DNA of 55,392 bases from a virus (lineage: Duplodnaviria > Caudoviricetes), in the IMG/VR virus record IMGVR_UViG_3300035701_004790, positions 1 through 55,392 of that record; one strand, written 5' to 3'. Below the pieces are notes generated by a model. It had not been told where the DNA came from, ran no database searches, and worked only from the letters and a program-made list of their open reading frames with translations. This document shows, in pieces, positions 1 through 55,392 of the stretch. Position numbers and translations under genes: made by a program. How positions within the stretch are numbered: position 1 is the first letter of the stretch; every line of letters starts with the position of its first letter.

Positions 1-311
1 CTTGCAGAAGAACCTGAAAATGATAATGTGTTTGACCCTAATGCTATTCTTGTATTCCCCGTTAATGTACCTCCCAATCTTATGTTATTACCACTTTTTG
101 TTAATCCATTAACTGCAGTAGGTATTATACTATTTGCCTTAGTGTCGGTATAACTTTTATCTGTTAATGATCTTGAGGTATATCCTGCAGAATAATCTCC
201 CAAATATTCTATACCTGCTATCGATGATACATATAAGTGTACAGGAGTATTAGCTAATCTAGCAAATCCAGTTCTTGAATTATTATCAACTTTACTGAAT
301 GTACCACCAAT
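1..311. repeat. Near-identical copy of 5288..5598 (block shared by the two delta-60 paralogues)
   Basis: Both begin cttgcagaagaacctgaaaatgataatgtg... and differ only by scattered substitutions. Confidence 0.9.
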
Positions 312-2471
312 AATTATTCTTAAACCATCTGATTGTACTCCTATTGTATTCACAGCACCATCCGTATTCAAAATATTGAATGTAGTATCCAGAATTCCAC
401 TACTACTTAATTTAATTATTTTACCTACAGGTGTACCATTATATGTTGTGAATGAACCGCCAATAAGATACGAACCATCTAATAACAATTTAGATGGATT
501 TGTTGTAGCATCTAATCCAGTACCATAAATAAACGTATTGTCTAAAGTACCATTATTATTTAACCTCACAATTCTATTTGCTGTAATTCCACTATATGTT
601 AGAAACGTACCAGTACATAATATCTTTCCATCGAGTTGTAACAATGTTGATACCACTGTGCTGGTAAATCTAGTACCTAATGAAGTATTTATACTACCAT
701 TACTATTTAATCTAATTAATTTCTGTGATGTCACCCCACTATATGAATTAAATGAACCTGAAACTATTATATTAGTTGTGGGTTCCACTGTTATACTATT
801 CACAGTACCAGTATTAAATCCTGTACCAATTACAAAAGTTGCATCTACCTTTCCATTTGGATGTAATCTTATGATTCTGTTTGATGTAACTCCACTATAT
901 GATGTGAAACTACCACCAGCAATTATTTTTCCGTCCGATTGAATAACTCCACTATTTGCGATAGCAGATGAAGCGAAATTACCCACTAAAAAAGTATTAT
1001 CTGTAGTTCCATCAGTATTCAATTTAATTATTCCACCTCTAGTAGAACCAGTAAATGAATTCATAGAACCTAATAATAAGTATTTACCATCAGGCGTAAT
1101 AATTGTACTCAAAACACTACCTACAATTCCCAAATTAAAACGTGGAAATACATCTATTAATGTTCCGTCTGATTTTATTTTTACTACGTTAGATTGCGCA
1201 ATACCAGCATAAGAATAAATAATTCCACATAAAAAAATATCTCCATTTGATTGTGGTTCAATTGCTAATATATTAGAAGATTGATCTAATTGACCTACGA
1301 AACTATTGTCATTACTACCATCTGTGTTCAATCGTACTATAGCATATTTCTGTATATTATTATAAATACCAAAATCACCACCCACTAATATTTTATTATC
1401 TGACTGTATTTTTACAGTTGATGGGAAAACAAAAGAAAAATTACCAACATCAAATCCTACACCACTACTAAATGTATTATCAACCGATCCATTGGTGTTT
1501 AATCTTATTATACCATTTCCTATAGTTACACCACTATACAGATTAAAATCACCCACAACAATTATCTTATTATCAATAGATTGTATTGCAATATCATTAA
1601 CATCACCAAACCCAGTTTCTCCACTAAACCCAATACCATTAAAAAAAGTATTGTCAATTGATCCATTACTGTTCAATCTTACTATACCATTTTTTGTTAC
1701 ACCACTATAGGAATTAAAAAAACCACCTAACACTAATTTTCCATCTGATTGAACAATTACTTTTCTAGGGTAAGCTCCTGTATTAAAACCAGCACCACTT
1801 ACAAATGTCGCATCTACCTTTCCATTTGGGTGTAATCTTACAATCCCATTTGCCGTAACTCCACTATATGATGCGAAAGTACCTATAGCAACTATTTTCC
1901 CATCTGGCTGTACTGTGATACTATTCACAGTACCAGAATTAATATCAAAACCAGTACCACTTACAAATGTTGCATCTACCTTTCCATTTGGGTGTAATCT
2001 TATAATCCCATTTGCCGTAACTCCACTATATGATGCGAAACTACCACCAGCAACTATTTTTCCGTCTGGCTGTAATGCCATTGCCTGTACTCCACCAGCA
2101 AATCCAGTACTGGTTATGTATGGCAAAAATGATGTATCTGGAGTTCCATCAGCATTAAGTCTTGCAATCCCCGGAGTATATGTATTTGATGAATGTGTAA
2201 AATTACCTCCTAACAATATTTTTCCATCTGATTGTGTAAGACTACTAAATATGGTTCCGTTGAAACCACCGCCACATACTATAGAGCTATCAAGTATGAA
2301 ATTGTTAGTTGATCCACTATTCAATGTATGTAAGGTTATATTCGTTGCACTTAATTTAATATTTGGTTTACCATTAAGATTGTTAAAATAAGTAACTCCT
2401 GATATGAACAAAGTTGAACCAGAAGGTTGTATAAAACCCGAATTTGCTAATATTTGTCTTGTTTGTAACAT
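1..2471 (-). CDS. Delta-60 repeat (DUF5122-type) beta-propeller protein, putative fibre/receptor-binding protein; 3' end runs off the window
   Basis: Missing from the ORF track because it has no stop in the window. ATG at 2471 reads MLQTRQILANSGFIQPSGSTLFISG..., then repeated QxDGKIxxGGxFxSYSGVT..IIRLxxNGxxDxTF blades. Colinear paralogue of 2482..7917. Confidence 0.85.
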   Translation of the reverse strand, partial: MLQTRQILANSGFIQPSGSTLFISGVTYFNNLNGKPNIKLSATNITLHTLNSGSTNNFILDSSIVCGGGFNGTIFSSLTQSDGKILLGGNFTHSSNTYTPGIARLNADGTPDTSFLPYITSTGFAGGVQAMALQPDGKIVAGGSFASYSGVTANGIIRLHPNGKVDATFVSGTGFDINSGTVNSITVQPDGKIVAIGTFASYSGVTANGIVRLHPNGKVDATFVSGAGFNTGAYPRKVIVQSDGKLVLGGFFNSYSGVTKNGIVRLNSNGSIDNTFFNGIGFSGETGFGDVNDIAIQSIDNKIIVVGDFNLYSGVTIGNGIIRLNTNGSVDNTFSSGVGFDVGNFSFVFPSTVKIQSDNKILVGGDFGIYNNIQKYAIVRLNTDGSNDNSFVGQLDQSSNILAIEPQSNGDIFLCGIIYSYAGIAQSNVVKIKSDGTLIDVFPRFNLGIVGSVLSTIITPDGKYLLLGSMNSFTGSTRGGIIKLNTDGTTDNTFLVGNFASSAIANSGVIQSDGKIIAGGSFTSYSGVTSNRIIRLHPNGKVDATFVIGTGFNTGTVNSITVEPTTNIIVSGSFNSYSGVTSQKLIRLNSNGSINTSLGTRFTSTVVSTLLQLDGKILCTGTFLTYSGITANRIVRLNNNGTLDNTFIYGTGLDATTNPSKLLLDGSYLIGGSFTTYNGTPVGKIIKLSSSGILDTTFNILNTDGAVNTIGVQSDGLRIIIGGTFSKVDNNSRTGFARLANTPVHLYVSSIAGIEYLGDYSAGYTSRSLTDKSYTDTKANSIIPTAVNGLTKSGNNIRLGGTLTGNTRIALGSNTLSFSGSSA

Positions 2472-5400
2472 TTATTTTATATTAAACACTTCCATGCCAA
2501 TTAATTCCATTATAAACAAGGATTACTGACCCATAATTTGAGTTAATGAGTGCTGTGGTTGCTCCATTTATTTTTTTACCATTACCATTTATTGTGATGT
2601 TCTGTGCCGTAGCATTACCCTTTACATCAGAAACAATAATTTGTTGATTTGTTTTTGGTATCGAAGGTAAATATATCGTAATGGCACTAGTTCCACTACA
2701 ATGAATATAATCATTAGATGTTGTAGCAGTAAATGGAGTCGTAGTTAAAAGAGATAACAAAACAGAATTTTTTTCTGTCAAAACCTGATTTGATACATAT
2801 CCCTTATGTACCAAAGATAAATCATTAAAACTAGCACTATAATCCGAACCATATTCAAACCCTACAGGATTTTGAAGAACCGCCCCATAATTATTGTTGA
2901 TAATTCCACCACTTATTAATGACGCACTACCAACTATACCGAATTGACCACCAATAAAATAATTGCTATTGACTGAAAATGGTGTAATAGTATAAACGTA
3001 TGTAGCGGTTCCATTATAGTCATTAGTTCCTATACCTAAACCTGATGAAGTATCTAAAGTCCAATCAGCATTTAATCTTACTATTCCACGATTTGTTATT
3101 GATTTAAATGAATCAAAACTCCCCCCCACTAATATTTTACCATTACTTTGAACCGAAATTACGTTTACGAGACTATTAAATCCATTAAATCTCTGAAAAG
3201 ATGTTGTCGTATCCCAAGTTCCATTGGAATTTAATCTCATAAAATTACCTGTAGATTGTACTCCGTTATATGTGACACCATTATTATCAAAAGAAGAGCC
3301 ACCAATAAGAATTTTACCGTCAGATTGAAGAAACATCGTATAAACAACAGCCCCTGCAGTAAATCCACTAGCACCACTATTAAACGTTGAATCTATACTA
3401 CCATTCGAATTTAATCTTATAATGGAATTCTTTGTAACACCGCTATATGTTGCGAAAGTTCCACAAGCCAATATTTTATCATCTGGTTGAATAATTATTT
3501 TTTGTACATAACCCCCAGTAAATCCACTACCAATTACAAATGTTGCATCTACCTTTCCATTTGGATGTAATCTTATTATATTATTTCTACTAACACCACT
3601 ATATGATGAGAATGAACCAGAAACAACTATTTTTCCATTTGATTGTATTCCAGCACTATACACCGTACCTACCACTGTTCCACCAGTAAATGTACTATCC
3701 AAAACTCCATTTTCATTCAATCTAATAACTCCTTTATTACTAAGAGATACATTATTGTATGCGTTTATATTACCAGTAATAATTATTTTTCCATCTGATT
3801 GTGACTTAACATCGAAAATGCTCGAAGAAGTAGGAAAAAATCCACTACCACCAATATTAAATGTTCCATCAACAAGACCTTCATTAGTCAATTTAACAAT
3901 ACGATTAGCTGTTTTGCCACTATATGTTGTAAAGAAACCTACAGCAATTAAATTTCCGTCAGATAATAATACAGAAGATTGTACTACACCATTAAAACCT
4001 AAATTATTAGCACTAAATATATTATTTGGAGTACCAACATTTGTTAAAACAGCAGCATTAATTCTATTAACACCATTGACACCAGTATAATCACCACCTA
4101 AAAAAATTGTACCACCACTAAATATTTGAGACGTTTTAATTTTTGGGTCTGACTGAAAAAGTCCCAACCCTACCCCACTACCTACAACGAATGTGTTATC
4201 TATTGTTCCATCGGAATTTAATCTAATATGATTATTATTAGCAATACCATTATATGAACTAAATGAACCACCTACATATATTTTTCCGTCTGATTGAATT
4301 GAAATAGTTCCAACAGAATTATTTCCTGCACCAGTAAATCCCGTACCTGTAAATGTTGCATCTATCTTTCCATTTGGATGTAATCTTATTATTCTATTTG
4401 CTGTGACACCACTGTATGATATAAAACTACCACCCACCAATATTTTATTGTCGGTTTGAAATTTTATACTTTTTATAGCATTTGACCCACTATTCAAAAA
4501 TCCGCTACCACCTAAAAATGTTGCATCAACTTTTCCATTAGGGTGTAATCTTATAATTCCAGTTCTACTAACGCCACTATACGTTGTGAAGTTACCACCA
4601 ACAATAATTTTTTGATCTGATGGTTGAACTACTACAATACATGGAACAAAAGTAAAACCAGTTCCAAATCCAGTACCGCTTACAAAAGTCGCATCTACCT
4701 TTCCATTTGGATGTAATCTTATAATATGATTTGCAGTAACTCCACTATATGTGTTAAAATCACCACAAACAACTATTTTTTGGTCTGCTTGTATTGCTAT
4801 TGAATTAGCTGCTCCATCTGTAAATCCGTTAGTTCCACCAATAATAAATGACGTATCATATGAACCATCAGTATTAAATCTGGCAATTCTTAGATTGGCA
4901 TTTGCAAAATTGAGTTCAGCCGTAACCACCAACTTTCCATCTGCTTGAAGAGCCATGCTATTTATGGGTAGAGTATTAGATAAGTAACTACCAGCGTAAT
5001 TAAATGTATTATCTAAAGTTCCATCAGTATTAAATCTTATAATATCTGACTTAGTTAATGAAACACCAGCATACGACTTAATAACTCCAGCAATAATTAA
5101 TTTTTCATCACTCTGAATAACAGATTTAACTATTGAACCTACAATTAATTTACCCCCATTAGAATAGGGCATTGCCTTTCCAAAATTTTGACTGAATTTC
5201 AACAGTGAACCTGTACTTCCTCCCATATCTAAATTTGCACTCGAAGCAATTGAAATACTACTATTACCAGTAGCTGAAAAACCAATACTTGCAGAAGAAC
5301 CTGAAAATGATAATGTGTTTGACCCTAATGCTATTCTTGTATTCCCCGTTAATGTACCTCCCAATCTTATGTTATTACCACTTTTTGTTAATCCATTAAC

Positions 5401-7450
5401 TGCAGTAGGTATTACACTACTTACCTTAGTATCGGTATAACTTTTATCTGTTAATGATCTTGAGGTATATCCTGCAGAATAATCTCCCAAATATTCTATA
5501 CCTGCTATCGATGATACATATACGTGTACAGGAGTACTAGCTAATCTAGCAAATCCAGTTCTTGTATTATTATCAACTTTACTGAATGTACCACCAATAA
5601 TTAATACAGTATTATCCGATCCAAACCCAATTGCATTCACACCACTATCTATATTCGCAATAGTAAGTGTAGGATCAAGAATTCCATTACTAGTTAATCT
5701 CATTATTTTGCTTACAGGTGTACCATTATATGTTGAAAATCCACCAGCGATATAAAGATAACCATCTGATCTTATAGATATTTTTGCTACAGTACTATCT
5801 AATGTAGTTGATAAAAAAGTACTATCTTTAGTAGTATCAATATTTAATCTCATTAAAAATTGTGTTGTAATTCCACTATATGTGGTAAAATTACCACCAA
5901 CCAACAATTTTCCATCTGATTGTATTACTAATGACGCAACTGAGGCAAATGCATTAAATCTAGTACCAAATGAAGTATCTATACTACCATTACTATTTAA
6001 TCTAATTAATTTACGTGATGTCACCCCACTATATGTATTAGATGAACCACCAACATATATTTTTCCATCTAATTGAATATCTATAGCACTCACAGTACTT
6101 ACAAACCCCGTACCAATTACAAAAGTTGCATCTACCTTTCCATTTGGATGTAATCTTATTATTCTGTTTGATGTAACTCCACTATATGATGTGAAACTAC
6201 CACCAGCAATTATTTTTCCGTCTGATTGAATAGATATTGCATTCACAGTACCAGTATTAAATCCTGTACCAATTACAAAAGTCGCATCTACTTTTCCATT
6301 TGGATGTAATCTTATGATTCTGTTTGATGTAACTCCACTATATGATGTGAAAGTACCGCCAAAAATTATTTTTCCGTCTGATTGAACAGCACTAGTGACT
6401 GGTTGGGTAGATGTACTAAAACCAACACCTGTAAGGAAGGTAGTATTATCTACCGTTCCATCAGTGTTAAGAGAAACTATACCATTAGCAGTTACACCAT
6501 ATAACTGACTAAATGATCCACCTATCAAATATTTTCCATTAAATATTCTTGCAATAGAAATATTTAAAACATTAAATCCTGCATTATAAAATGGAAATAT
6601 ATTTATTATACTTCCAGTTGTTGATACTTGTGTTAGATAACGTTGTGAAGTATTATTATACGATTGATGCGTACCACCAAAAATTACATTTCCATTTAAT
6701 TGTACACCAATTCCGTTAATTACACTACCACTAACAGTACCTGCACCAGTTACAAACGTACTATCAAGAGTACCATCACTATTTAATCTAAAAATTGTAC
6801 CCTTACTAACCCCATTATATGATGAAGATGATCCACCAATTAATATTTTATTATCTATTTGTAGTTTTAGTGTTTGTCCACCAAATTCCGTAAATCCATC
6901 GATATTAAGACCAGTACCAGTTGTAAAAGTATTATCAATTGATCCATTGGTATTTAATCGTACAATACCGTTTTTTGTTACACCACTATATGTATGAAAA
7001 GCACCCGTAACAATTATTTTATTATCAGTATTTGTTTGTATTGCTAAACCCGCTATATAATCACTTGGGTTACCATCTAAAAAAGTATTGTCAATTGATC
7101 CGTCAGTGTTTAATCTTAATAAACTATGTTTTGTTACACCACTATAGGAATTAAAAAAACCACCTAACACTAATTTTCCATCTGATTGAAGGGCTAATAT
7201 CGCAGCTATTTCAAATGCTCCTGTATCAAAACCAGCACCACTTACAAATGTCGCATCTACCTTTCCATTTGGATGTAATCTTATAATTCCATGTCTTGTA
7301 ACTCCACTATAAGTATCAAAATAACCTATAACAATTATTTTACCATCAGATTGAATTTTTACATCTTCTAGTAAAGCACCAGAATTAATATCAAAACCAG
7401 TACCACTTACAAAAGTTGCATCTACCTTTCCATTTGGGTGTAATCTTATA
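843..7450. repeat. About 11 dispersed near-identical coding repeats (tctacctttccatttggRtgtaatctt, encoding RLHPNGKVD)
   Basis: Copies near 843, 1813, 1975, 3548, 4361, 4525, 4694, 6131, 6286, 7256 and 7421. Confidence 0.85.
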
Positions 7451-7917
7451 ATTCCATTTGCAGTAACACCACTATATGATGTGAAACTACCTATAGCAAC
7501 TATTTTCCCATCTGGCTGTAATGCCATTGCCTGTACTCCACCACCAAATCCAGTACTGGTTATGTATGGCAGAAATGATGTATCTGGAGTTCCATCAGCA
7601 TTAAGTCTTGCAATCCCCGGAGTATATGTATTTGTCGAATGTGTAAAATTACCTCCGACTAATATTTTTCCATCTGGTTGTGTCGTCACACACAATATCG
7701 TGTTATCGAACCCTGCACCAAAAAGTAAGGATGCATCCAATATCATATTATTAGTTGATCCACTGCTCAATGTCTGCAACGTTATGTTGTTTGCAGTTAC
7801 ACTAATATTTGGTTTACCATTAATTGTTATAATTTCAGTAGTTCCAGATAATGTTAATGTTGAACCAGAAGCCTGTATATAATTAGGATTTGCTAATATT
7901 TGTTTTGTTTGTAACAT
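2482..7917 (-). CDS. Delta-60 repeat (DUF5122/TIGR02608-type) multi-beta-propeller protein, 1811 aa, putative fibre/adhesin
   Basis: More than 20 repeats of QSDGKIxxGGxF...IxRLNxxGxxDxTF. No signal peptide. Central NGLTKSGNNIRLGGTLTGNT module and a C-terminal fibre-type module (YLPSIP...DVKGNA...INSNYGSVILVYNG.NW) shared with 7942..12669. Confidence 0.85.
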   Translation of the reverse strand: MLQTKQILANPNYIQASGSTLTLSGTTEIITINGKPNISVTANNITLQTLSSGSTNNMILDASLLFGAGFDNTILCVTTQPDGKILVGGNFTHSTNTYTPGIARLNADGTPDTSFLPYITSTGFGGGVQAMALQPDGKIVAIGSFTSYSGVTANGIIRLHPNGKVDATFVSGTGFDINSGALLEDVKIQSDGKIIVIGYFDTYSGVTRHGIIRLHPNGKVDATFVSGAGFDTGAFEIAAILALQSDGKLVLGGFFNSYSGVTKHSLLRLNTDGSIDNTFLDGNPSDYIAGLAIQTNTDNKIIVTGAFHTYSGVTKNGIVRLNTNGSIDNTFTTGTGLNIDGFTEFGGQTLKLQIDNKILIGGSSSSYNGVSKGTIFRLNSDGTLDSTFVTGAGTVSGSVINGIGVQLNGNVIFGGTHQSYNNTSQRYLTQVSTTGSIINIFPFYNAGFNVLNISIARIFNGKYLIGGSFSQLYGVTANGIVSLNTDGTVDNTTFLTGVGFSTSTQPVTSAVQSDGKIIFGGTFTSYSGVTSNRIIRLHPNGKVDATFVIGTGFNTGTVNAISIQSDGKIIAGGSFTSYSGVTSNRIIRLHPNGKVDATFVIGTGFVSTVSAIDIQLDGKIYVGGSSNTYSGVTSRKLIRLNSNGSIDTSFGTRFNAFASVASLVIQSDGKLLVGGNFTTYSGITTQFLMRLNIDTTKDSTFLSTTLDSTVAKISIRSDGYLYIAGGFSTYNGTPVSKIMRLTSNGILDPTLTIANIDSGVNAIGFGSDNTVLIIGGTFSKVDNNTRTGFARLASTPVHVYVSSIAGIEYLGDYSAGYTSRSLTDKSYTDTKVSSVIPTAVNGLTKSGNNIRLGGTLTGNTRIALGSNTLSFSGSSASIGFSATGNSSISIASSANLDMGGSTGSLLKFSQNFGKAMPYSNGGKLIVGSIVKSVIQSDEKLIIAGVIKSYAGVSLTKSDIIRFNTDGTLDNTFNYAGSYLSNTLPINSMALQADGKLVVTAELNFANANLRIARFNTDGSYDTSFIIGGTNGFTDGAANSIAIQADQKIVVCGDFNTYSGVTANHIIRLHPNGKVDATFVSGTGFGTGFTFVPCIVVVQPSDQKIIVGGNFTTYSGVSRTGIIRLHPNGKVDATFLGGSGFLNSGSNAIKSIKFQTDNKILVGGSFISYSGVTANRIIRLHPNGKIDATFTGTGFTGAGNNSVGTISIQSDGKIYVGGSFSSYNGIANNNHIRLNSDGTIDNTFVVGSGVGLGLFQSDPKIKTSQIFSGGTIFLGGDYTGVNGVNRINAAVLTNVGTPNNIFSANNLGFNGVVQSSVLLSDGNLIAVGFFTTYSGKTANRIVKLTNEGLVDGTFNIGGSGFFPTSSSIFDVKSQSDGKIIITGNINAYNNVSLSNKGVIRLNENGVLDSTFTGGTVVGTVYSAGIQSNGKIVVSGSFSSYSGVSRNNIIRLHPNGKVDATFVIGSGFTGGYVQKIIIQPDDKILACGTFATYSGVTKNSIIRLNSNGSIDSTFNSGASGFTAGAVVYTMFLQSDGKILIGGSSFDNNGVTYNGVQSTGNFMRLNSNGTWDTTTSFQRFNGFNSLVNVISVQSNGKILVGGSFDSFKSITNRGIVRLNADWTLDTSSGLGIGTNDYNGTATYVYTITPFSVNSNYFIGGQFGIVGSASLISGGIINNNYGAVLQNPVGFEYGSDYSASFNDLSLVHKGYVSNQVLTEKNSVLLSLLTTTPFTATTSNDYIHCSGTSAITIYLPSIPKTNQQIIVSDVKGNATAQNITINGNGKKINGATTALINSNYGSVILVYNGINWHGSV

Positions 7918-7941
7918 CTTTTTATATTTATTAATTATATT

Positions 7942-10900
7942 TTATACAAATCCACCACCAGACCAATTGAAACCATTATAAATAACCACAACAGACCCAT
8001 AATTGGTATTAATTAATGCTGTTGATGATCCATTTATGTTTTTACCGTTTCCATCAATGGTCAAATTCACCGATAATGCATTCCCTTTTATATCAGCTAT
8101 AAAAATTCTTTGGAATGGTTTTGGTGTTAAGGGTAGATAAAAACTCATCGTTGTTGTTGCAGAAATACCGACATATCCAACACTGCTTGATCCTGTTGCC
8201 GTTGCCGTTATTATTACACCATTTAGTTGATTATTTAAATCTGATATACTTCTATATCTAACCTCACCGTTAGATTCTTTGGTTAATACATTTGTCGTTG
8301 TACCTGATTTTATTGAACCAAGTATTGTTGTTTGTCCTGTGTTACCTAAATAAATTTTTGAACTACCTGTAACCGTTAAATTAGTACCAATAACTATCGT
8401 ATTATTTACTGATGCAATACCATAAGATGTGTTATATCCAATAAATGTATTTGTACTACCTGTTAATGTTAATGAAGCATGGTATCCAGCAAACGCACCA
8501 AGGCCAGTATTATAACTACCTCCACCTCTAGGTAACGACCAGTTACCAAAACCAGAATGACCCCAACCACTTACTGATAAACTTCCAGCCTCTGTACCAA
8601 CGAATGTTGTCTTCGTAACCAAATTAGCATATTGTAATGCGTGTGCACCAATTGCAATATTATGTAATGTATTTCCAACTCCAGTATCACCGCTAGAACC
8701 ACCAGTCATGTCAGCACCAGCTAATGTGCCAATCATGGTATTATTTCTTCCTATTTTTGATCTCTTACCTGCGGAATCCCCAATAGCAATTTGGTATCTT
8801 TCAAAATCAGCAAATGCTAATGCATTAGGGCCAATACCTATTGAACTTACACCATCTCTAGCAATTGAACTTTGCATTGCAGAACCACCAATTGCTGTAA
8901 TATATGATGTATTTGTTAATCCTGTAAAAAGTCTCATTGCCCAGTTACCTATCGCAATATGAGAATCATTAAAAGTAGATGCTGCTACCGATCCTAAATT
9001 CGTTTCATAACCAATATCAATCGAATAACTATAGTTCCCCGATTTTACATTACTTACTTTTCTACCAATAGCAATATTATGTGTACCAATGGTCATTCCA
9101 GTTTGGTTGTTCCAACCAATAGCAATATTTCTACCACCATTAAATTCTGTTGCTGATGCAGTAATTGATCTTAAGTTATAAGAACCCAACGAAATATTAC
9201 CTGCACCATTCGAAGCCGAACCGTTTCCAGCACCAATATATATATCCGTCAATCCTGTTGCTACACTATTTCCAGTTTGATTTTTAAATAATAATAAACC
9301 AACATTTGCACTGTTTCCAATTTGACCTGAAATAAATGGTGTTCCTTGGGTTTGGGCATTAAATGTTAATGTTAAACCTGTTGTTGTATTAATTGTCGTA
9401 TCACCAGTTAAGGTTCCACCTAATCCTATATTAGTTCCTTTTTTTACTAAACCATTAACTGCATTGGTTGTACCTGTGATACTTCCAATTAATCTTACTT
9501 CCAATTCACCTGTTGTTGTATTTCTAGTTACAAAATTTGTCGATGTTCCTGTAACTAATGCTGCTCCTATACCATAACCTATTCTAACTCTTGGCATAAA
9601 GACGGTATCATTAGTTGTAGCACTTGCTTTGATGGTGTTACCACCAAGTACAACTGATCTTAATGAATCTGATGGTATATTATGATTTAAACCACCAAGA
9701 ATAACTGAGTTAGCTGCTAATGCACCATCACCAGCATTTTGTGAACCATTCGATTCAGAATAATTAAATGATGAAGTACCTGCTGCAACAACAGCTTTAT
9801 TATTTATCTGTGAATTTCCTTTACCACCAGCAAACGATTGTGCACCTGTAGCACGAATTATACGACCAACAGCAAAAGAATTTGTACCACCAGCAAAAGC
9901 TGAAAAACCAACAGCAAATGCGGTTTGTCCTGTTGCAACTGCAGATGAACCAATTGCAGTCGAAAAATTATCAGCATATGCATTGTTACCCATTGCCCAA
10001 GAATATAAACCATCAGACCAGTTTCTACCACCGATATAATATGTATAAGTTCCTGTAACGCCTTGAAATGTTGCAGTATTAAAATTGTAACCATTTCTAA
10101 TTTGTGCACGTGAGTAATTCGTTGAAATTGTTGCACCAGTATTTGTTGGAATTGATGATAAGAAACAAACATACCAAGCACCGCTTGAATCTTTTACCCA
10201 AAATTGAAACCAGTAACTCAAACCCCTTCCAGTAGTTGCATTTAAAAAATTAGTACCATTACCAACCACTGCAGGGGAACCATTAGTTAATGTTACTGTG
10301 CCTTGTCCAACTATTTCAACATTTGTTTTATATGAAAATACGTTTGGTATTGCAGATTGATTATCTAGTATGACTGGTGTTGATGCACCAGATATTATCA
10401 TATTTCCAATACTTGAAGTACCGCTAATATCAATAAACTCTAATTCACCAGTACTGGAATTTCTACCTACCAAATTTTTGCTAAAATTATTTTTAGTTGC
10501 AGCACCACCAATACCATAACCAATTCTAACTTTTGGCATGAACACAGTATCCGTAGTTGCTGATGTTGCTTTAATTGCATTACCACCAAGAATAATCGAA
10601 CGTGTACTATTTGAAGGTATATTACCATCATTACCACCAAGAATAGCACTATAATCAGCAAGAGCACCATGACCACTAGTTTGACCAGTAGAATTTGATG
10701 ACATATTTATTGAATGTATTCCCGAAGTAAGAACTCTTTGTACTGTTCCAGTATGAGAACCAAAAGTATATGTATTTGCCCAACCAAATACTAACGATCC
10801 CTTTCCTGCTGCTTGTGCATTATACCCGAAAGCATAACCCATATCTGCAATTACTTTACTATTATAACCCATTGTAAATGCTGCAGAAATAGCATTACCT

Positions 10901-12669
10901 GCACCAATACTAAGTGAATCTATCGAATTTAATGCACCACCTAAATGTGTTGCACTAAATATACTATTATTGTTATTATTTCTTATTTGATTATTTAATC
11001 CTAGAATTATTGAATTATTTATTCTATGTCCTGTAGTAGTACCTGTATTAATAACGAAGTCAGATTCACCAATTAACATATTCCATCCATTAGAACCACC
11101 TAATCCATTTGACATGACATGATCAGCACCAAACATCATGTTATCTGTATTACCTCCAAAAATTTGACCTCTACCAATTCTAAAATTGCGCTTTCCTGAA
11201 ATCGTTGTATCTATTAAAGTATCACCAGTTAAGGTTCCACCTAAATGAGCATTAGAACCCGATTTTGTTAAACCATTATTAAAGGTAATAGAACCAGCAA
11301 AATTAGTATCAACGTAATTTTTATCAACTAAAGTTCTTGGTGTATAACTTGCAGAATAATCAGCACCATATTGAAGAGTACCACTAGTTCCTGTCGCACC
11401 TGTTAATATTATGTTATACGTTCCTAAGTTAATTGTTGTATTACCTGTTAAAGCTCCACCTAAACTAATGTTAGTACCAGATTTTCTTAAACCATTATTT
11501 GCACTAACTAATCCTGTAGATGTTAAACCAGTTACATATCCTTTATCAACTAATGATCTTGGTGTAAAATTTGAAGAATAATTAGCAGCATATTTAAGAG
11601 TACCTGTAGTAGCTGTTAATGTTACATTATATATCCCTAAATTAATTGTTGTGTTACCTGTCAATGCACCCCCCAAACCAATATTACCACCAGATTTTAT
11701 TAATCCATTATTTGCCGTATAACCACCCAATACAAAACCTAACGTTGATGAACCTATTACTGCAGGTGTTGTGTTTGTAGTTGACCAGAAAGTATTTTCT
11801 TGAGTATTTCCTTTTTGAACAAATACCATTATTTTATTAATAGTAGTACCAGCAGCCAAATCAGTTGTTCTAGTCCAAGCACCACCAGTATTTGCAACGT
11901 ATGTACCGTTTTGTGTTCCTGTTGTTTGGTTTTTTAACAATAAAATATCACCAGTAACAACTGCAAAACCATCAATAGTTGCATTACCACTTAATGGTGT
12001 GATATTACCTGTAGATGCATATGTTGCAATACTTTTAAAGTTAGTACTATTATTTAAAAATATTTTATCCAAATATTGACCAACATATAAAAACGCTTCC
12101 AGATAACCGGGTCTAGTTGCACTAACATCATATCCTGCTGGTGGGTTTTGTATAAAAATTACACCACTATAAGGATCAAAATACCAATTAATTGGATCAT
12201 ATCTATTAATTATTGTTGTACCGTTTGTTTGATACAATATAGGATCGTATTCCGTAAAACCATCTGCTTTAAGTAAACCAAATGAAGATGGTATTATTTG
12301 TAGTTTTCCTTGCGATGAGTGTAAATACGTTCCAGCACTGAATTGAGGAAAAAGTTTTCCACTAGCATTATAATCTGATGGTAATTTTAATCTATATCCT
12401 TGTGATTGATTTACTCCATTTTGAGTATCAGGAATAATATCTATTTGAAACTTCACTCTTTCTACAATATTATTACTACTATAAAGTGCTGTCAAACCAG
12501 AAGTGGTTGCTGGTAACGCAACTATTGGATTACCAAAAATAATACTATAAGAGCCTTGATTATTTGATGTTATACCTTCTTCTGGTATACCAAAATTTTG
12601 ATGGGTATGTGCTCTACCACTTAATTTTTTAAGAGCAATTAGGTCAGTATTTTGTGTTGTTAAGCTCAT
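7942..12669 (-). CDS. Large tail-fibre-like virion protein, 1575 aa
   Basis: Gly/Thr/Ser/Asn-rich. Has the fibre N-terminal segment IDGFAVVTGDILLLKNQT..QNGTY...WTR, four NGLxKxGxNxxLGGxLTGxT modules, YadA-head-like AIG/AFG/AVG repeats, and a C-terminal module shared with 2482..7917. Confidence 0.7.
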   Translation of the reverse strand: MSLTTQNTDLIALKKLSGRAHTHQNFGIPEEGITSNNQGSYSIIFGNPIVALPATTSGLTALYSSNNIVERVKFQIDIIPDTQNGVNQSQGYRLKLPSDYNASGKLFPQFSAGTYLHSSQGKLQIIPSSFGLLKADGFTEYDPILYQTNGTTIINRYDPINWYFDPYSGVIFIQNPPAGYDVSATRPGYLEAFLYVGQYLDKIFLNNSTNFKSIATYASTGNITPLSGNATIDGFAVVTGDILLLKNQTTGTQNGTYVANTGGAWTRTTDLAAGTTINKIMVFVQKGNTQENTFWSTTNTTPAVIGSSTLGFVLGGYTANNGLIKSGGNIGLGGALTGNTTINLGIYNVTLTATTGTLKYAANYSSNFTPRSLVDKGYVTGLTSTGLVSANNGLRKSGTNISLGGALTGNTTINLGTYNIILTGATGTSGTLQYGADYSASYTPRTLVDKNYVDTNFAGSITFNNGLTKSGSNAHLGGTLTGDTLIDTTISGKRNFRIGRGQIFGGNTDNMMFGADHVMSNGLGGSNGWNMLIGESDFVINTGTTTGHRINNSIILGLNNQIRNNNNNSIFSATHLGGALNSIDSLSIGAGNAISAAFTMGYNSKVIADMGYAFGYNAQAAGKGSLVFGWANTYTFGSHTGTVQRVLTSGIHSINMSSNSTGQTSGHGALADYSAILGGNDGNIPSNSTRSIILGGNAIKATSATTDTVFMPKVRIGYGIGGAATKNNFSKNLVGRNSSTGELEFIDISGTSSIGNMIISGASTPVILDNQSAIPNVFSYKTNVEIVGQGTVTLTNGSPAVVGNGTNFLNATTGRGLSYWFQFWVKDSSGAWYVCFLSSIPTNTGATISTNYSRAQIRNGYNFNTATFQGVTGTYTYYIGGRNWSDGLYSWAMGNNAYADNFSTAIGSSAVATGQTAFAVGFSAFAGGTNSFAVGRIIRATGAQSFAGGKGNSQINNKAVVAAGTSSFNYSESNGSQNAGDGALAANSVILGGLNHNIPSDSLRSVVLGGNTIKASATTNDTVFMPRVRIGYGIGAALVTGTSTNFVTRNTTTGELEVRLIGSITGTTNAVNGLVKKGTNIGLGGTLTGDTTINTTTGLTLTFNAQTQGTPFISGQIGNSANVGLLLFKNQTGNSVATGLTDIYIGAGNGSASNGAGNISLGSYNLRSITASATEFNGGRNIAIGWNNQTGMTIGTHNIAIGRKVSNVKSGNYSYSIDIGYETNLGSVAASTFNDSHIAIGNWAMRLFTGLTNTSYITAIGGSAMQSSIARDGVSSIGIGPNALAFADFERYQIAIGDSAGKRSKIGRNNTMIGTLAGADMTGGSSGDTGVGNTLHNIAIGAHALQYANLVTKTTFVGTEAGSLSVSGWGHSGFGNWSLPRGGGSYNTGLGAFAGYHASLTLTGSTNTFIGYNTSYGIASVNNTIVIGTNLTVTGSSKIYLGNTGQTTILGSIKSGTTTNVLTKESNGEVRYRSISDLNNQLNGVIITATATGSSSVGYVGISATTTMSFYLPLTPKPFQRIFIADIKGNALSVNLTIDGNGKNINGSSTALINTNYGSVVVIYNGFNWSGGGFV

Positions 12670-12673
12670 TTAT

Positions 12674-15600
12674 TTATATGTTAGTTACGGCTATATCAGT
12701 AATTTTATTTTTATATGTACTTGCACAAAAAACTCTCACAACAACAATATCTCCTGATATTATTCTAGGTACTGTTGATAATGAACAATTAACCGTCATT
12801 GTTGTTCCACTTTGTATTGATGTTATGTTTTGTACACCCTCTGGATTACCACCAAAAGCAAATGGATTAGACCAACCATGTTTTAAACCACTAGCTCTCA
12901 TTATTAAAAATTCAACCTTAATAGTATTTCCAGTTACAGTACCACCAGTCCAAGGATTAGTTAAGAAATGATTAGCTGATCCAGTATGATTAATAGCTAA
13001 TGTTATTGTTGATTGAACAACACCATTTGCCGATTTAAATTTTCTATAATAACTTCTTATTCCACTAGCACTGGTATAATTAACATTAGCCACAGGACTA
13101 TTTGTTACAGCACCAAAATTACCTGTTGTAATTCCATATGTTGATGTTAATGCCGTTGCATTAGGATATAATAAATCACTATTAAATATTAGAAGTCCAC
13201 TATTATGTTGTGGATTAACACCAATTAAACTTAATGTTGAGTCCCATGCATATGTTCCAGAATTAACGTTTGCATATGTTAATGTTGTATAATCACGAGC
13301 TTCTAATCTATTAATTTCACCATCAAAATTTTCTAAATTTAAAGTATTTGATTGTGTTATATTATTAAGTAAAAATCCTGTTTTCGTATCAGTACCACCA
13401 CTTAGCTTTTGTGATGTTATTGGATGTGCAATTGATATTCCTGATCTTAGTTTACCTAAGTTACCGATACTACCCAAAACAGTAGATGCTGTAATTGGGA
13501 ATGTAGCAACAATACCTATATTGGTATTTTGAGGATTTGATACGGCACTATTTAAATTAGGTAATGTCTGTAATGTTCCACCTGTTCTTGCAATAATACC
13601 AGCACCACTTACAAGAATATTAGATACACCACCCAAATTAATTTTAGAATGAAAGTTAATTGCATTACTTAATGAACTATATACATTTTTATATGCATTA
13701 GATATTGTTGCACTATAATCAACACTACCACTAGTATGATATTTCACACCAGAAATATTTTTAGTACCAGTTAATGTTATATTCGTTAAACCAGTACTTG
13801 CTGCAGATATAGTGTTAGAATCAGGATCATACACAAACTCAAGATAATTCGTTGTTACTAAAAATGTTGAAGCACTATGCGAAATTCTGAAATAATTGAA
13901 ACCACTAGACATTCCAGATATTGGAATCGTGTATGTACCAACTCTATATTTAAATTCCGTAATACTAGTACCTGATATGACTGTACCATTAGGTGATTTT
14001 ACGAATGAAAGTACGGATACGTTAAATCTAGAATTTGATTTTCCTACTGCACCAATTAAGCTCACTTCACCAACATTAGCCCCATTCTTATACATAATAA
14101 GTTTTCCTTGATCTGCTCTAGAAAATGCATTATTAAAAAAAGGAATTCCACTACCATCTCCAATTGTTGTTGAATTTAATACACCTGTGATACTATTATT
14201 TATAATTCCCAATCTAGTACCACCCGTTACATATGATTGGTTAATATCAACAGCACTATTTCCAGCATTAGTACCAACATTAACAAATCCTATATCATTT
14301 CTAGAAACACCCCATGAAAGTTTACCAGAAACAAATGGTGCAATTCCATCAATATTGTTTAAAGATGGTGGAGGTGATGGTACTACAGCTAAAAACATTT
14401 CATTGAATCTATCCACAGCAATTCCAACAGGAGTTGTTGTAATGAAATCTTGATATATTCCATCATTATATGTTCCATCTTCTGGAGCACCAATAACTGC
14501 AGGTGGCAATGTTATAGCTTGGAACGTATTACCTGTTCCTCTTGTTATATATTGTCCAGTACTACCGCTACCTCCCTGAAATTTAACTCTCGTTGCATCT
14601 ATAGAAGATTGTTTGACTTGCAAGCTATTACCAGTACTAGTAATGTTTATATACTTATCATCATATCTAAGATCAACTATAGTATTACCTGTTCCATTAT
14701 TTGATGCTGTAATACCTGTTCCAGCTAAAATTCTATTTACTAAATTTGGTTTAGATTTAATATCACTCCACTGTATAAAGACACTCATTGTGGTTGCAGA
14801 CCATTTCAAATGACCTGTTACATCAATAAATTCAGATGAACCAGTAAATCCAACTGGAACTTGTGGTTGTCCACCTGTAGCATTTAATACATAAACTTTA
14901 AGTCCTCTAAAGGACATTGTTTGTCCTGTAGTACCCGTTCCACCAGAAGTATAAAACTGAGCATTTCTAGCTGCAATTGTTGGTACAACAAATTCTTCTT
15001 TTAATCCCGGTGGAATATATTGAATAGGAATGATACTACTTGCATTTAATGGTACAATACCACTAGCTGCACCTATTGCCGATGTATTAACTTTTAAATT
15101 TAATGCAGCAGTTAATCCTGTCACTCCAGATATTGGAGTGTATGTGGGCAAACCCTTTTGATTAATAACTATACCATCATCAGTCGTTATCGATTGATAA
15201 ATTGGTTTTACTATATGAGTCGGAGCCGTTGGTTTTGTTCTTGTTAATTTACCCGCAACTGTTGGGGATAAATAATAAACAGTGCTACCAGATAAATGTT
15301 TTGTACCAGTTGAATCAAATGCTGATGTCAATCCGTCCACATAACCACCAAAACAAACAATGAATGAAGTTGGGTTTATAACGCTGTTTACAATACCAAT
15401 AGGAAAATCAGATGCTCTACTTGCAATAGCTTTTTGATAACTACTACCACTATATTCGATGACATCACCAAGTACAAATCCGTGTGCACTTATAGTCGTT
15501 GTTGTTCTTTGTATTCTTAATCCACTACCACCCGTACCACCAGAAGAAGCACCCACATTAGATATAGTGAAACCTCTATCAGTCAACACTATTCCTTTAT

Positions 15601-16261
15601 TTAATTGCTGTGTAACAATAATTGGTTTTGATGTTTCACCTGCATTGAATGGTTCTATTGCTGTTATTGCACCAGCTACAGAAGGTGAAACAAAATATAC
15701 TGTATTTGCACTTAATCCAATAACCGAACTTAAATCAATAAAACCATTATATGTCAACGTAAAATTATCTGGATCAATAACACTACTAACAATTCCAAGA
15801 ACTTCAAAAGTATTACCAATACTAGCAATTGCTTTTACAAAACTACTTCCATTAAATGATACAACATTGCCAACTGAAAAACTGTGTGATGTTTGTTGAT
15901 ATTTCTTTTTCGTTGCATCCCCACCACCACTAGAAAATGTATTCCAATTTGTGTTGTTAGCTAACGTTAAAACTTTTCCATTATTAGTTAATCCACTCCA
16001 TGAAGTATACGGCACAAATAATTGATATAAAGTATCTGTTTCTGCAACATATGCTAACATACCTAATCTTCTTCTACCAGAGCCTAATCCAGATGCATCA
16101 AGATTACCCAACGCATCAACTGGAATTAAATTTCTTTCAGCTATTGTTTGGAATTCTTGCCATCCACCCACACCTAGATAACTATGGTGTGTTCCATATG
16201 TATCCGTTAAACCCCCACCTACAATTGGGGATGCTAAGATTGTACCTAAAGGATAACTCAT
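12674..16261 (-). CDS. Putative virion structural/fibre-associated protein, 1195 aa
   Basis: Two HxFxxGxV...KAIAS...GIV...Y(F/Y)xSPxVAG.(I/L)T domains, beta-rich G/S/T composition, located in the fibre block. Confidence 0.55.
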   Translation of the reverse strand: MSYPLGTILASPIVGGGLTDTYGTHHSYLGVGGWQEFQTIAERNLIPVDALGNLDASGLGSGRRRLGMLAYVAETDTLYQLFVPYTSWSGLTNNGKVLTLANNTNWNTFSSGGGDATKKKYQQTSHSFSVGNVVSFNGSSFVKAIASIGNTFEVLGIVSSVIDPDNFTLTYNGFIDLSSVIGLSANTVYFVSPSVAGAITAIEPFNAGETSKPIIVTQQLNKGIVLTDRGFTISNVGASSGGTGGSGLRIQRTTTTISAHGFVLGDVIEYSGSSYQKAIASRASDFPIGIVNSVINPTSFIVCFGGYVDGLTSAFDSTGTKHLSGSTVYYLSPTVAGKLTRTKPTAPTHIVKPIYQSITTDDGIVINQKGLPTYTPISGVTGLTAALNLKVNTSAIGAASGIVPLNASSIIPIQYIPPGLKEEFVVPTIAARNAQFYTSGGTGTTGQTMSFRGLKVYVLNATGGQPQVPVGFTGSSEFIDVTGHLKWSATTMSVFIQWSDIKSKPNLVNRILAGTGITASNNGTGNTIVDLRYDDKYINITSTGNSLQVKQSSIDATRVKFQGGSGSTGQYITRGTGNTFQAITLPPAVIGAPEDGTYNDGIYQDFITTTPVGIAVDRFNEMFLAVVPSPPPSLNNIDGIAPFVSGKLSWGVSRNDIGFVNVGTNAGNSAVDINQSYVTGGTRLGIINNSITGVLNSTTIGDGSGIPFFNNAFSRADQGKLIMYKNGANVGEVSLIGAVGKSNSRFNVSVLSFVKSPNGTVISGTSITEFKYRVGTYTIPISGMSSGFNYFRISHSASTFLVTTNYLEFVYDPDSNTISAASTGLTNITLTGTKNISGVKYHTSGSVDYSATISNAYKNVYSSLSNAINFHSKINLGGVSNILVSGAGIIARTGGTLQTLPNLNSAVSNPQNTNIGIVATFPITASTVLGSIGNLGKLRSGISIAHPITSQKLSGGTDTKTGFLLNNITQSNTLNLENFDGEINRLEARDYTTLTYANVNSGTYAWDSTLSLIGVNPQHNSGLLIFNSDLLYPNATALTSTYGITTGNFGAVTNSPVANVNYTSASGIRSYYRKFKSANGVVQSTITLAINHTGSANHFLTNPWTGGTVTGNTIKVEFLIMRASGLKHGWSNPFAFGGNPEGVQNITSIQSGTTMTVNCSLSTVPRIISGDIVVVRVFCASTYKNKITDIAVTNI

Positions 16262-16294
16262 ATTATGTGTCTTTTTACTGTTTTGTTCGTGTTA

Positions 16295-17212
16295 TTATGA
16301 TATGGCAATATTAAAAGTACCAGTTAATATATTATTTGATCTCCATGCTACAAAAGCAGCAGAATATCCTAAAGGATTTATATATGTAAATGCTTGAGAC
16401 GAAAAATCGTTATTGGTCAAACCATTAATAGTAAATGATGGTACTCCAAATGATGCTGGAATTACATAATAAAAGAAATGCCCACTTAACACAATACTAA
16501 ATAAGGATTTTGCTTTTGTTGATGCAAATTCAGAATTTGTAGGATGAAGATTAACATTTGCTGTAATTCCAGAACTTGGTAATCCAATAAGATTCGTACT
16601 ATCACCATAAAAAAATCTTTTATGATTGAAAACAATTGATGTTACCGCATTTGCAAGAACAGCATTAGTATCCCTTACATCTAGAACGAAATTCTGACCA
16701 ACATTAGGTATTGTAAGTGTTTTACCTGTTGCCCCTGATTGTGTGTTTCCACCATTAGTTATATTAAATGGAACATTATTAAGTTTAATTGATAATATAG
16801 GTAATGTATGTCTTGTCGCAGTATAAATTAAATTTACTATTGAATTATCTCCTAGAAGTCTAGTAGTACCCCCACTAATAAATGCATCTGGAGCAACTGA
16901 TGGAAAAAAATACCCTTCTAAAAATTGGCTAATCGTTGATCCACCAACTGTAATGTTTGGAATTCCTAGACGAGTCGTTATTCTATTACTATCCAAAGCC
17001 GACCCACTAACTCCAGTAACTAACTTAATTTTACCACCACCAACATATACTAAACTATCTCCACTAAGAGCAGTTGTTGAAGTTGCATCAATTTCAGTTC
17101 CTTTTGATTTCAATTTTCCACTAAAATTTGTAGTTCCAGACATTGTTAATGTGGAACCAGTCATTTGTTTGAATTGGGTATCACCTAAATCCGGTCGTGT
17201 AAAAAAAGACAT
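16295..17212 (-). CDS. Putative virion structural protein, 305 aa
   Basis: N-terminal QFKQMTGSTLTMSGTT resembles the N-termini of both delta-60 proteins. Beta-rich C-terminus (FYYVIPASFG). First gene after a GTATTTAT motif. Confidence 0.5.
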   Translation of the reverse strand: MSFFTRPDLGDTQFKQMTGSTLTMSGTTNFSGKLKSKGTEIDATSTTALSGDSLVYVGGGKIKLVTGVSGSALDSNRITTRLGIPNITVGGSTISQFLEGYFFPSVAPDAFISGGTTRLLGDNSIVNLIYTATRHTLPILSIKLNNVPFNITNGGNTQSGATGKTLTIPNVGQNFVLDVRDTNAVLANAVTSIVFNHKRFFYGDSTNLIGLPSSGITANVNLHPTNSEFASTKAKSLFSIVLSGHFFYYVIPASFGVPSFTINGLTNNDFSSQAFTYINPLGYSAAFVAWRSNNILTGTFNIAIS

Positions 17213-17293
17213 TTCGTTTATATTTAGTTGTTAACTTGATGACCGTTCAATGAGTTACAAGAATTCATCGATTTAGGTCTTCTTATATTACCT

Positions 17294-17301
17294 ATAAATA
17301 C
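17294..17301 (-). promoter_or_regulatory. GTATTTAT motif, candidate phage late promoter (fibre operon)
   Basis: One of nine copies in, or at the edge of, intergenic gaps upstream of minus-strand units. Confidence 0.55.
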
Positions 17302-17313
17302 AACACGAAGTTT

Positions 17314-17352
17314 AAAAAATAAAAAAACCTCACTGAATTATCAGTGAGGTTT
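17314..17352 (-). terminator. Intrinsic terminator
   Basis: 12-bp inverted repeat AAACCTCACTGA/TCAGTGAGGTTT with a 4-nt loop, followed by a T-tract on the minus strand. Confidence 0.8.
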
Positions 17353-17421
17353 ACCAGAGGTCACGTAGAAATTACCCCCTATTAATTATGATCAGATGCA
17401 TCTGTCATAAATCGGACTTGA

Positions 17422-17769
17422 TTATTTTAATTGTTTAATTTCATCTCTAAGTTTACAAGCATTTTCAAAGTCCTGTGCTTGTATTGCCTCATTTAGCTTA
17501 ACTGTCAACTCATCTTTCGATTGTTTTAATTTGGCTTTTGATTTTGTTTGTTTCGTGGTTCTTTCAAATCTTTGTCCACCGTTGATACTTGTCCACACTT
17601 CTTTTTTTATCATGTGTGTTTCAGTTTCAGAAATTTCTTCTGTTTTGTTGAAGTTTTTATTATCATCTTGAGGAAATGATACATCAGACAATTTACCACT
17701 TATTGAAAAGTGAAAACTATCTTCATTGAATAAACTGTCGAAAAATGAACTTAAAAAGTCTTTTCTCAT
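17422..17769 (-). CDS. Small protein with C-terminal UVR (UvrB/UvrC) coiled-coil motif, 115 aa
   Basis: C-terminus LTVKLNEAIQAQDFENACKLRDEIKQL matches the UVR pattern (A...E/QDFE.AA.LRD.I). Confidence 0.75.
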   Translation of the reverse strand: MRKDFLSSFFDSLFNEDSFHFSISGKLSDVSFPQDDNKNFNKTEEISETETHMIKKEVWTSINGGQRFERTTKQTKSKAKLKQSKDELTVKLNEAIQAQDFENACKLRDEIKQLK

Positions 17770-17826
17770 AAAAAATAATGTTTTAGAATTAAGTTATATC
17801 AAAGATAACTATACAAAGGGAATACC

Positions 17827-17868
17827 AAATAAAAAAAATGCCATAATTGCAGTCAATTATGGCATTTT
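17827..17868 (-). terminator. Intrinsic terminator closing the large-RNA/tRNA transcript
   Basis: 15-bp perfect inverted repeat AAAATGCCATAATTG/CAATTATGGCATTTT with a 4-nt loop and a T-tract on the minus strand. Confidence 0.7.
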
Positions 17869-17905
17869 GTCTAATGTTTTGAATATTGAACGTTTTCAAC
17901 ATTCT

Positions 17906-17979
17906 TAGCACGGACAGACAGGATCACACTGCCATCTTCACCTGTTAGGGTGATATTCTAATAGTTAAACTACATCCGT
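17906..17979 (-). tRNA. Degenerate tRNA (Val-like) or tRNA-like element
   Basis: Minus-strand cloverleaf: acceptor ACGGATG/TGTCCGT, D stem GTTT/GAAT, anticodon stem TCACC/GGTGA, T stem GGCAG/CTGTC. The anticodon loop is only 6 nt (CTAACA), the D loop lacks GG, the T loop is TGTGATC and the 3' end is G-CTA. Confidence 0.7.
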
Positions 17980-17983
17980 ATAA

Positions 17984-18715
17984 ACGCCTGAGACTACAGC
18001 ATTTCAGTAGCACTTTCGGAGAATTATCCCTTAACGGGTTCTCTTCTTATCCACCCACCTTTCGGCAAGTACGCTACAATCGCAAGTTCCTAACGGGAAC
18101 CAATCGTTTCGTCAGAGTATTTTCAGTTACGTCCACCACTGCACTATCCCTTTCATGACAGTCTAAAGGAGATGCCTCCTAACAACGAGTCGTATCATCT
18201 GATTGACCTTGAGGGCCAACCATTACCGTATATTACAACGGTAGTTTGCGACTTACTACTCTAACGTCTCAGCACTTGATCTTTTATGTATCCATAATAG
18301 GGATATACTTTTGGTATATATCGGACTTGAGAAAGTTGTGGCTGAGACTCGGCTAACTACCTTTTGGATAGCCAATACCAAACAACTCTCTGTGACTTGC
18401 GATCACGATTCAATTTGTCTTCACGCTTTTGGCAACAAAAACAAAAGAAATTGGTAATAGCTCTATGTCCTTGCGAGACTTCAAACCATATCCTACGTTT
18501 TATGATCGTATCTTTCAATACTTATTCTGACTCCGTTAGTCAAACTTGACATCTAATCGCCTACAGTCGTAAGACCCTCGACAAATAAACCTCAAACACA
18601 ACGCTTGCTTGATTGTACCCTTCACCTTTCGGTGAGAGGTCGAAACTATGGTGTTCTTACCACAGCCCCTTTATAACCATTACTGGCTTTATCTCATGGA
18701 CTTCAAGCAGCCCAT
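17984..18715 (-). ncRNA. Large structured RNA, GOLLD-like (~730 nt; ends approximate)
   Basis: No credible ORF and GC well above the flanks. Many hairpins, with G-U pairs favouring the minus strand: CTCACC-GAAA-GGTGA, GTGAT-CGCAA-GTCAC, TTGGCC-CTCAA-GGTCAA, GTTCC-CGTTA-GGAAC, and long-range GTCTCAGC/GCTGAGAC. Two GTA(T/C)T...C(A/G)AAAGG modules and the 3' GCTGTAGTCTCAGGC resemble GOLLD as I recall it. Size, phage location and tRNA adjacency also fit GOLLD. Confidence 0.7.
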
Positions 18716-18725
18716 ATTTTAAATA

Positions 18726-18737
18726 TTTTCAAAGAAC
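18726..18737 (-). promoter_or_regulatory. boxA-like antitermination element
   Basis: GTTCTTTGAAAA on the minus strand between the promoter and the large RNA; matches rRNA-leader boxA. Confidence 0.6.
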
Positions 18738-18783
18738 AAATTCTTTTGTGGGGAAATATCCCCGTTGTTTCTAATTGAGAAGA

Positions 18784-18814
18784 CAAACTTACAATAATAT
18801 TACATGTAAGTCAA
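18784..18814 (-). promoter_or_regulatory. Bacteroidota-type housekeeping promoter for the large RNA
   Basis: TTG-N20-TAAGTTTG, an exact match to the TAnnTTTG -7 element with a correctly spaced -33 element. Confidence 0.7.
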
Positions 18815-18982
18815 GTCTTTACTAAAATATTTTTTTAAGTTACCTTATTTCTCAAATTAGGTAATGATAAATACGTAAAAAACTATAAAAGGTTATAATT
18901 TTTTTCTTTTTCTCATAAAATTTCTTGAACATACAACGAATATATCCAACATTCTCTACCTAAATAACTGTAAATCTGCATG

Positions 18983-21568
18983 TTACCCACATTTACTACT
19001 TCCACAACTTTTACAGGTTAAACACCCTTCAATATATTGAAGGCTATCGCCACCACAACTTTGACACTTTCCACTACCCTTTTCACCATCAGGTATATAT
19101 TTTTTGACTATTCTAGCCATACCATTTTTCCAAGTATTCAAATGTTCATCATTTAAATTTAACGAATTGATTAAATTTTGAACATATATCATCGGCATAC
19201 CATGTCTTAAAACAGATGAAATCAATTTAGCATAGTTCCAGAATTCAGGATTAAAGGTATGTGACAATCCTTTATGCATTTGCTTCTCACCATCTTGATC
19301 AAGATATTCAATATCATATCTTGAAGTTCCATCTTCATTTCTATTCTTTACAATCTCACATTCCTTAATCGATGAAGATAATTCACTCAAACCATTTTCT
19401 AGTTTTCCCGTAAAAATTTCATAAGGTCTTCCATCAAGTAATCCAACAACGCCAATCCATTTTTCTAGATTATTTTGAAATCTCATAATTTCACCTTTCA
19501 ATCTCTTTGGTCTTTTTGGCGCATTATTATCTTTGAACATCTTCTCAACCTCTTTTTCTTTTTTCGTTGATTCACTCACAAGAACACCAGAACGTGAACC
19601 ATCACGGTAAACAGTCATTCCTTTGCATCCACTTCTCCACCCAGTTTCATATACTTTCGATACAATTTCTTCTGTAATTTCATTTGGTAAATTAACTGTT
19701 ACTGATATAGAATGATCTATATGTTTTTGAATGCGTCCCTGCATTTCTACTTTCTTAACCCAGTCAACATCGTTAGATGTAGATTTATGATATGGTGATT
19801 TTTCAATCAATTTATCAATATCAGCTTTAGTATAATTTTTTACTTCACCAATATCAAGTCCTTTAGCTTTTAAATATACTTCGAACTTATGGTGAAAGAC
19901 AGGATATTCTTGCCAACTATCACCAACTTCATCAACAAAATCTACACGAACATTTTTTTCTTGTGGATTAATTTTTCTTCTTCTCATATAAGAAACTAAG
20001 AATGCAGGTTCAACACCAGAAGTTGTTTGTGTTAAAATTGAAACACTACCAGTTGGAGCAATGGTGAGTAACGCAATGTTTCTTCTTCCATGCTTCATCA
20101 TGTCAGCGTATAACTTAGGGTCTTCCTTTTTAATACGAAGAACAAATGGATTATTCTTTTCTAAATCGCCATTCCAAATAGGAAAAGCTCCACGTTCTTT
20201 AGCCATATCAACAGATGCACGATATGCAGCAAGTTTCAATGTCTTGTGAATATTTTCAGCGAAATCAAGAGACTCATCAGAACCATATCTTAAATTCAAT
20301 GCAGCAATCATATCTCCTTCTGCAGTAATTCCCAAACCAGTTCTTCTTCCTTTAATACACTTATCTTTAATGTTTTTCCAGAGATTCATTTCTGTTCTCT
20401 TAATCTCATCAGGTTCTGGATCGCTCTTTATCTTTGCAATTATCTTATCAATTTTTTCTAATTCGAGATCGATAATATCATCCATTAATTTCTCTGCTAT
20501 ATAAGCATGCTTCTTAAAGAGATCAATATCAAAGTAAGCATTTTTTGTAAAGGGATTGACTACATAGTTGTACAAATTAATTGCAACCAAACGGCAACTA
20601 TCATTTGCACATAATGTGATTTCTCCACAAGGATTTGTTGAAATCGTTTTGAAGCCTTGATCAGCATAACAATCAGGAATTGATTCTTTGATAATTGTAT
20701 CCCAAAACAAAATTCCCGGTTCTGCAGATTTCCATGCGTTATGTATAATTTTTTTCCACAGTTTAGCAGCATCAATTTCTTTAGTAACTTTTGGAGTCGT
20801 AGAATCAACAGGATACTTTTGAGTATAATTCGTATTGTTTACTACCGCTTCCATGAAGTCATCATGTAGACGCATAGAAACATTAGCACCCGTTACTTTA
20901 CCTTGCGTCATTTTAGCATCGATAAAATCTTCTGCATCAGGATGTCTGATTGAAAAAGATTCCATCAAAGCACCTCTACGTCCATCTTGTGCAACTTCTC
21001 TTGTTGAGTTACTGTAACGTTCCATGAAAGGAACAATACCTGTTGATGTCAAAGCGGAATTCTTTACTGGTGATCCTTTAGGTCTTACAAAGGATAAATC
21101 CAATCCAACACCAGCACGTCTTTTTTGTAGTTGAACTAACTCTTGATCTAGTTTAAATATACCACCATACGAATCTGAGTCAATGTCATTTCCAATAACA
21201 AAACAATTTGATAATGAAACGATTTGAAAATCATTTCCAATACCAGACATTGGACTACCTTGAGGTACAATATATTTGAAATTTTTTATTAGATCAAATA
21301 TAACATCCTCATCTATCGAGTTATCATACTTGTTTTCTATTCTAGCCAATTCCTTAGCAATCCTTCTATGCATATCATCTGGAGTCTTTTCATAGAGATT
21401 ACCTTGAGAATCCTTTAACGCATATTTATTAATCCATACCTCAGCAGCCAATGTATCATTATTGAAATATTTAAGTGATGCCTCTAATACTTCTTCTCTC
21501 GTGTATGTTTGTTTGTTTTGTTTTTTTGATGTTACTATATCATCAATTAGTACTTCTTGTAATCCCAT
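18983..21568 (-). CDS. nrdJ: Class II (adenosylcobalamin-dependent) ribonucleoside-diphosphate reductase
   Basis: SLSNCFV, GRRGALM, SAEPGILFWD, active-site TNPCGEI, TIAPTGSVS, GCKGMTVYRDGSR and a C-terminal CxxC/CxxC region. No beta subunit nearby. Confidence 0.92.
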   Translation of the reverse strand: MGLQEVLIDDIVTSKKQNKQTYTREEVLEASLKYFNNDTLAAEVWINKYALKDSQGNLYEKTPDDMHRRIAKELARIENKYDNSIDEDVIFDLIKNFKYIVPQGSPMSGIGNDFQIVSLSNCFVIGNDIDSDSYGGIFKLDQELVQLQKRRAGVGLDLSFVRPKGSPVKNSALTSTGIVPFMERYSNSTREVAQDGRRGALMESFSIRHPDAEDFIDAKMTQGKVTGANVSMRLHDDFMEAVVNNTNYTQKYPVDSTTPKVTKEIDAAKLWKKIIHNAWKSAEPGILFWDTIIKESIPDCYADQGFKTISTNPCGEITLCANDSCRLVAINLYNYVVNPFTKNAYFDIDLFKKHAYIAEKLMDDIIDLELEKIDKIIAKIKSDPEPDEIKRTEMNLWKNIKDKCIKGRRTGLGITAEGDMIAALNLRYGSDESLDFAENIHKTLKLAAYRASVDMAKERGAFPIWNGDLEKNNPFVLRIKKEDPKLYADMMKHGRRNIALLTIAPTGSVSILTQTTSGVEPAFLVSYMRRRKINPQEKNVRVDFVDEVGDSWQEYPVFHHKFEVYLKAKGLDIGEVKNYTKADIDKLIEKSPYHKSTSNDVDWVKKVEMQGRIQKHIDHSISVTVNLPNEITEEIVSKVYETGWRSGCKGMTVYRDGSRSGVLVSESTKKEKEVEKMFKDNNAPKRPKRLKGEIMRFQNNLEKWIGVVGLLDGRPYEIFTGKLENGLSELSSSIKECEIVKNRNEDGTSRYDIEYLDQDGEKQMHKGLSHTFNPEFWNYAKLISSVLRHGMPMIYVQNLINSLNLNDEHLNTWKNGMARIVKKYIPDGEKGSGKCQSCGGDSLQYIEGCLTCKSCGSSKCG

Positions 21569-21736
21569 ATTTTATTTTTTTAGTAAAACATCTCTTCTTT
21601 AAAAAAGAAGATTATGATGTTCGAATATTTTAATTATTTAACCTATGAAGGGTAAATATAAATACAAAATACTTCACAATTACTATGTATTTTCTATTAA
21701 TTTTATCTATCTAAAGATCAGTCTATTATCTTTTTT

Positions 21737-23371
21737 TTATATCGAATCAGGGGGAAATCCTAATTCAATAGATGGTTGTGGCTTAATTTCTGAATCAATT
21801 GATGATTTTAATTTCTCTCCCTCTTCAACTTGTTTTTCTGCAATATTTAATGTATGCTCTTTATTCATATAATCCATAGTGGCAATATCTGCAGATTTAG
21901 ATATGTATTCATTACGCAATTTTGCATCGAATATTGAATCAAGAGATTTATCTTCAATATTTTGTTGTTTTGGTTTGGGGCGTGGTCTTGAATTTTCAAG
22001 ACATCTAATTTCTAGAGTATCATTATTAAATATCGCATTTTCGAATACAAAACCATCTTTTGCAAATCTAGCTTTCAGTATTTGCATATTTGCGGTATTA
22101 TCTTGCTTTTGATCTAATGATCTTGCTATTGACATTAAAAAGTGCGTTTTTTGCGCTCTCTTAATACTACCGCCCATTTGATCAGCACGAACAAATTCAG
22201 CACTAACAGATTGTCTATTACCTTGAACAGCAGTCCAACAAGGAATCTTCAATTCTGCAGCCATCGATTCGAATGCTTTGATTACAATTAATTCAGCTTT
22301 CAAATCATCACCATTTGTGGGTTTATGTGATTCTACGCAATCGATATAATCCAATACCACAACATCAAATTTGATGTTAAAATTCTTTTGATAGTTTAAA
22401 ATCCAATTCTTTATATATGGAAGTGTTATATCCTCTTGTGGCAATTTCTTAATTATTAAACGACCACCAGATTGAAGTCGTTCACGTTCTGCACGATATT
22501 CATTTACCTTTTCCAGTACTTCTGGATTCATCGTTTTTCCAGATATATTATCAGGGTCTAATACTTCAAATTTAGTTAATGGAATTTTTGACCATATAGC
22601 ATAATGTTTTCTACGAATTTCATCTACTTTATCTTCAAAGACTATTTGAAGTACATTCTTTTCAAGTTGAAATGCAGTATTTGCTATTTTAGTTAAAATC
22701 GTTGTTTTACCTACACCAAATGGTGCTAGGATAATACCTATTTCTTCCGTTCCAAGTCCTCCACCCATTGCTAAATCAATAGCAGTTATACCAGTAGGTA
22801 TTGGATTACGAAAATTTAGAACTAATGCTGATTCAACATCCTCAAAGATGTCTTTACCATAATCATCTTTAATACCAAGAATCGATATTTTCTTAAAAGT
22901 TTCTTCAAATTCAAAAACATTCGTTTCTAGTGTCCCTTTTTTTATATTTTCATAAATCTTGTCAGCAAGCTTTTTATATTCTTGTTGCTTAACAAATAAC
23001 CACACATAACGCTGTGTAGCGTTACCATCATCATCATGGCTTCCAATCAGAACACTTTTATCCCAATTGTAAATTCTTTTAACCGTTCCTAATAATTCCT
23101 CTTTCTCAACATCACCATAGTTTGATGCATTAATGCATTCTACCATGCTTCTATTAGTTAATTGTGGAACTTTCTCGTTTTGATCGAGGTATTTCTTTAT
23201 TAAATTTAGGAATTTTTTTTGAACTGGAATGTCAAAATACGAGCTATGTAAATTTGGTACTATCTCATTTCCGAATTCAACATCAATTAGTATTTGCCAA
23301 AGTACTTTTAGTTGATAAGACGGCCCTAAATATCCAAGAGTATCCTTGGTATTACTCACTACTTCACTCAT
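21737..23371 (-). CDS. Replicative DNA helicase, DnaB/T4 gp41-like
   Basis: IPTGITAID, Walker A APFGVGKT, Walker B VVLDYID, WTAVQGNR, ILKARF. Confidence 0.88.
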   Translation of the reverse strand: MSEVVSNTKDTLGYLGPSYQLKVLWQILIDVEFGNEIVPNLHSSYFDIPVQKKFLNLIKKYLDQNEKVPQLTNRSMVECINASNYGDVEKEELLGTVKRIYNWDKSVLIGSHDDDGNATQRYVWLFVKQQEYKKLADKIYENIKKGTLETNVFEFEETFKKISILGIKDDYGKDIFEDVESALVLNFRNPIPTGITAIDLAMGGGLGTEEIGIILAPFGVGKTTILTKIANTAFQLEKNVLQIVFEDKVDEIRRKHYAIWSKIPLTKFEVLDPDNISGKTMNPEVLEKVNEYRAERERLQSGGRLIIKKLPQEDITLPYIKNWILNYQKNFNIKFDVVVLDYIDCVESHKPTNGDDLKAELIVIKAFESMAAELKIPCWTAVQGNRQSVSAEFVRADQMGGSIKRAQKTHFLMSIARSLDQKQDNTANMQILKARFAKDGFVFENAIFNNDTLEIRCLENSRPRPKPKQQNIEDKSLDSIFDAKLRNEYISKSADIATMDYMNKEHTLNIAEKQVEEGEKLKSSIDSEIKPQPSIELGFPPDSI

Positions 23372-23391
23372 CTGATGTAACTTTTGAAAAA

Positions 23392-24066
23392 TTAAACTGT
23401 AAATTCTAATTGTTTATTATAATCTACACGAATACGTTCTATGAAATTATAATCTCCCATTCTTCTTAAAAATTCATCTCTCTTTTCTTTTGAAAGCTCT
23501 CTAACTTGTTGAATATTTAGCCCATAATTATTGATTATCTTATAGTCATCCCACATGTGATTTAAATCTGAATTTTTTAAATGTTTTTCTATGTTTTCAA
23601 CAATAACATTAATAACATCGACTAATTCACTTGAAAATCTTGATTCTGGATTGTAATTATCCACATAGAAATTTCTTTCTACAATCGTATTTGAGTTAAT
23701 ATAAAGACCGAATTTAAATTCAGTACCACCCCTTTTTTGATAATGTTTTGTGTCAGGGCTAACATTTGATTTTGGATATTGCACAGGAACTCTTAATTTG
23801 AAATAATCGAGATTGTTAATCTCACACATCTTCTTATAAAAGAGCAATGTATTATAATTATTCTCATCCACAAAAGTTAAATCCTTCGATTTAGTTTGCA
23901 AAACCTTTTGTATTGACCCTATGATTCTTGGAATCATTTCACGAATATTTACTGAATATCTTACGACTGGATTATATAAATCCGCACTGAATATTTTTTC
24001 AGCGATATTTTCTTCTATTAATAATAGTCTAAATTTAAAGTTATTTTCTTGCTTCTTGTCTTCCAT
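23392..24066 (-). CDS. Hypothetical protein, 224 aa
   Basis: Intact ORF in the replication operon with an internal duplication (FKFRL...IAEKIF...YNP..RYS / FKFGL...IVERNF...YNP..RFS). Confidence 0.6.
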   Translation of the reverse strand: MEDKKQENNFKFRLLLIEENIAEKIFSADLYNPVVRYSVNIREMIPRIIGSIQKVLQTKSKDLTFVDENNYNTLLFYKKMCEINNLDYFKLRVPVQYPKSNVSPDTKHYQKRGGTEFKFGLYINSNTIVERNFYVDNYNPESRFSSELVDVINVIVENIEKHLKNSDLNHMWDDYKIINNYGLNIQQVRELSKEKRDEFLRRMGDYNFIERIRVDYNKQLEFTV

Positions 24067-24125
24067 AAAATTATATATTAGTTGTTATGTTCTATAGCAA
24101 TTATACTGAAAAATAATTTCATAAA

Positions 24126-25169
24126 CTAATTTTTTTGAAATTCTTTATATAAAACTTTTTCTCTTGAAATCACCGTATAAAAGGGTTCAACATAATTTAC
24201 GAAATTTCCATAATTCGAATACAATGAAAGGAAATCATCTTCCAACATTAATTTATATAGATTACTACTCCCACGATTTTCATCTGTTAATGGTTCATCC
24301 AATATATCTAATGCTTTTATTGCTTCCTCATTTAAAAAGGGTTTACTCAAATTAATTAACTCATAATTAAGTTTTAATCGATCAACATTATTATTAATAT
24401 TATCTAATGCAGCAAGGGGCTTTAATTTTTGTGTTTGTCTTTCTTCATTAATTTTTCTTGCTAATCTACAAATCTCTTTTACTTGAACATATCTTTCTGA
24501 TAAAATCGGAAAATGTGTCAATAATGTTTTCTCTTGAACTCCCTTTATACCGTCTATCTTATCACTAGTATCACCACATATAATTTTCATCGTCAGTGCA
24601 TTTTTATAATGGTAAGGAAAATTCATAAAGAAATTTCCCGCACTGATCATTGTGTCATGAGTATCTAGTTTTATTTTTATTCCATACTCCAATAATTGGA
24701 GAAAATCCTTATCATTCGTGAACAATATAATATCTTCTTTTTTTGAATTCTTTAAAACATAACCTGCTATCAAATCATCTGCTTCTATTTGATGAACTTG
24801 AATTTGTCTTAAAAAAAGTTCTTCCGCATAAGATTGTATTTTTATTTTTTGAATTAAAATTGAGTCTTTCTTTTTCTCCATTTCCTTGATTTCAGCATCA
24901 GTCAATTCTATTCTATTAAACCAAGATTTATCAACACGATTTGACTTATACTTATTATCTAGTTTATATCTTTCAATGCCACCATTTTCTCCATCCCATA
25001 CTAATACTACTTTATTGATCTGATATTCTTTAATTAACTTTCGCACCATAGTCAAAAAACCATAAAGACCACCCATGAAACCAACTTTGGTATAGCTATT
25101 TTTAGCTCCATGAAATGATCTTTTTAGTAGATAAGAACTATCTACGAGTAACGTTCTCGTTGTAGCCAT
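24126..25169 (-). CDS. 5'-3' exonuclease / flap endonuclease (T4 RNase H or Pol I N-terminal family)
   Basis: LLVDSSYL, VWDG, YKSNR, EADDLIA, TNDKDFLQL and helix-hairpin GDTSDKIDGIKGV. Confidence 0.9.
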   Translation of the reverse strand: MATTRTLLVDSSYLLKRSFHGAKNSYTKVGFMGGLYGFLTMVRKLIKEYQINKVVLVWDGENGGIERYKLDNKYKSNRVDKSWFNRIELTDAEIKEMEKKKDSILIQKIKIQSYAEELFLRQIQVHQIEADDLIAGYVLKNSKKEDIILFTNDKDFLQLLEYGIKIKLDTHDTMISAGNFFMNFPYHYKNALTMKIICGDTSDKIDGIKGVQEKTLLTHFPILSERYVQVKEICRLARKINEERQTQKLKPLAALDNINNNVDRLKLNYELINLSKPFLNEEAIKALDILDEPLTDENRGSSNLYKLMLEDDFLSLYSNYGNFVNYVEPFYTVISREKVLYKEFQKN

Positions 25170-25174
25170 ACCAT

Positions 25175-26236
25175 TTATTCTTCTGTATTATTCACATCAA
25201 TTTCTTTTGTTACCATGTCATCAGGATTAACATCAGAACCGAGTGCTTCTTTGAAGAATTGAATGTTCTTCTTCTTATATGCTGCAATTGATTCAGCATC
25301 AGAACCTATAAATCCATGTGGTGTTGAAATCACACTACCTTCTAATGAAATACCACCCAATGGGCCATCAATTTGATTTTTGAAAACTGATACACCTGCT
25401 TTGATCCCGTATAAAATATCTTTTCCACCATACGTTGCACCAATTGTCTTAGTACCGTGAGACATTATACCACCATGATGATAAATCAATCTTGCACCAT
25501 AAGCAAAAGCTTCACCACCTTTATGCTTTACTGTAATCATAGGTGCTGATCCTTGTGTCCAAATTTTTTGAACAGCGATCATAGTATTTGTATATATTGA
25601 ATTGATTTTTCTAGAAGCCGGGATACGGTAATTAACCAGTCCTTTAAATGTTCTTTCAAAAGCACCTGCATTCCACATATTATTTTGATTAGTATCATTA
25701 GATTTTGCATTAATCGTCAGGTCACAATCCAACGTTCCTAATGAATCTATGAAAAACAATAAATCATATGGTAATTCCCCATTATCCTGTCTATCAAGAA
25801 GACTATTAATACAATCTCCAAGGTCTTCAATACTAGCTTCTTTTTTATCCTTGTTTTTTCTTTTTCCAAAATTATTGAGAAGATACTGATTATCTATATC
25901 AATATAAAAATCATCTTCCCAATTGAAACCCAACTTCTTAAGTCTCTCCATACCTAAATTATTTTCAGTATCGATAATAATTGGAAGAACCCCCAATTTT
26001 TGGGCCGAAACTAATGCTTCACTTATTGCAGTAGATTTTCCAGTATTTGTAAATCCTCTACTTAATCCAACATATCCCTTGGGGAAACCGGGAAGTCCTG
26101 TTGCTTGTTGTAATGCTTCTGAACAATTAAACCAAACTAATGGTTTGTCAGGCATATCTTCACCGCCAATTTTCTTTTTAAAATCATTTAATGAATACGT
26201 TTTTTTTGCTGTTGTTTTTTTTGGTTGTAATTCCAT
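25175..26236 (-). CDS. RecA/UvsX-like recombinase
   Basis: GFPKG, Walker A GFTNTGKS, IIDTE, FIDSLG, KGGEA. Start moved to ATG 26236 (MELQPKK) because the track start lies inside an intergenic hairpin. Confidence 0.82.
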   Translation of the reverse strand: MELQPKKTTAKKTYSLNDFKKKIGGEDMPDKPLVWFNCSEALQQATGLPGFPKGYVGLSRGFTNTGKSTAISEALVSAQKLGVLPIIIDTENNLGMERLKKLGFNWEDDFYIDIDNQYLLNNFGKRKNKDKKEASIEDLGDCINSLLDRQDNGELPYDLLFFIDSLGTLDCDLTINAKSNDTNQNNMWNAGAFERTFKGLVNYRIPASRKINSIYTNTMIAVQKIWTQGSAPMITVKHKGGEAFAYGARLIYHHGGIMSHGTKTIGATYGGKDILYGIKAGVSVFKNQIDGPLGGISLEGSVISTPHGFIGSDAESIAAYKKKNIQFFKEALGSDVNPDDMVTKEIDVNNTEE

Positions 26237-26265
26237 TTTATTTTTTGAATAAAATAAGGTTATTG

Positions 26266-26297
26266 ATAAAGAAGGGAGCATAGGCTCCCTTCTTTAT
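26266..26297. terminator. Strong hairpin (terminator or RNA processing site) between SSB and recombinase genes
   Basis: 14-bp perfect inverted repeat ATAAAGAAGGGAGC/GCTCCCTTCTTTAT with a 4-nt loop; weak U-tract. Confidence 0.6.
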
Positions 26298-26324
26298 GTT
26301 AGTCTAATAAGTATTTTTTAACTC

Positions 26325-27590
26325 TTAGAATGGTAAGTCATCATACACTTCCTGTTTTACTTGAGTATTTCCAAGATTGACTGATCCATGATTGAATGTC
26401 TTCACATCATTATCACTAATTGTCGTGATGTCTTTTTGAGGTGTATTGTTGTTTGTAACAACAGTCGTTGCTGCAACACCCAAATTACTTTCCTCATCAA
26501 CGTAATCATCATCATCAGCATCAAGATTTTCATCTCTTCTATTTGTTTCTGCTTCAAGATCGGGATGATTTGGAATAATCCATCTCTTATTGGTTGCATC
26601 AGTATCATCATAATATGGTGCATTAGTTCCAATAATTTTACCCGTTGTCATATCTCTCAAATCCTCTGCAGCTAATTCCAAAAATTTATTTGCATCAATT
26701 TTTGGTGCTGTAAGTGGTTTATATACTTCTCTCCACCCAGTTTTATCTTCTAACCATTGTTTTTCTACAATAGGATCGTTGTTTAATTTTGACGGCCCTC
26801 TTGGAATAATTGCAGAAATATCACGATAAGTATATGTCTTACCCGGGATTTGAGCATCAATAACAATAATACTAAAATCAGTACCCTTGTTGATGTCTGT
26901 AAAATCTCCGCTTTGAGCATAGTAATCTTCTGTGATAGCCATTAACTTATCATAAGTTCCTTGATTTTTGTAACTCTGTTTAAATCTCCAAAACTTCACT
27001 CCATCCTTTTCTGCACCTCTATCAATACCACGTAACATATAGAATTTCTTAGCTTCTATTTTACTTGCTTCGGTATAAATATCTTTGTTCTTTTGAAAAA
27101 TCCTCAATTCTTCTGTAGTAAGAATTCTTTCAAGTTCTTCTTTTTTCTTACCTTTTGTTTTAGTAAGAATAGAACGATCTTGTGTTGCCAACATAGTTTT
27201 TACTTTCTTACACAATGGGCATGAAACGGAAATCATTACTGGACTACCATTTTGGTCAACAGCAGGTTTCTGTGTTTCTTTATCAAGAGCTTGGATTTTT
27301 GGATCGTTGTGCGCTGGACATGAAATTTTTCTATATTTCTTTCCAGTCTTTATTTCGTGAAAATATCCTTCTTCGAAATAACGTTTGATTTGTGGTATTG
27401 AAGAGTCACGATTGGTTGGTGGCAATGCACGAAAAATTTCTTTGTCTCTTCTTGGAAAGAAGAATTTTGCAAGTTTTTCTTCTTTAGATAATCTCTTTTT
27501 AACTTCTTTTTGCTTTTTGTAGGCAGCATACATACCTTGTAAATCCTCAGAACCTAGCTGAGACTTTACTGCATCGTTAGATGTTTCCAT
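26325..27590 (-). CDS. Single-stranded DNA-binding protein, T4 gp32-like
   Basis: FRALPP, FHEI...CPAH...CPLC Zn ligands, GVKFWRF, GTDF and an acidic tail ending DDLPF; adjacent to the recombinase and exonuclease. Confidence 0.8.
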   Translation of the reverse strand: METSNDAVKSQLGSEDLQGMYAAYKKQKEVKKRLSKEEKLAKFFFPRRDKEIFRALPPTNRDSSIPQIKRYFEEGYFHEIKTGKKYRKISCPAHNDPKIQALDKETQKPAVDQNGSPVMISVSCPLCKKVKTMLATQDRSILTKTKGKKKEELERILTTEELRIFQKNKDIYTEASKIEAKKFYMLRGIDRGAEKDGVKFWRFKQSYKNQGTYDKLMAITEDYYAQSGDFTDINKGTDFSIIVIDAQIPGKTYTYRDISAIIPRGPSKLNNDPIVEKQWLEDKTGWREVYKPLTAPKIDANKFLELAAEDLRDMTTGKIIGTNAPYYDDTDATNKRWIIPNHPDLEAETNRRDENLDADDDDYVDEESNLGVAATTVVTNNNTPQKDITTISDNDVKTFNHGSVNLGNTQVKQEVYDDLPF

Positions 27591-27650
27591 TTTTTTTGAA
27601 TTTAAATCTTACTCTTTTAAAAATTTTAATCTATATAATTGTTGTGTTCG

Positions 27651-27681
27651 TAAATATATACGAAGTTTTAATCAAAGTCAA
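27651..27681 (-). promoter_or_regulatory. Host-type promoter for the replication operon
   Basis: TTG-N20-TATATTTA, one mismatch to TAnnTTTG and the same geometry as the promoter at 18784-18814. Confidence 0.5.
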
Positions 27682-27766
27682 CCTTTTTACTAAATTTATT
27701 TTTTAATGAAAAAAGTGTGTTAACTGTTAACCTTCGTATTCATTTACTATACCTATAAATACTCTT

Positions 27767-29143
27767 TTATAATAAAAATCCTTCATCACTAACAATAGTA
27801 AAGCTAATAGGAGATTTGATAGAAAACAAGGAATTGTTCGAATATTTTAATTCTAAATAATAGTCTTGAGGTATTAACCAGCTAGTATCTAGATCAAATT
27901 CATAACCTCTTGAGGTTCTATTTACTGATGTGAAAGGAATCACATCCATTTGGGTGTGGCCACCCTGTTTCATGAAAAGTCTATATGATATTGTAAGCGG
28001 GAAACTATCGTCTTGTGTATCGTATAGTTGCTTTACTGAAATCTGTATTTTTCTAATATCACCTCTTCTAATATTCTCACCCGATTTAATACCTGCATAA
28101 CTAAAATGGAAATTATCTGGATTTACAAAATTAGATAAATCAAAATTATAATATCTGTCAGAATTAATCAAATAGAAGTCTTGTGATATTGTTTTTACTT
28201 TACTGTTTTGTGTCAACGTCCATTTATCATTGAACATAACAGCATCTGGATAAACCGATGAATTAATATTTAACGTGATTTTGTAAATACCCTTTTTAAC
28301 TCTAGTAACACCAGAAGAAGGAATTACTGAATATATTGCATCATTAAAATCATAAATTGTTACTCCACTAATAACCACATCACCAGCACTGCTATACAAA
28401 TAAAGATCATTACTTTTATCCATGAAAAAGTAATTTCTATCATCATTAATTTGATCGTTAATAATAGTTTCGATGTATGGCTCGAAAACAGTATTTGTGT
28501 TTTTGAGATGAAATGCTACTGCTTGCTTATAGAGGGTTTGTAATGCTTCAATTGAACTAGTATATTTTAATCCCATCCCATAATCAGTTACTCCACTATA
28601 TAGGATATTGTTTACGTATGTTGTAACGTCCATTAAAATATGTTCATTCCCTTTAGGGAAAACTTGTGTTGCAAGTACAGATGATCCAGTATATGCACCA
28701 GCAATAGTCCAACTAGTATTGGTTTTTCTTTGATACCAATTCGAAGCACCAGTCATGGAATTGCTACCAAGAATACCTTGATCTTGGTAAATAAAATCAT
28801 ATCCAGAACCTTCATCCCAATCCTCTTTAATTGAGAATAAATCTAGACTAAAGCTACTTGCTCTTTCAATAATATCGGTGTATGATTTAGTTCCAAGTAA
28901 ATCAGGTCTATTCGCTATGGTATTTACTAAATGAAGTTTATGCGAAAGGATTTTACTTTTTAAAATACCTTCATTAGTAATTTTTGTTTGTAAATCAGTA
29001 AAATCGGGTTTGAAAATAATTCTACTACGAAAACTTTGAGGTGTACCGTATGATATTTCACCCACAGGATTCTGCGAATTGTTGGTTTGATTTCCCTCAA
29101 TAAGTGTATTGTTCTTTCCGAAGTATGATCTAAAAATTGACAT
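27767..29143 (-). CDS. Putative virion structural protein, 458 aa (possible DNRLRE-like N-terminal beta domain)
   Basis: SRIIFK, WDEGSG, ASNW...W..AG, MDVTTYV and EPYIE motifs. Preceded by GTATTTAT 15 nt upstream. Confidence 0.5.
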   Translation of the reverse strand: MSIFRSYFGKNNTLIEGNQTNNSQNPVGEISYGTPQSFRSRIIFKPDFTDLQTKITNEGILKSKILSHKLHLVNTIANRPDLLGTKSYTDIIERASSFSLDLFSIKEDWDEGSGYDFIYQDQGILGSNSMTGASNWYQRKTNTSWTIAGAYTGSSVLATQVFPKGNEHILMDVTTYVNNILYSGVTDYGMGLKYTSSIEALQTLYKQAVAFHLKNTNTVFEPYIETIINDQINDDRNYFFMDKSNDLYLYSSAGDVVISGVTIYDFNDAIYSVIPSSGVTRVKKGIYKITLNINSSVYPDAVMFNDKWTLTQNSKVKTISQDFYLINSDRYYNFDLSNFVNPDNFHFSYAGIKSGENIRRGDIRKIQISVKQLYDTQDDSFPLTISYRLFMKQGGHTQMDVIPFTSVNRTSRGYEFDLDTSWLIPQDYYLELKYSNNSLFSIKSPISFTIVSDEGFLL

Positions 29144-29176
29144 TTAGCTAAGTTTTATATAAATACTTAGCAATGT

Positions 29177-29659
29177 TTAAACTATTCTATCGCCTTTTTT
29201 ATATGTTTTTTTGGTGTCAATACCATAAATATCATTATCACCACTAACCACAATTTCTGGTGGAACATCTGTATGCTCCAAATCATTTGAATTAGTTACA
29301 GTCACCAATCCAGCATTTTCTAAATCTCTAAAACCCAATCCAAGAGGATTATTTTGAGCATCCTGTACGCTACCTGATTGTACGTATGCAGGTATTGCAC
29401 GTCCCATTTCTTTAGCAAGCATTAATTGTCTTCTAAGACCATTTCTATTATTTTTCAGGATTTGAGCTAATGTCTTTGAAACATCTGCATCATCACTTCT
29501 TCCTGATTGCTCTTCCTGATCTGATTGTAAATCTTGTTGACCAAGATGATCCATTTCAGCATCATGATAATTAAAATCTTCGTTAATAAGACCTTTATTA
29601 ACATTACTCATCATTTCGAATAAACGTCCTTTAGTACCGTTTTGTTTGTACACTCTCAT
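29177..29659 (-). CDS. Hypothetical protein, 160 aa
   Basis: Intact ORF coupled to its neighbours; N-terminal RLFEMM..VNK.LINE. Confidence 0.6.
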   Translation of the reverse strand: MRVYKQNGTKGRLFEMMSNVNKGLINEDFNYHDAEMDHLGQQDLQSDQEEQSGRSDDADVSKTLAQILKNNRNGLRRQLMLAKEMGRAIPAYVQSGSVQDAQNNPLGLGFRDLENAGLVTVTNSNDLEHTDVPPEIVVSGDNDIYGIDTKKTYKKGDRIV

Positions 29660-29661
29660 AA

Positions 29662-30399
29662 TTAAATCGTTTCGAAACTATCCTTAACTTGGTATTGACT
29701 TAATTTTGGTAATTGATCAAAATCAGCAACATACCCATCTTTGGTTTTAACTATTCCTTGTGAATTAAAACTGTCCATTCTAGCTTGAAAAGTATTCCCA
29801 TTCCACATATCATTTAGATTAAAATAATATGGTGAACTATCTTGTTTTCTATTTTCAAATTTTTCAACATCAGTAGGTTCTTTTACTTTTTGAACTTCTC
29901 CGTGTAGTTCTGCTTGTTGGGCATTGAGACTATTAATTACATTTTCTAATTGATCAATTTTTTGAGACATTTTCTTCATTGCATCTAATTGAAATCTCAT
30001 TACTTCTTTTTGTAAATCTTCTGAACTTTGTGCTACTGGTTGTTGATTACCATCAGATGAAAATGGGGTTGTAGTCTCAGGAGCCACGTTTGCTGCTGGT
30101 AATTCTGGTGCTATTGAAGGAGCTTGTGAAGGTGCTGGTGAAGGAGCTTGTGAAGGTGCTGCTGGTGATGGCATAGGGGCTGCTGGAGCAGGTGCTGTTG
30201 ATCCTGACGATGGACTAGGCATTGGCTCTGGTGATGGCATAGGGGCTGGTGCAGGGGCATCTGCTTCCTTCATATTCCAACCTTCTGGAATGGAATCGAA
30301 AGAACTATCATCTATTACAGGTCTGTATGATGGTGTTTCATTCACCACATAACCCGAAATATAATTTATTCTGTCAATCTGTTTCTTTAAATCAGTCAT
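29662..30399 (-). CDS. Hypothetical protein with Pro/Ala-rich linker and coiled coil, 245 aa
   Basis: APAPMPSP and APSQAPS repeats, then a heptad region. Confidence 0.65.
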   Translation of the reverse strand: MTDLKKQIDRINYISGYVVNETPSYRPVIDDSSFDSIPEGWNMKEADAPAPAPMPSPEPMPSPSSGSTAPAPAAPMPSPAAPSQAPSPAPSQAPSIAPELPAANVAPETTTPFSSDGNQQPVAQSSEDLQKEVMRFQLDAMKKMSQKIDQLENVINSLNAQQAELHGEVQKVKEPTDVEKFENRKQDSSPYYFNLNDMWNGNTFQARMDSFNSQGIVKTKDGYVADFDQLPKLSQYQVKDSFETI

Positions 30400-30411
30400 A
30401 TGACAGAAAAA

Positions 30412-30591
30412 TTAATATTGTTCTCTCAATAATTGCTTACCATCTTTTGTAACGAAGACTTTATCAACTCTTTCAATCAATCCTTCTCTCTCATCCAGAA
30501 TAACCTTTTTGCTATTCTTATATTTCTTTGATTTGGGGGTGATGTTTAGAAATTGATCTAAAGCATTTTCGTTTTCTTCTACGTTTTTCAT
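30412..30591 (-). CDS. Small hypothetical protein, 59 aa (not in ORF track)
   Basis: MKNVEENENALDQFLNITPKSKKYKNSKKVILDEREGLIERVDKVFVTKDGKQLLREQY; fills the gap and starts 12 nt after a GTATTTAT motif. Confidence 0.7.
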   Translation of the reverse strand: MKNVEENENALDQFLNITPKSKKYKNSKKVILDEREGLIERVDKVFVTKDGKQLLREQY

Positions 30592-30610
30592 AGTAATTTT
30601 ATAATAAATA

Positions 30611-31246
30611 CTATGAAAACGAGAAAACGACCATGCTACGCTTTAGCATATCGAATTCAGGAAATAGCTTATAATACTTCTGATATTCCTCACCATGAGT
30701 ATCAATAATCTCCTTTATGGCCTTTTTCCTTAACATTCCAATGATCAATGAAGAATCTAATCCCAAATAATCAAATATTGACAATTTAAACCCATAGATG
30801 TTATTACCAACACAATAATAAACAACTTCATCTTTATAAATATAAAGATTTCCACCATCGGGCAAAAAGATGTTTATTGCATCAACACTAAAGAGATTAT
30901 TAAAAAAAGGATCACCGTTAATATACACATACCTAGACATATACATGTATGGAATTTTTTTAGTAAACAATTCCAAACCTTGAGTATATTGTATTATATC
31001 TTCTGTTGGTGAGAATTCCCAATAATGTTTGAATTGAGTATTTCCACTATGTATCTCCTTCTCCAAAATATCATGTTCATAAACTGGTAAAAGATCATTA
31101 ACCAAATTCCACCCAATTACCAATGTTGGCAATGACTTATCTGCTTTATTATCCTCCGATAATTTATGATAGCTAATATATGGCAATAGCATATGATTAA
31201 GCAAATCGCTTTCATTCCTATAAGCAATACGACCAAGTTTGATCAT
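30611..31246 (-). CDS. Hypothetical protein, 211 aa
   Basis: Intact ORF, TAATG-coupled to the upstream gene; no recognised family. Confidence 0.6.
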   Translation of the reverse strand: MIKLGRIAYRNESDLLNHMLLPYISYHKLSEDNKADKSLPTLVIGWNLVNDLLPVYEHDILEKEIHSGNTQFKHYWEFSPTEDIIQYTQGLELFTKKIPYMYMSRYVYINGDPFFNNLFSVDAINIFLPDGGNLYIYKDEVVYYCVGNNIYGFKLSIFDYLGLDSSLIIGMLRKKAIKEIIDTHGEEYQKYYKLFPEFDMLKRSMVVFSFS

Positions 31247-31920
31247 TAATCAAATTTTTCAGTGTATACAGATTTGTTATAAAATAAGCATCTTCCTCTT
31301 GACCCACAAGCTTCATTCACACTATCTGACAACATGTAACAACCATACCCATGAAAATCAAATAAATTAACCCAATATTGAATTGGCTGTTCATTGGGGT
31401 GATGAAGATGTGGTCTTCCACGTCCTCTAACTGCTGACGACCACCAGATCACATCAGATTCACATATTAGATTGTGTACTAGTATTCCTGCAAATGGTGG
31501 TTCTAAATGTTCTGCAACTTCTGTACATAATGCAATATCATAAGGCTTTACAGATAGTGGTTCTTTGAACGCAACTTTTCTAAAATCACGTTTTACTTGA
31601 CTCGTTGCATCATCAGCACCATCCAAAGTTTGTATCTCATAACCCAATTGTTTGAATCTATTCGAAAACCACGCACCTGCACTACCATATTCAACAATGT
31701 TAACGAGTTTTCTCTTTGTTATTTTTTCAAAATATTCAGGCACATAGTTACAATATGAAATAATCACATTATTATCAAGACCATGACCATTATTAAAATA
31801 TACTGCAGGATAATCATCACTTAATTTTCCAATACGAAAAGCTTGTGGATTTGATGGATTGTCCCACCAATTCAATTCATCCATATAACCATTATCCGTT
31901 CCATTTTCAAATATTTTCAT
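31246..31920 (-). CDS. Class I SAM-dependent methyltransferase
   Basis: IVEYGSAGAW motif I, YDIALCTEVAEHLE, HHPNEQP..YW..LF; typical of glycan-cluster methyltransferases. Confidence 0.75.
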   Translation of the reverse strand: MKIFENGTDNGYMDELNWWDNPSNPQAFRIGKLSDDYPAVYFNNGHGLDNNVIISYCNYVPEYFEKITKRKLVNIVEYGSAGAWFSNRFKQLGYEIQTLDGADDATSQVKRDFRKVAFKEPLSVKPYDIALCTEVAEHLEPPFAGILVHNLICESDVIWWSSAVRGRGRPHLHHPNEQPIQYWVNLFDFHGYGCYMLSDSVNEACGSRGRCLFYNKSVYTEKFD

Positions 31921-32953
31921 ATAATTCTTTTATTATTTTGGTTATTTTTTTTGCCGAATGACCATCTCCAAAAGGACAAATATGATTATGTGTAACTTCA
32001 TATTTTTTCATCAATTCCTTAGTCATTGTAATCAATTCTTTTGGCTTTTCACATAACTCAGTTGTGTATCCCAAGGCTTCTGGTCTTTCTGTTTCTTTTC
32101 TACATACAATTGCTCGTTTTCCAAAGAAAGAACATTCTTCCTGAATACCACCACTATCAGTAATCACAAATTTACACTTTACAAGTATATTAAGCAAATC
32201 TTCATGAGATAATGGTTCAACTACCTTTACATTCTTTAGAATATGCGCAAATTTCTTCACATTCGGATTTGGATGTATTGGAAGTATGAATTCGTGATCT
32301 TTATATATTCCTGCGAGTTTATCTATTGCCTCAAACCAGTACTGGATAGTTTCATGATTTTCTCTACGGTGTAATGTAATCAATATTTTATTTTCATAAT
32401 CACATTTACTTACATAATGTAAAAGATTATCCAATGCAGTATTCCCCACTACATATTTGCTACCACCAACTTGTTCATTGTTTAAATTTCCCTCATTTTG
32501 AATTGTAGGACATAAATGAACTGTTGTTATACGAGATATTAATTGTCTGTTGGCCTCTTCTGGATATGGATTATCTAAATCATGTGTTCTCAAACCTGCT
32601 TCAAGATGTATTACTTTAAGACCACGATTATAAGCAAATAATGCAACTGCTAGTGCTGATGTTGTATCACCTTGAACCAATACATATTTAATTTGACTCA
32701 TTACACCTCTTAACACTACCTCTGCTTCACTAAGAATACCACTTAAAATATTGTTTAATCTATTTGATGGTGATGTGTTTCCTAATGAAATTTGAAAATT
32801 TATATCATTCTCATCAAAAATATTTGAATCAATAATATTTTCATGTTGTCCAGTAAAAAGAACGCAAAATCTTATATTCGTCTTTTTTAATTCAATAATA
32901 AGTGGTTTTATTTTTAACCATTCTGGTCGAGTACCATATGCAATTAATAACAT
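31907..32953 (-). CDS. wecB: UDP-N-acetylglucosamine 2-epimerase (non-hydrolysing)
   Basis: GTRPE, TGQH, VQGDTTS, HLEAGLRT, PYPEEANR, TLHRRE, TDSGGIQEE, TERPE, PFGDG. Confidence 0.93.
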   Translation of the reverse strand: MLLIAYGTRPEWLKIKPLIIELKKTNIRFCVLFTGQHENIIDSNIFDENDINFQISLGNTSPSNRLNNILSGILSEAEVVLRGVMSQIKYVLVQGDTTSALAVALFAYNRGLKVIHLEAGLRTHDLDNPYPEEANRQLISRITTVHLCPTIQNEGNLNNEQVGGSKYVVGNTALDNLLHYVSKCDYENKILITLHRRENHETIQYWFEAIDKLAGIYKDHEFILPIHPNPNVKKFAHILKNVKVVEPLSHEDLLNILVKCKFVITDSGGIQEECSFFGKRAIVCRKETERPEALGYTTELCEKPKELITMTKELMKKYEVTHNHICPFGDGHSAKKITKIIKELYENI

Positions 32954-32954
32954 A

Positions 32955-33746
32955 TTATCTTAAATCGTTTATAACAATAGGCAACACTCCATCAAATTTT
33001 TCGGCCTTTGACCATGCATGTGGTGCTATCATATGTAAGTTATTCATTTCTGGTGTCCATTTCAACCATTTTGTTTTATACCAATTATCTCCATCAAATT
33101 CTGCTGCATGACCCCAAGTATTTATTTTTTCATAAACTTCTTTATCAGATAAGACATATGAACCGTGATAACAAATAGCATCATCAACACTAATATCAAA
33201 AGGATTATTACTTTTATTTGGTCTTCTTTTTCTTTCAAATCTAACACCTCTTTTTAAATTTATTGCAAACTCTGGAAATCCAGTAATTTTATTTCCTGCC
33301 GAATCCAATAAAATGTAATTGAAGTTTTTCCAAAAACAATACCACCCAACCCTATAAAAATCCCAATCAGGATTCTCTCTTAAGATTAGTAATGCTTTTG
33401 CAAATTGATCGTGGAAATAGAATTCGTCAGCATCATGAATAACCAAAAAATCCATTCCATCTTTAATTGCAGCATCAACACAAGAATTTCTTTGTTCCTC
33501 TTCTGTATTCCAACGACCCTCAATGATAGTAACTTTATCGTTATATTCAGAATTACGAATAACATTCAAATCAAAAGAATTTTTAAATTTACCTCTAGCA
33601 TGGATATTGTAAGTCCAAGGTTCGTCACTATATGCCACATATATCTTATCAACATGACGATATGCATTTTCGAGATTTCTCATTATCCACTTGTCCTGTC
33701 CGAATAGAACAACATGTGTGGCAATTTTGACGTTATTTAAATCCAT
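32955..33746 (-). CDS. GT-A fold glycosyltransferase (GT2-like)
   Basis: EEEQRN...DFLVIHDADEFY with a DxD motif; C-terminal CYHGSYV...K...WGH. Confidence 0.7.
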   Translation of the reverse strand: MDLNNVKIATHVVLFGQDKWIMRNLENAYRHVDKIYVAYSDEPWTYNIHARGKFKNSFDLNVIRNSEYNDKVTIIEGRWNTEEEQRNSCVDAAIKDGMDFLVIHDADEFYFHDQFAKALLILRENPDWDFYRVGWYCFWKNFNYILLDSAGNKITGFPEFAINLKRGVRFERKRRPNKSNNPFDISVDDAICYHGSYVLSDKEVYEKINTWGHAAEFDGDNWYKTKWLKWTPEMNNLHMIAPHAWSKAEKFDGVLPIVINDLR

Positions 33747-34347
33747 TTCGAAATAATATATCTTGTTGAAATAAATTTCCTTCTAAATAATGTTGACCTA
33801 TAACAGTATCTGCTATATATCCATGTTGATCCATGTATTTTATAACTTCCTCTTCTTTTGGGGAATTCAAATTCCATTCTATTAACGATGTCTCCATAAT
33901 AATGAAATCAGCTTCGAGCATCATTTTTTGTCCACCATTTAAAATATCTATTTCTGAACCTTGAGTATCTAATTTAATTAAACCAAAAGTAAAATCAGGA
34001 AAAATTATATCAAGAGTTGTTGTCATTTTCTCTTCAATGATAACTAATCCATCTTTATAGTGTTCAGTATTCTCTCTATATATTGACGTACCAGTACACT
34101 TTGGGTTCTTACTATTCTTATATAAATTAACTTTTTTAACTGTATCAGCTAATAGCATGATTTGAAAAGAAACATTCAATGCAGTAAGGTCTTCCCTAAC
34201 ACTTTCATTTCCATCAACCAAAAAAAACTTTGCTTTTGGCCAATATTGTTTTGCATGTAAATAAAACTGTCCAACATTACACCCAATATCTAAAACTTTT
34301 TTAGGGGTGTATTTGAATTTTGATTCTAAAATTGACAAATCCATCAT
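33733..34347 (-). CDS. FkbM-family methyltransferase
   Basis: VLDIGCNVG, TTLD, LIKLDTQGSEIDILNG. Confidence 0.85.
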   Translation of the reverse strand: MMDLSILESKFKYTPKKVLDIGCNVGQFYLHAKQYWPKAKFFLVDGNESVREDLTALNVSFQIMLLADTVKKVNLYKNSKNPKCTGTSIYRENTEHYKDGLVIIEEKMTTTLDIIFPDFTFGLIKLDTQGSEIDILNGGQKMMLEADFIIMETSLIEWNLNSPKEEEVIKYMDQHGYIADTVIGQHYLEGNLFQQDILFRNGFK

Positions 34348-34350
34348 AAA

Positions 34351-35316
34351 TTATGTGAGAAAAACTTTTTTAAATTTATCCATAACGGCCTCTGGTGTAA
34401 ATTCTTTATATGCGTTCCAATCTTTAGATTTATCTAAATAAAGTTGATAATTTACTAAAGATTGAGTTAAAGATTCCACCGTATTATAATAAATACCCTT
34501 ATTTCCCAACATTGCAATGTGTGCAGTATCACGTCCATATTCACAAGTCAGTACTGGTTTATTACAGATTGAAAATTCTGCAATTGCTAAACCGAAACTT
34601 TCCCCTGCTTTTCTACCATGTATCATAGCATTGCATGTATTAATAAATCTTCTCTTTTCTACCAAATCCGTAATTGGTTGAAGATATATAATGTTTTGTA
34701 TGGGTATTGGGGTAAACTTCTCGGTATTGAGAAATACGAAATAAATATTAGGATTTCTAACTGCGACATCTACTACTACTTGTTGCACTTCTGGATAATC
34801 AAAAGTCTCGTATCCACCATGTCTTCCATAAACCATAGCATCGAAAGGTATGTTTAGTTCTTCTCTCATATCTCCATTTACATTAGGAAGATCAACCATA
34901 TATGGAACGTATGGATGTCTATTTCCATAGAGTTCACTTAACCATTTTGATATGTAAGCATATACATCTCCGTGTGGTTGTTCATGTTGAAAAACAGCAT
35001 GTACTACCGTTTTACAACTTTCAGAAACAACATCATCAATAATACCAGCCTTCTGTACATAAAAAACATCTGTTTGATTTCCTTTTATTATTCGTTGAAG
35101 TTCTTCAATAGTTCGATAGAAATAAACTTCAAACTGATCTTCAAACTTTCTAATTGCCAATGGATCGGAATATTTCCACACATCAGGATGTTTAGCAATA
35201 ACAATGCTTTCATTTCCTAAATATGATTTATTATACTTCGCATAGTCATACATCGATACTTCCGTACCACGTAATGATAATTGATTCGTGTGAAATGCTA
35301 TTTTCATTCTTTCCAC
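34351..35316 (-). CDS. GT-B fold glycosyltransferase (GT4-like)
   Basis: RGTEV..YDYA N-terminus, GRHGG, GESFGLAIAEF (ExFGxxxxE motif). Confidence 0.8.
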   Translation of the reverse strand: MERMKIAFHTNQLSLRGTEVSMYDYAKYNKSYLGNESIVIAKHPDVWKYSDPLAIRKFEDQFEVYFYRTIEELQRIIKGNQTDVFYVQKAGIIDDVVSESCKTVVHAVFQHEQPHGDVYAYISKWLSELYGNRHPYVPYMVDLPNVNGDMREELNIPFDAMVYGRHGGYETFDYPEVQQVVVDVAVRNPNIYFVFLNTEKFTPIPIQNIIYLQPITDLVEKRRFINTCNAMIHGRKAGESFGLAIAEFSICNKPVLTCEYGRDTAHIAMLGNKGIYYNTVESLTQSLVNYQLYLDKSKDWNAYKEFTPEAVMDKFKKVFLT

Positions 35317-35963
35317 CCCCTTTGACCAATATTCGTATGTGTAAAACCTAATGTCTGATTTAATATTTCGTTGTATTGATCTCCATCATTACCATGAATA
35401 TAATGTATGATATTCTTGTTAGGTATTTTCTGGACGAGATTATACATATTAACCTCTGGAGATATTGAACCTCTCAAATCTCTTTCTATTTTTTGTTCAT
35501 CAGTAAATGGAATAAAATTTTCATATGCAAGCATTGCTCCTTTTTTTGAAAAGAACATAGCTTCCATCATAGCATATTTTGTCCCAATGTCAGGTAAATT
35601 AGATGGGGTTCTACCTATGAAATCATATTTACCAGAAACAATATCCTCTATGTGCTGCATTACTAATTGTGGATTTGAAACATACACGTCATCATGTGAA
35701 AATATGATAACATCTGAATTGTGATCTAGGGCCATCTTTATTGAGTAATATGCACCATTTACGCACCCAATTTTATGTGTGGCCTGTTCAAAATATTTGA
35801 ACCCCACATTATAGTATTCCAAATCATCGAAATGTTTTTCAAATTCTAAATTATTGTAGGCGACAAATTTACCGCAGCCAAGAATTAGAGCATCATCTGT
35901 TTCTAATGTTCTCATAAGTGTCTTCGGTCTATCGTAGACATTATGTGCAAAACTAATTTCCAT
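35304..35963 (-). CDS. Putative GT-A fold glycosyltransferase
   Basis: DVIIFSHDDVY acidic motif at the DxD position; lies within the glycan cluster. Confidence 0.5.
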   Translation of the reverse strand: MEISFAHNVYDRPKTLMRTLETDDALILGCGKFVAYNNLEFEKHFDDLEYYNVGFKYFEQATHKIGCVNGAYYSIKMALDHNSDVIIFSHDDVYVSNPQLVMQHIEDIVSGKYDFIGRTPSNLPDIGTKYAMMEAMFFSKKGAMLAYENFIPFTDEQKIERDLRGSISPEVNMYNLVQKIPNKNIIHYIHGNDGDQYNEILNQTLGFTHTNIGQRGWKE

Positions 35964-36672
35964 TTTGTGTTTTTATTATACAATTATGAACAAAATTATA
36001 ATCCTCTTCATCCAATCTCACTCCAGTATATTCAGAGAAATGCCAATTATCTGTAGCACCACGATTAACTCTAAAAATATGTCCAAAATCAATCACATAC
36101 CTACCTATGGTTTTCAATACTTTAAAACCATCAAATCTAGAGTTGGTTCTTACTTCCCAATCCCAAGGATTGATATTAGGTGCTAAGTATTTTTTAAAAT
36201 ACGATGTTCTCCAAAGAGAATAGTGTAACGACAATCTGTAGTCTCCGTTTTGAAGTGGTGCTTCGACAAGACGATAATCCCCTCTGGTCGTATATTCATT
36301 ATATGATGGAAAATTTTTTATGGATGCAGTCGTTATTGCAATTTTTCCTATAGTAGGGTCATTTCTCATGACTAGTTCCAAATCATTCAATAATTTAAGA
36401 TCAAGTTGTTTTAAAATAACGATGTCATCATTGCCATATACAAAAAACTCATCATCAAAAGTGTCAAAAAATTTAATTAGATCATTTGAAAAATTCTGTG
36501 GGCCAGTATCTTCACCTAGACAAACGAACTTCCAATTCTGCATATCAAAATCAGGTTTCTTAAACCCTAATACTGTAACATCTAAATCCTTACCACCAAA
36601 TTTATCGGTGGTGTACTTATTTGCTTCAATGATATTACGATACTTATCGCATGTTGGTATTATGAATTTCAT
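35953..36672 (-). CDS. Putative GT-A-like glycosyltransferase
   Basis: IPTCDKY, FFVYGNDD, YRLSL..SLWR, NPWDWE; lies within the glycan cluster. Confidence 0.5.
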   Translation of the reverse strand: MKFIIPTCDKYRNIIEANKYTTDKFGGKDLDVTVLGFKKPDFDMQNWKFVCLGEDTGPQNFSNDLIKFFDTFDDEFFVYGNDDIVILKQLDLKLLNDLELVMRNDPTIGKIAITTASIKNFPSYNEYTTRGDYRLVEAPLQNGDYRLSLHYSLWRTSYFKKYLAPNINPWDWEVRTNSRFDGFKVLKTIGRYVIDFGHIFRVNRGATDNWHFSEYTGVRLDEEDYNFVHNCIIKTQNGN

Positions 36673-37670
36673 TATCTATCGGATTTTATGTTTTGTAAAA
36701 CATCCAGCCAATGATCACACATTTCATACATTATTTCTTCAAATGTATAAGAAGGTTTCCACCCTAATGTTGTTCTGATTTTTGTTGAATCTCCCTTCAA
36801 GTATGGAAGTTCTTCCGGTCTCAAATATTGTGCATCTTGTGACACATAATCTCTATAATCCAAACCAAAATGTTTAAACACAACTTCACACATATCACGT
36901 ACTGAATGTGTCTCCATAGTACTAATGACAAAATCATCCGCAACATCATGATTCAATATCATGTGCATTCCTTTTACATAATCTTTTGAATGACCCCAGT
37001 CACGATATGAATCCATGTTTCCCATTACTAATTTATCGGCCAATCCTAACTTAATCATTGCTGCAGTTTTAACCACTTTACTTGTTACAAAATTACTACC
37101 ACGTCTAGCCGATTCATGATTAAAAAGTATTCCATTAGTTGCATGTAACTTATATGCACGTCTATAATGTCTAACCATATTATATGCAAAAACTTTAGAA
37201 CATCCATATGGTGAAACGGGATTCATTAATGTCGTCTCTCTCTGAAATCCATCCTCATCAATAGATAACCCAAACATTTCGGATGAACTAGCTTGATAGA
37301 ATTTTGCTTTAGGACATATCCTCTTATATGCTTCTAAAATATTAACAACACCAACCGAATTCGTTTGGACAGTAAATTGTGGAATATCAAAACTAATTCT
37401 AACATGACTTTGCGCTGCCAAATTATATATTTCGTCAGGCATTATTTCCGTTAATGCTCTCTCTATAGATGTTTGATCTAAAAGATCACCGTATCTAAGG
37501 TGAAAATCTTTATGCCTCGATAGACCTTCTAATCTATAATGTTGATTTTCGGCAACAGAATTTCTTCTTATTATTCCATGCACTTCATATCCCAATGATG
37601 CTAAGTATTCGGCTAGATAACTACCATCTTGTCCACTAATTCCAGTAATAAATGCTTTTTTCTTATTCAT
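36672..37670 (-). CDS. gmd: GDP-mannose 4,6-dehydratase
   Basis: AFITGISGQDGSYLAE, YNLAAQSHV, YQASSSEMFG, SPYGCSK, GILFNHES, RDWGH. Confidence 0.95.
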   Translation of the reverse strand: MNKKKAFITGISGQDGSYLAEYLASLGYEVHGIIRRNSVAENQHYRLEGLSRHKDFHLRYGDLLDQTSIERALTEIMPDEIYNLAAQSHVRISFDIPQFTVQTNSVGVVNILEAYKRICPKAKFYQASSSEMFGLSIDEDGFQRETTLMNPVSPYGCSKVFAYNMVRHYRRAYKLHATNGILFNHESARRGSNFVTSKVVKTAAMIKLGLADKLVMGNMDSYRDWGHSKDYVKGMHMILNHDVADDFVISTMETHSVRDMCEVVFKHFGLDYRDYVSQDAQYLRPEELPYLKGDSTKIRTTLGWKPSYTFEEIMYEMCDHWLDVLQNIKSDR

Positions 37671-38407
37671 TAAAATAATAAATTTTTCATCATCTCTTCA
37701 ACATCAGGATATGTTGTATTATTTCCACTATCTTCATTATCGTCAGGAACCTGATCCATTAGAATAATTCCACGTGCTGCATCTTCTGGAGTCATATACA
37801 TATGGTATCCAATCGTCTTTACGTGATTAGGATGATCATAAGGTAGAGTTAAATCTCTCCCATCATATGACATCAATTTCAACACTTTATAAATTTCTTC
37901 GTTATCAGTTAAAATCATTCCACCCTTTCCAATAGGAACCCTTTTCTTTAGTTGAAATGATACTGTCTGTAATGCTCCATTACCCACGTACATCCCTCTT
38001 CTCCATCTCACCGCACCATCAAAAATATTGAAGGGTAATAATTGATAAATTCCAGTCCATTCTCTATCCTCGTACCTAACTTGAAATCCTGCATGTATGA
38101 TTTGCATTGGAACCGATACATATGTTCTTTTAGGTATTAATATCTGTGGATCAAACACATTCTTCATAACCCAATTCATATTGTTTCGTTCATATTTCAA
38201 AGCTAGAAATAATGCATGAGAACAACAATCAACAGCAACCGCATATTTTGAACCAGCAAATTCAGCCACTTTCTTTTCAAAAATATCAATCACATCTCTA
38301 GGATCAGACCAATCATATCCTAATGCTTTAACCTGATCCAGTTCTGGTCTTTGAAATTCCTTCGGCAATTTACCTAAAGGATAACTATTATATTTGTATT
38401 TTGTCAT
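37670..38407 (-). CDS. DegT/DnrJ/EryC1/StrS-family PLP enzyme, short form (245 aa)
   Basis: FEKKVAEFAGSKYAVAV, IFDGA (PLP Asp), SFQLKK..PIGKGGMILTD (catalytic Lys region); lacks the usual C-terminal domain. Confidence 0.78.
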   Translation of the reverse strand: MTKYKYNSYPLGKLPKEFQRPELDQVKALGYDWSDPRDVIDIFEKKVAEFAGSKYAVAVDCCSHALFLALKYERNNMNWVMKNVFDPQILIPKRTYVSVPMQIIHAGFQVRYEDREWTGIYQLLPFNIFDGAVRWRRGMYVGNGALQTVSFQLKKRVPIGKGGMILTDNEEIYKVLKLMSYDGRDLTLPYDHPNHVKTIGYHMYMTPEDAARGIILMDQVPDDNEDSGNNTTYPDVEEMMKNLLF

Positions 38408-39174
38408 ATTATCACTGATTTTTTTAATGTATTAGAATAAATTTTTGCTGCATTAGATAGATTACTTACCCTATGTATTAATACACCACATTTAGATAGT
38501 AAGAACATGTCAATAAATGAATCATGCCAAAAAGATTCTTCATTAAAATGATCTAATTGAAATCCCTCATTACCCACTTTATTATCATCTGTAGTTTCAC
38601 TATGTGGTCTCATTAGCTCATCGTAGTAAATAATTTTATCACCATATATCTTTTGTAATTTCTCTATTGATTCAATATTATCGGAGGCAACAAATATCTT
38701 ATCATGTTCTTCATTTAAAGCTAAATTTATTTTATAAACATAATCCTCAAAAGATTTTCTTCCGTAATCAGAACCATGATGTCTATCCATATCGGTCAAT
38801 CTAATATGCACACCTATAGTCTTATCTGTTAAATTCAAAAGAATCAATGCCTTATCAATCTTAGACTGTAATCTCGAATTAATTTTTAACTTTGATTCAA
38901 TAATTTTAAATCTCTGGAGTTTATCTTGTGGTATATGATCCGTATATGGAGGCATTGACATACATAGTATCGTAGCATCTGGAGTTATAGGTTTTTGCTC
39001 AAACAAAAAATCAAACGGATTTATATCTGGTCTAACGAAAGGATGCAAATTATTTAAAAACAAATTTTCAATCTCATGTATGTTAATAGTCACATTCATC
39101 TCCAAATTTTGAAAAATCAATAACATCTTTGAAAAGACACCACCACCATAAACATCTACATGTAGATTACTCAT
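38404..39174 (-). CDS. Fucosyltransferase-fold glycosyltransferase (NodZ/GT23/GT11-like)
   Basis: IGVHIRLTD (motif I), IFVASD (motif II), DMFLLSKC...SNLS (motif III). Confidence 0.75.
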   Translation of the reverse strand: MSNLHVDVYGGGVFSKMLLIFQNLEMNVTINIHEIENLFLNNLHPFVRPDINPFDFLFEQKPITPDATILCMSMPPYTDHIPQDKLQRFKIIESKLKINSRLQSKIDKALILLNLTDKTIGVHIRLTDMDRHHGSDYGRKSFEDYVYKINLALNEEHDKIFVASDNIESIEKLQKIYGDKIIYYDELMRPHSETTDDNKVGNEGFQLDHFNEESFWHDSFIDMFLLSKCGVLIHRVSNLSNAAKIYSNTLKKSVII

Positions 39175-39697
39175 TATATCCTAATTTTTTAGCACTTTCA
39201 ATCATTTTAGTACCATCAATTTTCTTTACCAATACTGCAGGATTTCCTTTATAAACACCCCACTCTTCTGTATCTCCAATTAATAAACTACCCGCAGTTA
39301 ATAAAACACCTTTTCGTAATCTTGAATTAGGCATAATCATAGCATTCATACCCAAGTTCGAAAACATTTCCATTACTACACCACCTGTCATCTGTCTTCC
39401 TTTCAATTCTTTTGGTATCATAGCTCCAAACAATCCACTATCATCAAATCTATCTGATGTACATACTATTCTTGCACCAGCCATAATATTGTTAAACCCC
39501 TCAGCAATGAATTTTCCATTCACCCCTCCTATACAAGTAACATGTGGTGAAATATGAATGTAGTTTCCTAGTATCATTGACGTTGCACAATAAAAACCAA
39601 AATCAATAGCCACATGATCACCAATAGTAACCAGTTCTGGTCTTTTTATTCTTACAAACTCATCGATAATAACATCCTTTCCGATTACCATATACAA
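39167..39697 (-). CDS. Hexapeptide-repeat (left-handed beta-helix) acyltransferase
   Basis: VIGKDVII, TIGDHVAI, ILGNYIHI repeats and a C-terminal GNPA. Confidence 0.8.
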   Translation of the reverse strand: MYMVIGKDVIIDEFVRIKRPELVTIGDHVAIDFGFYCATSMILGNYIHISPHVTCIGGVNGKFIAEGFNNIMAGARIVCTSDRFDDSGLFGAMIPKELKGRQMTGGVVMEMFSNLGMNAMIMPNSRLRKGVLLTAGSLLIGDTEEWGVYKGNPAVLVKKIDGTKMIESAKKLGYNE

Positions 39698-40413
39698 ACC
39701 TTGTTTAAAGTATCAGCACCACTCAAATATCCTCTAGTAGCACCAAGTCCTAACATACGATCTAAAGTTGATCCTACGTCTAAATATGTGTTATTAGGGG
39801 CTACCTTATAAAGCTCATGAATTAAAATATTTGAAAATGGGCCAGCAGCAATCAAAAACATTTTACCTGTTATTTGTTCACTCTGTACATATTCCTTCAT
39901 CTTATCAACAAGATCATAATTAGTCATCCAAGCATTTGTTCCTACATTGAACCTCTTTACTATCTTTTTGTTAAATGGCAGTGCTGGTGTATTGGCATTT
40001 ACATTTGTAACCAAGACTACATCATATTCTGAAAATAAAGGCATGATCTCACTCACATATCTACGGTAATTACCATTCACGAATATATTTCCCCATGTCA
40101 AATGATTATCATCTTGTGTTGTTAATTTTTTTAAAGCTTCATGCTTTTCATCACCCACACAACATCTACAAGCAATACCCACATAATAATTATCTCCTTT
40201 ATATATTGCTGATTCCAATAATCTCTCTCTAAAAAAACTATGTTTAGGATCGTTAGGATTATAAATAAATTCACCATTACACTTCCCTGTAAGATCAATA
40301 AATTCATTATTTAAAATAATCATTTCACCATCATTATTTCTTGAAATGGCAAATGGCTCCTTATTTTTTATTTTTTCCAAGAAGAAATTAAAATCACCAT
40401 TAAATGTTTTCAT
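39685..40413 (-). CDS. GT-D fold (DUF1792-like) glycosyltransferase
   Basis: PFAISRNNDGE, LIAAGP, YLDVGS correspond to GT-D motifs (SRFGDGE, ALGP, IDIGH). Confidence 0.6.
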   Translation of the reverse strand: MKTFNGDFNFFLEKIKNKEPFAISRNNDGEMIILNNEFIDLTGKCNGEFIYNPNDPKHSFFRERLLESAIYKGDNYYVGIACRCCVGDEKHEALKKLTTQDDNHLTWGNIFVNGNYRRYVSEIMPLFSEYDVVLVTNVNANTPALPFNKKIVKRFNVGTNAWMTNYDLVDKMKEYVQSEQITGKMFLIAAGPFSNILIHELYKVAPNNTYLDVGSTLDRMLGLGATRGYLSGADTLNKVCIW

Positions 40414-40433
40414 ATAATTCAGTTAACCCACTA

Positions 40434-41171
40434 CTATGGACGTATATTTTCTACAGTTTTCCATCCTCTATCAATACACTCCGAACAAACCTTATTTCTT
40501 ATTGAAACGTGTGTAGGACTATGAATATATGTAGCATTTGCATCACTACCCATAACACCACCATCATTATTACTCCAAAGCTCCATATCACTAATTGGAT
40601 GTGGTGGAACAAAAGTATTTATTCTACCATATTTTTGACATAAAAACGAAAACATTATATCTTCACCATTATCCCACGATACTGGTTTTTCATACCACAT
40701 ATATTTCACCCATTCCTGTCTAAAGAACCACGCATGACCAACTAAATCAACTCTGGTTGTAACCTCTGGTTTAATATGACCATTCCATCCATGTTTAATA
40801 TATGGCTCATACGCCTTGCTTTTTAATGTAACACCACTACCACCCATAATACCATTATGAGTCTTCATCGATTCAATACAATTTTCAAACCATTTCGTAC
40901 CGGGGATGACATCATCATCCAACATTGCTACATATTCCGTTCTAGCGAGTAATGCAATTGCAAATCGCCCATGAAATTTCGTGTTCTGATTACAAACATA
41001 TAATCTATGATTTGAGTTCTTAGGACTTGACTGTTTAGCTGTTCCTTTGTTATACCAAATCCATATATCACCATCATCGACTTTAATAGTTTGATTTTTA
41101 ATCGCTTCCAATTGTTTCTCAAGAGAATACGGACGATTATAAACATTCAATATGACGGTAATATCTCCCAT
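40434..41171 (-). CDS. GT-A glycosyltransferase (GT2-like)
   Basis: ITVILNVYNR, EYVAMLDDD, GEDI. Start moved to ATG 41171 (TAATG overlap with the upstream stop). Confidence 0.78.
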   Translation of the reverse strand: MGDITVILNVYNRPYSLEKQLEAIKNQTIKVDDGDIWIWYNKGTAKQSSPKNSNHRLYVCNQNTKFHGRFAIALLARTEYVAMLDDDVIPGTKWFENCIESMKTHNGIMGGSGVTLKSKAYEPYIKHGWNGHIKPEVTTRVDLVGHAWFFRQEWVKYMWYEKPVSWDNGEDIMFSFLCQKYGRINTFVPPHPISDMELWSNNDGGVMGSDANATYIHSPTHVSIRNKVCSECIDRGWKTVENIRP

Positions 41172-41806
41172 TATGCTGGTTTTATAAATTCTGCAATAAC
41201 ACAACCACAATTACTAACCGAGTCAATCATAGGACTATACATTTTAAATTTATTCAAATGATCTTTCCATGCTCGTTGAACTTCTGCTTGGGGTGGTCTA
41301 ATTGCAAACCAATCATGCGCCCACATATAGAAATTATTCTCAGTTCTGGTCGTAAGTAATTGTAATTCTCTACTTACATGTTCATACTCATGTGAACCAT
41401 CTTGAATATACAAATCAAAATTTAATCTCTGATCTCTCAAATAAACTAAAGAATCTGCAATAACTCTATCAAATTCACCAACATGAAGATTATTATATTC
41501 CAATCTTTCTACAATATCGAGAAGTGTTACTTTACCAAAACCATTCATTTCAACAGCTTGAAGAATATGATTACTACTTCTTCCCAAGAAATTTCCTATT
41601 TCAATTATATTCTTTGGTTTAAGAATACGAATTAAAACATAAATCGACTTACCTTCACTTTCCCAAATACTACCCGCAGGTTCTTCTGGATAACCACCAT
41701 ATTTTGATTCATTATAATATTCTTTAAACTGAGCAACAGTTAAATCAGGAAAAAGTTTTTTAAATCCATCAAAATATGCAAAAATAAAATCCTCTATTCT
41801 TCTCAT
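41171..41806 (-). CDS. Class I SAM-dependent methyltransferase (Methyltransf_24-like)
   Basis: IIEIGNFLGRSS, FDLYIQDGSHEYE, AHD. Confidence 0.78.
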   Translation of the reverse strand: MRRIEDFIFAYFDGFKKLFPDLTVAQFKEYYNESKYGGYPEEPAGSIWESEGKSIYVLIRILKPKNIIEIGNFLGRSSNHILQAVEMNGFGKVTLLDIVERLEYNNLHVGEFDRVIADSLVYLRDQRLNFDLYIQDGSHEYEHVSRELQLLTTRTENNFYMWAHDWFAIRPPQAEVQRAWKDHLNKFKMYSPMIDSVSNCGCVIAEFIKPA

Positions 41807-42468
41807 TAAACCATTCTATGTTTTGTAAGAACTTTCATTAGTCCTTCTTGTTCATTATTTCCATTCGAAGTAATACCTTCATCCAAATAATATGCATGAT
41901 ACATGTTCTTAATATCAGGAAGCATAATTCCTTCATTGCCATTCTCCAGCATTGTTAACCATAAATCCCAATCCTGTAGTCTTTTCAATGACTCATCAAA
42001 TGGTTTGGGTTGTGGAAGACATTCTCTTCTAACCAAAGCCATTGTTGATATGAAATTTCCTTGTTTTAATCTTGTTCCATTAAAAGGGATTGATGGAATA
42101 TCAAAATTACCTCTCATTGGATGTGTTTGTGGATGCATTACAATTCCATGATACCCAGTATATGCATATGCTTTAGTTGGGTTCTTTTGTAAAAGATCAA
42201 ATAGTTTTTCTAATGTATCTTTGCGTAAGAGAATATCATCATCACAAAAAAATATATATGGCTGTGTAGATTTTTCATACCCATCATTACGTTTTTTTGG
42301 TGCACCACCGGGATTATCATTAACAATAATTTCTGCAGGTCTATTTGCTTCAAGCAATGGACGTACAAAATTTTCAAAAAAATCTCTTCTCTTAATACTT
42401 AATGGTACAACAAAAGATACTGGTAACGTATCTTCAAACTCTTCATGTAATTTATCGATCTCTATCAT
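41806..42468 (-). CDS. GT2-family glycosyltransferase
   Basis: VSFVVP, KRNDG, YIFFCDDD, FDESL..LQDWDLWL. Confidence 0.85.
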   Translation of the reverse strand: MIEIDKLHEEFEDTLPVSFVVPLSIKRRDFFENFVRPLLEANRPAEIIVNDNPGGAPKKRNDGYEKSTQPYIFFCDDDILLRKDTLEKLFDLLQKNPTKAYAYTGYHGIVMHPQTHPMRGNFDIPSIPFNGTRLKQGNFISTMALVRRECLPQPKPFDESLKRLQDWDLWLTMLENGNEGIMLPDIKNMYHAYYLDEGITSNGNNEQEGLMKVLTKHRMV

Positions 42469-43181
42469 AGGTGTGCTGGTAATTCATCTTTAAATTTATT
42501 TGCAAACTGCATTCTATTATTTTCCCATTCCTCATTGGTTCGTCCTACTGATCTATGCATCACACTGATTCTATCAGTAACACCAATATTATGTCCTTCA
42601 AGATAGTTGTTAAAGGCAAAGCTTAAATCGTAATAATGAAAACCTTTAAAGTCTTCATCAAATCTCTCTGGTTTAATGCTTCCATCAACAGCCATGAATA
42701 ACCCATCTATAACGACAACTTCTTCAACACCACCAATACTTTTATAAACACTTTCCCATTCTTTAGTTCCATCAGTGTGCCATACTCGACCAATCATTTT
42801 TTTAAAATTCATTTCCTTACCCTCAGCCGTTAACCACCAACATCCATGAGCATTTAATTCTTTAGTTCCAGCAATTCCAATAATAGAATATTTGTTTACA
42901 CGAAACAAAAGTAAAAGAATCTTTCCCCAATTCTTGGTTCGATAAACCATATCATTATGACAAAAAACAATAATACCATCGCCCCTACCCATTTCATCTA
43001 TGGTTTTCCATCCCATATTATATGCTTCTGTAAGGGAATATTGTCGTTTATTAACTATGCAATGCACATAAAGATCAACATCACCTGCTGTCTCTGTTAC
43101 ATGATTTATAAAATCAATGTTTTCATTTTCCGAAAGGTGACTACTAAATATCACCGATATTACTTTATTCATACTTGGCAA
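42465..43181 (-). CDS. GT2-like glycosyltransferase
   Basis: SLTEAYN, IVFCHND, IIGIAG, VIDGLFMA, FDE.F.GFHYYD. Confidence 0.78.
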   Translation of the reverse strand: MPSMNKVISVIFSSHLSENENIDFINHVTETAGDVDLYVHCIVNKRQYSLTEAYNMGWKTIDEMGRGDGIIVFCHNDMVYRTKNWGKILLLLFRVNKYSIIGIAGTKELNAHGCWWLTAEGKEMNFKKMIGRVWHTDGTKEWESVYKSIGGVEEVVVIDGLFMAVDGSIKPERFDEDFKGFHYYDLSFAFNNYLEGHNIGVTDRISVMHRSVGRTNEEWENNRMQFANKFKDELPAHL

Positions 43182-43196
43182 ACATAAGGAAAAAAA

Positions 43197-43511
43197 CTAA
43201 GATTCCTTAATATTTGACAAAGTATTTTCAAAGATTAATTTAGCACGATCTAATGGGAATGGAATGCGAATTATAGTTCCATCTGGAATATCAAACTCTG
43301 ATATAAATTGAGGATTAGCATACATAATAAAAAAATCAAAAAATGGATTATTATAAAATTTTTCAGATAATAAATCCATTCTTGTAAAACCATCTTTCCA
43401 TTCTTCATATTTATCTGCAGAACTAACCGGAATTTCAACAAAAGGAGGCATATCAATGCTACCATCATTATTTGTTAATATCTCATATCTATCGAAATCA
43501 CGTTTTGGCAT
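43197..43511 (-). CDS. Baseplate wedge / tail-X-like (LysM-related, T4 gp53-like) protein
   Basis: RMDLLSEKFYNNP....I..ANP.....IPDGTIIRIP pattern; directly follows the tube-initiator-like gene. Confidence 0.65.
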   Translation of the reverse strand: MPKRDFDRYEILTNNDGSIDMPPFVEIPVSSADKYEEWKDGFTRMDLLSEKFYNNPFFDFFIMYANPQFISEFDIPDGTIIRIPFPLDRAKLIFENTLSNIKES

Positions 43512-43513
43512 AA

Positions 43514-46474
43514 TTAAATGGGTTTAGTTGGGACTATATTTCCATTATTTTTTGTTCTGGTCTTAACCTGACTATCTGTCGTTGCTCTATCAGGATATTG
43601 TGCACTTTCAGCCATTCTTGCCGTTGCATATACTCCAACAGGATAATAAGTTGAATTTGCATAATAATTGAAAGATTCCGCATTTTGTAATACATCTATA
43701 GCACCTTTCAATGATTGACCACCTATAATACGCATTGATATACTTATATCTGCAATCATGAATTGCATACCCATTCCTTCTGGATTCATATCCCAAGGAG
43801 AGTCTGCATAATCAAAATCAATACTATCAATTATAACTTTAGTATGGAAAAAATCTCCTAATCTCAATATACAAACTGGCGGTCTACCAAATACAGAATT
43901 TCTAGCAGCAGGAATACCATCTTGCGTTGTTTGTTCTAACACTGTTGAATTACCTTGTCTTGTACATTGTTGTAAAAATGTGAGTCTTCTATGAAAATCT
44001 TCTGGTGTTTGAGAATGAAATACTGGAGATAATGTTCTTCTTTCAGCAGACTCAAAACCAGTATTCTCTTTATCTTTAATACTTCTCAAAACAAATAAAC
44101 TTTCTTTTTGTTCAAAATTTTCAGCAGCACTAATCAATTTTTTATTATTATCTATTTGATCTAATATATCTGATCTTCTTTTCTTTTCTTCTGTAGTTAA
44201 AGTAATTGGATCAACTACATTACTTGGGCTTCTTTCGTAGTGTATATACGAATTTCTTTCAGGTTTAATATCTCTTTCATTCATGAATTGAGATGTCGCA
44301 CCTTTCTCCGATCCATTAACCGAACTAAGAGGATTAGACGTAACATCTATTCCAACTTGACTTAATGTCTTACCATGTAAATCATAAAATAATGTATTAA
44401 TATACGACAATAAAGATTGATTACGTCTATTTGAAAGATCGTAGTTATAAACGTATTCTTTAGTTTTGTCTTTATATAATTTACTTGCAGAACCGAATAC
44501 TGTTAATTTTATTAATTTATAATTTTCAGGATTTACTTCATTCAATATGTTTGCAACAAAATTTGTTGAGTCAGCTATAAACCCTGAATTCAAACCAAAA
44601 TCATGTAATCCATCAATACCTTGAACATCTCCTGATTTCATCTCATATCCAGCAGCAATATCTCCATCAACACTATCACCATCATTATGAAAATAAAATT
44701 TACAATAATCACCCGACTTTACTTCTTGTGTTTCTTTTTTTACCGTTGGTTGCAATTCATTTAATTGATCTTCTAACATTATGTTCTCAGCTTTTTTTGC
44801 TGTAATATCAATATTAGCCAAATCAGAATCTTTCAAATTACCACCAAAAGCAAAAAACTTTGCTATTGAAGCATGATCCTGTCCTTTAATTTGTGGTGGA
44901 TAATCAATAATTAATTTAAAACTTAATCTTGCAATACGTTCCGAATTACTATAAGTATATATTGGTTCACCTCTACCTATAATTACTGTAGAGTCATATT
45001 TTGCTAATGAACTTTCACTAAATTGAATTCCATAAGGTGGAAACCACATGACTCTACCTAAATTTGCACCAACTTCTGATTTAGGTACTTTAGTACCACT
45101 AATATCTCCAAGATGTCCAGAACTATTTAACGCATAAGCTAAATTTTCAATACTGAACATCATGTTTTTATTATTTATGCTGTTGGTATTTTTATTTAAT
45201 AATGGATGCATTCTAGGTATTACATATCTACTAATCACAGATTCTGACGGAGCATCATATTGATAATTTCCTTTAAATCGTATTGCTTTTTTATAATTAT
45301 TATATGGATCAAGAATACTATGTTGTCTCTCTGTTCTAACGACCCCATCATTATCTCTTGTTAACGGTGAACCATTATATATTGGTTGACCATTTTTATC
45401 ATACCACTTAGTTTTTGTTTGATCTATTGATGAATTAGAACCTCTCGCAGTTAATAATGCTCTTGTATATGCTAACATACCAGTTCTGGTTCCAAACTTA
45501 CTAGCCATACTTGATAAACCATCTCTACCCCAAATAATTTGATTCTCTGGATTTGAATTTCCAAAACCATAAGCATCATTCACAAATTCAAAATCAAGTG
45601 CCTTATTTTCATTAGGTAAATTTTGTGCAGAAGCATTAGATTCTTTTAATGATTTACCAAAACTATCAATCTTCGCCCCATAAGCCAAATTATCTTGACC
45701 TTCTATTGATTTTAAGTCTTTAATTTTTAATGCAGTAAGGTTACCAAGAATATCACGATTAGCTAAATCTGAATCTGGAAACTCTGGTGTATATATCGTA
45801 GGAAAAAATAATCTATTATACCATTCCGGGCCAGCAGGTATTATCGAATAACCCTGATCATTTGTCGTTCCTATAAACGAAGAATTACTTGGTTTATATG
45901 TGTTTCTATTTATTGAATCGTATACGAAATGCAATACTCCCTTTCCTGTATTTCTAATCAACGTGTTATTATCTGTAATATTATTTAATGATCCTTCTGA
46001 ATATAAATTAGTTGGCACAGGTGGTGTTAGTGAATATGGGATCGTAATTCTTTGTGTACCTGAAATTCTATCAACGATATTTTGAACAGTTGTATTAGTT
46101 TCATCACGAGTAATTCTATAATCAACTCTTTTAGTAAATAACTTTGTATTTGGATTACCATCAAAAAGATTATTGAAGTTCAATGAAGGTAATCCAGCCG
46201 TTAATGCATTTTGTGTTACACGTTGAGCAAATTGTTTACCTAATTGCTGAATGCCAATTTGAGCTATTGGTGTGTTTGGCCCTACAAGTCTACCCAGTAC
46301 TGTATTTGTAAGATCAAATGATTTTGTAGGATTTATGATTTTTGAAATCGAATTAATAGCTTGAATAACTTTAGGGTTATTAATCTCATACGGGTTGTTA
46401 GGCGTATATAAATTTCTAGACTCTAAGTTTTCTCTTAACTGTTGAAATTGAACGTTATCTTTGATTCCAGCCAT
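43514..46474 (-). CDS. Baseplate / tail-tube-initiator-like protein with an inserted OmpA-like domain, 986 aa
   Basis: Tube-fold halves IGRGEPIYTYSNSER..LSF and PPVCILRLGDF...IIDS...PWD flank an F.ND...GSAS...YNYDLSNRR segment. Located between the tape measure and the LysM-like gene. Confidence 0.6.
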   Translation of the reverse strand: MAGIKDNVQFQQLRENLESRNLYTPNNPYEINNPKVIQAINSISKIINPTKSFDLTNTVLGRLVGPNTPIAQIGIQQLGKQFAQRVTQNALTAGLPSLNFNNLFDGNPNTKLFTKRVDYRITRDETNTTVQNIVDRISGTQRITIPYSLTPPVPTNLYSEGSLNNITDNNTLIRNTGKGVLHFVYDSINRNTYKPSNSSFIGTTNDQGYSIIPAGPEWYNRLFFPTIYTPEFPDSDLANRDILGNLTALKIKDLKSIEGQDNLAYGAKIDSFGKSLKESNASAQNLPNENKALDFEFVNDAYGFGNSNPENQIIWGRDGLSSMASKFGTRTGMLAYTRALLTARGSNSSIDQTKTKWYDKNGQPIYNGSPLTRDNDGVVRTERQHSILDPYNNYKKAIRFKGNYQYDAPSESVISRYVIPRMHPLLNKNTNSINNKNMMFSIENLAYALNSSGHLGDISGTKVPKSEVGANLGRVMWFPPYGIQFSESSLAKYDSTVIIGRGEPIYTYSNSERIARLSFKLIIDYPPQIKGQDHASIAKFFAFGGNLKDSDLANIDITAKKAENIMLEDQLNELQPTVKKETQEVKSGDYCKFYFHNDGDSVDGDIAAGYEMKSGDVQGIDGLHDFGLNSGFIADSTNFVANILNEVNPENYKLIKLTVFGSASKLYKDKTKEYVYNYDLSNRRNQSLLSYINTLFYDLHGKTLSQVGIDVTSNPLSSVNGSEKGATSQFMNERDIKPERNSYIHYERSPSNVVDPITLTTEEKKRRSDILDQIDNNKKLISAAENFEQKESLFVLRSIKDKENTGFESAERRTLSPVFHSQTPEDFHRRLTFLQQCTRQGNSTVLEQTTQDGIPAARNSVFGRPPVCILRLGDFFHTKVIIDSIDFDYADSPWDMNPEGMGMQFMIADISISMRIIGGQSLKGAIDVLQNAESFNYYANSTYYPVGVYATARMAESAQYPDRATTDSQVKTRTKNNGNIVPTKPI

Positions 46475-46493
46475 TAGGTTGTATTCTTTGGAT

Positions 46494-46501
46494 ATAAATA
46501 C
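46494..46501 (-). promoter_or_regulatory. GTATTTAT motif, candidate late promoter for the baseplate plus glycosylation operon
   Basis: 19 nt upstream of ATG 46474; recurrent motif. Confidence 0.55.
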
Positions 46502-46524
46502 TTCATAATATTTTCTTGATAATA

Positions 46525-46555
46525 TTTGGTTTTACGATTTTTTGTATTATTATTG
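46525..46555 (+). promoter_or_regulatory. Bacteroidota-type promoter for an antisense-oriented non-coding element
   Basis: TTTG-N19-TATTATTG (one mismatch to TAnnTTTG), ending just before the first stem. Confidence 0.5.
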
Positions 46556-46558
46556 CGC

Positions 46559-46823
46559 AATCTAATGGTTGGGTAAACACCAAATAGCGTTAGATTTAAA
46601 GAACTTAAGACAGTTACTATTTGGGTAACGAAAGCTGTCAACCCACTCCTAAGTCATAAAGGGTCGTAAAAGGAATTAGGATATTCCTGATGTACTATGA
46701 TTGGTTAATGGATACCTAATATCACATTAATCCACAGATACCTCAAGTTAGTTATCATGTGATGGACTCTTCTTTATACTGCAAATATGTAGTGTTTAGG
46801 GGAGTCCTCCTATGCACATTTCC
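46559..46823 (+). ncRNA. Unassigned structured RNA candidate (~265 nt)
   Basis: ORF-free, GC-elevated island with consecutive stems: 46559-67/46588-96, 46609-13/46635-39, 46647-52/46676-81, 46702-14/46720-34, and 46764-73/46798-807 with inner 46776-83/46788-95. Five G-U pairs work only on the plus strand. Confidence 0.6.
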
Positions 46824-46991
46824 TAAGTTAATTTTTCATTAAAATTGTATTATTCCAAATAAGTAAACTATTATTATTATATTTATTTAATAATGTTAAC
46901 AAGTTGATTGTGTGTTGTATAGCATTCTTAATTAAGAATATTATAACTAATTAAGAATATAACGAGTATTATTGTAACTCATTTAAATATA

Positions 46992-49541
46992 TTACAATAC
47001 ACCTGCAGAAGATGATCCTTGTTGATGTCTAACTGTTTGAATAACAGCTTCTTTACCAATATCAAGCAATTTAACTAATCTTTCACGATTTATCTCTAAA
47101 GTGATGTCAGACTTAATTGCGACAGACTTATCAGCAAATACCACTTGAAGAGGTTTTGATAATAATTGTTTTAATTCACCAAAAATACTATTTGAATCTA
47201 ATTTAGCATTAGCAATATTTGTAATTGCTTTTTCAACTCTTTCAAATTGATCAGCACTACCATTCATGACAACACCAATGTTTTTGAATGCTTCACCTAC
47301 TTTCATTAAATTATCACCTTGAGATGCTATGGCTAAGATCATGCCTAAAGCACCTGCACCACCGATAGCACCTATAATTCCACCACCAGCTAATGCAAAT
47401 GTTGCAGCACCTATTGCAGCAATACCGCCAGCAATACCTAATAACTCTGTACCATCAGCATTTTGTGTTAATTCAGATAATCCTTTTGCCATGTAACCAA
47501 TACCAGCAGCAGCGATACCAATACCAGCACCTATTGCTAATGCAGCGACACCAATAACTAATAATCCTTCTGATGCTGCAGCACCTGCAATACCTATTGC
47601 AATTAATCCCACAGCAAGAGTTCCAATCATTATAACTCCAAGAGTTTTTAATGCGCTATTAATTCCATCAATTTGTTTTACGTCAAGACCCTTGAATGCT
47701 TCTGCTAATTTTGAAATTCCTAATGCAGCTAATCCAACACCAGCACCAATACCAACTGCAGCCACACCAACTGCAGCAATAGATTTTGCTGCACCAGCAC
47801 TGGCAATTCCCTTACCTGCACCACCACCAATACCACCTGCAGTAGGGGCAGTTGTTGGTGCTGTTTTACCTGCACCACCAAACAATCCACCAATTCCCGG
47901 AATTTTTTGAGCTAATTTAAATGCTTTAAATAGTGCAAATCCACCAATGGCTAATCCTGCAGTCCATTTCATACCTTTATCACCAATCAAACTTTTTATC
48001 CAATCTTTAAGATCATTTATACCACCTAAAGCCCAGTTGATTGCATCCAGTACTGGAAGTAATGCTGATTTCATTTCAAGCATTGTATTTTTCATAACAT
48101 CCTCGAATGTTTGTGACTCAACGGCTCTTTTTTCTAAAGTAATACTTTCTTGTTTAAGTAATTCAATATCACTTGTAGATAATTTAGAAATATCTTTTTG
48201 AGCACCATTAACCATTGCAAAAAATTTACCTGTCTTTGTATCAAATTTTGTAATACCTTCAATATATTCTTTTTCGTCTTTAGTTAAATTAAGACCGAGA
48301 GTTGCTTGTTTCTTTTTTTGTTCTTGTGCAACCCTACGTGCTGATTCAGCCAAATTTTCATAGGATACGCCTAGAGCATCTGCAGCAAGTCTTAATCTAT
48401 CCTGATCTTGAGCAGTTATATCAAATTCAAAACCATCTTCTGTTTTTTTTAAAGAAGCCATACCTTTAGTCATTTGGGCTATCTTTTTAGTATATTCTGC
48501 AGGATCATTTCTTGATAGAAATAGTAATTCAAATGGATCAGTTTTTGAAAATTCACCTCCAAGAACATTAAGTTGTGCAGCCATTTCAATAGCACCTTCA
48601 AGGCTCTTTGCCATCTTAGCACTATTGATAGAATCGTTTATGTCAAGTTTAAACTTTTCAGAATATTCAGACATTTTAGCCATACCTTTAATACCATCCT
48701 TAAATGAAAATGTATTAAGTCGTTTAAAATTTTGACTCAAATTTTTTAATACTTTAGTTGCATTGATTCCCATACGTTCAGATGTATCAACAACACCTTG
48801 AACAAAACCTTCTGTTGTTTTAACACTAACACCTAGTAAATCAAATTGACCCACAAGTTTACCAGCACTGTCAACACCAAGAGCAGTTCCTTTTGCTATA
48901 TTTGTTACCAGTTCGAATTCTTTTTGTGTAAGTGCAACAGTTTTTTGTGTTTCATTAGAATACTCCGTTTGCATTTTAGCTAAATCAGCAATGGAAACAC
49001 CTAATCTTTGAGCATATGTTGAAGCCCCTTTAATATTTGTGCTCATTTCATCAGCTTTACTACCTGAAAGTCCTAACGATAAGTTAAGAGTCTTAACGGC
49101 TTTATCTGATTCCATTAAATATGTCCATACAGCACCAAATCCAAAATTTTTGTTGGCAAATTGTGCTACAGATGTTTTAATATTATTAATTACCTTCTGT
49201 TGATTAGTAAGTGTTGTAAGTTGTTTATTTAATTCTCTATCTAGAAGTCTGGCTTGAATTATTTGTTGTTTGATTTGATTTTTTATTACTGCTAACTCTT
49301 TCTTACTTCTATGTGATTTATTTGATGCTTCTTTATTTAATTTTTGTTCTAAGTCAAATAACTGTTTAGCACTAATAAGTTTCTGTAATTCAATATCTGA
49401 GGTCGTTTTACTTAATGAACTCTCATAACCCATAGCATCATTAATCTCTTTTAGTATAATAAGCTTTTCTTTTAAAGCTTTAAGAGAAATGTCAGTATTT
49501 CTATCGTTAATTTTATTGTTTGTTGTGGGTTTTTTAGCCAT
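46992..49541 (-). CDS. Tape measure protein, 849 aa
   Basis: Helical Lys/Glu/Ala-rich N-terminal region and Gly/Ala hydrophobic stretches; directly downstream of the frameshifting chaperone. Confidence 0.8.
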   Translation of the reverse strand: MAKKPTTNNKINDRNTDISLKALKEKLIILKEINDAMGYESSLSKTTSDIELQKLISAKQLFDLEQKLNKEASNKSHRSKKELAVIKNQIKQQIIQARLLDRELNKQLTTLTNQQKVINNIKTSVAQFANKNFGFGAVWTYLMESDKAVKTLNLSLGLSGSKADEMSTNIKGASTYAQRLGVSIADLAKMQTEYSNETQKTVALTQKEFELVTNIAKGTALGVDSAGKLVGQFDLLGVSVKTTEGFVQGVVDTSERMGINATKVLKNLSQNFKRLNTFSFKDGIKGMAKMSEYSEKFKLDINDSINSAKMAKSLEGAIEMAAQLNVLGGEFSKTDPFELLFLSRNDPAEYTKKIAQMTKGMASLKKTEDGFEFDITAQDQDRLRLAADALGVSYENLAESARRVAQEQKKKQATLGLNLTKDEKEYIEGITKFDTKTGKFFAMVNGAQKDISKLSTSDIELLKQESITLEKRAVESQTFEDVMKNTMLEMKSALLPVLDAINWALGGINDLKDWIKSLIGDKGMKWTAGLAIGGFALFKAFKLAQKIPGIGGLFGGAGKTAPTTAPTAGGIGGGAGKGIASAGAAKSIAAVGVAAVGIGAGVGLAALGISKLAEAFKGLDVKQIDGINSALKTLGVIMIGTLAVGLIAIGIAGAAASEGLLVIGVAALAIGAGIGIAAAGIGYMAKGLSELTQNADGTELLGIAGGIAAIGAATFALAGGGIIGAIGGAGALGMILAIASQGDNLMKVGEAFKNIGVVMNGSADQFERVEKAITNIANAKLDSNSIFGELKQLLSKPLQVVFADKSVAIKSDITLEINRERLVKLLDIGKEAVIQTVRHQQGSSSAGVL

Positions 49542-49566
49542 TTAAACGGTTTTTAATAAATACATT

Positions 49567-49594
49567 AAAAAAAATAACCACACATGGTGGTTAT
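49567..49594 (-). terminator. Intrinsic terminator overlapping the chaperone-extension stop codon
   Basis: ATAACCAC/GTGGTTAT stem, 5-nt loop, then a T-tract on the minus strand. A GTATTTAT motif follows at 49556-49563. Confidence 0.65.
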
Positions 49595-49788
49595 CTTCTT
49601 TTTTTACTGAACCCTGATCCAGCACTGTTTTTACGGTTTGCTTTATCTATTTGTTCTTTTTGCTTTTCAAATTCATCATTCAGTTTATATAAATAATATC
49701 TTCTTTTCCACGTTGGCATTAATGCTACTTCATTTATCGAGCCAATTTGTCCGTGTCTACTCAAATAATACACCTCATCGGTGATCAT
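49591..49788 (-). CDS. C-terminal extension of the tail assembly chaperone (-1 frame; lambda gpT-like)
   Basis: The frame is open back to the T9 run at 49819-49827. The MPTWKRRYYL motif resembles chaperone extensions. Confidence 0.7.
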   Translation of the reverse strand: MITDEVYYLSRHGQIGSINEVALMPTWKRRYYLYKLNDEFEKQKEQIDKANRKNSAGSGFSKKRR

Positions 49789-49805
49789 TCTTTTGTATCT
49801 ATCCG

Positions 49806-50822
49806 CTAAATGAAGGGGAAAAAAAAATCTATGCCCACTGAAATTTTGGCCTTAAATTTATATCCATCATTGGCAGTAAATTCATAATTCATATCAACGT
49901 CAGGAGTAACTTCGGCAATTTTCTGTTTTAATAGTGAAGTATCTTTAGCTGGTAATGCATCAATAAATTGGACGATATAGTCTTTATTACGATTTCCACC
50001 AACTTCAACAACTTCTGCTTTTAATTTTAATGACCCAAATTCACTATATGATGTAGCATATGCTTCTTGTTTTGCTTCTGCAGTTTTAAGAACATGATTG
50101 ATTTCCTTGTAATTAAGTATTTTAAATTTAACAAAGAGTTTTCTAACTGGGAGTTGAAAAGAGAATTCACCTCTATCATCAGGAGTGATTTTAATATCTT
50201 TAGCTTTTAATTTGGTTAAATCCACCTTATCACTAAATGCATTACCTGTTCTTGGATCAGAAACTCTAACCTCATATTCTTCTCCATAAGAAGATGCTCT
50301 TAAGAAGAGTAATATAGCGTTTCTATCACCAACCAATAATTCATCGGTATTAATATTAGGGGTTTTAAGTTTATTTTTAATAAGAATGTCCAGTACTGTT
50401 CCATTCTCAATAAGAGAGGATGTTGAAAGAATATCTTCATCTTTAGAAGTCATATATTCAACAGTAACCTCTGATATTTTATGAGGGTAATATAATCCTT
50501 TTGAGGGAAAGGGTATAATTTCATAACCTACAGTGAGATTAGGGTCAACATTAGCTTGTTGAGCATATGCTGTTTTTTCGAAATCTTGTGAAGTTTGAAA
50601 ACCACTCATATTAACTGTTTGAGGGGTTACTTGTTTAGATTCTATATGTTCTGGTGGTATTGTTGTTGTTATAGGTGGTGTTCCTTCACGATTAATACCA
50701 CGATTTATAGTATTATCATTGTCATTACCATTTCTATTTTCGTAGAATCTATTCATTGCATCTTTCAATGCTTTTTGTTCTACTGGATCAATGATCTCTT
50801 TTTTTGGTTTTTGTGCTCCCAT
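49806..50822 (-). CDS. Tail/baseplate assembly chaperone (T4 gp26-like, lambda gpG-equivalent), 338 aa
   Basis: PSKGLYY, MTSKDEDIL, LLVGDRNAILLFLR..SYG..Y, ending IDFFFP on a slippery site upstream of the tape measure. Confidence 0.75.
   Translation of the reverse strand: MGAQKPKKEIIDPVEQKALKDAMNRFYENRNGNDNDNTINRGINREGTPPITTTIPPEHIESKQVTPQTVNMSGFQTSQDFEKTAYAQQANVDPNLTVGYEIIPFPSKGLYYPHKISEVTVEYMTSKDEDILSTSSLIENGTVLDILIKNKLKTPNINTDELLVGDRNAILLFLRASSYGEEYEVRVSDPRTGNAFSDKVDLTKLKAKDIKITPDDRGEFSFQLPVRKLFVKFKILNYKEINHVLKTAEAKQEAYATSYSEFGSLKLKAEVVEVGGNRNKDYIVQFIDALPAKDTSLLKQKIAEVTPDVDMNYEFTANDGYKFKAKISVGIDFFFPFI
49815..49827 (-). other. Programmed -1 ribosomal frameshift site
   Basis: GAT TTT TTT TTC CCC; a -1 slip gives ...DFFF-PLHLADRYKR-MITDEV... 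with no intervening stop. Confidence 0.75.
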
Positions 50823-50956
50823 AGTTATAATTTTTTATTAAGATTTATAAATAAATACAGTTACGAAAATAAATTGAAGAAAAATTCAAGATTTGTCATA
50901 GATTCTTGTATAAGGTAATAGGGAATATATTTTAATTTTAACATAGATGAAATTTA

Positions 50957-51712
50957 ATGAGTAAAATCAAAAGCAAGAAAAAAATTGAAATTAATGAAGT
51001 TTCAAAAAACGATATTAATGAAAGAGAAAAGGATAGAATTAGTAGTATTATTAGTGAGAAGGTAGTATTAAAAGCTAAAAATGATAGTCAAATACGACTT
51101 ATAAAGTCAATTAAAGAGAATCAAATAACCATTTGTAATGGTGTTGCTGGTTCAGGAAAGACAATATGTTCCATTTTTATGGCTTTAGCTTTATTAAAAG
51201 ATAGAGAAAATAGTTACCAAAAGATTTATTTAGTTAAATCAGTAACAACGCTAAAAGGTGAGGAAGTAGGATTTTTGAAGGGTGATTTAAGGGAAAAGAT
51301 TGATCCTTTCATGGAAAGTTTTAAAAATAATGCAAACAAATTATTTCATAATACGAATGTTGCTGCATTATTCGAGAGTAGCATTATAAAGTTTTTACCT
51401 CTTGCATATATCAGAGGAACAAACTTAGATAATTGCATTGTTATTTTAGATGAGATACAAAACGTATCAATTGATAATGCTAGAACATTATTAACTCGTA
51501 TTGGAGAAGATTGTAAGATTATTTGTTTGGGTGATGCTCATCAAATTGATTTAAAAAATAAGAAAGATAGTTCATTGGATGTTGTTTTAGAAATATTTAA
51601 AGACGTTCCAGATATGGGATGTGTTGAAATGGATATTAATGATGTTAATTGTAGAAATCCAATTATTAAAATAATTGAAGAAAAGTTTAAATCTTATAAA
51701 AGTAATGGTTGA
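50957..51712 (+). CDS. phoH: PhoH-family ATPase
   Basis: GVAGSGKT, GFLKGDLREKIDP, PLAYIRG, ILDEIQN, LLTRIG, GDAHQID, RNPII. Confidence 0.92.
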   Translation: MSKIKSKKKIEINEVSKNDINEREKDRISSIISEKVVLKAKNDSQIRLIKSIKENQITICNGVAGSGKTICSIFMALALLKDRENSYQKIYLVKSVTTLKGEEVGFLKGDLREKIDPFMESFKNNANKLFHNTNVAALFESSIIKFLPLAYIRGTNLDNCIVILDEIQNVSIDNARTLLTRIGEDCKIICLGDAHQIDLKNKKDSSLDVVLEIFKDVPDMGCVEMDINDVNCRNPIIKIIEEKFKSYKSNG

Positions 51713-52097
51713 TGATAACGATTATAAAAGAAGGTATGAAGAGGTAAACAAAAAAATATCTGATCCTGCAATATCTAGTAAGATTGATAAATATCTACAG
51801 AAAATTGCAAAATTGGTTGATTGTGATGTTGAATTGAACTTTACTATAGTACCTCATATTGATGATTATAGTGAATTTCAAGAATCTGAAAATTTTGCGA
51901 TTCCAGAATACTCAACAATGAAATTGGATGATTTTATAAATCATTTGCAAAAAGAACATGATAAAAATTTTGATGTATATTTTGATCCAATCTATTTAAA
52001 AGCTGGAGTAAACGAAATAGTTGACGTATTAATGACTACAATAGATAAGAAAGTTATTATAGTACCAATATCAAATAATAAGAAAATAAACCCTTAA
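51705..52097 (+). CDS. Hypothetical protein
   Basis: Intact ORF; ATG 51705 (MVDDNDY), which overlaps the end of phoH, is preferred over the upstream TTG. Confidence 0.55.
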   Translation: MVDDNDYKRRYEEVNKKISDPAISSKIDKYLQKIAKLVDCDVELNFTIVPHIDDYSEFQESENFAIPEYSTMKLDDFINHLQKEHDKNFDVYFDPIYLKAGVNEIVDVLMTTIDKKVIIVPISNNKKINP

Positions 52098-52102
52098 ATA
52101 AA

Positions 52103-52822
52103 ATGACAAAAAAAGTTTTGGCAATTGATCTTGATGAAGTAATTAGAAGCAAATGGTTGCAATTTGATAGATTTTATGCACAGGAATTTACCGAAGAAGG
52201 AATTAAGACTCCTTTTGATACATACGATTTACGCAATCACTATCAATTCAATGAAAGCATTGAAACAGTCAATTATCTCAACGATGATTTACCTGATGAT
52301 ATATCTCCAACAGAATATATCATAGATAAAGAAACTGGAGTTGCCCCTGTAGATCATTTGGCTTTTAGAAAGAAAGACGAAAAAATGACTGCAGATGAAG
52401 CATTTAATAAATTTTTATATCAAGATTTTTTAGTTGAAATTTTTAGTAGTGCACCTGTGCTATATAGAGGTCTTGATCTTGATCTAAGAAAATTCAAATT
52501 AGCTTTCGAAAAAGACATTGATATATTGCTTTTTTCTTGTGAGAAAAACGAAAGTATATCTCCAACACTATTTTTCATTTCTAAACTTCGTCCTATTATT
52601 AGAAAGTTTTATTTTCCTGAAACTCCAGAAGAAATTTGGAAAATCGCTGATATTGTGATAACAACAGACCCTAAAATTATAAAATCAAAACCATATTATG
52701 ATTTAAATCGTAAAGTCGTTGTTTTAAATAGACCACACAACGAAACTTTAGAAGGTGATCTAAAGACTATGAATTTCATTGATTTAGTCGAAAATGAGAC
52801 TTTTAAAGAAATGATTAAATAA
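52103..52822 (+). CDS. HAD-superfamily 5'(3')-deoxyribonucleotidase-like protein
   Basis: LAIDLDEVI (DxD motif I) and C-terminal NRPHN. Motif IV is degenerate (VITTDP), so activity is uncertain. Confidence 0.55.
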   Translation: MTKKVLAIDLDEVIRSKWLQFDRFYAQEFTEEGIKTPFDTYDLRNHYQFNESIETVNYLNDDLPDDISPTEYIIDKETGVAPVDHLAFRKKDEKMTADEAFNKFLYQDFLVEIFSSAPVLYRGLDLDLRKFKLAFEKDIDILLFSCEKNESISPTLFFISKLRPIIRKFYFPETPEEIWKIADIVITTDPKIIKSKPYYDLNRKVVVLNRPHNETLEGDLKTMNFIDLVENETFKEMIK

Positions 52823-52846
52823 CAATAATAAAAAATTTTAAATAGT

Positions 52847-54028
52847 ATGACACAAGAACAAATAATGACAGAAACATCAAATGGCGATAAGCTTAAAGTT
52901 TCAATTCAAAATTTAAAACAAAAAACAAATAAGATTATGTTTTTTGTTCCTGATCTAGGTGCGGTTCCTTCCGGTGCTGTATATGAAATATATTCACACG
53001 CAACGATTCTTAAATCATTAGGATATGACGTTAAGATATTGATTGAAACAGAGAAATCCACAATTCCTGAATTTATCGAGCCAGAACTGGTTAATTTCGA
53101 GCATATACCAATGGAAAATGCAAAATTAACAGTATCACCAGAAGACTTAATTGTTATTCCAGAAATTTTCACAAATGTTATGGAGCAAACTAAAACCCTT
53201 CCATGCCTTAGAGTGGTGTTATTGCAATCAATAGATAATGCATTGAGAGCATTATTGCCGGGGATTGATTGGAGTTCTTTTGGTATCACTCAAGTTATCA
53301 CTACAAGTAAATTACTTGAGTTATTTGTTAAAGAATTCTTTGTTTCAGCAAGATTTGATGTTCAATCATATCATGTTCCAGTACCTGATTATTTTCAAAA
53401 AAGAGTAGAAGTTAAAAGACCTGTAGTATCTGTTTTTGTTAGAAACGAAGGTGATCTTGAGAAAGTAATTAAATTATTTTATCAAAAATTCCCACAATTT
53501 AGATGGATAACTTTTGAACCTATGCAAACGGATTCAAAACCACCTAAATTTTTAAGAAGAAGAGATTTTGCCGATAAGCTCGATAAAAACTTTGCAGCTA
53601 TATGGATTGATAGACTAGCATCACACGCACAATTTCCTTTGGAGTGTATGAGAGTTGGTACTATTCCAATTTGTTTGAAACCAGATATTACACCTGAGTA
53701 TATCATTAAAGATGATAATTATATTCAAAATTCTGGTGTTTGGTCTTCGGATTTATATGCACTACCAGCATTGCTTGCCGATACACTTAGAAAATTTTTA
53801 GATGATGAGATTCCTCAAGAACTTTTTGATACTATGGATTCTATTTCTTCTAATTACACTTCAACTATGGCTAAAGAACAATTGACAACTATCTATAATA
53901 AAATATTTACAGAAAGATTGGAATTGTTTGAAAAAACATTAGAAAGTTTGAATGAAAATTCTGAGGTAGATGGTTCTATAAAACCAACAGAACAAGCGGA
54001 ATCAATGACAGAGCAATTACTTAATTAA
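52847..54028 (+). CDS. GT-B-like glycosyltransferase
   Basis: PSGAVYEIY.HA..L..LGY, DLIVIPEIF and SHAQFPLECM..G (degenerate ExFGxPxxE). Confidence 0.6.
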   Translation: MTQEQIMTETSNGDKLKVSIQNLKQKTNKIMFFVPDLGAVPSGAVYEIYSHATILKSLGYDVKILIETEKSTIPEFIEPELVNFEHIPMENAKLTVSPEDLIVIPEIFTNVMEQTKTLPCLRVVLLQSIDNALRALLPGIDWSSFGITQVITTSKLLELFVKEFFVSARFDVQSYHVPVPDYFQKRVEVKRPVVSVFVRNEGDLEKVIKLFYQKFPQFRWITFEPMQTDSKPPKFLRRRDFADKLDKNFAAIWIDRLASHAQFPLECMRVGTIPICLKPDITPEYIIKDDNYIQNSGVWSSDLYALPALLADTLRKFLDDEIPQELFDTMDSISSNYTSTMAKEQLTTIYNKIFTERLELFEKTLESLNENSEVDGSIKPTEQAESMTEQLLN

Positions 54029-54042
54029 TAAATTTTAATACA

Positions 54043-54906
54043 ATGACAAATATTACAATAATACTTCCAGTACACGAATTTGGTGATGTAGTTGGTGGCT
54101 ATTTAAAAAAAGCGTTCACTTCAATAAAATCGCAAAAAGGTCTAACGACACTTCCTTCAATTATATTAGTTTATACTCATTTTGCTGAACAGAATGGTTT
54201 ATTAGATTTTATAAAAGAGTTTACAGAACCTGTTGAACCAACCGATCCTGTACTTCAAATTAATACAGTTAAAAATGAAGGAAAAACAGATTTCTGTTCT
54301 CAAATTAATTTGGGGGTAAAAAATACGACCACAGATTATTTTTCAATTCTTGAATATGATGATGAGTATAGCACAATCTATTTTACGAATGTTTTGAAAC
54401 ACTTTAAAGTATTTCCAGATGTTTCAATGTTTTTACCTTTCACTGTTGAAGTGGATGATAAAACAGGTAGTCTTGTACAAATAGTAAATCAAACAATTTG
54501 GTCAAAGGGATATGTTGGTGAAAATGGTGTATTAGGATTTTTAAATACTAGATCGTTAAATGATTATTCATTTTATACTTTAGGCGGTGCTGTTATAAAA
54601 AAATCTGATTTTGACGGTGTTGGTGGTCTTAAAGCAAACATTAAATTGTCATTCACATATGAATTTATTTTAAGATTTTTAGAAAATGGAAATAAAGTAT
54701 ATTCTATTGCAAAATTTGGATACAAACATACTATTAATCGTTTAGGTAGTTTATTTTCAAATTTTGGTGTAACGATGCCCATGAAAGAAAGAAAATTCTG
54801 GTTTGAAGTTGCAAAAAGAGAGTCACATTTTATTAATGATAGATATATAGACCAATCTTCGCTTATAGAGCCAGTACCAGAAGTATCTACAGAATCTGTT
54901 GCATAA
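54043..54906 (+). CDS. GT2-family glycosyltransferase
   Basis: ITIILPVH, QINLGV, YFSILEYDD, GAVIKK..F..VGG, YEFILR. Confidence 0.75.
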   Translation: MTNITIILPVHEFGDVVGGYLKKAFTSIKSQKGLTTLPSIILVYTHFAEQNGLLDFIKEFTEPVEPTDPVLQINTVKNEGKTDFCSQINLGVKNTTTDYFSILEYDDEYSTIYFTNVLKHFKVFPDVSMFLPFTVEVDDKTGSLVQIVNQTIWSKGYVGENGVLGFLNTRSLNDYSFYTLGGAVIKKSDFDGVGGLKANIKLSFTYEFILRFLENGNKVYSIAKFGYKHTINRLGSLFSNFGVTMPMKERKFWFEVAKRESHFINDRYIDQSSLIEPVPEVSTESVA

Positions 54907-54932
54907 CCTTACTTAATGATGCATTTCTGTTT

Positions 54933-55392
54933 ATGGGAAAAAGAAAAAAAGGTGAAGGAAAGGAACCTTATTTTGGAAATCGTGAAGAACAAGCTTTAAT
55001 AGATTATATTAAAACGGATTCAACTGAATTACGTCATAGATTATATAATGAGATTTTAAGTAATCCATTTAAAATAATGACTGAATCCATATTAAGACGT
55101 TATCCAATAAATATTGGAAATTATGATATGTTGGAAGTTGAGTTAAATGCACTATCCCACTTAATAGAAAAAATGATTGGTTTTAAAGAAAATACATTGA
55201 ATAAGGCAGGAATGAAAGTTAAGGCATTTAGTTATTGTCAAACAATAGTAAGAAATTTTTATAAAGATTGGAGTAAAAAAAGTTCTCACGAAAAAATAAC
55301 TAATTTAACTTTCGAAGATTATCATGAGGAAGTTGAAAGAAATTCAGAGTATAGTTATGAGATTGATAATGCCGATGATCAAGATTTAAAAG
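54933..55392 (+). CDS. Phage sigma-like late transcription factor (T4 gp55-like), 3' end runs off the window
   Basis: Not in the ORF track. ATG 54933 reads MGKRKKGEGKEPYFGNREEQALIDY...KAFSYCQTIVRN, resembling the sigma region-2 / gp55 AY.T.I..N motif. Confidence 0.55.
   Translation, partial: MGKRKKGEGKEPYFGNREEQALIDYIKTDSTELRHRLYNEILSNPFKIMTESILRRYPINIGNYDMLEVELNALSHLIEKMIGFKENTLNKAGMKVKAFSYCQTIVRNFYKDWSKKSSHEKITNLTFEDYHEEVERNSEYSYEIDNADDQDLK

Follow-up and report, generated by a model that had tools for sequence, protein, structure and literature searches.

A candidate family of structured non-coding RNA encoded antisense between two tail genes of jumbo phages

The window analysed here, a 55,392-nt stretch of DNA from a tailed phage (Caudoviricetes; IMG/VR record IMGVR_UViG_3300035701_004790), contains among its tail-side genes a gap of exactly 517 nt (46475-46991), flanked in the ORF list by two minus-strand open reading frames (ORFs), which raises the question of what this gap encodes. 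A preliminary description made from the sequence alone had given its size and coordinates correctly, and had proposed that it holds a new phage non-coding RNA (ncRNA) transcribed from the plus strand against the tail genes. Judged by sequence comparison, that reading is upheld as far as a conserved, non-coding structured element without a known family is concerned, and we regard the element as a probable new family of phage ncRNA.

A conserved element between two tail genes

The gap contains no plus-strand ORF of at least 30 aa in the ORF list. Searches of Pfam and PHROGs placed the 986-aa product on one side in no family, although related stretches are common in large phages (597 in IMG/VR), and returned no significant family for the 849-aa product on the other, so that its initial identification as the tape-measure protein found no confirmation there. 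The next gene upstream of the latter on the minus strand (49806-50822) matches T4_baseplate and a baseplate hub. The features of the locus are listed in Table 1.

Table 1 Features of the RNA locus and its surroundings in the window (+, plus strand; -, minus strand).
Feature	Position	Strand	Details
986-aa tail-module gene	43514..46474	-	divergent from the RNA
GTATTTATA phage promoter-like motif	46493..46501	-	ends 20 nt before the 986-aa gene's ATG
Promoter-like motif of the RNA	46525..46555	+	TTTG (46525-28), 19-nt spacer, TATTATTG (46548-55); ends 3 nt before stem A
Structured RNA, conserved block	46552..46826	+	covariance model hits over full length in all 6 members
Hairpin A	46559..46596	+	46559-67 AATCTAATG pairs with 46588-96 CGTTAGATT
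Candidate pseudoknot K	46570..46645	+	46570-74 TGGGT with 46641-45 ACCCA
Helix X, loop-loop A/B	46580..46624	+	46580-87 CCAAATAG with 46617-24 CTATTTGG
Hairpin B	46609..46639	+	46609-14 GACAGT with 46634-39 GCTGTC
Hairpin C'	46671..46688	+	46671-76 AGGAAT with 46683-88 ATTCCT; loop shows TAGG
Helix Y, loop-loop C'/D	46676..46719	+	46676-80 TTAGG with 46715-19 CCTAA
Hairpin D	46705..46730	+	46705-10 TTAATG with 46725-30 CATTAA
Hairpin E	46764..46807	+	46764-73 GGACTCTTCT with 46798-807 AGGGGAGTCC; inner stem 46778-83/46788-93
3' tail	46808..46826	+	conserved TTTCCT at end, from the alignment of relatives
A+T-rich spacer	46827..46991	.	palindrome ATTCTTAATTAAGAAT at 46924-39
849-aa gene	46992..49541	-	convergent with the RNA; tape-measure-like by position only

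Five homologues were found, giving six sequences from four lineages, and all of them occupy one site in phages of a ~360-kb jumbo type, antisense between the tape-measure-like gene and the 986-aa tail gene. The comparison with the intergenic region of related phages, suggested in the preliminary description, accordingly yields six members in the same gap and orientation. Covariance models (CMs) score all six members over their full length, with 42-75 bits for model R1 and 238-289 bits for model R2. Identity to the closest relative, L150, amounts to 96.9% for the RNA, 80.0% for the 986-aa gene and 68.1% for the spacer that follows the RNA, where 24 columns are gapped. Among the few differences between the two RNA copies, one results in a G-U pair in helix X, one in a U-G pair in stem E, and one is compensated in helix Y. 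The sequence comparison places the probable ends of the RNA body near 46559 (5') and 46826-46830 (3').

The element is non-coding. Each of the six frames contains at least three stops in each of the six members, and no open frame is kept among the relatives. A short leader peptide following GGGGAG was considered and rejected, as L013 lacks its ATG and the frame of the conserved TTTCC differs among members. The spacer between the RNA and the 849-aa gene has no ORF and no RNase H remnant detectable by tblastn with two RNase HI proteins.

The RNA is rare. Model R2 detected it in 2 of 15 related jumbo-phage records and, among 85 loci syntenic to relatives of the 986-aa gene, only at L152, which is the contig of L013; the related phages represented by the other 84 loci manage without the element there. 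A blastn search of the gap against 50,697 GenBank phage records gave no match. Metagenome collections were scanned by exact motif: a loose scan of IMG/VR returned more than 120 matches attributable to chance, and tighter scans returned known contigs only or chance matches (13 of 16; 4 of 4 in GTDB genomes; 2 of 3, both of these being GC-rich coding sequence with no CM match). The stretch occurs in 10 sequencing runs, all apparently recorded as DNA, and contigs from four of these were short fragments with no informative variants.

Helices, covariation and strand

The five stems described initially, with their G-U pairs, are present as hairpins A, B, C', D and E. Hairpin A shows changes on both sides in 6 of 9 pairs, is recovered independently by RNAalifold, and carries the invariant GGGTAAACACC in its loop. 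In hairpin B 100% of cells pair and both-side changes occur in 5 of 5 pairs, with relatives having GTATGC/GCATAC or GTGTGC/GCACAC. The 8-nt complement between the loops of A and B that had been noticed in the window lies precisely where it was placed, and covariation backs its pairing as helix X: left out of the covariance model, it nevertheless pairs in 97.7% of cells of alignment A7 and changes on both sides at 3 of 8 pairs, or at 4 of 8 in the hand alignment, where L013 has the version CCTTTGG/CCAAAGG.

A second pair of hairpins is connected in the same manner. Hairpin C' has compensatory changes at 3 of 6 positions (CGGTAA/TTATCG and TGGTAA/TTATCA in relatives), as seen in the hand alignment only; the region is poorly aligned in A7. 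Helix Y, likewise evaluated in the hand alignment only, pairs in all 30 cells and covaries at 2 of 5 positions, being TTAGG/CCTAA in the window, ATAGG/CCTAT in L150 and L003, GTAGG/CCTAC in L013 and GTAAG/CTTAC in L149 and L151. A candidate stem C formed by TCCTAA and TTAGGA was rejected because L149 and L151 change TAGG to TAAG without a change in TCCTA and compensate in the loop of D. Hairpin D changes on both sides at 6 of 6 pairs and is followed by the invariant GATACCTC (46737-44). Hairpin E has an invariant base (GGACT/AGTCC) and an inner stem with both-side changes in 4 of 6 pairs; 88.3% of its cells pair, with mid-stem pairing in some members only.

Other pairings are less clear. Both sides of candidate pseudoknot K are invariant, so that covariation is uninformative, and RNAalifold favours another partner for ACCC, the GGGT within AAGGGT (46659-64), which together with CTCCTAA (46646-52) is invariant 3' of the candidate pseudoknot. 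A switch had been envisaged in which either of two TTGGGTAA copies pairs with ACCCA; the copies (46569-76 and 46621-28) and ACCCA are where they were reported, but conservation does not back the switch, the second copy being replaced in relatives by GGGGAA, GGGGGAA or GGGGAG. RNAalifold also pairs the 3' tail with AGGAAAT of the C' loop, a pairing without covariation and with an A-C mismatch in L149 and L151.

Overall, 95.6% of the 274 cells in A7 pair, compared with 77.6 +/- 1.7% in shuffles (0/500). Both-side changes affect 24 of the 49 pairs, compared with 12.9 +/- 2.0 in shuffles (0/500) and 3-8 in slid controls, in which partners were moved by 1-3 columns. Covariation in these sequences supports the fold. 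The hand alignment gives 24 of 50 compensatory positions and 289 of 296 pairing cells; the fitting of A7 relied on four of the helices, and pairs were sought in building the hand alignment, so both favour structure, and the covariation rests on six sequences representing just four independent lineages. We used these CM-fitted and hand alignments since MAFFT alignments (A1-A4) misalign the 3' half; the combination of MAFFT and RNAalifold, applied to three sequences, yielded a poor structure. RNAalifold alone recovers hairpins A, B, D and E.

Folding energy also supports the window copy, where it is better than that of dinucleotide shuffles: region 46525-46823 folds on the plus strand with -83.4 kcal/mol (z -4.27, 0/200 shuffles as good) and on the minus strand with z -1.26 (23/200 as good). 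This strong signal is particular to the copy in the window, with plus-strand z values of -2.11, -1.39 and -1.07 in the three other lineages; the two strands of L013 are alike (-1.39 and -1.52) and L149 is weak (-1.07). Among the 296 hand-aligned helix cells, 13 hold G-U and one holds C-A, which favours the plus strand, since the opposite strand would hold C-A mismatches instead. Along with a conserved promoter-like box in six of six members, these G-U pairs point to an RNA encoded on the plus strand, in agreement with the original assignment.

We consider it most improbable that the pattern reflects a DNA-level site or chance and not an RNA. Inverted repeats can fold in DNA too, but a double-stranded DNA site does not readily account for the 13 G-U cells, the covarying loop-loop helices or the sharp limits of conservation, and chance is ruled out by the shuffles and slid controls.

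Promoter-like motifs and neighbouring cargo

A TAnnATTG box lies 3-4 nt ahead of stem A in six of six family members and is preceded at 19-20 nt by TTTG in five of them, L013 lacking TTTG at the right spacing. PMC7366714 gives the sigma-ABfr consensus of Bacteroidota as TTTG at -33 and TAnnTTTG at -7, and the box fits 7 of 8 positions of the latter as published there, with one departure. TTTG-N19-TAnnATTG hence resembles the Bacteroidota primary-sigma type. Shine-Dalgarno-like words occur upstream of just 3 of 39 genes, a low use in keeping with a host of Bacteroidota type and with the consensus given in PMC7366714. Across the whole window the promoter pattern is not enriched (10 matches, 6.4 expected). 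A host-type promoter of the sigma-70 kind, as the preliminary description may be read, was not recovered: when TTGACA and TATAAT separated by 16-18 nt had to match at 9 or more of 12 positions, the region contained 7 sites (6.3 expected), none of them on the plus strand upstream of stem A. At the other end of the RNA, an intrinsic terminator scan of the window downstream found none that was clear, and no U-tract follows stem E.

The GTATTTATA motif ahead of the 986-aa gene precedes six minus-strand gene starts by no more than 100 nt, and three of them (29159, 49556 and 50851) by 15-29 nt; it is also present near the gene start in the gaps of all seven relatives inspected. It is promoter-like and would serve the tail genes, not the RNA.

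These arrangements bear on whether the RNA could be an antisense regulator, that is, an early plus-strand transcript pairing over ~270 nt with late read-through from the 849-aa to the 986-aa gene, so that the duplex would be cut or would block the read-through and thereby uncouple or time the two tail genes. In six of six members the element separates two late genes of shared orientation and is on the strand opposite to them; a promoter-like GTATTTAT motif precedes the ATG of the 986-aa gene by 20 nt, as if this gene were separately expressed, and the box of the RNA differs from this motif in type. However, plain pairing needs no conserved fold and leaves the compensatory hairpins, the loop-loop helices and the invariant single-stranded motifs unexplained, and none of the 84 other syntenic loci has the element. 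An antisense role is in our view distinctly unlikely.

Downstream genes offer a further clue. In three of six sequences, from two of four lineages (L003, L149 and L151), an RNase HI gene (PF00075, E 5.6e-29) starts ~26-45 nt past the RNA on the same strand, with no obvious second promoter or terminator in between. In the window, L150 and L013 the RNA occurs with no such gene after it; no RNase HI is encoded anywhere in the complete genome of L013, and tblastn found no RNase H remnant in the spacers of members without the gene, including that of the window, for which such a remnant had been considered and was rejected. In the one complete genome that has the gene, its sole RNase HI copy is the one beside the RNA. 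Applied to 80 phage RNase H loci, model R2 found the RNA only at L237, the contig of L003.

One explanation would be a cis-acting leader, riboswitch-like or otherwise regulatory, whose fold would sense a signal and gate the expression of accessory cargo and which in the window survives the loss of that cargo. Besides the RNase HI arrangement, relatives host other opposite-strand cargo in the gap (L002 has an HNH endonuclease, L004 and L011 a 155-aa ORF). As is generic for riboswitches, the fold is conserved, covariation-backed and aptamer-like, and its complexity, together with the alternative partners that RNAalifold gives to ACCC and the 3' tail, resembles an aptamer with a switching element. 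Purine and lysine riboswitch aptamers are built on kissing hairpin loops, and like these the RNA has neighbouring hairpins locked by a covarying loop-loop helix, invariant junction nucleotides and, in half of the members, a same-strand gene; unlike them, it has no Rfam riboswitch match, no covarying closing P1 helix and no visible platform. A constant 5'-leader position is also missing, as only three members have a downstream gene and the other three (two of four lineages) have neither gene nor remnant, while the RNA without cargo remains strongly constrained relative to the spacer (96.9% vs 68.1%). Neither usual expression platform is visible: stem E is not followed by a terminator or U-tract, and it contains GGGGAG in a window with so few Shine-Dalgarno words. 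The restriction to the contig of L003 among the RNase H loci likewise speaks against a leader, which we regard as rather unlikely.

The same gene recalls the replication-primer role raised in the preliminary description. In such a scheme the RNA would form an R-loop hybrid with DNA and be processed by RNase HI into a primer, as in the primer system of ColE1, where RNA II is a structured RNA of a few hundred nt. The neighbouring RNase HI in two of four lineages, and its sole copy beside the RNA in one complete genome, are a weak hint in this direction. Against it, the turn in GC skew coincides in the window with that in gene orientation at ~50-51 kb and not with the RNA (46.5 kb), itself a weak test; the gap has no repeats or other origin-like features; and L013 keeps the RNA in a complete genome devoid of RNase HI. 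With no origin signal at the site, RNase HI in only half of the lineages and no homology, the RNA differs from ColE1 RNA II, and a part in replication is very unlikely.

Relation to known RNAs and proposed role

The absence of a known family, claimed from the start, was borne out by database comparison. Against Rfam 15 (4227 covariance models) at the gathering score, the window matches GOLLD only, at another locus. At E<=10, region 46300-47150 matches only MIR395 (15.3 bits, E 4.7, against a gathering score of 56), which is noise; eight related loci gave no Rfam match, and three homologue loci at E<=1 gave two eukaryotic-family noise matches outside the RNA. ARAGORN found no tRNA or tmRNA gene in the window. 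A literature keyword search found no description of the RNA, although a published account may still exist.

Self-cleavage, or some other catalytic processing of its own transcript by the RNA, would be compatible with the compact pseudoknotted core and invariant unpaired nucleotides, features of several ribozyme classes. No Rfam ribozyme family is matched even at E<=10, however. HDV-like ribozymes, which are cleaved at the 5' end of P1, form a nested double pseudoknot; judged by eye, the helix strand order of the RNA does not seem to fit this fold, and the HDV-type models of Rfam give no match. We hold catalysis to be highly doubtful.

GOLLD (RF02032), ROOL, OLE and HEARO are likewise large and elaborate RNAs, and like them the RNA is phage-borne, patchy in distribution and without an assigned function, although it matches none of them in sequence or structure. 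A true GOLLD lies in the window at 17985-18390 on the minus strand (158.3 bits), and two relatives have one too. GOLLD is much longer than ~270 nt; the new RNA is at a different locus and its promoter-like motif is unlike the GTATTTAT motif upstream of the GOLLD gap. The phi29 prohead RNA (pRNA) is another phage-encoded structured RNA, in which covarying loop-loop pairs act between molecules. Our RNA has covarying loop-loop pairs too, which may form within or between molecules, and differs in having no Rfam model match and in phage type and position. GOLLD, ROOL and OLE are reported to form RNA-only multimers. By analogy with GOLLD and ROOL, helices X and Y could form between molecules of an RNA encoded in the same phage as a GOLLD and made early from a host-type promoter, with hairpin A of each copy pairing with B of a neighbouring copy, and C' with D in the same way, giving a small self-assembling RNA-only particle lined by the invariant motifs. 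We regard this possibility as distinctly unlikely.

On balance, we are inclined to propose that 46552-46826 (+) is a small stand-alone gene for a structured ncRNA of ~270 nt, a new family transcribed by the host polymerase and folded so as to display contact motifs. Host RNA polymerase would probably transcribe it from the Bacteroidota-type promoter TTTG-N19-TAnnATTG. The transcript is predicted to fold into two modules, each consisting of two neighbouring hairpins with paired loops (A and B via helix X, C' and D via helix Y), followed 3' by the long hairpin E and the conserved tail. This scaffold would display the invariant unpaired motifs GGGTAAACACC, ACCCACTCCTAA, AAGGGT, GATACCTC and GGGGAG, which may constitute a contact surface for a partner, either a protein, another RNA or a small ligand, on which the RNA would act in trans. 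With such a surface the RNA would work through its folded form, not by long antisense pairing. In L003, L149 and L151 it could double as the 5' part of the RNase HI mRNA.

The novelty of the RNA lies at the level of family and fold, and we claim no new mechanism. Jumbo phages are emerging as carriers of large RNAs, the functions of which are almost all unassigned, and the window has two, GOLLD and the unrelated ~270-nt RNA described here. The latter is short enough for chemical probing, crystallography and cryo-EM, and its two loop-loop modules have already been mutated and rescued by natural variants. Close relatives with and without the RNA at the site, and copies with and without RNase HI, also provide a natural on/off comparison. 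This RNA may therefore be a tractable entry into the roles of such phage RNAs.

The locus and the distribution of the RNA

The virus record has a CheckV completeness of 17%, the window being a 55,392-bp fragment, and its relatives have genomes of 325–372 kb, which places the window in a jumbo phage. The RNA lies in a gap between ORFs of 986 and 849 aa (see table), neither of which has a Pfam or PHROG family in our searches, and the tape-measure label previously attached to the 849-aa gene is unconfirmed. Assigning the genes around the gap to a tail/baseplate module is reasonable, since the next gene matches T4_baseplate and a baseplate hub. Gene orientation and GC skew both switch at ~50822–50957 (the genes lie on the minus strand as far as 50822 and on the plus strand from 50957 onwards), a divergent border of transcription modules ~4 kb from the RNA.

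With the 986-aa protein as starting query we obtained 11 syntenic loci, and in one of these (L003, 63% amino acid identity over the best segment) the element can be recognised in the corresponding gap, oriented as in the window. Motif scans added a homologue from a 362-kb phage (L013) and, from metagenome contigs, L150, whose RNA is 97–98% identical to the window's, as well as L149 and L151, which closely resemble each other. The resulting family comprises six sequences from four lineages, and in every member the RNA lies between ~830–850-aa and ~985-aa genes on the opposite strand. Searches with the covariance model R2 were positive for one of 85 further syntenic loci (L013's own contig), two of 15 related jumbo-phage records (one copy each) and none of four motif matches from GTDB genomes; the RNA is also missing from L002, which at 72% is the nearest relative at the protein level. 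The family is rare, and its members all fall in one small jumbo-phage clade.

Coordinates of the RNA, its promoter-like motifs and its surroundings in the window
Feature	Position	Strand	Remark
ATAAATAC (GTATTTAT on the minus gene strand)	17294, 18867, 21658, 27755, 29159, 30604, 34489, 46494, 49556, 50851	+
986-aa ORF	43514–46474	minus	bounds gap
Gap	46475–46991		517 nt, between two minus-strand ORFs
Promoter-like TTTG	46525–28	+
Promoter-like TAnnATTG box	46548–55	+
Hairpin A	46559–67 with 46588–96	+
Candidate long-range pairing (possible fifth)	TGGGT 46570–74 with ACCCA 46641–45	+	both sides invariant
Helix X	46580–87 with 46617–24	+	A loop with B loop
Hairpin B	46609–14 with 46634–39	+
Hairpin C'	46671–76 with 46683–88	+	hand alignment alone
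Helix Y	TTAGG 46676–80 with CCTAA 46715–19	+	C' loop with D loop; hand alignment alone
Hairpin D	46705–10 with 46725–30	+
Hairpin E	46764–73 with 46798–807	+	inner stem besides
849-aa ORF	46992–49541	minus	bounds gap
Next gene	49806–50822		matches T4_baseplate and baseplate hub

Secondary structure and covariation

The structure was derived from the six family sequences with window coordinates re-checked, and every motif named in the preliminary description was recovered at its position. In the hand alignment, 289 of 296 cells pair (13 cells are G-U) with compensatory change at 24 of 50 positions, and helix Y occurs in four complementary versions (TTAGG/CCTAA, ATAGG/CCTAT, GTAGG/CCTAC and GTAAG/CTTAC). 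Because this alignment was made by seeking pairs, the count was repeated on an alignment fitted by Infernal (A7), whose model held only A, B, D and E; C' and Y are misaligned in A7, and the support for these two comes from the hand alignment. In A7, 95.6% of 274 cells pair, compared with 77.6 ± 1.7% in shuffles (0/500), and two-sided changes occur in 24 of 49 pairs compared with 12.9 ± 2.0 (0/500), while controls with partners slid by 1–3 columns gave 3–8 such pairs. Helix X, which lies outside the A7 model, pairs in 97.7% of cells with three compensated pairs, bearing out the 8-nt complement noticed earlier. RNAalifold on A7 recovered A, B, D and E, and prefers another partner than TGGGT for the ACCC of the candidate long-range pairing, which covariation cannot judge since both sides are invariant. 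Covariation is unusually clear for so few sequences, with the scope that it draws on four independent lineages only and that both alignments lean to the structure.

Between the window and L150, the RNA is 96.9% identical, compared with 80.0% for the 986-aa gene, 88.9% for the 849-aa gene (part only) and 68.1% for the spacer past the RNA, and this fall in identity appears to mark the 3' boundary at ~46830. The few differences within the RNA include a G-U made in X, a U-G made in E and one in Y that is compensated.

A fold better than dinucleotide shuffles was obtained for the plus strand of the window at 46525–46823 (−83.4 kcal/mol, z −4.27, 0/200 equally good; minus strand z −1.26, 23/200) and for the trimmed RNA (z −4.48 plus, −1.68 minus), but the signal was weaker in the homologues L003, L013 and L149 (plus/minus z −2.11/−1.05, −1.39/−1.52 and −1.07/−0.52). 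This thermodynamic signal is largely peculiar to the window's copy, so the case for the RNA rests on comparative evidence. All six members have at least three stops in every one of the six frames. A genuine plus-strand structured RNA family very probably exists, and that the element is not an RNA is barely credible.

Strand, promoters and neighbouring genes

On the other strand the 13 G-U cells of the hand alignment become mismatches and only one C-A cell becomes a pair, so that the G-U pairs favour the plus strand, the one presumably transcribed. The host-type promoter proposed earlier does not stand as a sigma-70 site, none being found by a scan of the plus strand upstream of the RNA. Instead, a TAnnATTG box lies 3–4 nt ahead of stem A in all six members, with TTTG 19–20 nt upstream of it in five, one position off the Bacteroidota primary-sigma consensus (−7 TAnnTTTG, −33 TTTG) quoted in the introduction to PMC7366714. 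This pattern is not enriched across the window (10 matches, 6.4 expected), and its weight therefore lies in conservation at a fixed place. A Shine–Dalgarno-like word (GGAG/GAGG/AGGA/GGGG) occurs within 20 nt before the start in 3 of 39 predicted genes; the phage seems to make no use of such sites, and their near-absence suggests a Bacteroidota-like host.

The tail genes have a motif of their own, GTATTTAT (gene strand), 15–30 nt ahead of several ATGs, including the copy at 46494–501. Six genes on the minus strand have it no more than 100 nt ahead of their starts, the distance being 15–29 nt for four copies (29159, 46494, 49556 and 50851), and the motif matches the window 14 times compared with 8.0 expected (14 reached by 3/100 shuffles). 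The copy beside the 986-aa gene start is conserved in all relatives' gaps examined, and one copy stands at the upstream edge of the gap bearing GOLLD RNA. GTATTTAT probably serves as promoter for a (late?) transcription system belonging to the phage itself and, since the tail genes bear this other motif, they and the RNA appear to use different promoter types. By eye, TAnnTTTG-like boxes (e.g. TAACTTTG, TAAATTTG) were seen on the gene strand in the gaps of four related loci (L004, L005, L006 and L010), ~150–250 nt upstream of the 986-aa homologue, which may have a host-type promoter and long leader there. An RNA serving as antisense partner of late read-through transcripts is improbable, as this would leave the fold unexplained.

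In L003, L149 and L151 the RNA is followed on the same strand, after ~26–45 nt, by the start of an RNase HI gene (PF00075, E 5.6e-29; PHROG 'Rnase H'). This is an accessory gene: of the complete genomes of four relatives, that of L003 alone contains it, solely beside the RNA. Neither gene nor remnant was found at the locus in the window, L150 or L013, and the RNA occurs at one of 80 phage RNase H loci, L003's own. These three members and this count show that the RNA is not a leader of RNase H genes in general and that it is kept under constraint without the gene. That the element is a riboswitch or other cis-acting leader of cargo genes is unlikely, given the three members without cargo and no visible expression platform, and a replication or R-loop RNA working with RNase HI is very improbable, the GC skew switching with gene orientation at 50–51 kb and not at the RNA.

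Between the tail genes of ~840 and ~985 aa, different phages carry different opposite-strand cargo in the gap: RNase HI, an HNH endonuclease gene (L002:3024–3506, minus) or a 155-aa ORF with no family match (L004/L011). The site looks like an insertion hot spot within a late operon. Beside the HNH gene, in place of the RNA, is a different, G+C-richer (0.37) non-coding stretch of 494 nt (L002:3507–4000; fold z −1.93 on one strand and −2.62 on the other) that matches neither Rfam nor the new RNA's model; it may be what is left of a mobile insertion, or a second kind of structured element. In the window, the stop of the 849-aa gene is closely followed by ATTCTTAATTAAGAAT (46924–46939), an A+T palindrome that is perfect over 16 nt and partially repeated 11 nt on (46950–46959). 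This palindrome, which is not conserved in L150, may act as a weak terminator in both directions.

Known RNAs and the proposed working

At gathering score, Rfam 15 matched the window only at a GOLLD RNA (RF02032; 17985–18390, minus; 158.3 bits, gathering score 150, E 1.5e-42) and not in the RNA gap, where E ≤ 10 gave only MIR395 at 15.3 bits, which is noise. Eight related loci had zero matches, three homologue loci at E ≤ 1 had two irrelevant ones, both outside the RNA, and ARAGORN found no tRNA or tmRNA in the window. The absence of a family match supports the novelty claimed in the preliminary description, and makes a ribozyme highly improbable. The finding is real and the family new. A keyword search of literature listings and abstracts returned no description of this RNA, which does not by itself prove it unpublished.

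The non-coding gap bearing GOLLD (17770–18982, 1.2 kb) far exceeds the 416-position Rfam model, so the full GOLLD RNA probably extends further upstream; GOLLD is present in the related complete genomes G003 and G004 and absent from G001 and G002. The new RNA resembles in kind the 'ornate' orphan RNAs known from bacteria and their phages, one of which, GOLLD, lies in the same window, and in architecture the kissing-loop riboswitch aptamers, but on membership tests it falls outside both.

On balance, we lean towards a structured RNA that stands alone, is expressed early and works through its folded form, including action in trans. Two kissing-hairpin modules and the long hairpin would form a rigid scaffold that shows invariant single-stranded motifs to a partner, and the RNA would also be the 5' leader of RNase HI where that gene sits downstream.
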